DNA of 64,000 nt from Eledone cirrhosa. Taxonomy: Eukaryota. Under the pieces are notes generated by a model. The model had not been told where the DNA came from. It made no database searches and saw only the letters and a program-made list of their open reading frames with translations. The stretch spans positions 90,148,001 through 90,212,000 of the forward strand of contig OZ024741.1 in NCBI GenBank assembly GCA_964016885.1, written 5' to 3'. The position numbers and the translations under genes were made by a program. Every line of letters begins with the position of its first letter. The first letter of the stretch is position 1. Shown here piece by piece: positions 1 to 64,000 of this stretch.

Positions 1-1355
1 GTTTTTGTGTGTGTTGTGTGCTTAGTTTGCGCATGTGTTACATCCGGGTGTCTGTGTGTGTTTATATTTGTTTATTTATTTGTTTATTTACATGTTACTG
101 GTTGGTTGTTTGTTCTATGTGTTTGTGTTTTCATTTTGTCCTTAATTGTAAGTTGTGATGTTGCTATTCCATTCATGTTTTCTATTTAATTTTGGTTGGA
201 GTTCATTTATGTTTATTGTCTCTGTGATTTGTCTAAACATTGCGTCTTTTCTGTGTGCAGATTTTATTTTTATTTCTATGTTATCTAATTTTCCCTTATG
301 TTCTATTTTAGCATGTTGGTGGAGTACTGATGATTCTTTTTTATCTTGAAGCTCTCGCCAGTGTTCATTTAACCGTTCTCCTCTACTACGAGCTGTCTCA
401 CCTATGTACACTATATTCTTATCTTTACATTGTCCTTCAGTACATCTTATGCTATATACTATGTTTCTAGTTTTACAGTTAATATGGGGGCTTAGTTTAC
501 AGATTATGCATTTCTATTCTATACAGGGAGATCTTTGAAAAGGGTATGTATTACTAATAAGTGTTTTTATGGAGGTACCTGGTCTTTCTACTATCTTAAT
601 ATTAAGTTTAAGTTTATCTAGGGCCCTTATAAATTTGTAAGCTAATTCACCTCTAGGGGTTGTATTGATGAACATTACACTCTGGTATTTATTGCTATTA
701 TATCATGAGTTTATTCTATTAACCTTATTCCTAGTTCTTCTATTCTATTCCAAAATGTGCTCCTATACAAGGGGCAGGTCCCATTTGTATCATTATTTAC
801 CATTTTTTCCCATTTGGTTCTGGCTCCTCTATATACTCTGATTTTATCTCTCTGATTGTAACCAGAGAACTGCATACGGTGGATGAAGTGTTGTATGTGT
901 CTCTCTAGTTCTTTGGGGTTGCACATACGGGACACGTTTCTCATCACCCGTACTAAATCCGCAATCAGTATGTTGATTTTGGTGTGATCCGAAACAGCTT
1001 TTGGTGGATCAGATATTTGGAAGTCATGGGTTTGGCATAAGGGGAATGGAGGAAATGTTTTTTTGTTATTAATGGTTTCTAACCAGAGCTCTGTGTCTAG
1101 TACAGGTAATCGATGGTTGGGGTGTTTGCTTGGGTAGTCTATAGTAACTATAATACTCTGGTGGATGGAGTTAGCTATTTGCTGGATGCTTTCCATGGTG
1201 TTTTTCTCTAAATCCTGACTGTTCTCTAGAGTGGGTATTTTTACTACGATGTTTATATCATCAACCGTACCGAAAGTACATTATCAGGGTTAAGAGGTTG
1301 CTTTCTTCTAATTGTTCTTTAAGTTTATTGTCCCACCATACCATGAATAGGTTAG
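1..1355 (-). mobile_element. Penelope-like retroelement, family A: 5'-truncated and frameshifted body (RT C-terminal half, thumb, Cys-rich linker, GIY-YIG endonuclease, start of 3' UTR). Continues off the window start.
   Basis: Minus-strand peptides: NLFMVWWD...RY/VDDINI (RT catalytic motif broken by a frameshift, ~1255-1350), RLPVLDTELW, RMQFSGY (ORF 711..1196), and IVYSIRC...VYIGETARSRGERLNEH...EL.PKLN (ORF 142..411). These are typical PLE RT and GIY-YIG signatures. Confidence 0.9.
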
Positions 1356-2012
1356 CTTCAAGATAAAAAAAGAATCATCAGTACTCCACCAACATGTTAA
1401 AATAGAACATAAGGGAAAATTAGAGAACATAGAAATAAAAATAAAATCTGCACACAGAAAAGACGCAATGTTTAGACAAATCACAGAGGCAATAAACATA
1501 AATGAACTCCAACCAAAATTAAATAGAAAACATGAATGGAATAGCAACATCACAACTTACAATTAAGGACAAAATGGAAATACACATACATAGAACAAAC
1601 AACCAACCAGTAACATGTAAATAAACAAATAAATAAACAAATAAACACACACACAGACACCCGGATGTAACACATGCGCAAACTAAGCACACAACACACA
1701 CAAAAACAAGATGGCGTAGGACAGAACAAAGGAGAGGCACAAAACAAAGAAAAGAATCCCCAGTCACTGAAGAGGTCACATAATGTGTGACGAAATAACT
1801 TTGACAATATATGAACAACCGTCCGGTTGTGGAACCAACCAACCGGAAATTTATAAATTCTTAAATTTATAAATTTAATTTATAATAAATTGGAGTGAAA
1901 GCAACTGGTGCGTGTGTTTCTTATTGGCAACATGACCCTCCCAAAGTATAACAATATCGGTTTCAACACACGCTTTCAGATAAAGAATCTTGCTAAACAA
2001 ATTCAGAAACGA
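1356..2012 (+). mobile_element. Inverted pseudo-LTR (3'-end copy) of the family A PLE, joined to the truncated 5' end of the body and running into a (TA)n tract
   Basis: 1356-1710 is a near-identical reverse complement of 1-352. 1545-1957 matches the reverse complement of 62813-63245. An inverted 5' pLTR is a known PLE structure. Confidence 0.88.
1763..1805 (+). ncRNA. Minimal type I hammerhead ribozyme in the family A pLTR
   Basis: gtca-CTGAAGA-g-gtcaca(taatg)tgtgac-GAAA-taac-TT-tgac: stem I gtca/tgac, 6-bp stem II, complete core. Confidence 0.75.
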
Positions 2013-2027
2013 AATATATATATATGT

Positions 2028-2133
<106 letters not shown>

Positions 2134-2966
2134 GTGTGTGTGTGTTTGTGTGTATGTATGTACACTCAGTAGAACGTGAGACCGTACGTAAACGAGATGT
2201 AATGCCCTGACGTATCTGGGAGGTCTGTAGCCTCGCTTCAGTACGGACTTGGTCAATGTAGAACAGTCCAACCCTTGCTAGCTGGAAAAGCGTACGTTAG
2301 AACTATGATGATGATAATGATCATGATGATAGGCATAGAGTGGCTTTTCTACGCTTAACATGTGTACATATACTAGTACCTATGCATGCAAATAGATCTG
2401 TATGTGCATGTACGCGTATGTGACAACTTATGTATGAATTGTGTGTCCTGTTGTATCCGCCTGCCTTCAATCTTTTCTTTCTAATCTGCTCTTCCCACCG
2501 CATCTAGTACCCTTCCTCATCCACGAGCACACCGACACGGGCACAACATGACTGTACCATACAGAAATACTCATGCACACTTAGATACATTACACATACA
2601 ACAAAAAAAACAAAAAACTTTAACACACTTATTGATAAGCACACACTTCAGCACATATACACACGCATAGTGTGTTTGCTATTTCAACTTCAGCAGTCCA
2701 CCTTGTAGTTGAGTTGAGTTGTTTGTTCTTTTTAATGAACGGATACATGATGAAGAGATACATATTTGTCACTAATAATTTCTTTTATATTTGATACATA
2801 CACAGACTAACCATACAAATACCCAATGTTAATATACCCAGACACACTTAAACACAATCACAAACAATATATAAACAATTCCTCCAATGTATACGGTGAT
2901 ACACACACACTCACTTGTCCCCGTTTTTTCATATTTTGTTTTGTTTTGTATTCTATCTACTTGTAC

Positions 2967-3003
2967 TCTTCTGATGACGGACTAACGTCCGATACGTTGA
3001 ATA
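2967..3003 (+). ncRNA. Hammerhead-like motif with GATA in place of GAAA, in a probable PLE pLTR remnant
   Basis: ctt-CTGATGA-c-ggac(taac)gtcc-GATA-cg-TT-gaa. A related decayed copy lies at ~22409-22445 (-). Confidence 0.45.
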
Positions 3004-3127
3004 CTTCTCCCTCTTTCATCCATAGCGTTAACCTAATAACGAATTGTTTTTGTATCTGTTTATCATTTTTCATTATATCTATAATCATGAAGTACGAGTC
3101 AACAGGTTATAATTCACTTCTTTTATT

Positions 3128-3320
3128 CATAATTGTTTCTACTTTAGGCACAAGGCCAGCAATTACCCAGTGCATTACTGGTACTTTATTTTATCTACCC
3201 CGTAAGGATGAAAGGCAAAGTCAACCTCGGCGGGATTTGAACTCAGATCGTAAAGGGACGTAACTATGCTGGAAAGCATGGCGTCCGACCCTCTACCGAT
3301 ACTGCCAATCCACTGCCCTA
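3128..3320 (-). mobile_element. tRNA-derived SINE, family 1 (most abundant in the window; Deu/Nin-like central domain)
   Basis: Reverse strand has the B-box-like GAGTTCAAATCCCGCC followed by GACTTTGCCTTTCATCCTT...GATAAAATAAAGTACCAG. Many copies occur in the window. Confidence 0.8.
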
Positions 3321-3336
3321 CTTTTATACATAATAA

Positions 3337-3393
3337 CTGTTATATATATTTCGGAGATAACCGTTATGCAACCGTTATGACCTCATCAGACAG
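3337..3393 (-). ncRNA. Minimal type I hammerhead ribozyme, ORF-less repeat family
   Basis: Reverse complement: ctgt-CTGATGA-ggtcataacggttgcataacggttatctcc-GAAA-tatata-TA-acag. Stem I ctgt/acag, self-complementary stem III, intact core. Confidence 0.8.
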
Positions 3394-3649
3394 CCAGAAG
3401 TTGAACAGAAAAAAACCCCGAAAAACAAAGAATTTCTGTTGTTTTTATTCATTGATAATCCCCGGGTTGGTATTTGGTGTTGCTTTCTCATAGCACTGAT
3501 GACATATGACTTAGAATAAGCAACCTCACAGAATCAGCGAAATGGGGTATATAAAGTCACTATCTATTGGTCAGAGTTAACCTTACCACAACGTCATGAA
3601 GTTATTCGAATTTCTTAGCAGCGCCATTGTCTGAGATTTGGCTTCAACT

Positions 3650-5300
3650 TGTTCAGGAATCAGATCAGTCAGAGATTGACCTTGTAGATATGTTGCTGTG
3701 CTAGATGGAATTGGATCCTAGTTTGTCATTTGGGTCTCTTGCTGGTTGATTTTGCCCGTAAAATCTGTCCAGCGATTTTTTCTTGAGTCATTCATGCCCA
3801 TAGTATCGGAGCTGTGATTTCTCAATTCAAAGAAGTAGCGGCTCTACCCGGAGTGACACTCTGGTCTCAGAGCTACGCACTCTATCGAGTAACGTTACTC
3901 CAAAGACCCTTCGGAGGAGCCCCATTTCAGTCGCTTGTATTCGCGATCTTATTCTTTCGGATATTACTCACGGTTTACGACTATCTGTAAAGGTTGGCAC
4001 GAAAATCAAATTGAAGATAGCGAATTTGGCTTTTACGCCTTCCTCCTTTCTTCTGATTACTGAATGTTGAAGCTGGTGCATTACAGCACCAGTCCCAACA
4101 ATTCTTGCACTTAATTCAGCTACCTGCCTTCCATCACTTGTGAACGCGGCCGAGATACTTGAACATTTTTACTTGCTCCAGAGGAACTCCATTTTCTCGT
4201 AGAGTGCACTACGCAGACTTCCTTGCGAGGACGAGTGTCTCAGTTTTCGCAGCACTGATTTTCATTTCAGACACTTAGCATCAAACCTATCAATTGCAGG
4301 TCGGAGATTACGAGTTAAGTAACACCATGTCGTCTGCAAATTCCAGCCGACTGATTTTACACCTGCCAGTCATGATACCACATCCAACCCAGCTGCCAAT
4401 CTGGTTCATGAAAATAATGAACAGGAGAAGTGAGTCCGACTCCCACATTCAATGGTTTCAATTTGGCACTATTTATTCGAACACAAATACTCGGACATGC
4501 GTATAGTGACATCAGCGCAGCAAGAAACTGACTATTAATCCCATACTCATGCAAACCTTCCACAGCAAGTCCCGAGGAACGCGGTAATAAGCCTTTTCGA
4601 TGTTTACAAAATAAGAATATACCTTTTGGTAATACTTCCACGATTTCTCGAAAACCTTCTGCAGTGTGAATATTTTGTCGGCTGAACTGCGTTCGGCGCG
4701 AAAACCACATTGTTCATCAGCTTGCTTGGACTCGACAATCTCTTTGCATCACTTTGCCAGATACTTAGCATAGACTTTACCGGGGAAGCTTAACAAGGAG
4801 AGACCCTGTAATTGGAACAATCTCTCTTGTCTCCCTTTTTGAAAATTGGGATTATCACACCCGACTGCCATTGCTTAAATGCCTTTCCAGTGACCCAGGC
4901 CACCTGGTACCCATGATTCAGCCAGAGAATATCATCTCTATTTAAAGCTTTTAACATCTCGGGCCGGATTTCATCTTCCCCATTTAAGTCATGGGAGGAT
5001 TTTCGGGGTTAAGCTGAAATCCGACTTCAGATCAACAAATAAAGTGTTCTGGCACACCATCTGCTGACTGCGTGATAAGAAGTCCCCCACCACACCTGCT
5101 ATCCGGAACGCGTTTGAGGTCCTCTTTTCAGAGAGCTGCATCCTCGTGAGGTGGGGAAAATACTTTGCTGATCTCCTAAACCAGATCACAACAGCATCTT
5201 CTGATGTACACGAGGTTCATCAGAGAACGGTGACTAATCTCTCAGAGGTTGAGGTCACATGAGCAGTTAAGAACTCAAAGGTGGCAACGCTGCTGGTTTA
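3650..5300 (-). mobile_element. Degenerate RTE-clade LINE fragment (RT region and 3' portion)
   Basis: Minus-strand RT motif LEFADDMVLL (~4315-4350), FKYLG-like motif (~4150-4165), and upstream IIPIFKKGDKRDCSNY-like RT N-terminus (~4810-4855). Homologous to 22800-23540. Confidence 0.8.
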
Positions 5301-5617
5301 GTGTAGAATTCAATATAGAATTGTAGCGTTATCGTTTAATGAAATCCCATCTAATATTTTGCATATGTTGCTTGGAAATGTGTTGAAATGGCTCTTTGTT
5401 GTAAGTGCATAGTTAACAGACGGGAAAGTGTAGTGTTTGTGTGACCAATTTTCGAAACGTTAACACAAACATGGGTTTAAGAACGCTACTGTTCCAAACT
5501 AAGCATAAAGAACTTATAAGGAAATACGAAAAATCAAAATGATGAAACTGGAATAGAGTCGTGTTTTCAATATGACATGTTTGAAGGAAATACTGTATCC
5601 TACTTATACGCCCCACC

Positions 5618-5737
<120 letters not shown>

Positions 5738-6357
5738 TACATATATATCTGTATGTGTGCATAAACATGCGCGTGTGTATTTATGCACTTATATATATAT
5801 ATATATATATGAAAAGTGTAAGTTTCTACACAAAACGAAGGTTATAGAGAAAATTGAGGTTGGTAATGGCACATGGAATATATAAGAGACAGAATACTTT
5901 TTTGTGAAAAAACATATAATTTTATAAGGTAAGGAAAGAATAAAGGGTATAAAAAATGACCGGTTTCAATGGGTCTGCAAAAGCCATCTTTTCAAATGCT
6001 GATTAATATTAAGAAAAATTATTAATAATAAGAAGAGTTAAAATTTGAGATTTGAAAATTCAAGTATAAAATTCAGTGTGGGATTTCATAGTAGTTTTCA
6101 TCTTGGTAGCAGCAAGTTGACTGTTGTGTGTCCCTTTCTGGTAGTGAATGAGGAATTATTTGTGGGGAGTGGGTTTTTTTAAGGTCAGATTTAGCAATGG
6201 CCAGATGGCCAGCTGCTGGTCAGTGAGGGGGTGGAAGCAATATACATACATATATCTCCATGTGGTCGGTAGGAGAGGGGAGAATGATAGAAAGGGATTT
6301 AGTGCACTTACACCTATATATACACATATCCTCATCCACACACACATACATATACAT

Positions 6358-6405
<48 letters not shown>

Positions 6406-6877
6406 ATACACACACACATACATACATATACATACACACATACACACACACATATATACACATACACACACACATATATACACACACACATATATACACA
6501 CACACATATATATACATACACATACATCCAGATACACACATACATACACACACACACATACATACACATATATATATATATATATGTACATACACACATA
6601 TATATATACACACACACATACATACACACACACATATATACACACACACATATATACATACACACATACAAACACACTTTGCAGACCCATCGAAACCGGT
6701 CATTTTTTATACCCTTTATTCTTTCCTTACCTTATAAAATTATATGTTTTTTCACAAAAAAGTATTCTGTCTCTTATATATTCCATGTGCCATTACCAAC
6801 CTCAATTTTCTCTATAACCTTCGTTTTGTGTAGAAACTTACACTTTTCATATATACTAACCTACGCAAATCCGGAAA

Positions 6878-8197
6878 ATGGCACTGGAACAAGACAATAC
6901 AACTTCAAACTCCAATATAAATGAGGAAATCCTGAAAATCCTAAAAGAGATAAATGGAAAACTCACTATTCTGACAAAAAACAGGATATACCCCAAACCA
7001 CCACACCGACTGACAACTAAATTTATTTAAACGTTCAAAACGTATGCAACTCCATCGAAAAACTTATGAATACCAAAACAGAACAGAAAACATTGCTCCA
7101 TATCAAAAACCAAATGGGACACCTCTGGAAAAAAACATCTAAAAACCAGAAAATTCACTTTCTGGAATATGATAAAAAACCTCAACAAAGCTGGAATTTA
7201 CCAGAAATGGATTAACTCAACACCGATAGTTTTACCACGTAAATTCCAAATAAAGCATATTACAAACGAACTTGAACCAGAAAGAAAACTCCGTGAACAA
7301 ATGTCACTCAACAGGATAAACATGGAAATAGAACTCCTAAAATTAAGGGCCACCTCCAACGAGCAAGAGTATAAGGATACTGATAAAAAAATGGAGGAAG
7401 AATGCACTATAAAGGCCGAGGGAACAACCCTACACAATTTAATCAAATCGTGGAAATAGGACTGCGAGAATGCAGAAATTATTTCCCTTAAACGGTGGGA
7501 AAAATCCGAAAACTGGTTCCTCAAATATGAAGAAGACTTTAAAAGGACGCACCAAACAGGTAACCCCTTTATAAAGCATTTGAACATAACAAGAACTACA
7601 ACAGACACATTTACACCACCAAACCCAACACACACACTAACCACAGGCACATCCCCCACCAACACAAACCAAATACGGCCAACTACACCAAAAGAAACAC
7701 ACCCAACCACCACAACACAGGTTTCCGTAGAAATACCCCCTACATAAACCAACAACGAAATAACATAGATCCAACTCACAACACACACACCACATTCCTC
7801 AGAAGAAATCCACCCAGACCACTTGAAATCACAACAGAACTTACCCACAACCACACCAGACATCACTCTCAATCCAACAAAAGACAACCCACCAACCTCA
7901 ACAGAAATAACGCACCCAGACCACATGAACCAACAACAGAACCCTTGCTCATTAACAACCACAACACATACCACCCCCACCATCACATTCACCCTCATGA
8001 AACAACAAGCTACAGACCCACACGCAACAGACCAACAAAATATAATCACACACAAAACTACATCCTTTTTTAGGGAAAAGCCTGAAATACCAGGATACTC
8101 GATGCCCCCCCCCCCCCCCCCCCCCTCAGGAGAAACCAAAAATAATCAACCTCTCAAAGACACCTCTAACCAACACACAAATCAACATTTTAAGTAA
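6878..8197 (+). pseudogene. Disrupted upstream ORF or N-terminal extension of the family B PLE (charged helical region followed by a Thr/Pro-rich linker)
   Basis: ATG at 6878. One frame runs from 7169 to 8197 with isolated stops (7457, ~7745, ~7766), and there are frameshifts before 7169. It overlaps the start of the RT frame. Confidence 0.6.
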
Positions 8198-10391
8198 GGG
8201 CCTGAAATTTACACCTACACCACGTAAACCAAACTTCCCCGAAATGAAGGATGACATCATAGAATTCTGCCGAAAGCTGCGACTAACGGAATTCTTCCAC
8301 AACGACACCAACACTGAAGACGAATCACTGGTTAGAAATAAAAGCAATTTCTGCCCACAAAAGGGAAGAAATAAAGCACTGGACACGTACTGCGAACACA
8401 TCACCAACTTTCCCTATGAAAAAATTACAAATAAACACACGAAATCAAACCTATCTACACACGAATGGGAAGAATTATTCACACTTAGAAACAACCCTGA
8501 GATAACCATCAAAGAAGCCGATAAAGGCAGTACTGTTGTCATTATGAATACGGACTACTATAGGACCCTCGCACTTAACATTTTAGAAAACAACACATAC
8601 TATGAAAAAACAGAAAACTACAAACACACCAAAACAATGGGGAACCTTTTGACCTTACTGAATAAATACCGCAACAGCTTAACCACAAAAGAGTTTAACT
8701 ATATAAGCCACTTCAAATACAATACAAGCTCATTTTATGGCTTACCGAAACTCCACAAATGTAAACCCATAAACGATGCATGTGACACCTCAACCAACAA
8801 TTACATTGAACTAACACCACCAGAAGACCTAAAACTCAGGCCAATTATAGCAGGCCCTACATGTGAAACCCACAGACTTAGCAACTTTCTGGACATCCTA
8901 CTGAAACCCTTTCTACAACATATACAGAGCTACATACGAGATGACCTTGAAATGCTGAAACACCCCCCTAAAACAGTAAGTGCAAATACAATTCTTGTCT
9001 CCTTTGACGTAATAAACCTCTACACAAACATACCCCATAACTATGGAATAACAGCAATCCAATACTGGCTTAACACACACCCATCAGAAATACCGACACG
9101 CATCAACAAAGATTTTATCACTGACGGACTCCGCTTTATCCTACAAAATAACTACTTCACATTCAATGGTTCAACATACAGACAAGTATCAGGTACTGCA
9201 ATGGCCACGAAAGTAGCACCCACATATGCCAACCTAGTCATGGGATTCCATGAACAACAAATATACAGTCAGTCCCTTCTCTTATTTGGAGACTCTTTCC
9301 ACAGACACCTCAAAGCCAATTGGAAAAGATATCTAGACGACTGCTTTATCCTATGGCAAGAAGACATGAACTCACTTACTATGTTTAAAAACATGATAAA
9401 CAACATAGATAATAACATACAATTCACAATGGAATCCGATCCCAAGGAATTAGCCTTCTTGGATATTCTCATCTCTGTAATAGACGGGAAATTAGATACA
9501 GATATATTCTATAAACCCACAGATTCCAAGCAATACCTCTTTTTCACATCAAGTCACCCAAAACATACAAAACTTAACATTCCTTTCAATTTGGCCAAAC
9601 GTATATGTACCATAGTATCAGATCCACCTAAACGGGAGCAAAGACTAAAGGAACTAAAAGACACCCTTATCTTAAGAGCCTTTCCACTTGAAATAATCAA
9701 CAATGGAATAGACAGGGCAAAACACCTAAATCCCCATCAACTTAACAATCCAAAACAGAAAACCACACTCAACACCCTGCCATATGTATCCACTTTCAAC
9801 CCCAGAAATACCGAAATGTTTGATCACCTACACAAAAACCTCCCCATCCTACTTAAAGATGTAAAAATGAAGTCTATTCTTGAAACACACAAGATCCTTA
9901 AAAGTAAAAGACAACCCAAATCACTAAAACGCATTCTCACTGGACCAAATATACCCAAACCAATCCTCAACCCTACAGTTACCAAATGTGGTAGAACAAA
10001 CTGTGGAACGTGCCTCTACCTCACTGAAGGACAAAAATTTACATTTAAAGATGGCCAAACATTTACAGTAAAAAACAATTTCACCTGCAACTCGGAGAAC
10101 TTGATTTACGCAATAACTTGCGGTGGGTGCAAACACAACTACATAGGACAGACGGGCACCTCATTACGCAAAAGAATGACCATCCACCGCCAACAAATCC
10201 GGGACGCTAACACAAGAAAAATCCCCTTGAGCAGCCATATTGCGAACTGCGCAGGAATGACACTACCCAACTTTAAAATCTTCCTCTTCTACAAGTGCTC
10301 AGATTCGTTCACACAGCAACAAAGAATAAACAAAGAAAATCTATTCCTTAACAAATTTAAACCAAAACTAAACAGGTTATCACCCCAATAG
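8124..10391 (+). CDS. PLE reverse transcriptase + C-terminal GIY-YIG endonuclease (715 aa from Met 8244; the frame is open further upstream)
   Basis: In-frame IINLSKTPLTNTQINILSKGLKFTPTP upstream of the Met. Motifs IKEADKG, YGLPKLHK, LRPII, SFDVINLYTNIP, GTAMATKVAPTYANL, RYLDD, FLDI, YKPTD, HPKH, CxxC linker, LIYAITC...YIGQT...R...H, PKLN. Confidence 0.96.
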   Translation, partial: PQEKPKIINLSKTPLTNTQINILSKGLKFTPTPRKPNFPEMKDDIIEFCRKLRLTEFFHNDTNTEDESLVRNKSNFCPQKGRNKALDTYCEHITNFPYEKITNKHTKSNLSTHEWEELFTLRNNPEITIKEADKGSTVVIMNTDYYRTLALNILENNTYYEKTENYKHTKTMGNLLTLLNKYRNSLTTKEFNYISHFKYNTSSFYGLPKLHKCKPINDACDTSTNNYIELTPPEDLKLRPIIAGPTCETHRLSNFLDILLKPFLQHIQSYIRDDLEMLKHPPKTVSANTILVSFDVINLYTNIPHNYGITAIQYWLNTHPSEIPTRINKDFITDGLRFILQNNYFTFNGSTYRQVSGTAMATKVAPTYANLVMGFHEQQIYSQSLLLFGDSFHRHLKANWKRYLDDCFILWQEDMNSLTMFKNMINNIDNNIQFTMESDPKELAFLDILISVIDGKLDTDIFYKPTDSKQYLFFTSSHPKHTKLNIPFNLAKRICTIVSDPPKREQRLKELKDTLILRAFPLEIINNGIDRAKHLNPHQLNNPKQKTTLNTLPYVSTFNPRNTEMFDHLHKNLPILLKDVKMKSILETHKILKSKRQPKSLKRILTGPNIPKPILNPTVTKCGRTNCGTCLYLTEGQKFTFKDGQTFTVKNNFTCNSENLIYAITCGGCKHNYIGQTGTSLRKRMTIHRQQIRDANTRKIPLSSHIANCAGMTLPNFKIFLFYKCSDSFTQQQRINKENLFLNKFKPKLNRLSPQ

Positions 10392-11102
10392 AATTGTCAT
10401 AAAATATAAACACACATACGCACGGAGTGACAGATATGTGTGTGTATGTGTGCATGTATATAATTATCACTACTATTAAAGACCAGAGACCAATTCTGTA
10501 GAATCAGGTTTATTCGTTGACAGACCATGCCTTTGTGTGGCCAACACATCCATGTTAAACCCTGCACGTGCACACACATATATCTATATATATATGCGCA
10601 CACAGAATTCACCACTGTCGGTTGCGGGGCCCTATCTACATGAAGAACTCAATGTGATCAGAATGACTTGTATTTTAATTTCACTGTTCTAACTTCTTAT
10701 ATTATGGAAAAAATATATGTGTATGTATGTATATATATATATTTGGAGGCCATTTCTCTATGTGTGTGGGTGTATGTATGTGTATGTGTGTGTATGTATG
10801 TGCATGTGGATATTTATGTGTGTATGTATGTGTGTGTGTGTGTGTATGTATGTGTGTATCTGGATGTATGTGTGTGTATATATATGTGTGTGTGTGTGTG
10901 TATATATGTGTGTGTATGTGTATATATGTGTGTGTGTGTGTTTGTATGTGTGTATGTATATATGTGTGTGTGTATGTATGTGTGTGTATATATATATATA
11001 TGTGTATGTACATATATATATATATGTGTATGTGTGTGTGTGTGTGTGTGTGTATGCATGTGTGTATCTGGATGTATGTGTATGTATATATGTGTGTGTG
11101 TA

Positions 11103-11143
<41 letters not shown>

Positions 11144-11166
11144 ATATGTATGTGTGTGTGTATGTA

Positions 11167-11231
<65 letters not shown>

Positions 11232-11590
11232 ATGTATATGTATGTGTGTGTGGATGAGGGTATGTGTATATATAGGTGTAAGTGCACTAAATCCCTTTCT
11301 ATCACTCTCCCCTCTCCTACCGACCACATGGAGATATATGTATGTATATTGCTTCCACCCCCTCACTGACCAGCAGCTGGCCATCTGGCCATTGCTAAAT
11401 CTGACCTTAAAAAAACCCACTCCCCACAAATAATTCCTCATTCACTACCAGAAAGGGACACACAACAGTTAACTTGCTGCTACCAAGATGAAAACTACTA
11501 TGAAATCCCACACTGAATTTTATACTTGAATTTTCAAATCTCAAATTTTAACTCTTCTTATTATTAATAATTTTTCTTAATATTAATCAG

Positions 11591-11635
11591 CATTTGAAAA
11601 GATGGCTTTTGCAGACCCATCGAAACCGGTCATTT
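11591..11635 (+). ncRNA. Hammerhead-like motif in the family B pLTR with a U3/A8 core (inverted copy at 5957-5998; 3' half only at 6679-6705)
   Basis: cat-TTGAAAA-gatgg(cttttgcagac)ccatc-GAAA-ccgg-TC-att. 5-bp stem II, palindromic CCGG stem III, GUC site. Stem I is weak. Confidence 0.55.
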
Positions 11636-11733
11636 TTTATACCCTTTATTCTTTCCTTACCTTATAAAATTATATGTTTTTTCACAAAAAAGTATTCTGT
11701 CTCTTATATATTCCATGTGCCATTACCAACCTC

Positions 11734-11833
<100 letters not shown>

Positions 11834-12157
11834 AACTGAGAAACATCCCCCACCTACAACAGACATATGCATGTGTATCTATTTCTATACGTAGTGCATA
11901 TGTATAACTGCGCAAGTATGACTTATTTAACCAGCAAGCAAGCTAATTAATATATAATTCAATCAATTCACACATAGATTTATTTAATTAATTGAAACCA
12001 TGCCTATGTAAGAGTGGATGAATGTGTTTGTATCTGTGCTTATGTGCATGTGTTCTGTATGTTATCCTGTGCATATATATATATATATATATATACCTAT
12101 GTATGTGGGGGATGAGTGTGAGTGTTTTCCTCTCTCTCTCCCTCCCCTCCCTCTCTC

Positions 12158-12197
<40 letters not shown>

Positions 12198-12509
12198 TCA
12201 CTCTGGGTGTGTTTATATGCCTGGCAGTGTCGATGAATGTGTGTCTGTATCTTTCTTCCTCTTTCTCACTCTCTCTGCCCCCCTCTCTCTGTTTGTGTGT
12301 CTCTCTCTCTACCCCCACCCTTTTCTCTTCTTCTCTCTGTCTGTCTGTCTCTCTGTCTCTTTCACCCCCCTCTCTCTGTTTATGTGTATCTGTGAGTGTA
12401 AGTCTGGATGAGTGCGTTTGCTTTTCTGTATGTGCTTCTGTTTATGCGTGTCCCTGTCTGAATGAATATGTATAAGTGCATCCGTGAGTGTCTTTATGTA
12501 TGATAATGA

Positions 12510-13125
12510 TTTTTAGCACAAGGCCAGTAATTTGGAGGAAAGTCGATTAAATCGACACCTCAGTACGTTACTGGTACTTTATTTTATCGACCCCGTAAGG
12601 ATGAAAGGCAAACTCAGCCCGTAAAGGTCGGTAACTCTATGATCCAAAGCATGGTGTCTGACACTCTACCGATACTGTCAATCCACTACCCTTTTATGAA
12701 ACATTTATAATAATTGTTTCTACTCTTGGCAGAAGGCCAGCAAATATCCAGTGCATTACTGGTACTTTATTTTATCGACCCCGTAAGGATGAAAGGCAAA
12801 GTTAACCTCGGCGGGATTTGAACTCAGAATGGCAAGGGCCGTAACTCTATGCGTCAAAGCATGGCGTCCGACTCTCTACCGATACTGCCAATAATGATTT
12901 GCATTTATAATAATTGTTTCTACTTTAGGCACAAGGCCAGCAATTACCCAGTGCATTACTGGTACTTTATTTTATCGACCCCGTAAGGCAAAGTTAACCT
13001 CGGCGGGATTTGAACTCAGATCGCAAAGGACCGTAACTATGCTGGAAAGCATGGCGTCCGACCCTCTACCGATACTGCCAATTTATAATAATGATTTATG
13101 AAACATTTATAATAATGATTTATGT
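12510..13125 (-). mobile_element. Three tandem family 1 SINE copies separated by repeated target sequence
   Basis: Copies at ~12510-12690, 12712-12890 and 12912-13080. The spacer CATTTATAATAAT is repeated. Confidence 0.85.
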
Positions 13126-13444
13126 GTGATAATGAGCATGTATGAGAATGCGCGTGTATGTCTCTGGATGGGTATCTGTATACAAGTTGGGGCATGTGTG
13201 GGTATATTTATGTGTGTGCCTGTGTTTCTGTCATAAATTGTGTGCACGAATATATATATATATATATATGAGGAACGATCGACTTTCGTCAAATCGGACC
13301 GAGGAAACAATGTTTCCATTGGTCTTTCCAATTGCTAATAAGAGCAACGTGAAACAAAGTGTCTTGCTCAAGGACACGACGCATAGTCGGGCACGGGAAT
13401 CGAACTCACAACCTCACGATTGCGAATCCAATTCAGCCACAGCC

Positions 13445-15680
<2,236 letters not shown>

Positions 15681-16054
15681 TATTAAAATAGCAGATTAAA
15701 GTTTAAGCAAAGAATCGCTGCTTTCACCCTTAATATATACATATATATATATACACACACATATAATGTGCGTAATTTCATATGCATTATCTTTGTATAT
15801 AAACTTTACACGTTAATTTTTTAAAGATATATATTTATATTTATATTTTATATATTTTTTCATATATATTTTAAAATTTATTGTCGTTAAATATCAATAA
15901 TTATTTCGTGATCTGTGACAATTGCCAAACTTGGAGTAGCAACAGAGAGTAATTATAATACTCTCTGCAATATATATTAACCCTTTATTTCTGGCGAAAC
16001 AGTGTAGTTTCCTCTCGTTCGTAAGCTACAACGAAAACACATGTACAAGCATAC

Positions 16055-16326
16055 CAGGGGCGGTGGAAGCATTTCTGAATATGGTGGTGATTGGAGGAGG
16101 GGGTGGGGGGTCAATTTAGTTGTAGTGATTAGTTTAGCTGTTATTATCAAATATCAACAAAGATATATATATATATATATATATATAAAAAACCAAAAAA
16201 AATTTCGATATGCGATAAACATAACATGTAGCGCATATACAAATAAATGTGTTTTGGTAGTTTGGGGAGAAAAATATAATTACTGGGGAATGCTATGCCC
16301 CACCCCCCCCAGTTCCACCGCCCCTG
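16055..16326. mobile_element. MITE with 14-bp TIR (CAGGGGCGGTGGAA) and 5-bp TSD
   Basis: TIRs caggggcggtggaa / ttccaccgcccctg, flanked by CATAC on both sides. Relatives at 31248-31460, 53200-53447 and a lone end at ~60519-60533. Confidence 0.85.
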
Positions 16327-16849
16327 CATACACACACACACAACTGCATTAGACTCTGTCACTTCCGACAACGGAATTCCAGTTGGTAAAACAACAAAAC
16401 AGCCTATTATAAAAATAGCATGTACGGGGTGGAACATTCCACAGACACGTGTACACAGAACGTAGTTCTTAGGGAGATTCAGCAGGAAATTGTGTGATAA
16501 AGCTTCCTTTAAATTTACAGGTACAGCTCATTATTGTTAGTTGAGTGAAGCGACTAAACAAGGACTACACACACCCGGGAATCGAACTCATGACCTAACG
16601 ATTGTGAACCGAACACTTTTATCATACACACATTAACAGACGCAGATATACAAACATGTGTGTATGCACGCACGCACGCACGCATGTGTACAAACACGCA
16701 AACACGAAAGTGTGTCAGTGGAATAGTCAGCTACATTAGTTCCACGAGCAGATAACTGTAACACTCATCGTCGAAATCGACGGAGATCCATTTTTTTTCC
16801 CTTCCTCCCTACCTATCTATATTTACAAACCTGTCTTAGTAACTTTATA

Positions 16850-17035
16850 GGAGCTGTGACGTGATGGATGCTAAGCTGTATCAGTCTTTGTCTTTCCTTG
16901 GACATCATCGGTAGCATGGAGAGGGGAGACTCCTGGTCTTAAAAACACCTTGCCAGGACATGTGCCCTGGAGGAGTATTTTCCTGGTGCAAACTCCAAGG
17001 TCATCAGTGACCGAAAGGGGAGGGGTATCCCCCTC
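16850..17035 (+). mobile_element. 3' part of a SINE with an RTE-like tail
   Basis: ...CCTGGTGCAAACTCCAAGGTCATCAGTGACCGAAAGGGG followed by (CT)n. Resembles cephalopod SINE/RTE 3' ends; recognised from memory, not searched. Confidence 0.45.
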
Positions 17036-17077
17036 TCTCTCTCTCTCTCTCTCTCTATAGAGAGAGAGATTATAATA

Positions 17078-17240
17078 CAATTGTTTTTACTTTTGGCACA
17101 AGGCCAGCAATTATCCCAGTGCATTACTGGTACTTTATTTTATCGACCCCGTAAGGATGAAAGGCAAAGTTAACCTCGACGGGATTTGAACTCGGAACAC
17201 AAAGGCCGTAACTCTATGCTGCAAAGCATGGCGTCCTATC
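17078..17240 (-). mobile_element. Family 1 SINE
   Basis: Near-identical to 3128-3290 and 12712-12890. Confidence 0.85.
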
Positions 17241-17312
17241 CTCAGTCGGCGAAACTATGCAGTCTGGACTTCGAAGAAATATTTGGTATTTTTTGTCTAT
17301 TTGCTCTTCACA

Positions 17313-17351
<39 letters not shown>

Positions 17352-18262
17352 CTCAGGAGCTCATTTCGCAATTCTTATGTCACGGGTTCGATCCCACTGT
17401 GTGGAACCTTAGGCAAGTGTCATATACAATCGCTGTGGGTCAATCCCTGCCTTGTGAATGAAACTAGGCGGAGACTCATTGGAAGTTCGCGTCGGATTGA
17501 CTATACCTGTAAATCATAGAGCCACCCTTGCAATATATTGTATCACAAGGATTATTATTTATTCAATTACTTAACCTTTTTATTTTCTGTTTCAGACTTT
17601 TGTAGAAGACTAACCAAACTTATAATACTTGAATAATGGCGTGCGTATCTTTGAATAATATACTATCTAAACTATAATAAAGGAAGGTCTACGGGACTGC
17701 GTACGGTTTATTTTTTTTTATCCCGTTAGTAAGATAAGTTGGATTACTTTGAATAAATAAGGAATGAATATTACATAATTTATCTACTAAATTTCGTAAA
17801 CAAAAATAATTTCGTAAAAATAAATAATTTAAAATTGACTTCTTTTCAAAGTTGCACTTCCGCTATATCGTTGTCACCACCACCACCACTTCAACTACCA
17901 TATATATATAGAAAGAGAGAGTGTGTGATGTCAACACTTCCGGTGGCGATCACTTAAATAAACATACTAATTTTCTCCTAATGCAGTTTATATATAATAT
18001 CGTCTTTTTTTAATGTATCATGGATTACGTTACTGATTACATAAGACAGTGTAACGCAGTCTTCGTTCAATTTCTGTGTATATTGTCAATTACAATTTTA
18101 TTTGATGAATCATATCTACATGTATATATACGTGCGTATAATATCAATATACACACTACACATGCTAGCAGAAAACCACTCAAAGGCTGGTTTTTCTGCT
18201 AGTATTCATATAATGACCTAAAACTTTTGTTTATTCAATTGGATCCTATTTTAAAGGAGATA

Positions 18263-18330
<68 letters not shown>

Positions 18331-18844
18331 TATATATATAAATAAAGAACAAAGATCAACGAGGATTTTAATTAAAGCATTTAATTAATTTCTGTAATCC
18401 TTATCAAACATATAAACAATAGATTATAATCTATTAACAGATAATTATCTGTTAATTTTCGAATTGCTATTGGGGTTCGTGCTTTTTTGTTGTTATTATG
18501 ATCTTGTCTGAAGTACATTATATTAGTAAATACACATAAACAGATAGCTATATCTTGTCTGAAGTACATTATATTAGTAAATACACATAAACAGATAGCT
18601 ATAGATAAACAGACAGACAGCCAGATAGATAGGTAGATATATAGATAGATTTATAGATAGATAGATAGATAGGTAGACAAACAGTCAGGTAAGTCTGTAG
18701 TTAGATTGATATATTGATTGGTAGATACACAATTAGCTAGAAAAATAGATCGATAGATAAAAAGGTGAATACACATTCATACACGCACACACATCTATGT
18801 TTTCGTTTTTCTTGTCCGAAAATATCTGCCATAGATATGTTTGT

Positions 18845-18886
<42 letters not shown>

Positions 18887-18900
18887 ACACACACACACAC

Positions 18901-19520
18901 AATAATAGCCTGCGCATCGGCTTTTCCTTGAGGCTCGGCCTCCAGATCTGCGAGCCACACCAATGTCGCTGCAGATCCACCGTGGACCCTTTCGGCCTCC
19001 ACCTGCTTTCCTGTCGCCACAGTGCCGGCCGCCTTCCACGCCACGTTGCCCCCAACGAGGTCATAAAGCATGGCTTGAACGTTGCAGGCTTCCCTTCCCA
19101 GCTCGAGCTGGTGGGGCTGGACCGAGGGGACGGCAAAAGGCCAGATGGCATGACCATCTTCCCGTTCCGCGGTGGCAAACCCCTCGTCTGGGATGCCACT
19201 TGCACCGACACTTTCTGCAGCCGCAACCTGGTGCAGTCTGCGATTAACTCAGGTTCTGCTGCACGTCGGGCTGAGGGGGCCAAACTCCTCAAAAACCGGT
19301 CGCTCTCCGACAGGTTTACGGTTGTACCCCTGGCAGTGGAGACTTCTGGTGTCCTCGGCCCTAGGGCTACTTCTCTACTCACCACCATAGGCGCTGAGCT
19401 GACAGCCGCAGGTGTAAGCCCCGCTAGTTGGAGTGGCTTTTCCAGCGCGTCTCCCTTGCCATCCTCCGGGTAGCACCTTCTCCATTCTGACCGCTGGGGC
19501 TGGGGGGGGGGGGGCATCAC
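18901..19520 (+). mobile_element. 5'-truncated CRE-clade non-LTR retrotransposon fragment (Cys/His zinc knuckle + restriction-like endonuclease)
   Basis: ORF 18928..19473 has RLG..CEPHQCRC...HLLSC...RH..PN, KRPDG, WDATCTDT, AE.AK, VPLAVETSG.LG. After a frameshift it reads WLFQRVSLAILR. GC-rich island directly after (CA)n. Confidence 0.85.
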
Positions 19521-19651
19521 GTATTATTCCATATTTAATTATGGTCGGTATGTGTATGTTTATGTTTTGGATGTTGACGAAGACTAAGCTGTTATAAAAG
19601 GCGAAGTTAAGAAGCATCATACATATTATGTGTTATGACAACGGTAACATA

Positions 19652-19692
<41 letters not shown>

Positions 19693-19925
19693 TATATGGA
19701 GGGAGGGAGAATACCTCGTGTTGACAGACATGCTCTTAAAATTCCCAGCGTTTTCAGGTAATACCTATCTATTTGTCTTCCACACACACGCACATACACA
19801 CACACACACGCGCGCGCACCCCCTCCCCCACCTACACACACACACACTATTTCTCTCTCTCTTTCTCACTGTATTTCTCTCAGTAACAACAACAACCGGT
19901 GACAATCTTTTATTGAAATCCGCCT

Positions 19926-20045
19926 CTTAGAATTTCTCTCATCTGCCATCATCCTGTTTGCGCAGCCCATCGATTGGTCAAACATACAGATGACGTCTCG
20001 AAACCTTGACCAAACAAGATGATGGCAGATGATAGAAATTCTAAG
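19926..20045. repeat. Inverted repeat with 35-bp arms (2 mismatches) and a 50-bp spacer; possible small MITE
   Basis: cttagaatttctctcatctgccatcatcctgtttg ... caaacaagatgatggcagatgatagaaattctaag. Confidence 0.85.
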
Positions 20046-20667
20046 GGTCAGAGTCCAACTGACAGAGGATTTGCTTCGAAGTCACTAGACGTATCTGAAG
20101 AACTTGCGAATCCAGAGTCAGGTTCGATCCACAAATAGATCGCACCACGAGCTGTTTGCCGGAGAAACAATTGTAATACGCTAATAAATTGTGTTTCGAT
20201 GCATCACTGATTCTTTGTTTTCCATAATATGTATATAGTATATATATATATATATATATATATACACTATATAAATTGGAAGTGGTCGGACGTTGTATAT
20301 TTAAGTAAGTAAGTAAGTGTAGTCGGATAAACGTCGAAACGGCTCGGTGGAATGCAGCGAAAATTTACACAGTTATCCAAAATGACCCGAGGAGGCGTTG
20401 GGTCGACCTTTAGGGTACAAGCTTCCATGGTTACGGAGAAAATCGATGAAACAGGAATTTCCCATTCAAATTGAACAATAACAACAAACACATATAAACA
20501 CAGATTAGTAAACTAAGATAGAATACAATAACCAATACACAGTCACCCAAACACACACACACACACACACACACATTTATATATATATATATACATACAT
20601 ATATATTTATATAAACACAAGAAGTGTAAGTCAATACGTTCAAATTAACTTCGTTTAATAATTTTCG

Positions 20668-20724
20668 CTGTTATATATATTTCGGTGATAACCATTATGC
20701 AACAGCTATGACCTCATCAGACAG
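20668..20724 (-). ncRNA. Minimal type I hammerhead ribozyme, second copy of the ORF-less family
   Basis: Reverse complement: ctgt-CTGATGA-ggtcatagctgttgcataatggttatcacc-GAAA-tatata-TA-acag. Confidence 0.8.
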
Positions 20725-20904
20725 ATTAAATTTGAACAGAACCCCTTCCCCCCCCCCCTCAGAAAAACATACCGATGGAATAAAGCTTACGATAGAATAA
20801 AGCTTACTAATATACTCAGTGCTGAAGTTTGGTGTTGTTTTCTCAAAGCACTGGTCGTTTTGAGAAAACAACACCAGCAAGAGTACCAGTCCCAGAGTCA
20901 CTGT

Positions 20905-21075
20905 GCGAGAAAGAGCTGTAAAATACTCCCACCCGCCCGATTCCGTTTTCGGAGAAAATCCATAGCAAGCATGTTGGAGGTCAGATTAGTTGAAAACACG
21001 AAAATCCTAAATTATTACCAATTTTATTTAGTGTTATTAGCGGTCAACACAACACACAAATGATCTTCCTTTTTA
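20905..21075. repeat. Unclassified dispersed repeat (also ~28270-28420 and ~28640-28850)
   Basis: Shared TTTTCGGA.AA...GGAGGTCAGA...TTGAAAACAC...AATTATTACCAATTTTATT.AGTGT block. Confidence 0.65.
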
Positions 21076-21165
21076 TAAGTATCATATATATATAGTGTCG
21101 GTAGTACGGTGAAATACTAGTGTTGATACCAAATAAAGCACTCTAAGCACAGGCAGAGTGTATAT

Positions 21166-21259
21166 AATAGAAAAAACGAGGAAGTTTCGTTTACATATGA
21201 AAAAACGCGCGCAATAAATATTTTTCATATGTAAATGAAACTTCCTCGTTTTTTCTATT
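21166..21259. repeat. Near-perfect hairpin with 39-bp arms
   Basis: 21166-21204 and 21221-21259 are reverse complements apart from one G-T pair. Confidence 0.9.
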
Positions 21260-21276
21260 CTCTCTCTCTCTCGCTC

Positions 21277-21347
<71 letters not shown>

Positions 21348-21618
21348 ATAGTAAAAGAATGAAGAAAAACGTGGTCGGCTGTTGTCCTGAATACAGAGTA
21401 CTCATAACCTCTACTTGGATTACCTTAAACGATATCTTGTTATCTATATATTAATAAAAAACATTTACATGTATTTAGTTTTTTTATTGTGCAAAGACCT
21501 GTTATGCGTGATTCGCAGAGGATTGGCTCAGTATCAGCCATGCATTAACGATCTACTCTTCACAGTGGTGAGCTGACAAAAAAAAATATAGTGTTTATTG
21601 TTATTTGTGAAATGATGG

Positions 21619-21653
<35 letters not shown>

Positions 21654-22067
21654 CATCGGCCCAATATTTTTTGTATGTGGGTGTTTGATTGTATTGGTAG
21701 GGCTACATTTGTGCGCATATATACACGTATATTCATGTGTGTGTGCACGCACGTGTGCATCCATTCATATGTGTCTATGTTGGTATGCGAATTGGACATT
21801 CAAAGTCCAGCTTTTGTGTAGTGCTGTATCGTAAACAGGAAGTGAAATGAAAAGGTGATCGTTTAGGATCGTTAATGGAGTCGGCCCCATAACTTGTATG
21901 GGTGACCCTAAGCCAATCCTCTGCGAAACGTGTGTAACAGGTCTATACACAATAACAAGCTAAATACATGTAAACGAAACTTCATCGTTTTTATTAATAT
22001 ATACACCCCGCCTTTGCATTGAGTGCTCCTTTTGGTAACACCACCAGTATTTCACTGAATCACATAG

Positions 22068-22141
<74 letters not shown>

Positions 22142-22276
22142 TGTAAGGTTAGTAAAATTTAGTTGTGGCGGTCGGCCAACATCCGCGAAAAAACAATTCT
22201 GAGCTTGCACGAAGCACTCAATAAGAATGTATCGATAAATCGATAGGTTACATCTTAGAGTAATAAACATACGTCA

Positions 22277-22308
<32 letters not shown>

Positions 22309-22769
22309 TGACGTATGTTTATTACATATATACATATATATCGTTCAAGATTAAAAAAACAAACACAGTCTTATTAGTTTCACAGTTGTAGGTAAACGGA
22401 AAGAAATTTCTCAAGTATCAGACGTTAGTCCTTCATTGAAAGCAGTAAAGTAAGGAGACACACCTACACACACACGTACGTGTGCACATACGTAATCAGA
22501 CACACACACACAAACACACACGCACACATATAGTGGTATGCAAATACAACAGTGTATGTATCATCACTATAGCTTTGTTGAGAATAAGTAGCTATTCGCT
22601 TTTTGAAATTTCAGTCTTACTATGTACTTAGATGTTCTATTTGTTTACTCTTACAGGTAAGAAATAGGCGGAATTGAGTGGCTTTAGTGAAATTGTAACA
22701 CAGCTTGCTGGAATACTTAGCAGATGTGAGGTACGTTTCCACTTTTCTGCCTCTTTCTCCTCCTCCTCC

Positions 22770-24020
22770 TCTTTCTTCTTCTTCTTCTTCTTCTTCTTCC
22801 ACTTATTTCTGAGAGGGTCGTGGGGGCAGGGTTCTCAAACACTCCTTCCAGCGGGTCTTGCAACCGTCTCCAACTGATCCGGCTGGATCTCCAAGTGCGA
22901 CAAGCCAAGATCATAGATGTTATCCAGCCACCTTGCTCGTTGTCTACCCTTTGGTCTCCTGCCGGTTGGTTTTGCCCGTAAAATCTACCCAACGATTCTA
23001 ACCACATACCTATTCTCCGAGCTCCGCACTCTATTGTATAACGTTACTCCAAAGACCCTTCAGAGGAACTCCATTTCGGCCACTTTCGCGACCTTATTCT
23101 TTCGGTCATTACCCAAGATTCATGACCATAGGTAAGGGTTGGCACGAATACCGAATTGAAGATAATGAGTTTGGCTTTTACGCCTACCCCATTCTTCTGA
23201 ATGCTGAAGAAGGCGCATTACTGCACCTGTTCCTGCAATTCATATACTTAATTCAGCCTCCTGCCTTCCACCACTCATGAACATGGCTTTGAGATACTTG
23301 AACTTCTCCACCTGCTTCAGTGAAACTCCATTTACATATAGAGTGCATTCATTTTTCGTAGCACTGATTTTCCTTCCAGCTAGCAGCACTCGGCATCAAA
23401 CTTATCGAGTGTAAGTCGGAGATCACCTTCTGTGGAATTAAGTAACACCATATCGTCTGCAAATTCCAGTCGAATGATTTTATACCCGCCAGTCATCATA
23501 CCACTTCCAACCCAGCTGCGCATGTCAATCCTGTTCATGTAAATAATGATTTCCAGTATAGGCACAAGACCAGTAATTTGGGGGGAGAGGAAACTCAATT
23601 AAATCGACCCCAGTACGTTACTTGTGCTTTATTTTATCGACCCGTAAGGATGAAAGGCAAAGTTAACCCCGGCGGGATTTGAACTCAGACAGTAAAGGAC
23701 CGTAACTCTATGCTGCAAAGCATGGTGTCCGACTCTCTACCGATGTTCATGTAAATAATTGTTTCTACTTTTTGGCACAAGGTCAGCAATTATCCCAGCG
23801 CATTACTGGTACTTTATTTTATCGACCCCGTAAGGATGAAAGGCAAAGTTAACCTCGGCAGGATTTGAACTCAGAATGACAAGGGCCGTAACTCTATGCA
23901 TCAAAGAATGGCGTCCGACCCTCTACCGATACTGCCAATCCACCGCCATTGTTCATGTATGTTCATGTAAATAATGAACATGAGAGGTGACACTACACAC
24001 CCGACTCCGACTCCCTCATA
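22770..24020 (-). mobile_element. RTE-clade LINE 3' fragment with (GAA)n tail, interrupted by two family 1 SINEs (23545-23950)
   Basis: ORF 23380..23598 contains KIIRLEFADDMVLL. EQVEKFKYL lies at ~23295-23320. (TTC)n at 22772-22799 is the tail. The LINE sequence resumes at 23961 and matches 4404-4445. Confidence 0.85.
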
Positions 24021-24953
24021 GATTGACAGAAACTGTATAGAAGCCTGTCAGGTGGACTGTATCTGTAATCCATGTGTGTATTAACGTTTCGTAGCCTTCC
24101 CGGCTTACTAGTGGCATATTTGATATGTGCCTAGCAATGATCGGAAATCAGTGATCAGATATCGATGATGGAAGCCATAGGCACCTAATTAAAAGATTGT
24201 CAACGGTTGACGCATATTAACAACAAACAAAAACATTAAATATAAGTGTGCCCGTTCAGGGTTGTTTTTTCGACTAAACAATAACATATGGACATTTCCT
24301 AATCACTAGTATACCCCCCCCCCCCATCCCCAACAAACATACTCATGCATACATACACAAACACACACATACAATACTTACACCACTAACTATAAAGCGG
24401 TATTATCAATGTATTTTCCACGTATTGAAAGAAACGAATATACGAATACTTTCTATTCAATCCTATTTCCTCCATTACAATGAAGTTTATTTTATATTTC
24501 TTTAAATAACCAAACATTTTTTTTACATGTATTATTTTCTTTATTTTGTATTTATTTTTCTGATTATTTAATTTTTACTCTTCCATTTTCCTATTTATCG
24601 TTCCGGATAGTAGTTAAACATGCTTCGTTGATTTCCTTTCCTGCCTCACCAGCTGTAACAGTCTTAACAGTTTTAATTAGGGAATCTTTCTGTTTTTGTA
24701 ACATTAAGCTAATGCTGCTTGTTACTAAGCTATAGTAAAAATAACTAGGTACATAGCATGTTAATTTTCCCCCTTCTGTTTGTAAAGCTGTGGTGGTGAT
24801 GGATATTATCGATCTGTCTGACACTCATCTATTCAACATAATCATGGGCCATAATCCTCTGCACTGAGTCAGCGGCCACATTTCATCGAGGAGCGGCAGT
24901 CCAGGTGCACAGTGAGTGCTTCCAAGCCTTCTCACATGGCAGTGCAGCCGATT

Positions 24954-25003
<50 letters not shown>

Positions 25004-26699
25004 CGACACCGGTAGTTGACTGGTACTCTATTTAGTGATGACTCGAAATAATGAAAACAAAAGTAGACCTTTGTGGTAGATTTGAACTCAAATCGCTGAG
25101 ACCCGGAATAATATAGCAAAGCATTCTATCAGGTACTTTACTGATTTTGCCGATTCGCCGCCTTCCAGGATATTGTTTGCTATTATATTCCTTCCAGAAA
25201 GTGGGTGGAATGGTAGAATTGGTAGAGTAACATAGCTTGTGGCATTTAGTCTTGTCCTTTTATGCCCCGACAGAGCCAGATTAAACCCCCATTGAAACTC
25301 TAAGAACTTAAACGATTCTCCCCCATGTATAAAGTCTGCAAAAAAAATGATTTTTTTTAGAATGACAATTCATTTAATTTGAATAAAATGATGCCAAACT
25401 TCCCTTGTTGCTCTCAATATGGGCTTATTTTGCATAATGGTTAAACCAGCCCTGTGTCTTGAATTTAAGTCCCATCAAGTTCAATTTTACCTTTGTTCTT
25501 TCATTCTAGTGTCGATTATAGTAGGTGTAATCCGTCGACCGATTTAATACAATCACCTTACAAGCATTCTGGTAAGGTCTCCACATTTGGAGGGCAGGAA
25601 AACGTCGAAAATATGGGTACAGTATATCACTGGTGATTTCTTTAATGAAATGTCAGGTTGAAACTAGGAGAAATGTGAACTCAAATGTGAAATTAAATAT
25701 CTCAAAGTTACAGTATAAGTGATAGCTAGCGATTCTGCCAATCCACGACCGGATAAAGCCTATGTATAGTAAGTATGGACCCGTAACTCCGGAGAGAGTC
25801 GGAAGGGCGCCGCATTGACATATGGTGTTTCTAGGGCAGTGAAACCTATCTCCTCTCCAGGTCTGAATAAAGCACATTTCTTCCTGAGAGGGATAGAGTG
25901 AGAGAATAGAAATGAGAAAGAAATATAGAGAAAGAATCGACCTCAGTACCAGACGGGTACTTTTTTATCGAACTAGAATGGATAAAAGGCAAATTTGGGC
26001 GGAATTTGAACTTAGAGAGCAGAGAGCCAAAACGAATACCGCAATCATTCTATCTGACATTTTAAAGACTCTGCTAATACATCGCTTTCATAGGAAAAAA
26101 AAATCTGTTACGATATGTTATTAAATCGTGACACTATATGAATGATAAAATGTTATTTTATTCTAGCAAATTGAAGTCATTTAGCGATAAGATGGTCTGT
26201 TTTCATAACAGAATTTCTTCATTTGGAGTAGAGAAAGACATTTTTCGATAAAAACGGTACAAGGACATCTATGACCTCGTACTATATATGGATTTATAGT
26301 AATAAATTAATCAATTAAATGAAATCAGTTTAGTACAGACTTGTTGTATCAACCTCCAGAGAGTTAGAAAAATAGCTCAGTATGTTATGACCTAAGGGAC
26401 ATCACGTACAATTGATTATCGAATCCTGTAAATTAGCATTGCACAAAATCGATGATTCCCTATATCTCACATTTTCTTCTATCTATCCACCTACCTACCT
26501 TTCTATCTATCTACCGACCTACCTACCTTTCTATCTATCTATCTACCTACCTGCCGACCTACCCACCTTTCTATCTATCTATCTATCTATCTTCCTTTCT
26601 TTTTCTACTTTTTCCTATCAAGTGAAGGCAAGCACTTGTTGAGATAATTCTGCAATCTAGTTTTGAATACCAATCTATATGCATAATTATTCTCTTCAC

Positions 26700-27036
26700 T
26701 TTGAAAAGATCATTTGGGTAGCTTTCATTGTTAAAAATTGTATGGGTAGCTTTCCTTGGGAACGATTGTTTGTATGGATAGCGTTCCCTGGGAAAGATCG
26801 TATGGGTAGATTTCATTGGGAAAGACTGTATGGGTAGCTTATATTAGGAAACGTCATATAGATAGCTGTCATTAAGATAGGTTGTATGGGTAGCTTTCTT
26901 TGGGAAAGATCGTGCGAGTAGCTTTTATTGGGAAAGATTGTATGTACGGTTTCCGTGGGAGAGTTCGTATGGGTATCTTTCATTGGGAGAGATTGTATGT
27001 ATGAGTAGCTTTTATTGAGAAAATTTTGTGTAGCTT
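26700..27036. repeat. Degenerate ~28-bp minisatellite, about 12 units
   Basis: Consensus approximately TTGGGAAAGATCGTATGGGTAGCTTTCA. Confidence 0.8.
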
Positions 27037-27662
27037 AACATTGTTTTCCTCATCATTGTAAAATTCCAGGTTCCCTGCCTTCGAGAGAACGGCCATGGGT
27101 TCTGTCTTGTTCAGTTGCATTTACTTTCATAAAGATAACGTCGTGATGACAATGGAGATTTTTTCGCATCCTATGACGCTTCTCTGTTACCAGCAGCCTC
27201 CAAATGTCTACGCTCCATATTTTCGATATTTCTGCGATCAACTCTTTTAATTTGCAGAGTTATTCAAACGTTAGATAGAAAGTACAGCTCGATACATACA
27301 TATTGATATGTTGTTCCCTGCTGGGTAAACTTAATCAAGTGTCCACTACCAGGAAATTGCCTTTTATCATAATATTTCGCTCCTATCTTCGTAACTTTAC
27401 ATATTTGAAAATTCTATAGAATTATTTACACCTTTATAACTATTTCTGACATATGCTTCTGTCATTTGTTTGCTGCCTGTAAGATCTACAGTTGAATAGT
27501 CCTAGATGTACCATGAGGAATAATGCTAGATGTACCATGCCTGTACCCATTGAGAGACTATGCTGCTCGCACAAACATACTGGCGTTCATCGTATGGCGA
27601 AGCCCTGTAGGAGTTCGAGTACGTTGCATCACCACTACTACATTATCGTTTGAAAAAGTGAC

Positions 27663-27990
27663 ACATGTTGGTATTAGCGGTATTCTAGGTATAAATACGA
27701 TGTCCCCCTTACCACATCCAGTGAAGATTTTGGCTTCGACAATGTGAGGCTGTAGCTCTATGACAATCATACGTGTCCCATTGTACAATCATGACTGATC
27801 TAGGTTTCTGAGAAGCATGATGACTGTGCTCTTCTTCAATTGAAGTTTGTGTTGCGGCATACCGGATGGTTCCAGATTTTTGAGAAATTGTGATGTTTTT
27901 TTTAGGGGGGTTACACAGCTACTCCTTTTGGAATGATAGCTTTTGAAATTGGAGAACACTTGATTAAATAAGTATACAACGCTTTCCACA
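27663..27990 (-). mobile_element. Helitron RepHel PIF1-like helicase fragment (pseudogenic)
   Basis: FLKNLEPSGMPQHKLQLKKSTVIMLLRNLDQS / LYNGTRMIV...HIVEAKIFTG..KGDIVFIPRIPLIPT, the conserved Helitron helicase block. Confidence 0.9.
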
Positions 27991-29739
27991 ACAGTAGAAA
28001 ATGATGAAGAAATCACTGAGGCTGGGAAAATTCGTGGGTCAACCCCATGCCCCCCCCCCCCCCTTATCTACTGTTGATATATTGGCTTTATTGGAAGTTG
28101 GACACTTCGTCGGATATATTTCGTTTTTGTAGTGCAAACATGGCAGCATCGGAATTATTGTTGACGTATTTGAGAGAGAAATACAGACATTACATTTGAG
28201 TTAGTTTGAGATAGGGAGAGGTGGAGTGTGTGAGAGCTGGAGTAGTATTTCAATCTCTCTATATATTGATAGCATGACGGACAAACAGTACATTGGTGCT
28301 AGAAAGAGCAGTAAATTCTCCCCCAACTCATCCCGCATTCCCTTTTCGGAAAATAAGTCGACAGTTAGCTTGACACACGAAACCCTTAATTATTATCAAT
28401 TTTATTTAGTGTTAGTTTTCTTTAGTCATTAAAAAAAACCATACATGACAAAAAAGTAGATTACCAGAAATCCCATACGTTACAAAATAAATAGGATGGG
28501 TTGGTGTCTCAATTTCTAAACTAAACCACTAATTCTGTTGTTTTTTTAATCAACGGAGACAGCCTAGAAAAATTACCAATTTTCCACCGCCAACTTATTC
28601 CAACTCCCCAATTATTTGGAACCAGAGAGTATATAGATAGATGACGGACGAATAGACAGACAGAATCTGCCTGGTAGGAAGAACAGTAAATTCTCCTCCG
28701 ACCCCCCCCCCCCCCGCCCCATTCCATTTTCGGAAAATAAGTCGACAGCGAGCTTGCTGGAGGTCAGAATTGTTGAAAACACACCTTAATTATTACCAAT
28801 TTTATTTAGTGTCATTCGCGGTCAACGTACAAACTTCAAATTTCCTTTTTATAAATATATATATACACACACACATACATATATATATATAATGATATAT
28901 ATAATATATATAATGTGCATATGTGTGTACATGTGAGCGAGCATGCATTTAGGAACTAATATGTGTAACTTAGTATATGTCTGTGTGTGAGAGAAAGAGA
29001 ATGTGTGTGTGTATGATGGAAATATCAGCAACACTAGCAGCAGAAACACTAACCTAATTGTTTTAACTTAATTCCAAAGGTTAACCACACTACTGGTGGT
29101 GATAGTGGTGACGGTTGTGGTATCAGCAGTGCTGCTGATGGTAGTGTTGTTGTATTCTTTGATTTTCATTGTTTTATTCTGTTTGTTTATTAATCTCTAT
29201 TTGCTCATTCGTAAGTAACAACAATTCTTTTCATTATCAGTCCCACCGAGGTTAACTTTGCCTTTCATCCTTACGGGGTCGATAAAATAAAGTACCAGTA
29301 ACGTACTGGGTAATTGCTGGCCTTGTGCCTAAAGTAGAAACAATTATCAGTATATGTTTCCTGGCTTGTAATGATTTAGCAAACAAATTATATAAAAACG
29401 AGTTTGTTTATTCAATTGCTTGTAGTATCTGTATTAATGGACAGATTGATGTGAAAATTTTCTGTTAACTAAAGTCTTCAAATTTTAATGTAATTCAATC
29501 ATAATACTGTTTTGTACTTTCCAAGAATGCCATGTTAATGCGATTTCATGTGGTACAGGATGTTAAGATTTAAGTATCAGTCAATCACTAAAGTCGATGG
29601 ACTCGACTGTTTCTTTCCTCAAAATGTGTGGGCTTTTGCATATGTTATGTTTTTTTTAATGGTTTCATGCGAGTTTACTGTATAACCAGGTGAACCTTCT
29701 ATGTTTATGTGGCGTGTTATATAGTATTGTGTGTGTGCG

Positions 29740-30025
29740 CACAGTATGATCAAATTGTTCGATCCCGCTGAGAGGTATCTTGGGTAAGTTTTATTTACTT
29801 GCGTCGACTCATGCATTGTGAGTGAAATTGAGTAGACGGAAACTGTTTAGAAGCCTGCACCTGTAATTTAAATGGCCAACTTTGTCACATGCCATGTCAC
29901 GCTGAATCACTCTTGAGAATTACGTTAAGGGTACACATGCCTGTGGAATGCTCAGCCACAGAAACACGCTGTTCCGTTGATTGAATAACTGGAGCACTCA
30001 TCTTCGAAAATTGACGAAAGTTCAT
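29740..30025 (+). mobile_element. tRNA-derived SINE, family 2 (other copies ~16400-16620 -, 17350-17540 +, 47850-48090 +, 51025-51370 +, 57770-58110 -)
   Basis: GTTCGATCCC B-box, then CTTGGGCAAG..., GACGGAAACTG, CACGCTGAATC, GGGTACAC..GTGGA.TGCTCAGCCA shared among the copies. Confidence 0.75.
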
Positions 30026-30173
30026 TCCACTGTTTTTTTTCCGGTACTTGTTAGTGCTATTACATCTAATTTTCTGTTTTTGTCTTGATTCTTACGTTAT
30101 TTTAGTGTTTCATGTTTTTGTTTGTTGTGGAAGGTTTATATGGTATTGGGAAGTGATTGTGTAGAATATATAC

Positions 30174-30365
30174 CAGACCTGCCAACCTCTAAAAACCCAA
30201 ACGGGGAGTACCATTAAAAAGTGCCCCAAAACGGGAGAAATGAGACAAAATGAGGTGATTTTACATAATGAAAGCTATATCTATTTTCACAAGAGACGAC
30301 ATATCTCACCCACCCCAAAGTGGGTGAGAGATCTCTCCGACGGATGGGGAGAGTTGACAGGTCTG
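30174..30365. mobile_element. MITE with TIR CAGACCTG(C/T)CAAC and apparent 6-bp TSD (relatives 46245-46444 and ~58157-58339)
   Basis: cagacctgccaac ... gttgacaggtctg. Flanks ATATAC/ATATAG here and ATTTTA/ATTTTA at the 46245 copy. Confidence 0.85.
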
Positions 30366-31914
30366 ATATAGAATGAGGTGTGTTGTATTATTGGGAGCCG
30401 ATTCTATAGAATACACTGTATGGGTTCTGTTGTATTATTTGGAGATGATTCTGTAGAATATATTATGTGTGGTATAATATTTCTCTTCGTTTTCTCAGTC
30501 ATAAATAAACAGTGTTGAGTTTGGGCTTATTTTTTTCGATAGAGTCTTCTTTTTCTGCCTTGTAAATTTACTTACCTATTCGTTTCCTTCTATTCTTCTA
30601 CCGTAGTTTTTCTTAAACAGCAGATACAACAGTAGACTTTCATCACAACAATACGTTTGCAACTTAGTGTGGTTAAATCTCCTTTTTCAGTAAATATACT
30701 TTAGTTGTTAAAGTGACGTCCGAACGAGTATCCTTCACCACTGGCTCCCGGCTGACAGGATGGATAATGCATTGCTCCAGAGGACGGGGTGGAAGACACG
30801 CTGAAAAAGCCACTCCACCCCGCGGGGCTCGCATTTCTAGGTAATTGTATAAAGGCGGTGAATTGGCGGTGCCATTAAAATGTCGAATAGAATACTTTGC
30901 GGTATTTGTTCCGGCTTGCTGCACACCGAGTTCAAATACTGCCGAGGTCAACTTTGCTTTTCATCCTTTCTTAGTAGATAAATAGGGTACCAGTCTAACA
31001 CTTGGGGTCTTTGTCACTTCTTGATTCTCTCTCAGGATGAAATCAGCTGTGTGCAAACCTACAGAGGGAAAGGGCTATGCCAGGTTTAAAAATACTCAAG
31101 AAACGCTGCATGTCCCCACGGCACCCTTACGACGCCACTGGTAGTAACAGGTAAATGAAAAACAAATGTGTAGAATATAGGTTAAGTTGTTGTTGTGTAG
31201 CTACAGATCAACCAAGCCCGAGCATTCTGAATTTGACCACAACCACTCAGGGGCGGTGGAAACATTTCTGGGGTGGGGGTATGGGGCAAATTTGGTCAAT
31301 TTAGTTAGTGATTAGTTTAGCTGTTATTATCAAATATCAACCAAGATATAAAAAAAAAACTTCAATATGCGATAAACATAACATGTACATAAATTGATGT
31401 GTGTTTTGGTAGTTTGGGGAGAAAAATATAATTATTGGGGGGAACCATACCCCTGCCCTTTTTAGTTTTATATATTGTTGGCTGGTTATTGTGCTATTGA
31501 ACTGGAAGTGTCTAGTAGAGTTATTGTGGGTGTGTACAGTAAAGTTGTAAGTCACAGTATGGTTACTTTTACAATTTTCTTAATCTGTTTCATGATTCTC
31601 AATGTGAAATGTCTTGCAGTATTTCGTTACGGCTCTTTACGTTTTGAGTTCAAATCTCAGAGGTAAACTTTACCTTTCATCCTTCTGGGGTCAATAAAAT
31701 AAACTTCGAGTAAAGTTTGATTCAATCGACTTTCCCTTCCCCCAAATTGATGGTTTTGTGCAATTAGTGGTACATTTTTACTCTCATGCCAATCTTGCCT
31801 ATTTCAATTTCACGGTTGCTGTAATAAGTTGTCGCATATTTAGAGCCTACTTATTCCACTGCTTCTCAGTTTTCATGTCGTAGAATGTGCATATTAGAGC
31901 TGCCATGTCTTCTT

Positions 31915-32125
31915 TGCCCACTTATTTCTGAGAGGGCCGTTGAGGCAGAGCCCTCAAACACTCCTTCCAGCAGGTTCTTTCAGAAGTAACCGTCTCCAAT
32001 TGAACCGACTTACTCCCTAAGCGAGACAAGCCAAACTTACAGATATTTTCCAACCAACTTGCTCATCGTATACATCCGGGTCTCGTGCCAGTCAGCCTTG
32101 CCCATAAAATCTGTCTGTCCAGATG
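31915..32125 (-). mobile_element. RTE LINE 3'-end fragment
   Basis: Homologous to 22799-22990 (CCACTTATTTCTGAGAGGG...CTCAAACACTCC.TCCAGC). Confidence 0.75.
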
Positions 32126-33029
32126 ATATTGTCAATTGTTGATACTGATTACAATATCCTGCAGTTCATGCTATCCTATTTTTCCTAATTAACCGGCAAC
32201 GTTAATTGGATCATAATGCCGTTGAAGATTGGCCGAAATCTTCCTTCATCTGGTGGCTATAATAATGGGTCAGTATGGTGAAAGAAGAAACCCCCCCCCC
32301 GGAATTGTGGAATCGGAAAAAAGTTTTCATTTTACTTGGGTAGTAAAGAAACAGGAGGTTATAACATTTACGTTTTTCTCGACGGAATTTAAAATGCGAA
32401 AGGAAAGAAATGGATTCATCTGATGTTCGAAATCAAATTATATGTAAATTTACCTTAACTTCTCGGCGCTCTCTGCACACATTCTGTCATATCACGTGAG
32501 AAAGCTCTATTCATGTGCTGTGCCATATATTTCAAGATAACAGTTTTTGTTATTATTTATGTGCGTGTGAAAGAGGGTGTTTGCTTTTTATTTACGTAAA
32601 ACGAATTTGCAAGTCATTGGTGTTTTGCCAAAATGTCAAGTACTAAAACGAATCCACCCAGTATTTTAACCCCTTAAAAGAAATAAAGAACGGATTTGTT
32701 TTCTCTGTGCTGTCACCCCTGGAAAATATCTTTGTTAATGGGCGTGTATCAATTTACTATACAGAATGATTATAGTTGGCGAAGTGCCTAGCTCAGCAAC
32801 TATATATTTCCTCCCCAACTCTCTGGTTTTACAGTCTCTTACTTATAATTTCTGAAAAACTTTAATCTTGTATCGCATTATGAAGGTTGTTACATGTAAC
32901 CATGTAGAAAAATGTGTTGTTTTTAATTTTACTTGAGCTAACTTACAGTTAAAGGCTTGAAGAGAATTAGAATATATCATTTCCAAGAATGAGAGACACG
33001 AATCCAAAGACTTTGTGTCATAACAACAA

Positions 33030-33620
33030 TGCTAATAAATAATTCTTTCTAACATTGACACAAGGCTAACAATTTGGGTAAAAGGGGAAATTCGATTATA
33101 TCATTACAGGGTGTTAAAGGTTAATACATATTGCATGATTAGACGAGCTTAATATATTTTATCGATCTCGGAACGATAAAAAGCAAAGTTGACCTCGCGA
33201 GATTTGAACTCAGAATGTAAAAGTCGGAACTAAATAACGCAAAGCATTTTGTCTGACGCTCTAACGACACTTCCAAGCCACCTTCCTATCAGTGCTAATA
33301 AATTATTTCTACATTTGACACGAGGCCAGCAATTTGAAAGGAAATGGAAAGTCGATTAAATTGACACCAGTGCGCTACTGGTACTTTATTTTATCGACCC
33401 CGTAAGGATGAAAGGCAAAGCTAGTATCGGCGGGATTTGAACTCAGAGGGCCGTAACTACATGATGCAAAGCATATTGTTCTATACAGTATATGTTCTAT
33501 ATTGCCAGCCCACTGCTGTAGTACTAATAAATAATTGTATCTGATTTTGGAACAAGGCCTACAATTTTGGAGGAGGGGGAAAGTCGATTAAATTGACCGC
33601 CCTAATGCTAATAAATAATA
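33030..33620 (-). mobile_element. Serial family 1 SINE insertions separated by a repeated TGCTAATAAATAAT target
   Basis: The target motif recurs at ~33030, 33293, 33520 and 33606, with SINE copies or fragments in between. Confidence 0.75.
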
Positions 33621-34377
33621 TATAATATTCTCTCATGTAAAGTTACTGGTGTGATGAGTGTCATTTTGGGTGTAGTCACCGAGGAAATGGCGTTTTAAGT
33701 TTAAATCTCAGCTGGCAGACTGGTACTCACGAGATAGACATGAATATAATGTTATTTTTCCACATCATATAATGTATTGTTATATTTAACGAACTCAATA
33801 GCGAACTAAACTAAGCGATTTGCTTAATAGATTAATTGGTTCGTTAACAATGTTTTGTTTTAATGATATACTCTACTATATAATATATCTATATAATATA
33901 TCTATGTATTTTAGCCAACACTATATTTTAACATGTAAACAACTCGTCTTTATATACAATACCTTTGTGGAGAAAAAAGGGAGATCTGTTGGGCTAGCTT
34001 CAATCCTATGTTAGGATTTCATCAGTGACGGAGAACCTCTTTAACTGTCTAACGATTTATATACAGCTTAAAACCCACCTATTAGTGAAGGTTCAAACAA
34101 ATTATATCGATCAAATTGCATAATCTTTCTTTTTCCTGTTTGCGAAAACTCTTATATGTAATGCTAACTCGTTTACATCTATAGATATATAGTGCTGGTA
34201 AAAAATGTAGAGATAAGCTCTGTATAGCATTAAAACAAAACCATCTTGGACGTGGTTCATCTCTAGGTTACCTACCGGTTGGTTTTGACCGTAAAATCTG
34301 TCCTGGGATTATTTCGTTTGACATTTTAACCATATGTCCGTTGTATCGGAGTTGTGATTTCTTGATGTTATAATATA

Positions 34378-35267
34378 CTAGCATTAAAGCCCGGCGTTGC
34401 TCGGGGTCATTAAGTTACCAAAGTTAGGTTGCACCACCAATTTTATGGCAGCACTTTTTGTCTGCCAGGCACTGGGTGAATGAATTGCAGACCTGGAAGC
34501 ATGAGCTGCGCCAGAAGTGACAATTGTAGTTTCGCATATGGATATTATCTCTGTGCAAAAAAGTGTTGAAATTTATTGTTTCACAGTACTTGCGCAACAC
34601 GCGCGTAGACGATGCCAGCCGAACAACAGAGCTGCGATGGAGTTGTTCTGCATGGTTGTCTGTGTGTTTTCTAAATTTAAGACAGTAGGGAGGGTTGTGA
34701 TATGAGGGAGAGTTAGCTGTTGTTTCTAGCATGTTTAGTGACCTCATAGAGGATATGTGTTTTCTAAATTTAAGACAGTAGGGAGTGGTGTGATATGAGG
34801 GAGAGTTAGCTGCTGGTTCTAGCAGGTTTAGTGACCTCATAGAAGATATGTTTTCTAAATTTAAGACAGTAGGGAGGGGTGTGATATGGGGGAGAGTTAG
34901 CTGCTGTTTCTAGCAGGTTTAGTAACCTCATAGAGGATATGTGTTTTCTAAATTTAAGACAGTAGGGAGTGGTGTGAACGGACAGTATCACCATCAAGCT
35001 TGGAAAGAGAAAGTAGCAGAAAGTATGAAGTTGTATAGATTTTGAATGGTAGTAGAAAGAGTTCAGCAGTTTAAATGAGAGAGAAAAATCGTAAAATATT
35101 GAGTTTTATCTATTTTTTGCGTAATTGTGGGTGAAATTGAAAAAATTATCTGCGTCAAGACGCAATCGAAGCTATTTCGAATGCTGAATTGTAAATTTCA
35201 ATTGAAGAAATTCTATATCGTAGATTTCTATAACGAAGGAGCATGACCACTCACTGAGCTTTATAGA
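34378..35267 (-). mobile_element. Non-autonomous Helitron with an internal ~87-bp tandem array
   Basis: The minus strand starts A|TCTATAAAG at 35267 and ends with hairpin CCCGAGCAACGCCGGG + CTAG|T at 34378. About 3.5 tandem units at 34663-34977. Confidence 0.75.
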
Positions 35268-37055
35268 TTATGATGCAATGAAAATTTATTTCATTGTACT
35301 TGTTTAGCAGCTCAGCTACTCCTAACTCTTTAATGTTTCTTCCCTTTCGATTAAGTTGACAACTTAAGAATCTCCATATCGACGAAGCTCGGTTTCTGAT
35401 GTGGAATTATAATTTTATTGTTATTAATTAAAACACCCAGGAAACCCATGTGAGATGCAATCTCTCAGAAGACCGGCTAAACCTTCGCATGAGTGAGTCG
35501 TAACAAAAATATTTAACTCTTAACGTCCCGTACCTCACGAAATCACGTTATCAAGACATTCTTTGTAAGTAGTATTACGGCGGCATCATATTAAACATTT
35601 TTACGACGATCTATTTACAAGTAAAGATACTGTAAATATCTAAATTAACAAACCAGTTTTTAGATATTTTCTGCTAAATCATTACAACGTGTTAAAAGTT
35701 AATGCATATTGCATGATTAGATGAACGATTCTTCGTAACTTCCTTGACAAATGCTATGTACTTTAGATATTTTCATATGAGGATACAAAGTAGTCCCGTT
35801 GCCTTCTTTCGAGTATTCTTTTACAAGATATCTTGTCGGCTAGATGCAGACAGGGTCGCCACACCTGATTAGAAACACATAACATAAAAGAATAAATAAA
35901 TATAAAAATGGGACAAATACCGCAATGTATTTTGTCAAACGGTCTAACAATTCTGATCATCCCCTTCTTTGAACTGGTACTTTATTTTATCGACAGCGAA
36001 AAAAATGAAAAGCAGAATTGATATTGGTGGGAGTTGAGCTTAAAACGAAAAGAGTCGAATGACTACCGTAACAGTTTTTATTGAAGCCGAAACGACTCTG
36101 GTATTTAGTGAGTGTATAGCTACATAAACTTGAGCTTGCTAAACACGAGGTTTAGAGAGAAAACAATAGTCAATGACAGTATATAAATGTAAGCATTGAT
36201 GAATGGTTGTTTGAGAAGGCGTGGATTAACGTAATGTGGTGTAGAATTATTGTTTAACTCCAGGTCAGCCATGATAAATCAAACCTCTAATGAGAAAGCA
36301 TTCCAGCCATGACCATTCCGACACTTTGTATATTATTGTCATATTACCTAATGTATCTGTCTATTTTTAAGAGAGTGGGATGAGATTTGAGGGCTATTTT
36401 ACTGTTACTTTTAGCAAGTGGAGCACCGTGTAGAGAGTGGTGGGGCGTGGTGTAGTGTGTTGTGGAGTTGGGGTGGTTTGCTGAGGAATGGCGTGGTGCG
36501 GAGTTGGTCAAGTGGATGTGGAGTGGTGGGGCATGACCTGGGGTAGCGACGTGTGGTGTAGTGTTGTATGGTGTGGTGTGTACTAAAGGACCCTTTCCCC
36601 GATCTGACTTCTTGGCATTGTTTTACTTTCGTGACTTCAGGAGAGAAAATGAATTAAATATATTACCTAGATTTCTGATTCTCTGTTGTGCAGCGTCATA
36701 CGAACTAGAGACCTGTTTTTTTTTTGCTGATGGTGGTGGGGAGACAATGGTGTGGGGAGACAGTGAGAATACAAAGACGATTGAGAATCGTGTGTATGTA
36801 TGTGAAAACGTGTTCATTGGGAATGAGTAGTGTGTGTGTAGTGGTGTGACTTGTTCTTGTCAGTCTATCTGACCTGACGTCCACTATGTATGTGTACACA
36901 GAGTTCATATGTTCATTAAGACAAATTACTACGTAGGTATGTGAGTGTACGAACGTCTGTCTAGATATCTAGAAAGATATATATCTCTCTATCTATTTCT
37001 CTCTCTTTCTTTCACACAGACACTCTTTCTTTCTCTCTATCTCTATATATAATGC

Positions 37056-37086
<31 letters not shown>

Positions 37087-37099
37087 TACACGGGTCTGT

Positions 37100-37582
37100 A
37101 TGATTGTGTATAGAAGATTATATTAATAAAAGGAATTCCAACTTTGTCTGATTTACTCGTTTTATTTACAATCCTTTAAAATTATAATGATATTATAATG
37201 AAATAGTATGGTAGAATATTAAATGTTAAATGTTAATTGAACAAGTACTTTCATGCTTTCGCAATCTTCAGGTTCATATTCAGTGGTGACAGTCAAGTTT
37301 GCAATTTTCAACTGTAATGAGATGGCTAAAATATGTGCCTTATATACAATAAAAAGGGGCTACAGGATGCTAAGTTTTGCAAATTGTATTTCGACCAATC
37401 GGTGTGTGGTTTCACTAGATTACTAAAGCTGATTGGTTTTGGACGTCACGGTTGGTTGAGCATGTCTAACGACTTCTATTTGACCCTATCCAAAGCATCA
37501 ATTGTTTTGCTATTTTTAGAAATGATGAAAATAGCATTTTCTAGGGTTTTTATAAAAAATCTTCTGTAATCATCAACATCAC

Positions 37583-37625
<43 letters not shown>

Positions 37626-38982
37626 GTTGTTGTTAGTGGTGGTAGTCGACATGGTCGTAGGCGTAGTCATAGTAGAAGTAATACCCCTAAGCATTATTAT
37701 TGTTCATTTAGCTTGGGTTGGAATTTATCAATAAAATTCTTTTCTTTAATTTTTCTCTTGATTTCACTTGGGCTGTGTAGTTTGTAGAATGGAAATATTA
37801 TAAATATTTTCTGACCACATGTTGCTAGATGGTTACTCAGGGGTATCTGACGGACATTTGGGTCTCTGGTTTGCTGTCGGTGCACCCGTGCACGTTCCGA
37901 TAGTGCATTTCCAGTTTCACCGACATATAGTTCTTCACAATTCGGGCATTTAATGCAGTAAATTAGATTTCTGCTTTTGCAGTTCATATTTGCATTTGGG
38001 AATATTTTTCCAATTTTTGTGTTCATATATTGACCAGTATGTATGAACTGACATGTGCCACATCGACTATCATTGCATTTAGATACAGTGAATGATTGGT
38101 CTTTGTTGTTAAAGTCAAACTTTGCCTTTGTTAGTAATTGCATCAAATTTTTCGGCTGTCTTTTACTAAGAATCAAAGCTCAGTCTGTGATTAAACCTTT
38201 TAATTCATTACTTTGAGCAATGATCAGTAGGTTTGCTTTGGTAGTGTTGAAGATATTCTGGTGACATGGGTTGTGTGTCATTATAAATGGTATGACCAGT
38301 TCTTGGTTTCTTCTTCCTTGGGTTGTTCTAAGTTGTTGTATAGGTATTTTTATAGCCTGCTGTATGCCATTTTCTATAGTGGTTTCAAAATAATGTCAAC
38401 AAAATTGCTTAGACGGTGGATAGGGCATGTTAGGCGGGGCTATAATAGGTCTAAGTTTTAAGTCTTTTGGGTGTAGTAATTTAATGTACTCACTTTTTTA
38501 TTCTTTTACTGCCAGTTGGATTTCTATGACTTATGAATTTTTGGTACGCCACAAAAATTGCTGGGTTTTGGCTCAAAATTGGTGATGTAGCCTCTTTTAT
38601 TATCAGTAAGAGAGTTGTAGTATTTTGAAGCCAGGTTGTTGATTTTCTTCATGATGTTGTGGTCTATATTTGACGGTATTTCATGGTAGAATGTTGTCTT
38701 TCAGTTGTTCCTCAACCAAATCTTTGTAGTATTCAGCATCCATTATAATAATTGCACCCCCTTTATCTGCTTGTTTAATTATTGTTTATCATTTTGTATA
38801 CGTTTAAGTGCAGACATTTCCGATTTGTTAATGTTTGGCCTAACATTAGTATTACGTCTAAGAGGAAATTTAGACAGGATATCAATGTATTGGTCGAGGT
38901 AGATATTTCTTCCTTTTGGCGGAGTGAAATTTGATTTATTCTTTACTAGTGATTCATCACTCTCATTACTTTTATCAGCGAA
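37100..38982 (-). mobile_element. Degenerate family B-like PLE with the RT core deleted; GIY-YIG region still open (37697..38176)
   Basis: SKRQPKNL...KCNDSRCGTC...CKSRNLIYCIKCPNC..LYVGETG...RVHRQQ...PKLN. The N-terminal DESLVKNKSNFTPPKGRN and QADKGG motifs parallel the 8244 ORF. Confidence 0.9.
37238..37276 (-). ncRNA. Minimal type I hammerhead ribozyme in the 3' region of the 37-39 kb PLE
   Basis: Reverse complement: tgaac-CTGAAGA-t-tgc(gaaa)gca-t-GAAA-gtac-TT-gttca. 5-bp stem I, palindromic GTAC stem III. Confidence 0.8.
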
Positions 38983-38990
38983 GATATATG

Positions 38991-39026
<36 letters not shown>

Positions 39027-39665
39027 TGTATGTATGTATGTATGTATGTATGTATGTATGTATGTATGTATGTATGTATGTGTATATATATATAACGAAG
39101 GAGGTATGGTAAGGAACCAGATGGACCATAACGCACCAGAGTACTCAATACTTAGGGTAGTAGAGTGGGTAATAGGAAAAAATATATATATATGTATATA
39201 TGAAAATATATGACCCCGACGGCAGAGCTCAAGCCGTCGAAATAGCCTTTGGTGACCATCCAGGATTTGACTACTGTGATTTACTGATTAATTGGTGAAA
39301 TATATTTTTTATTTAAAGAAATATATACAAAGGAGATTAATCATTTTAAAAGTTCTAGTTAAACTTTAATTGGTTACCTACCTAGCTATGTATGCTTACA
39401 TACTTTACAAATTATTCCCTGTGCTTGTTCCATATGTTTATTTTATATATATATGTCAATCTATTTCTAGTTGATATGAAATGCTCGGATCTATTCATTG
39501 GAATCTTTGAGCTTATTCTGCAGTGGATATGGCGCATGTCTCTCAGACATGACAATCCTTAATTTAGTTTTGGATATATATATGTATATTTACAGATATA
39601 TTTACATATGCATACATATGTCCCCTATATATATGTCTATATTTATATATGTATATATATACATG

Positions 39666-39716
<51 letters not shown>

Positions 39717-40757
39717 GCATATATATTCTTTAGCCTCAGCGGGTGTGTTCTAGCAGTAAATTTCGCTATAGACACGTGATTTTCTCCAAGGGAGGTAACC
39801 CCCGTTTTGGCGGTGAATTCGAAATTTGAGACAAAGGAATGAAATTCCCTTAGACAAACCGAATTAAGCACTCAACCAGGAGTTATCAAACAAACATAAA
39901 CAATTAATCAATCAATAGAATTGTCTAATTAAATTAATCAGTTAATCGTTAATTCTAGGAGTTAAAATACAAATTTTAGTACAGCATTAACGAAGCTTTA
40001 GGCTGCGGCTAAGCTAACGAATGCAAATTCGGAATGTAGATTTAGCACTCGATAGATAATAATACCCCAGAGTAATAACAATACGTTTAGACAGCTTTGC
40101 AAATCAAATATACCGATCGGCAGTCCAGTCGCATTGCCATAGCAACGAAAATGGTTGGACTCAGGAAAAGAATTTAGACTGACCTGGGCCATTGCGCGGA
40201 GACCGAATGCAATATATATTGCATATCATATCGTATAGTATACGACATATATATATAAGTACATATACACCACATTTATATATATATATACTTCCACTCA
40301 CTCACTCTCTGCTTCTCCCCCTCTCAGTTCCTCCCGTTTGGCCTGTGTGGGGTCCTTTCTCAGTCACACCTCACCCATGTCGGATGGTCTGTATATCTCT
40401 CTCTCGCCCATGAAATTCACCCAGATTAAACTGAATAGATATTCCGTTGCAATACCATGTTTGTTTGTTTACTTGTCTCGCTCGCTTTACGCTATATTAC
40501 TTGTCCCAATAGCTTTATTTAGCTATTGCTCGCACCAACTAGAGGTATATGATTTTTAAAGCGATGAAATACCAATGAAAGTTGGAAAATCACTGATGAA
40601 GGACTAATTTTATTCATATGTAACCCATGTGCAACCACGCAGCACTCAATTCTTCTCATATTTATATATATATATATATATATATATAAGTACATATAAA
40701 CCCGTAGAGCAAATTATAAAGGCAATCAAACTATGAGTAAATGTATACTTTAATCTG

Positions 40758-40883
<126 letters not shown>

Positions 40884-41079
40884 TAAATAAATAAATAAAT
40901 AGAAAGAATGGTGGATGGGCGGGAGGCGTTATCTAATATGTATGTGTGCCTATACTCCTGCCCTCAGAAATGCAGTGGATCAGTGATTTAGCCGTTGGAT
41001 TCGTGTAACCAACGACGCCATTGTTGCGATTTACTAAATATATTTTCAAGATTTGAACATCTATAATCATCACTATTGC

Positions 41080-41146
<67 letters not shown>

Positions 41147-41388
41147 GACATATATATATATATATATATAGACATATATATATATATATAGACATATATA
41201 TATATAGAGAGAGAGAGACATATATATATATATATAGAGAGAGAGAGACATATATATATATATATATATATAGACATATATATATATATAACGAAGGAAA
41301 TGTGGTAAGGAACCAGGTGGACCATAACGCACCAAAGTACTCAACACACATATATATATACATATACATATATATATATATATATATA

Positions 41389-41430
<42 letters not shown>

Positions 41431-41443
41431 TATATATATATAG

Positions 41444-41476
<33 letters not shown>

Positions 41477-41477
41477 C

Positions 41478-41518
<41 letters not shown>

Positions 41519-41538
41519 CATATATATATATATATATA

Positions 41539-41584
<46 letters not shown>

Positions 41585-41610
41585 TATATAGACATATATA
41601 TATATATATG

Positions 41611-41654
<44 letters not shown>

Positions 41655-41680
41655 TATATAGACATATATATATATATATG

Positions 41681-41734
<54 letters not shown>

Positions 41735-41760
41735 TATATAGACATATATATATATATATG

Positions 41761-41800
<40 letters not shown>

Positions 41801-41880
41801 TATATATATATATATATATATGTCTCTATATATATATATATATATATATATAGACATATATATATATATATATATATATA

Positions 41881-41916
<36 letters not shown>

Positions 41917-42082
41917 TATATATATATATATATATAGACATATATATATATATAGACATATATATATATATATATATATAGACATATATATATATATAGA
42001 CATATATATATATATATAGACATATATATATATATATAGACATATATATAGACATATATATATATATATATATATAGACATA

Positions 42083-42113
<31 letters not shown>

Positions 42114-42267
42114 ATATAGATATAGATATAGATATAGATATATATAGATATAGATATAGATAGATATATATATATAGATAGATATATATATATATATATA
42201 GATAGATATATAGATATATATATATATATATATATATAGATATATATAGATAGATATATATAGATAT

Positions 42268-42300
<33 letters not shown>

Positions 42301-42671
42301 TATATATATAGATATATATAGATATATATATATATAGATATATATAGACATATATATATATAGACATATATATATATAGATAGATATATATAGACATATA
42401 TATATATAGATAGATATATATAGACATATATATATATAGATATATATATATATAGATAGATATATATAGACATATATATATATAGATATATATATATAGA
42501 TATATATATATAGATATATATATATATATATAGATATATATATATATATATATATATATAGATATATATATATAGATATATATATATATATATATATAGA
42601 TATATATATATAGATATATATAGATATATATATATATATATATAGACATATATATATATAGACATATAGAT

Positions 42672-42704
<33 letters not shown>

Positions 42705-42980
42705 TATATATATATATATATATATAGACATATATATATATAGACATATATATATATAGATATAGATATATATATATATATATATATAGACATATATATA
42801 TATAGACATATATATATATAGATATAGACATATATATATATAGACATATAGATATATATATATATATATATAGATATATATATAGATATATATAGACATA
42901 TATATATATAGATATAGACATATATATATATAGATATATATATATATATATATAGACATATATATATATATATATATATA

Positions 42981-43016
<36 letters not shown>

Positions 43017-43419
43017 TATATATATATAGACATATATATATATATATATATATATAGACATATATATATATATATAGACATATATATATATAGACATATA
43101 TATATATATATATATATAGACATATATATATATATAGACATATATATATATATAGACATATATATATATAGACATATATATATATATATATATATAGACA
43201 TATATATATATATATAGACATATATATATATAGACATATATATATATATATATATATAGACATATATATATATATATAGACATATATATATATAGACATA
43301 TATATATATATATATATATATAGACATATATATATATATATAGACATATATATATATAGACATATATATATATATAGAGAGAGATATATATATATAGAGA
43401 GACATATATATATATATAT

Positions 43420-43487
<68 letters not shown>
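41080..43487. repeat. ~2.4-kb (TA)n array punctuated by GAC/GA, ending in (GA)n
   Basis: Directly visible. Confidence 0.97.
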
Positions 43488-43489
<2 letters not shown>

Positions 43490-44401
43490 TATGAATAAGT
43501 AATGAATACAAATATAAAATTTCTATCCCAATATTTTTTTCTATTTATTTTCAATCTGGTATCTATAACATCGTGTATAATGGAGAGGAAATTGACGGCC
43601 GGAAATAACGTTGGCATTTAGGTTTCAACTCAGCTAGTTTTATTCCCTAATATATCCCTACATTACATTTTATTATGATCAATTTGGTGCTAGAAACTGG
43701 CTCTTTTACAGTAAGTACTACACTGAATTATACATTTACTCAAAGTTTGATTGCTTTTACAATTTTTCTTACTTAGATTTTTTTCAGTTCATGGTTTAAG
43801 GCGGGGGTTCGCGAACTTTTAAAATGAAGTGCCATATAAGAATGTTGTAATTGTCGAATTGAAAAGAATTTCTATATTTTAGTATTCATTTCAAAATTAT
43901 TTCCATTCAAGCAAATTATTATTTAGTCTCCCATCTAATTCTGCCTAAGGGGGCGAATTGGTAGAGCAGTTAAAATGTCGAATGGAATACTTTGTGGTAT
44001 TCGTTCCAGCTCAGAGTCCAAATCTCGCTAAAGTTAACTTTGCCTTTCATCTTTTCGAAGTCGATAAAAGCGTACCAGATCAGTTATGGATACAAAATAA
44101 ACTTTATCCATCATCTTGTTTTTTTTACAGTACTCGGAAACTCCTGATGGAATCGTAGGGGCGCCATAGTAACATATGGCTTTTCTAGTGCAATTTTAAA
44201 ACCGGGCGGAGTCCATCTCCTCTCCAGGTCTGAACACAGCCAATCTTAGAGAATGAGATTGAGTAATAGAGAGGAAATGAGAAAGAATCGATCTCAGTAC
44301 TTAACTGGTACTTTCTTTTATCGACCTCGAAAGGATGAAAGAATAGAAGACCTCGGTGGGATTTGAACTCAGCACGCAGAGACGAAGCTGCTAACTCGCT
44401 A

Positions 44402-44462
<61 letters not shown>

Positions 44463-44526
44463 TAAAATAACAGATTAAAGTTTAAGCAAAGAATCGCTGC
44501 TTTCACCCTTAACGGGATCTTCTGAA

Positions 44527-44898
44527 ACTATATATATGTAAAGTTGTAGTTCCTGTTTGTTTGTTTGTTTGTTTGTTCAAGAACTCCTCCTATGGTTTTG
44601 GAGATAGACCCCATAACCATATATATATTCTGAAACTACATTGCCCAGGGTACTTGGATAAGTATATTTCATTTTAATCAAATGGTTCCCCGGGGGCACA
44701 AACACCCGCTGAAACTCTTTTCCCTTCGATTTATATGAAATTTAAACCATAGGCAAATGACAAGATATGATGCCTATTAACAAAATTTCAGCAAATTTCA
44801 ATAATATTAAGACACCCTAATGGAGTTTTTCTCCACAAATTATATCACTGATTTAAAATCAATCATCATTTTTTTACAATGCGCGGGTAATTCGGCTA

Positions 44899-44899
<1 letters not shown>
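44527..44899 (+). mobile_element. Probable short non-autonomous Helitron
   Basis: Begins CTATATATATGTAAAG followed by (GTTT)n and ends GCGCGGGTAATTCGGCTAG|T. The left arm of the terminal hairpin is degenerate. Confidence 0.55.
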
Positions 44900-44944
<45 letters not shown>

Positions 44945-44947
<3 letters not shown>

Positions 44948-45309
44948 GGGTGAAGGGTCCGTGCATGCAACGCATGCAGTGCATGCGTTATAGAATCTTG
45001 AGTTGATCAATTGCGTCGGTTGAAGCAAGCAGAATTTTGGCTGCTTACTAAAACGTATAGACACAAAAAAGATAACGCACACACATACACACATACACAT
45101 GACAGCTTTGGGGCAAGCAGAATTTTGACTGCTTACTAAATCGTAGACACATAAAAAGATAACACATACACATACTAGATAACACTACATGCGGCTTTGA
45201 CCGGGAGGGTTATTTAGAGGGAATTGGCGGGGGGGGGGGGCTGCACAGCCCCACTCCGCCATGGTGATTGGACTGCATGCCCTGCTTTCCAGGTTACCCT
45301 TCGCCACTG
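44945..45309. mobile_element. TIR element (MITE) inserted in (TA)n
   Basis: caggggtgaagggt ... acccttcgccactg (12/14 complementary). Internal ~60-bp duplication at 45023-45090 / 45111-45172. Confidence 0.7.
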
Positions 45310-46244
45310 ATATATATATATAATGGGCTTCTGCAGTTTTCACCTACAAAATTTCACTCACGAGGCATGGATGACTCAAGGCCATAGTTGAAGATACATG
45401 AACATGGCACCGCACAGCAGAGTTGCACCCAGTACCACGTTATTACGAAACAAACTCCTTAATCACATCCATGCATCTGACAATGTTTAATATATCCAGT
45501 GAATGGAATTTAGAGAAACTTACTAAAGCAACTCAGCTAAAACACAAGCAAACACATAAACAATAAACATCATAACAAATGAGATATTGTATATTTTAAA
45601 ATAAATTTACAGTTAATTGAAATTGATTACTTGTTCCAAAGTGTAATTATGACATGCTATGTATTGTTGAAGGCGGTGAATTGGCAGAGTCGTCCGAACG
45701 TTGGATAGAATGCTTTGCGGTATTTGTTCCGACTGTACGCTCTGAGCTCAAATCCCGCTGAGGTCAACTTTGCATTTCGTCCTTTTGAATTCAATAAAAA
45801 AGCACTAGTGGGGCTAATTCTTCATCTATACCTCTTTCTCACTTCCTCGTAATCACTCCCTCACCTTCTCTGGAAGATATCGGCTGTGTCCAGACATGGA
45901 GAGGCGATAGGCTCCGTCAGGTTTAAAAAACGCCGTATGTCACTGCGGCGCACCCCACAACTTCACCAAGAATTACGGCTATATACATACATACATTCAA
46001 TGTATACTGAAAAAAAATAATACATAAGATTCTGAGTATTACATAAAAAATTAAACAATGTTAAATAAAGTTTATTTTGTATCATTTGTTGATATGTATG
46101 CAAGAAGTGATAACACAGACATCTTTCCTGCCAGGTTTTAACTTCTAAATTTTATATTTCCGAAATCGGGAGTTGAGATAATTTCTAAACGACTTGATCA
46201 AAGCATTTTAAAATATTATTTCTTCGTACGCAAATACCATTTTA

Positions 46245-46444
46245 CAGACCTGTCAACTCTCCCCATCGGACGGGGAGATCTCCCACTCACTTCAGGATGG
46301 GTGAGATATGTCTCCTCTTGTGAAAATGGGTATAGCTTTCATTATGTAAAATCTCCCCATTTTGCTTTATTTCTTCCCCTTTTGAGGTACCTTTTTTTGC
46401 CATGGTATTCCCCCTTTTTTGGTGTTTAGAGGTTGGCAGGTCCG
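46245..46444. mobile_element. MITE, same family as 30174, opposite orientation
   Basis: TIRs cagacctgtcaac / gttggcaggtccg, with ATTTTA duplicated on both sides. Confidence 0.85.
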
Positions 46445-47041
46445 ATTTTACCGTTTCTTAATTTACGATCCCACATTGGGTCGGTTCTTTGTGTGTGTTA
46501 AACTAATGACTTATAAATCTGGTCTGCCGAGGTTTAAGAACACCAATTAATAGTTTGTTGACATTCTGTTAGATTTCTAACTTTTTTCTTTGTCCGATGA
46601 ACAAAGCGTGAATGATGGCGGCTGTGCTTCAAAATACTATATATTTAATAAGCTTTGTTCTACAGCTTTCAATACTCAAAATGCAATACAGTTTCTTTTA
46701 GTGCTATTTACCAATGTTGTTATATTGCAATATTTTAATTATAATCAGAGTTATATTTATAAACAAGTCAATTTCGTACAAAGTTATTAATTAATTTGTC
46801 AATTAGTAAATTACTGATGAAAAATTATTTTAACGAAAATAAATTACACGAAAAAGGTTTTTCAATCTAATCTCGTGAGGTTTTACTCAAGTGTTGTGGG
46901 GGAATAGATGGTTATTTGCAGCATATATATAGATCTATATATATATACGTGTTTAGTATATTTGTATTTGTTTGCGTGTGTGGAGTTTAATCTGTTAACA
47001 GATGTATATAGTTCTACTTTGTATGTGTGTATGTGTATATA

Positions 47042-47077
<36 letters not shown>

Positions 47078-48568
47078 TGTGCACTAGGTAGAACGTGAGA
47101 CCGTAGGTAAGCGAGATACAGACCCCTGCCTATCTGGGAGGTCTCTGTGGGTGTGTGTGTGTGGAAATGTAATCTGTCGCCCTATCACGTTGTCTTCTTC
47201 CTCTCGCTTCTATGTTTGTCAAGAATATAATTTTGTCGTTATCTTACAGTTCCAGACACAGTGGTGTTTCGTAAAGGTCCTGGTCCGTCATGCGTGTGAG
47301 ATCAAAAATCACACTCAATCTTCTAAACCACGTCTTAACCCTGCACAACAACCACCGATCTGCAATCATTATTGGTATGAGAATGAAGGACGTCATCGGC
47401 CTGCAGCCGTCGAATTAGATAGTCTCTATAAAATAATCTACAGCTATGAATGTATGGACCCATAACACTTGGTGCAGTCGTAGAAGCACCGTCACATCAT
47501 ATGGTGTGTCACAGGAATTTAAAACCTAGCAGAACCCATCCTCTAGAGAAGGTGTGTGTGTGTGTGAGAGAGAGAGAAGAATCTACCCCAGTACTGGACT
47601 AATACAGATGAAGTTGACCTCGGTGGGATTTGAACTCAGAGAGCGCAGAGAGCTTTAACAACTACTGCAAAGCATTCTATACGACGTTTTAACGTCGTAT
47701 AGAATGCTTTGCACTATCTAAATTGAAAATAAAAACAGGATGATCATGGCTGGAGCATTTTTTACCACAGATCTACTTGATCCCAATTGACTGGTAGCTA
47801 AACAAGGATTAAATAATGCAAGGTATATTTGATTGTTGTTTAGTCTAAGATGCAGCATGGTCGGATGATTTAAAAAGTTAATCCCCCGCGTTCAATTTCA
47901 CTCTGTGGAAGTCTGCCGCATGGACTATACCAGTAATTTATAGGGCCGCCCTTATAATACACTGTGCCAAGCTGGTTCTGGATGAGGATTACGTCACGGG
48001 TACACGTGTGTGTATATAACACTCATCCACTTACTCTTTGATTCAATGAATGAGTAAGCATTTTAGTTCAGCCAAAACGACGGAAATCAATTTATTATTA
48101 AACATTATATATGTGTATTGAAATACCATATCGTGACATCATGTGACCACGCCTGGTTACCAACGTAGTGTGTGTGAGAATTGACGCCATGATGTCGTGA
48201 TTTTAAAAGGAATATTAACAAAGAAATCTGTCGTTTGTACAATATATTACTCATATTTGCTATATATCAATTATTGCCTTCAAAATTCTACTCGTTCGAT
48301 TATTGTATTTGATTTCCACGTAGGAAACCTGGTGCCGTGTCTTCTGTCTAAGGTAAGGAGGAATTAGTATTTAAGCCCATCTTACCACACTGACATCTCC
48401 CATTCTACATATTACACACATCCCATGCGCACACCATATACAAGCACCACATACGCACACACATCTCGTACACACGTCATTACAACACATAAACACAAAT
48501 CATGTACACATACACGACATATATATATATCACATATACCACACACCATATACACACAACAGACATCT

Positions 48569-49768
48569 ATACCACATACATACGGGTGAACAAGGGATCT
48601 TCAATGTAGTCACTTGACTGACCGGCTAGAAATACCAACCAAGTCTCCCTAAAATCTGAACTTACTGTCTTCTAAAAGAACACGTTGAATAGTCTTGAGA
48701 TACCAGCACATAAGAACAAAATTGAGTGGACACAACTGGAATGTCTTTGATCATGAGCGATTACCTGAAAAAATTAAAGAAAACAACATAAAATTACACC
48801 ATATACACATACATCCAGCCTCGCAATGGAGGTAGGCATCTGTGTATAAGCGAGCTGGAAAGACGGTTTCGATTACAATTTGAAATCACTTAAAACATCG
48901 TTGTTAATAATGGTTTCTCATATAGGCACAAGGCCAGAACATTTTTTTAAATCGGCCCCAGTGCGTGACTGGTACTTTATTTTATCGATCCCGTAAGGAT
49001 GAAAGGCAAAGTTAACCTCGGCGGGATTTGTACTCGGATCATAAAAGGCTGTAACTCTCTGCTGCAAAGCATAGCGTCCGACCCTCTACCGATACTTCCA
49101 ATCCACAATTTTGACGAGAGAGAGGGAGAGAGAGGAGTCGACACCAGTATTGGACTGGTACTTTATTTAGCGATACCGAAAGGATTAAGGTCAATGTTGC
49201 CTTAGGCGAGATTTGAAATAAGAGAGTCGGAATAAATATCGTGGTGCAATGACTACCAATTTGACGTTTTGTAAATAAAATGCTATTAGAAAAGACGTGA
49301 CTGTAACAAACCCCAATTCCTCTTCTACCTCTCGCTAAAAATTCCCACCTTCCAAAGTGTATTTTTGTGTTAAGTAATCAATAGTAGTATCACTTCTACT
49401 GTCTCTCTCGTTATACTTGTATTCGAAATTTTGACGTTTTCTGACTGCCATCATTCGTTCCTGTCCCCAGATTCATTAGTCAACGCTTTTCTGACAGCTT
49501 TATTTTGTCTGTATTGTAGTTGTTTAATAGATATATGGTGAAAGACTTTCCAGCTGCAATTATCCATTCTTTTATTCGCTCATGATTAAATACATTCCAG
49601 TTGTGACCACACAGTCTTGTTCTTATGTGCAAGTATCCCAATTTTACATTATTCAACGTGTTCTTTTAGAAGAGAGTGAATTTAGATTTTAAGGGGACTT
49701 GGTTGCTATTTCTAGCCGGTCAAGTGACTGCATTGAAGATGGCTTGTTCACTCGTATGTATGTGGTAT
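48569..49768. repeat. Diverged inverted repeat, ~190-bp arms (48569-48760 and 49576-49768)
   Basis: The arms are reverse complements end to end, with shared termini ATACCACATACATAC and TCATGAGCGA. Confidence 0.8.
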
Positions 49769-52700
49769 GTGTATCAAATGACTATAATGCTGTGCAAAAG
49801 TGAATTGTAAAGGTGCTGAACTATAAAGCATGATAATTTATCAAACCAAACTCATGAAATAACCATTTCATGAGTTTGATTGGATAAATTCTTATGCCAC
49901 AGAGAGTGAGAACAGTTATCTAACTTTTGGGGATTCTCTCTTCGTAGAGTCTATATCAGCTCTATATACTCAATCTCGGTTCTACTCGAGAAAGGTTCTC
50001 AGTGTTTTTTCGTCGGCATACGTATTACGTGGCTGTGAAAATTCAATGGGATTCCACCATGTAGGTAGACCACCATATAGCCAGCCATCAGTCGTAATGT
50101 AAATGACAAAAAGTGTATTAATTATTATTATATCAAAATCCAATCACTATAATGTTGTGAAAAAGTGAGTTATAAAGGTGCTAGAATTCTAACAAACTAC
50201 TGATAGGGATAGATATAAGCAGGTTCCAGAAAATAGCATCATTGAGATCTGTAAACATTGTTTGAAGGCGGCGAATCGGCAGAAGTGTTAGAATGTTGGA
50301 TAGAATGCTTTGCGGTATTCGTTCCGGCTCTTTGTGCTCTGAGTTCAAAACCCACCGAAGTCACCTTTGCCTTTCATTCTTTCGGGGTTGATAAATATAT
50401 ACCAGTCCAGTATTTACATCTTCCTCCCGCCGCTCTATCTCTCCTCTGGAAGAGATCGGCTGTGTTAAAAATGCCCATGAAAAGCCATATGTCACGCCCC
50501 AACGACCCTATCAGGTGTTGCGGGTCCATTCATGCATACGTACAAACATGGAGGTAAATATAATGGTTTCTCTATTTTACCCTTGCATTTTCTCACCGCG
50601 ACACGCTTGTTTATCTCCACTTATGCATCTTTCTCTTCCTTAACCTTTCTTCATTTTTAATCTATGAGTTTGTCTGCATGAGCGTGTGCATTTGTGTATA
50701 AGTATTTATGCATGCATGCGTAATTTTATGATTGTGAGTGTGTGTGTGTGTGAGGAATAGTGGGGAGAAAGAGCATGTTTGAGTGGGTTTTATGTGAGAA
50801 CAAGTGTGGGTGTGTTTTGAACACACATTCACACACCACAAATATTGTGTTGCTGTGAGAATGAGAGCAGACATTTATTTTCCCCATCAGCTGGTCGCCA
50901 AAGGACAAATGATGGCGCTAACACGTGGTTTGCTCTAAGGCAGTGCCAAACAAATTGTACTCTACGTAGTCTCACGGTTTGTGAGATGCATGGTTATTTC
51001 AAATCCTAGGTATTTTATGTGTGGACGCAGCATGACCGAATGGTTAAGGAGTTCATTCGCATTCATTAGTTCTCGGGTTCGATCCTACTGAGTGGAATCT
51101 TGGGCAAGTATCATCTACAATGGCTTCGGGTCAACTCACTCTTTGTGAATGAAATTGTATTGAGGGAACCTGTTTGGAAGCCCGTTAGACAGACTGTACC
51201 TGTAATTCAAACGTCCAGCTTGTAATACGCTGCGTCACGCTGAATCTTCCTGACAATTGTGTTATGGGTACACATGTCTATGGAAAGCTCAGCCACTTAC
51301 ACGTTGATTTTATGAGCAGGTTGTTCTGTTGATCGAACAATTGGAACACATCGTCACAGATGACAAAGATTCATCGAGGTGTTTTAAGTGTATGTTTATA
51401 ATTTTGTCCGATTTGGGGGCTTTTGGCTTTTTTTTTATTTTCCTTTGTTTTGGGGGTGTCTGGTTGAAGGAAGAGTTAAACATCGTGATTTAGTTGGAAG
51501 GCTTGTATGTCTCATTTTGTGTTTTTGTCTTCTTTGTGTAAAGGCGGCGAATTATTAGAGCGTCGGATTAAAAATGCATTGGTATTTATTCCGGCTCACT
51601 ACGCTCTGATTTCAAACCGTACCGAGGTCAGTTCGCTCTCTCTTTATCTGTGGAAGAAATCGGGTGTGTTCCAACCCGGAGAGAGACGGGCTTAAAATAT
51701 ACAAAATACGTCGTGTGTCAAGATGGCGCCTTTGTAACTCCACCAAGAGTGATGTGCTTATTTTTCCTTTGGTGGTCGATTTTCGAGAAATGCCAGATAA
51801 GGTAATTTTGCTGCAGTGTGAGTATATTATTTGAAGTTGCTATTGTGACGTGGTGTTTTATTTTTGTTATTCTTGTTTATGATGATGCTAATTGGTCTAT
51901 ATAGGGATTTGTTGTTTATTTTGTGATTTATGTTTGTTAGTTTTCTGTTTTCTAAGGTTTAGTATATTCTTTTGTTATCGCTATATTTAGTTGTTTGACA
52001 CTGAGGGATTTTTTCGTTTCTGTGCAGTTTTGATGTATTGTGTTTAAGGTTGACTCTGGTTTCTATGAGATTTACTATTACTAGTGCGTAATTGTGATTG
52101 TATTTTTTTTAGCCTTATGGAATACGTCTTTTGAATACGTCGTTGGGAGTAGTGGGAATGTAGTAGTTGTTTAGTAGTAGTAGCTGTTATTTTTATTTAT
52201 CCCGTGTGAGTCCTGATTGAACAGATTTAAGATCAAAGATGTTCTAGATACGATCATCCCATCTTTTCATACATAATATTAATATATACACACGATCTAG
52301 ACGGCGAATTGGCAGAGTCGTTAAAAGGTTGGATAGATTGATTTTGCAGTATTCGTTTTGGCTTTCTGCCTTCTGAGTTCAAATCCCGCCGCGTCAACTT
52401 TATTTTTCATCCTTTCGAGATCGATAAATAAATTATCAATCCAATACTGGGATCGATTCTTTCTTCTTTCCACATCGTACAAAGGATGTGTCACTCACCG
52501 CGGCGTTGGAGAGAATAGAGTTTAAGTTTTTCGAGCCCATACAAGTAATCAAGGCCGGTCATGCCATTTATTTATTTACAATCACTCGTAGAGCGGATCC
52601 ATCTATTATGCAGGTCATGTCATTGTTGTTGCTATGAGCACTCCGTCTTAGGTTGTTATCGACAGTAACACCGAGGACTCTAGTTTTATTTGATTACACG

Positions 52701-52890
52701 AAGATTTCTCTCGAGGAAAAAGTATATTGTTGTTTAAGGGCATCCTCTATTCCAACGTGTATATGATATCTGTGCTGGAGCCCTTCCCAAAGTGGGGCAG
52801 AATCTATGTTAAGAAGTTTCTGCCACCGTAGAAACCATGCTGGCTGGGATTAAAGAGATTGTTATCCTTAAGGAAGTGAGTTATTCTTGA

Positions 52891-52945
<55 letters not shown>

Positions 52946-53199
52946 CTCTCTGTCTTTATTTTCCTCTCTCCACATACTCACACCTATATACACACAATGA
53001 GAGAGAGAGAGTGAGAGTGAGAGTGAGAGAGAGAGAGAGAGAGTGAGAGTGAGAGAGAGAGATATGTATTCAGGTATTTGAAATGTCAGTCTAATTTACA
53101 TGCCATGCATTCGTTTGAGACGTGATTTATTGAATAATGAATATTTATGCACAACACAGCACGTATTAGGAAATCAACTGATTCTTGGTTTGTATATAA

Positions 53200-53447
53200 C
53201 GGGGACAGTGGAAGCATTTCTGAATTGAGAGGCGGGCAAATTTGGTCAATTTAGTTGTAATGATTAGTTTAGCTGTTATTATCAAATATCAACCAAGATA
53301 TAAAAAAACTTCGATATGTGATAAACATAACATGTACATAAATTGTGGCGCATATATAAATGTGTGTCTGGGGAGAAAAATATAATTATTGGGGGGTGGG
53401 GGCATGCCTCCCCCTGCTCCCACCCCAACCCCATTTCTACTGCCCTG
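53200..53447. mobile_element. MITE, same family as 16055, with 5-bp TSD TATAA
   Basis: Shared body GTCAATTTAGTTGTA.TGATTAGTTTAGCTGTTATTATCAAATATCAAC, decayed TIRs, TATAA on both flanks. Confidence 0.8.
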
Positions 53448-53502
53448 TATAATAAAAATGGTTATTGTCTATAGTTCTTTTCGTGGACGGAAATGAGGGT
53501 GC

Positions 53503-53549
53503 TTGTCATCTGATGAATAGTCAATGATCTATGAAATTGGTAAAGACAA
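53503..53549 (+). ncRNA. Isolated minimal type I hammerhead ribozyme
   Basis: ttgtcat-CTGATGA-atag(tcaatgat)ctat-GAAA-ttgg-TA-aagacaa. Stem I 6/7 paired, 4-bp stem II. Confidence 0.65.
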
Positions 53550-53649
53550 TCCCGATATTTCAATACTTATTTTAAGGTATCTGATATGAAAAGCAGCAGG
53601 ATAATGTGTGCGTGTGATCTGTATATATACCACTCACTGTTCATGAGTA

Positions 53650-53834
53650 GTCAACCTCGTGGTCCCGACCGACAGGATAGAGAAGACATTTCTCTAGAGG
53701 ATGGCGAGAGAGACGCGCTGGAACAACCACCCCACCTCGCAGAGCTCGCACTTGTGGGTAGCCAACTCAACCCAGACAACAGTGAGTAAGGATGAGGCCC
53801 GGGGGTCAAGAATGCCGGAAGTCTCCACTACCAA
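53650..53834 (-). mobile_element. Second, more decayed CRE-clade 3' fragment
   Basis: Reverse complement encodes LVVETSGILDPRASSLLT...WLFQRVSLAIL and is colinear with 19331-19470. Confidence 0.8.
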
Positions 53835-54169
53835 TATTATTCTGTGTTCTAAGAAAGTAATTATGTATTTACATATGATTGCGTTTTTACTGCGAGGCTT
53901 ATCATTTCAAATGCAGGCATTCTCATATCAAATTCATACCAGAATTTCTAATATACGCTACATTTTGCATAAGTATTTAATATTTAGTTAATCATGGTAT
54001 GCTAATTAGACTGGCCATTTTAGTTTTGGTTAGTGTTTGAAAGAAGTAGCTGTTTGATAGAGTATTCTTCGTGGTTGATAAATAAGGGTACTTGCCAACT
54101 GATGAACAGCCGTTAGTTATACTTTCATACATTTAATGACAATCCAAATAGTTTTCTGTGTTACAGAGT

Positions 54170-54355
54170 AATAATTGTTTCTACTTTTGGCGCAAGGCCA
54201 GCAATTACCCCAGTGCATTACTGGTACTTTATTTTATCGACTCCGTAAGGATGAAAGGCAAAGTTAAACTCAGTGGGGTTTGAAATCAGACCGTAAAGGG
54301 CCGTAACTCTATGCTACAAAGCATGGTGTCCGACACTCTACCGATACTGCCAATA
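54170..54355 (-). mobile_element. Family 1 SINE (further copies ~29240-29348 +, 30850-31010 +, 43948-44090 +, 45670-45815 +, 48908-49110 -, 50265-50410 +, 52300-52460 +, 55842-56055 -, 56905-57125 -)
   Basis: Same B-box and GCCTTTCATCCTT...GATAAAATAAAGTACCAG core. Confidence 0.8.
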
Positions 54356-55322
54356 TAATGTATTTAACGTTTGTTTACGTTTTCACACACACACACACAT
54401 ACACATATGTACATGTATATGTGTTTGCAGAGTATTGACGTTGATCAGGAAACAGATTACTCTTGCCAATTCTTCACAAATGTATTATTTTAAACATAGT
54501 GTTTACAGTTATTTGCAACAGAGATACTTGAAAAAGCAAAAAAAAATCCTTAAAAAAACAAAACAATTGTCATTTTTCATCGCAGAACTTTTCATAGAAT
54601 ACTTTTGTAAATTTATTTTGTATAATGATATTTTTTTCTCAACTGTCGCTTGATTTGTAATTGTTTAACGGTCAACCAAGAAAAACTCAAACAAAAACAC
54701 AGGAACTAAACAACAATCTTCGATACTGTGATCACACGACTGAAGGACAATACAACTGCATATGATGCTGTTAATAATAAAATAAATAATTACCTGCTAG
54801 CTGCAGCACCTAAAGTATAGAAATGGTACAAGTAGAAATTTTTAATTTTCTGGTACTCTTTTTATTTATAGATGATAAGTCTATTTTAAATATATTTCTA
54901 GATGATAAGTCTATTTTTGTTGTACATGACTTGTTTTGCGAACAGGCTTAATATTCGGTTTCCATATATTTCTTATTAATGCTTAAAATGATACTTTGTG
55001 TTTATACTGTCGGTATTCACGTAAAGTTTCGACTCTATTACATACATTGAAACAAATTCTGTATTAATTATTAATGAGTGTGTGATGCGGTAAATAAATA
55101 TATACATACACACCAGGTCCAAACACAAAGGAACCAAACTCTCACTGTCATTGCTTCCGTCTCTCTCGCTCTACCCAGCTCTCACTTTTATGAGCAAATG
55201 GGGGCCCATTCCAGCTCGTGTGAGGTTTTTCAGAAAATTGTCCCATAACACATAATATATTTTAATTCATGTTTTAATGCATAAGGTTCTGGAACGACTT
55301 AAAATCGTTACTAAAGTGTCAA

Positions 55323-55384
<62 letters not shown>

Positions 55385-58300
55385 AGTTGCATAACAGAAA
55401 ATGCGACGTGTATGTTCGTGCGGTTAAAGTTTATGGGAAAGTGTACAAAGTGTGTGTGTGTGTGTGTGAGGGGGAGAGAGACGGGGAGAAAATAAAGATA
55501 GAGTGGAGGGGGGACGGTGACAGAAGCGTGGGTAGGGGAGAGACGTTTTAAACAACAAGAACAGCAACAACGTTGATTACTGACCTCTATTCGGTGAGAT
55601 ACGTTGTAGATAATCATTTGACTAATTAAACTTAGCTTAATTTCTTGTTCATTTAAATCAGTCAGTGGGTGGCGGGTGAGAGGAGGCATCATTTCAAAAA
55701 TAGTTAACACTCAACAAATGTAATATTACTCATCTACATTGTAATTTATAGATTTGTGTTTTCCCTGAAATTCGAAAGTGCCTCATCACAGATAAACTAT
55801 ATCTTGTAGCAAAATTCCGTCCACGTCTAGGATGCTTTATAATTCCTTCTAGCAATAGTACAAGGTCGGAAATTAGGTGAAGAGGGGAAAGTCGATTATA
55901 TTGACCCAGTACTTAACTGGTAATTTATTCTATCGATCGCGGAAGGATGGAAAGCAAAATTGACCGTGATAAGATTTGAACTGAGAACGTAGAAAGTCGT
56001 AACTAAAAATAGCCCAGCATTTCGTCCAACGCTATACAGATACTGCCAGTCCATCGTGATCTCATGCTTTATAATTATATTAGATCAACCCAGTCATAAC
56101 TGGTGTTTTATTCTTCCCGGATGGGTGACAAAAAGAATTGTAATCTATTACAAATCCGTTCACATCTAAGATAGTTTATCAGAATTTTAAAATCGACTTT
56201 AGTACTTAACTGGTATTTTATTTTATCGACCCCAATACAATCAATTTGTGGTAAAGTGGATACCAGTGAAACATGAACTCAGAACGTAAAGCGTCGGAAT
56301 TAAATACAGCGACACATTCTGTTTTGTTCTACCCGCTACCGATTTGGCCAAGCTGGAAATAAATTTGGCTGCATGTCAGAATCGTTAAAGCACCAGATAA
56401 AACATCTTAGTGATATTTATGAGGTCATGACTATAACTTTAAGAACAATTTCCTATATATGTGTAGCAATAATATTCACTTCTATCGTGTGGTAGTTAAT
56501 TAACGTGGTTGACTTTCTATGTGCCTAAAAGGAGAGTTTCTGGAATTCAATAATTTCAAGTACTGTAAGTTCAAATCCCACTGAGGCCAAACTTTGCCTT
56601 TGCCTTTTTACCGTTTAACTACGAGTGAAAAATACAGCGCTGCTGTTCTGACAGTAGGCTAAGTGTAGTGAAGAATGTTACATTTGTACAGGGTATTATC
56701 GCTAATTTTATTATCTACAGTAGTGCCGAGCCCACTAGGAAGCCTCTGTGCGATTACTTGATCTGCTAGGTTTCGTAGCCAAATCCACCTCTACTCACAC
56801 CCCCATTGTCTTAAAAGAGGGACGAACACGTTGAACAATGTAATAGTCCATGATCTATAAAAAGTCTGTGACCATCTCTCGATTCTGCTATCCTGCAACT
56901 TCTAATAATGATTTCTAATTTAGGAACAAGGCCGACAATTTGTAGAGAGGGGTTAAAGTCGATGACATCGATTCCAGTATGTAACTGGTGTTTTGTTTTA
57001 TCGACACCGGAAGGAAGAAAGGCAATGTTAACCTCGACGGGATTTGAACCGAGAACGTAGAAAATCGTAACTAAATACCGAAAATCATATTGTCCGATAT
57101 TCTACCGATACTGAAACCCACCGCCATATTATTATGAATACAGTATGTCAAAAGCCGGAATAAATACCACAAAACTGACAATAGTTTCTTTATTGACCAC
57201 GACTTAGAACCAAGTTGGCAGAAACGATAGAGCACCATTTTATATATGTGGCTTCTCATAATTTCAGTTTTCTAATTTGTCGTTACAGTTGTCTTCTCTC
57301 CTCCACCTCAAACACTGTGATGTTGATAAAATGCACTGCGTCTATTCAATCAAATGTCGATACTACACTCTCTTGTACAAAAACTGTCATACCTTTAATA
57401 AGAAACATACTTATATGCATATGTTTGTTTGTAGGAGTCTAGGTGTATTTATGCGTGTCTATAGATGTTTATGTCTGCTCGTGTGTGAGTTTGCAAGTGT
57501 TACTGACCGATGCCTATACGATGTATAAAAAGTACACCCCATTATATATCTTTGAAGAAGGAAAAAATTTACATTATTTTCACCTTGGGATACACCTACC
57601 AAAACACATTATACATTTGTTCAAAACATCGCTCTCTTCAATATGAAGGTAGATAAAAGAGTACATTTATTTCAACCTAGAGCACAGAACTATTTATTCA
57701 TATATTGCAAATACACTTTATATTATAGATTTTATCCTTCCTGGACCAATAAAATGGAATGGATCTTCGTCGGTTTTGACGATGATTGTTTCAGTTGTTC
57801 GATCAACAGAACAACCAGTTCATAAAATTGAAGTGCAAATGGCTGAGCACTCCACAGACACGTGTACCCATAATGTAACTCTCGTGGAGATTTAGTGTGA
57901 CACGGTGTTTGACAAGGCTGGCTCTTTGAAGTATAGGTACAGTCTAATCCATCAGGATTCCAAACAATTTACATCGACTCAACTTCATACACAAGGCACG
58001 GGGCGGTTCGAGGCTATGATAAATGATACCTGCTCAAGATATCAGGCAGTGGGATGATACATGGGACTTACTGTTAGCGAACTCTTTAACCATTCGGCCA
58101 TGTTGCGTGGACACCAATAAAATAAATATCGATTTCACAACACATTGCCTAATACCACTCTTGCCAATCTCTAAACACCCAAACGGGGAGTACCATGAAA
58201 AAAAGTGCCCGAAATAAGGCAAAATAGGGAGATTTTACGTAATGAAAGCTATAGCCATTTTCACAAGAGAAGAGATATCTCACCCACTCCAAAATGGATG

Positions 58301-59418
58301 GGAGATCTCCCCGTCGGACGGGGAAAGTTGACAGGTCTGCAATACAGACCTAAAAACTATTTAAAAAAAAATTAATTTGCCGGTTTCAGTCATTAGCTTA
58401 CTGTTCTGCAATAGCACATCTTTCTATTATTTATCGAACGGTTGAGTTAATCTATTTATGAAAAGTTACTTCCCTTTAGTAGTGTAAGTTTTTAGTGCAG
58501 GAGTGTACACAATCACACACATTTGTATTGCTCACAAAATATTGTTCAATTCGAAATGATAGAAGATACTTGCTCAAGGTGTCCCCGCAGTAGTTGTATA
58601 GAAGCCGGAACAATGTAGTTTACAAGGCGAATCGCACAGCCATGTCTGCCACTTAGGACTGAAAAAAACAAAGCCATTGTGGTCTCAGTTGGAACCCCTC
58701 GGATGATACGTCAGCACGATCAAATTTCTGCCGGTGCTATCCAACAACAAAAATAACATTAAAAGCGAACGAGACAGCCTCTATGCAGTCATTCAAACGG
58801 CTAAAAAAAGCAGTCAAATCTTCAGTATATTACACTCAACCATCTTCAAAAACAGAACACATTGAATAAAAGTAGTCTTAGTTACACTGTTTTGAAATTG
58901 TAACCCCCCCACCCTAAAAAAAAAAAAAGTTGGGGAGTTAAGGTTGAAAAGTATTTAAACATAGATCAGTGAGATCTCGTAAAACATGAAGAAAGGCATC
59001 ACATAAAAATACTATGTCGCAGTTCTAGAATAACAGACTTTTATGTAAAGCAGACATTATAATGCTTTGTCGCATTGAATAGCATTTGTAAAAAGAAACA
59101 GAAAAGAAATAACAAAAACATAAAAAGTGTACTAATATTCACAGAAACTAAATTATACTATACAGAAGTTGGTTTATATATTCAGTAAAAATATTAATAT
59201 AAATGATAAAAAATTCAATTTATTTAATTTTTCTTTCACTTCATCTGATAATGCCTCGCACTAAGGTCATGATTTTACTATTTGAATTACATTTTTCGAT
59301 TGGTGTGATTCTCTCACATTCTTCAGATCACACACATATATATATATACATCTCTCTCTGTATATATATATGTGTGTATATATATGTGTGTGTATATATG
59401 TATATATATATATGTGTG

Positions 59419-59472
<54 letters not shown>

Positions 59473-59857
59473 TGTGTGTATGTATATATATATATATATA
59501 TATGTATGTATATATATAGTGCGTATGTATATATTATTAATTTAAAGAGTGGTGAAGTGCATACCATACATAATATATTATTTGTGAGGCGGGAAACTAA
59601 AACCTAGAGGAAATTGTTGACGACTCTCAAGGTAGAAAAAAAATAATTCATGAATTTCTCAACTTAATTTATATGATAGAAAAAGACAGTTTGATATATG
59701 ATGCATGAAAGTCATATATCTGTTAGACACGCAGTGACTAACAACATAATATTTTAAGTCTGCATGTCTTACATAATATGCGTATTTTGTGAATAAAAAA
59801 TTCAAGGGGTCTCGCTGGCTGTGGTGATCCCTGCCAAACATCTTTTGTAATGAATCA

Positions 59858-60045
59858 TCTTATTGGCTAATTTCATCGTCTTATTGGCTAATTTCATCGT
59901 CTTATTGGCTAATCAACCAATGAGAGCAATTGTTGCTCAAAAGCATCCACCACTTTGTTTGCACGTTTATTTATCGTTTCACTTTCGAATCTTCCTCCTG
60001 TATTTCCTCGTGTATCATCAAAATATTTTTCTCGTTTTGGTAAGT
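59858..60045 (+). promoter_or_regulatory. Candidate Pol II promoter: tandem CCAAT boxes followed by a short exon and a splice donor
   Basis: ATTGG at 59862, 59883 and 59904 (21-bp tandem unit), CCAAT at 59917, and G|GTAAGT at 60040. Motif evidence only. Confidence 0.3.
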
Positions 60046-60969
60046 TATATTGTTAATTTATATATGATTTTTAAAATTTATATTAACTATTTTTTTCAGT
60101 TCGTTATAACATGCTTATAATATTGGTTGTATCATATTTACTTGTATATTTGTCCATATTATTATTCGTTTTATGTTAGATTATGTTATTATTATTATGT
60201 TAGATTATTTTTTTATTATTATGTTAGACTATTTGTATGTAATATTTAATTTTTATTAATTCAACTATAACAATTATTATGTAAAATATATTTATTTAAT
60301 ATTGATTATTTTTTGTAGTTATTTATATTAAAAGTCTGAAAATATTTTTATACATCTTACAATAATATTTATAAGATCATTTATAAAATAATAATTATAT
60401 AATCTAATTACATTACAACGATAATTTATTATTATATATATCATGTTTAACTAGAGTTATTACAAGCGTTGCCTTAAAAAATATTAAACTAGACCTGAAA
60501 AATGCCCTTGCACTCCCAGTTCCACCGCCCCTAATATATATAAACTTCTATATGTGATCATAGATAATTTGCATAAGTAAACACAAAATCAAAGATAGCT
60601 CAGGAGTGCCAACATTTTAAATTTTGTTATAAATGATAGATTGATGTACACATCAAATGATAATTTTGTCTCATTTTCCCTTTGAGTGAAAGACAGAAAA
60701 AAAAGCACGGAGGAAATGTTTAATGACTTTCAAGGAGAGGATGGAATAATTGTAAGAAATTGAATCTTCATTTCTCGAGTTAAAGTATATGCCAAGGAAA
60801 GGGTAACTGTTGTTAGGTTTTTTACACCGCTCTTCCCCCTCAGGACCAGAGGGTAATTAAAACAGAAAAAAACTTTGAATTTAAATTTATTGTGAACAGC
60901 GTTCAGTACAACGCTATATAAGTTAATTACCTAAATTTATGTACCCTTCAGTGATTTCTTTTAGCTCTG

Positions 60970-62812
<1,843 letters not shown>

Positions 62813-62816
<4 letters not shown>

Positions 62817-63648
62817 TGTTATACTTTGGGAGGGTCATGTTGCCAATAAGAAACACACGCACCAGTTGCTTTCACTTCAATTTATTATATATTTATAATT
62901 TTATAAATTTACAAATCTACAAACCTATAAATTTCTGGTTGGTTGGTTGGTTCCACAACCAGATAGTTGTTTATATATAGTCATAGTCCTTTCGTCACAC
63001 ACTCTGTGACCTCTTCAGTGACTGGGGATTCCTTTCTTTGTTTCTGTGCCTTTCCTTTCTTCTATCCTACGCCATTTTGTTTCTGTGTGTGTGTGTTGTG
63101 TGCTCAGTTTGCACATGCGCCACATCCGGGTGTCTGTGTGTGTTTGTGTTCATTTATCTATTTGTTTATTTATTTATTTATTTATTGGTTGTTTGTTCTA
63201 TGTGTGTGTGTGTTTTCATTTTGTCCTTAATTGTAAGTTGTGATGTTGCTGTTCCACTCATATTTTCTATTTAATTTTGGTTGTAATTCTTTTATGCTTA
63301 CTGCCTCTGTAATTTGCCTAAACATTGCGTCTTTTCTGTGTGTGGATTCTATTTTTATTTCTATGTTCTCCAATCTACCCCTGTGTTCCATCTCAGCATG
63401 TTGGTAGAGCACAGATGACTCCCCACTATCCCGAAGGTCCCGCCAGTGCTCACCCACCCGTTCCCCTACACTACGAGCCGTCTCACCCATGCACACCACA
63501 TTTCTGCTTCTACATTGTCCCTCAGTACATCCCATGCCATACACTACACCTCCAGTTTCACAGTCAATATGGGGGCTTATTTTACAGGTTATACATTTCC
63601 CATCTATACATGAGGGTCTTTGGAACGGGTATGTCTTGCTAATAAGTG
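62813..63648 (-). mobile_element. Family A PLE 3' segment (GIY-YIG + pLTR), A-to-G hypermutated. Probably the inverted 5' repeat of an element continuing on + beyond 63650.
   Basis: Colinear with 1-562 and with the reverse complement of 1356-1957. ORF 63227..63766 has VVCMGETARSVGERVGEH. Confidence 0.9.
62980..63022 (-). ncRNA. Minimal hammerhead ribozyme, family A pLTR
   Basis: Reverse complement: gtca-CTGAAGA-g-gtcaca(gagtg)tgtgac-GAAA-ggac-TA-tgac. Confidence 0.78.
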
Positions 63649-64000
63649 CAATAGCAACATACCCAGAAACAACAACAACAGACACGCAGACACAAACAAC
63701 AATAACAACACACACAACAACGATAACACACACGGAGACAACAACAACACACGTCAACAACAACACACATCAACAACAACAACACACACGCATTCAATGC
63801 CTCTCACCACCACCACAATCTTAACAAACACACAGACACAGAAAACAAGTAATGACAGTAGCACAGAAATCAGAGAAATAAGGGAAAGTAATAAGATTAA
63901 AAGGAAAAGGAGATGGGAGACTAAGGACAAAGAGAATAACCAAGACGAACACACAGACACACAAAATAGGGTAGATAACAACATTGAGCCAGTGGAAAGA
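63649..64000 (+). mobile_element. Probable N-terminal low-complexity coding region of a PLE body on the + strand
   Basis: A/C-rich Thr/Asn/Gln-coding sequence then a charged stretch, starting abruptly at the inversion junction. Composition resembles 7560-8060. No diagnostic motif inside the window. Confidence 0.4.

Follow-up and report, generated by a model that had tools for sequence, protein, structure and literature searches.

A probable ADAR footprint shared by both arms of a Penelope-like insertion in the genome of the octopod Eledone cirrhosa

Can A-to-I editing of a retrotransposon RNA become fixed in the DNA of its host? A 64,000-nucleotide stretch of the Eledone cirrhosa genome (GenBank assembly GCA_964016885.1, contig OZ024741.1, positions 90,148,001 to 90,212,000 of the forward strand; hereafter the window) raises this question. 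Near its right end, the endonuclease region of a Penelope-type element differs from a paralog in the same window chiefly by T>C on the plus strand, that is, by A>G on the sense strand of the element. A preliminary description of the window attributed these changes to ADAR, acting on a transcript that had folded back on its own inverted pseudo-LTR and was then inserted.

The structure of the insertion was examined in flanking DNA that extends beyond the window (locus L062, in which window position = L062 + 62000). A single insertion lies inside a (TA)n repeat and consists of an 837-bp inverted arm, or inverted pseudo-LTR (window 62813-63649, minus strand), that meets a 3.3-kb body (L062 1650-4980) head to head. 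A (TA)n-rich microsatellite (60970-62812, left bound approximate) adjoins the left end, and the right end likewise abuts (TA)n. The window includes the 5' start of the body (63650-64000, plus strand), which is unedited; the body runs on to about G000:C2:90214980 and contains the whole A>G tract (L062 2918-4368) and a 66-bp tail, which is present at the 3' end of the body and missing from the inverted arm. The arm is a copy of L062 4090-4924 and is 99.2% identical to that 3' end, differing by 5 substitutions and one 2-nt indel, none of which is A>G relative to sister copies. A twin of the edited stretch in the window lies on the opposite strand at a distance of 2.7 kb, outside the window. The insertion is young, with about 0.3% change per arm since insertion, and the 5 substitutions between the arms, consistent with the divergence of the sisters, indicate that the edited DNA is likely to be inherited.

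An endonuclease remnant of the GIY-YIG type persists in the arm as an open, heavily recoded frame (63230-63649, minus strand). PF01541 (GIY-YIG) matches the unedited paralog (window 145-513) at E=2e-4 and 22.1 bits, slightly below the 22.6 cut-off, and gives no match to the edited copy at E<=0.1. Matches to RVT_1 are weak (E=0.011 for the edited body and 1.2e-4 for a neighbouring family, all below curated cut-offs), and the weak RT and GIY-YIG matches stand in the order expected for an RT followed by a C-terminal endonuclease. Atlas look-alikes of the neighbouring family show RT, HTH_animal and GIY-YIG at 0.96-0.97, and open frames of 1154 and 1208 codons were found in two of four sisters inspected. 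The family thus combines an RT and, C-terminally, a GIY-YIG domain in one ORF with direct or inverted pseudo-LTRs and a one-sided tail, as in EN+ Penelope-like elements, and this architecture suggests the clade label Penelope/Poseidon. The edited body lacks the 5' ORF part present in tandem sisters and carries a 1-bp deletion and a 14-bp insertion, so it is broken independently of the A>G changes. The arm also contains an unedited, minimal hammerhead-like motif (62979-63023, minus strand; CTGAAGA, a 6-bp stem, GAAA, a short stem and a 5-bp closing stem, with core pattern and stem found by script), which by eye may be a type I hammerhead; an Rfam search returned no hammerhead match, only microsatellite look-alikes of microRNA families.

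A degenerate motif of 32 bases, taken from the endonuclease region, has 5984 matches in the 3.0-Gb genome. Copies retrieved with the 5' part of the body are 97-99% identical to it, and the sisters about 99%. To polarize the changes, the per-column majority of 57 sister loci (L033-L060 and L065-L093; 106 alignments) served as reference; this set excludes the element's own loci and 30 others, which belong to the paralog's subfamily. Relative to this reference, the body shows 95 A>G, 4 G>A, 3 T>C, no C>T and 9 transversions, and a tract of 1451 bp (~1.45 kb, L062 2918-4368) holds 91 A>G and no T>C. At the rate of the sisters, 1451 bp would contain about 2 A>G; given this expectation and the asymmetry of 91 to 0 (p=8e-28), chance is ruled out. 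The sister loci carry A, which upholds the direction assigned in the preliminary description, and the changes are specific to the sense strand. Three of the 91 sites are polymorphic in the sisters (G in 10/42, 14/68 and 6/71), where the G may be inherited rather than edited. The edges of the tract are sharp: among adenosines that follow U or A, 0/226 are edited before it (L062 1649-2917), 80/313 within it and 1/175 after it. Editing affects 17% of all adenosines in the tract and 26% of those after U or A. The part of the tract seen in the window (63371-63649, minus strand) comprises 36 A>G among 113 A, at 63371-63601, and a G at the arm's first base (site 4090), where 67 of 68 sisters have A. 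DNA editing by APOBEC, which is expected to yield G>A on the sense strand, was rejected as a source, with 4 G>A found versus 95 A>G.

The counts first reported for this region (about 39 T>C, 2 C>T and 10 other changes) are reproducible, since global alignment of 287-495 with 63372-63580 gives 39, 2 and 11. However, the paralog in the window is the wrong yardstick for edits because it is a member of a different subfamily. It is the long arm (1-1357, minus strand) of an unedited two-armed insertion, extends about 250 bp past the left edge of the window and has 97% matches elsewhere in the genome. A segment at 1356-1500, previously cited as a third copy, is not independent; it belongs to the inverted arm and tail of the same insertion (1354-2010, plus strand, right bound approximate), which is 97.2% identical to the long arm. 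The full match to the paralog (63088-63648 versus 6-563) contains 53 A>G and 5 G>A when read in element sense. When 63372-63580 is compared with its true sisters, 33 of the 39 changes are private, and the interval shows 33 A>G among 85 A and no other change. A weaker bias had also been described on either side. On the 5' side of the element it is genuine, as a further 1.2 kb of the tract lies in the body outside the window. On the 3' side it disappears (0 A>G among 68 A at 63240-63370), and the apparent bias there reflects the subfamily difference from the paralog.

The proposed sparing of adenosines with a 5' G was assessed from the bases next to each site. In this copy, 5/112 adenosines are edited after G versus 34/132 after U (Fisher p=2.7e-5), with 46/182 after A and 6/121 after C. 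By 3' base, the edited fraction is highest before G (30/123), followed by A (29/183), C (19/119) and U (13/121); a 3' G accompanies 29% of edits versus 20% of sites, and a 3' A is not enriched (36% versus 38%). When 10 tracts from nine insertions are pooled, the 5' pattern is U 313/636, A 420/1066, C 102/571 and G 61/481 (p=5e-53), and before a 3' G 261/545 are edited versus fractions of 0.25-0.30 for the other bases (p=1e-16). The changes are thus one-way, clustered, favoured after U or A and depleted after G, as in an ADAR footprint. Hyper-edited RNA sites reported for octopus prefer a 3' G weakly (20-25% of sites) and are enriched for a 3' A (PMC5625713), whereas the 3'-G preference here is stronger.

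Synonymous changes make up 18 of the 78 coding changes versus 116 of 448 possible ones; there is therefore no synonymous bias and no sign of selection on the coding changes. Two of them convert the YIG motif to CMG (63485-63493, minus strand; TAC>TGC and ATA>ATG), as the preliminary description had read from the protein, and A stands at these sites in 66 and 65 of 68 sister rows. The lost tyrosine likely corresponds to Y17 of an anole Penelope-like element, mutation of which abolishes cleavage (PMC11167929).

The changes are private to one insertion, the next-best match to the edited stretch in the genome being 89% identical among 40 scored of 2000 candidates, and no descendant of this copy was seen in the same search. 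None of the outcomes named beforehand as arguing against editing occurred: the consensus does not carry G, no subfamily shares the changes with a synonymous bias, 5'-G depletion is evident, and the reads do not show the unedited bases, the read support being a single 80-nt contig. This contig, from run X3, equals L062 4150-4229 with 0 mismatches at a depth of 11.5 and includes 9 edited sites; the kind of run is not on record, and it may derive from the assembled individual. The genome gave 12 PF02137 (adenosine deaminase) matches at 4 places, and one exon contains the catalytic motifs CHAE, PCGD and SCSDK and is 95% identical to Octopus vulgaris ADAR2. The octopod host therefore has a predicted ADAR2 in which the catalytic motifs are kept, as the attribution to ADAR had supposed.

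Hyper-edited copies were sought genome-wide with two motifs in which G was forced at two sites, which gave 5 and 8 matches. These amount to 10 distinct matches, compared with 5984 for the degenerate motif, and come from eight insertions including this copy. All seven other insertions are hyper-edited, with 89-154 A>G versus 0-5 T>C. Light editing (15 A>G, 1 T>C) is also seen in L036 (= L102), which is among the 57 sisters, so that eight further insertions in all show 15-154 A>G versus 0-5 T>C per long arm. For L099, L100 and L110 the references are more distant (3.6-4.9% at other sites), and a few of their changes are background for that reason. Edit patterns differ among insertions (Jaccard 0.15-0.57), which indicates separate events. 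The 3' edges of the tracts range from 4310 to 4852, and the last 140 nt (L062 4853-4990), which include both end points and the tail, carry 1 A>G in all arms inspected; they are spared either because they were unpaired, or because they were shielded by protein or required for copying. Among the first 100 of the 5984 degenerate-motif matches, one has at least 3 G. Heavily edited copies make up about 0.2-1% of the family, a rough lower range. A third, 70%-identical Penelope-like family, whose copy number is not established, gave 0 edited matches in one search. In this element family, the phenomenon is real, well supported and recurrent.

If an element's RNA had folded on its own inverted arm, edited and then inserted, the two arms are expected to carry mirror-image, independent edits. 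Instead, where the two arms overlap the tract, they carry the same element-sense changes, with shared versus private A>G of 38/0 in this element, 113/4 in L108, 50/3 in L109 and 102/0 in L111; in L099 and L100 the arms overlap in unedited sequence only and are uninformative. The edits therefore preceded the arms and were present in the template. The A>G cluster is also not confined to the segment covered by the inverted repeat, since 55 of the 91 edits lie outside the inverted arm, and the ~550 bp at the 3' end with which the arm would pair (L062 4369-4924) contain 1 A>G. In another insertion, L115 (described below), the edited piece would be loop rather than stem. The literal fold-back model of the preliminary description therefore fails, and we give it hardly any weight despite the 835-bp near-perfect inverted repeat in the element, the frequency of head-to-head arms among its relatives and the involvement of an inverted repeat in an avian retrovirus precedent (PMC12925331). 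A more serious contender accepts the ADAR edits as real and has the second arm made or homogenised at the DNA level, by fold-back synthesis on cDNA or later conversion. The arms are 97-100% alike (those of L111 are identical over 973 aligned bases), and RNA and a displaced sense DNA strand would look the same in sequence as second template. However, in L062, L108 and L109 the edits are shared although the two arms disagree at 5, 9 and 3 other sites, respectively. Past position 4880, 73 of 77 alignments of relatives end at two points, 4924 or ~4990, which match the reverse-transcription starts reported for the anole element (PMC11167929). In L109, the tail is on the short arm and a 5' extension on the long one; with each arm containing sequence that the other is missing, neither is simply copied from its counterpart, and a common template holding both points to RNA. 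We therefore regard a DNA-level origin of the second arm as possible but rather unlikely.

Hypermutation without any RNA editing is a further alternative, and polymerase-driven hypermutation does exist in retroviruses. Error-prone reverse transcription under nucleotide imbalance could in principle generate one-way changes; its errors, however, would not recur in two separate copying passes. A DNA adenine deaminase finds some support in the ability of ADAR to act in vitro on the DNA strand of hybrids (PMC12925331), but deamination of first-strand cDNA would read as sense T>C, of which the tract has none. Since, in addition, the neighbour pattern and sharp edges are repeated in nine insertions, we consider both versions very unlikely. 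Least probable of all is an artefact of assembly or sequencing, a diverged subfamily or GC-biased conversion: read-level support is indeed limited to one short contig, but the same edits stand on opposite genomic strands in the two arms, the alleles occur in no other copy (among 40 scored of 2000), and subfamily differences are symmetric, lie mainly at third codon positions and lack the context.

These observations make it very likely that ADAR editing of RNA, followed by retro-insertion, produced the A>G tract: 91 one-way changes in an ADAR-like context, with eight further insertions, uphold this core of the preliminary description. The fuller account, in which ADAR acted on a 1.45-kb dsRNA, inosines were written as G and the same RNA was copied twice into the two arms, is in our judgement also highly probable. 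A sense transcript of a sister copy would have paired with antisense element RNA over L062 2918-4368, as the sharp edges suggest, and ADAR, the enzyme to which the pattern points, would have deaminated adenosines of this tract. The element protein would then have nicked both strands of the (TA)n target, and reverse transcription would have started at two 3' positions that are fixed in the family, lie 66 nt apart and correspond to the observed end points. Double nicking and two start sites are taken from the anole element, which in vitro nicks the two strands of the target, extends each of them and initiates reverse transcription from two sites that flank the tail (PMC11167929). One copy would have run for 3.3 kb and the other for 837 bp before they were joined head to head, the arrangement now observed; the insertion then gained its ~0.3% change per arm, with no detected offspring. 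Double priming on one RNA molecule probably took place, as it fits the shared edits, L109 and the end points. In L1 twin priming, both target nicks prime on one RNA and yield an inverted piece, and the two pieces do not overlap. The present insertion resembles it in the inverted piece and the presumed use of both nicks on one RNA, whereas here the 3' part is copied twice.

Candidate partners for the duplex are the donor's inverted arm, transcribed from within the arm, or antisense RNA from another of some 6000 copies. Within the double-copying account, an edited hairpin formed at the donor locus has somewhat less than an even chance, and its weak point is that no donor was found: a search of the genome for an exact 3'-UTR motif containing two rare alleles hit this element's own two arms and nothing else, and among the head-to-head relatives listed none has both a body that extends to 1649 and an arm that starts near 2900. 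The sharp tract edges do not coincide with this copy's own arm. Fold-back at the donor, with transcription starting inside the arm, and pairing in trans appear about equally plausible.

The strand of editing was examined with antisense versions of the forced motifs. At the endonuclease region, the antisense motif gave 0 matches in the genome versus ~2.5 expected from the mirror set of nine, a weak result (P about 0.08). A second one, at the ORF end, gave 1 match, in L115. This small two-armed insertion (L115 4689-5295; G000:C28, about 77515090-77515695) has arms that are antisense-sense chimeras, each consisting of an antisense piece joined to a sense 3' end. Eight of 18 changes in the antisense piece read A>G on the template strand, and the sense 3' end is unedited; in the printed sequence, the arms have the same antisense-piece edits over their overlap. 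L115 was therefore rejected as an antisense-edited copy, and editing follows the template strand. Because the edited piece would be unpaired in a fold-back of that junction, L115 points to a partner strand elsewhere. A junction motif for its donor matched L115 only in the genome.

The preliminary description also proposed that editing might act as host restriction or as a diversity generator. Because insertion of the edited RNA went ahead, restriction, if any, would act on the daughter copy. Little effect is visible, with less than about 1% of copies heavily edited, and RNAs removed before insertion would leave no trace. The role of a diversity generator finds no support in the data for this family: this copy has no descendant among the candidates scored, and the two subfamilies differ symmetrically (A>G ~ T>C), chiefly at third codon positions and without ADAR context, so editing does not explain family diversification here. 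An edited subfamily founder was rejected overall on the same grounds. At L062 4618-4654 (window about 63085-63121), 5 A>G in 37 bp separate the subfamily majorities, possibly a small edited patch in a founder.

ADAR-type A-to-G hypermutation has been reported in avian retroviruses (Rous-associated virus as well as avian leukosis virus; PMC12925331). As here, it is dense, one-way, found in a reverse-transcribed element and linked to double-stranded regions; those viruses, however, are exogenous, whereas the present family is endogenous, with edits at at least nine chromosomal sites of an animal genome and duplicated on two arms. APOBEC scars in LTR retrotransposons are likewise clustered, strand-biased, context-dependent, fixed in genomic copies and polarised against sisters, but they are G>A changes that arise when cytidines of cDNA are deaminated, and they occur in vertebrate LTR elements, whereas here A>G, likely made on RNA, is found in an invertebrate Penelope-like element. 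The screen that describes them used a G-to-A filter, was empty for invertebrates and does not mention ADAR in its main text (Knisbacher and Levanon, PMC4866542). In RNA, lizard Penelope transcripts are heavily hyper-edited, and octopus tops the table of hyper-edited reads (Porath et al., PMC5625713); that work reports the same 5'-G depletion in the same element class, but as mismatches between RNA and genome, whereas here the changes sit in the genome itself. A mouse provirus shows an A>G excess without ADAR context (PMC12548423).

Penelope/Poseidon-type EN+ elements are described with the features found here, namely an RT with C-terminal GIY-YIG, an inverted 5'-truncated arm, a tail at one end, a candidate hammerhead-like motif and an AT-rich target (PMC11167929, PMC8557442); their tail is given as 30-40 bp, compared with 66 bp here. 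Their structure has been described with the mechanism left open (PMC8557442), and the edits, which mark the template molecule, bear on insertion steps that these papers call not yet validated (PMC11167929, PMC8557442). A literature search judged by titles and abstract openings, with most subscription journals not covered, found no ADAR footprints fixed in endogenous retrotransposons. Recording of ADAR hypermutation through reverse transcription is of a known kind, seen here in an endogenous element of an animal genome.

If correct, this account means that, in the group of animals that edits most, A-to-I changes made in RNA can pass directly into heritable DNA; it also gives invertebrates a counterpart to the scars left by APOBEC in vertebrate retroelements. 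It would also imply ADAR activity on element RNA in the germline or early embryo, readable from assemblies alone, and shared edits make the build-up of the inverted pseudo-LTR and tail of Penelope-like elements testable without bench work. The extent is limited: by a lower-bound estimate, heavily edited copies amount to well under 1%, and spread or gain of function was observed for none of the edited copies. With moderate confidence, we propose that ADAR edits regularly enter the octopus germline via Penelope-like elements (~1 in 100 to 1 in 500 copies). The edits would then serve as single-molecule barcodes showing that both target nicks primed on one RNA at two fixed starts, which would explain the inverted pseudo-LTR and one-sided tail, and the tract edges would map the antisense RNAs by which the host marks the element.

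Several other repeats were recorded nearby. A third Penelope-like family (the 70%-identical one) occupies L062 6383-10000, at a distance of 1.4 kb from the edited element; its arms are 99.8% alike, and it has an open frame of 725 codons. Another, unrelated at the DNA level, is found at window 8046-10391, where a 781-codon open frame shows RT-like and GIY-YIG-like motifs by eye and is flanked by 94%-identical inverted repeats (5846-6670 and 10927-11743). More GIY-YIG-like or RT-flanking fragments of Penelope type were seen by eye at 37697-38179 and 38779-39144, and an open frame at 18847-19473 resembles the C-terminal nuclease region of a non-LTR element. Outside this family, L063 220-1793 contains nested inverted repeats of ~99% identity (614, 369, 207 and 183 bp). 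A SINE-like dispersed repeat of ~190 bp, 80-95% alike, occurs in the window at 3123-3317, 12710-12892, 12910-13082, 17079-17243, 23755-23947, 29241-29347, 48901-49106 and 54171-54354, and palindromes are present at 22260-22325 (66 bp, perfect) and 21166-21259 (82%).
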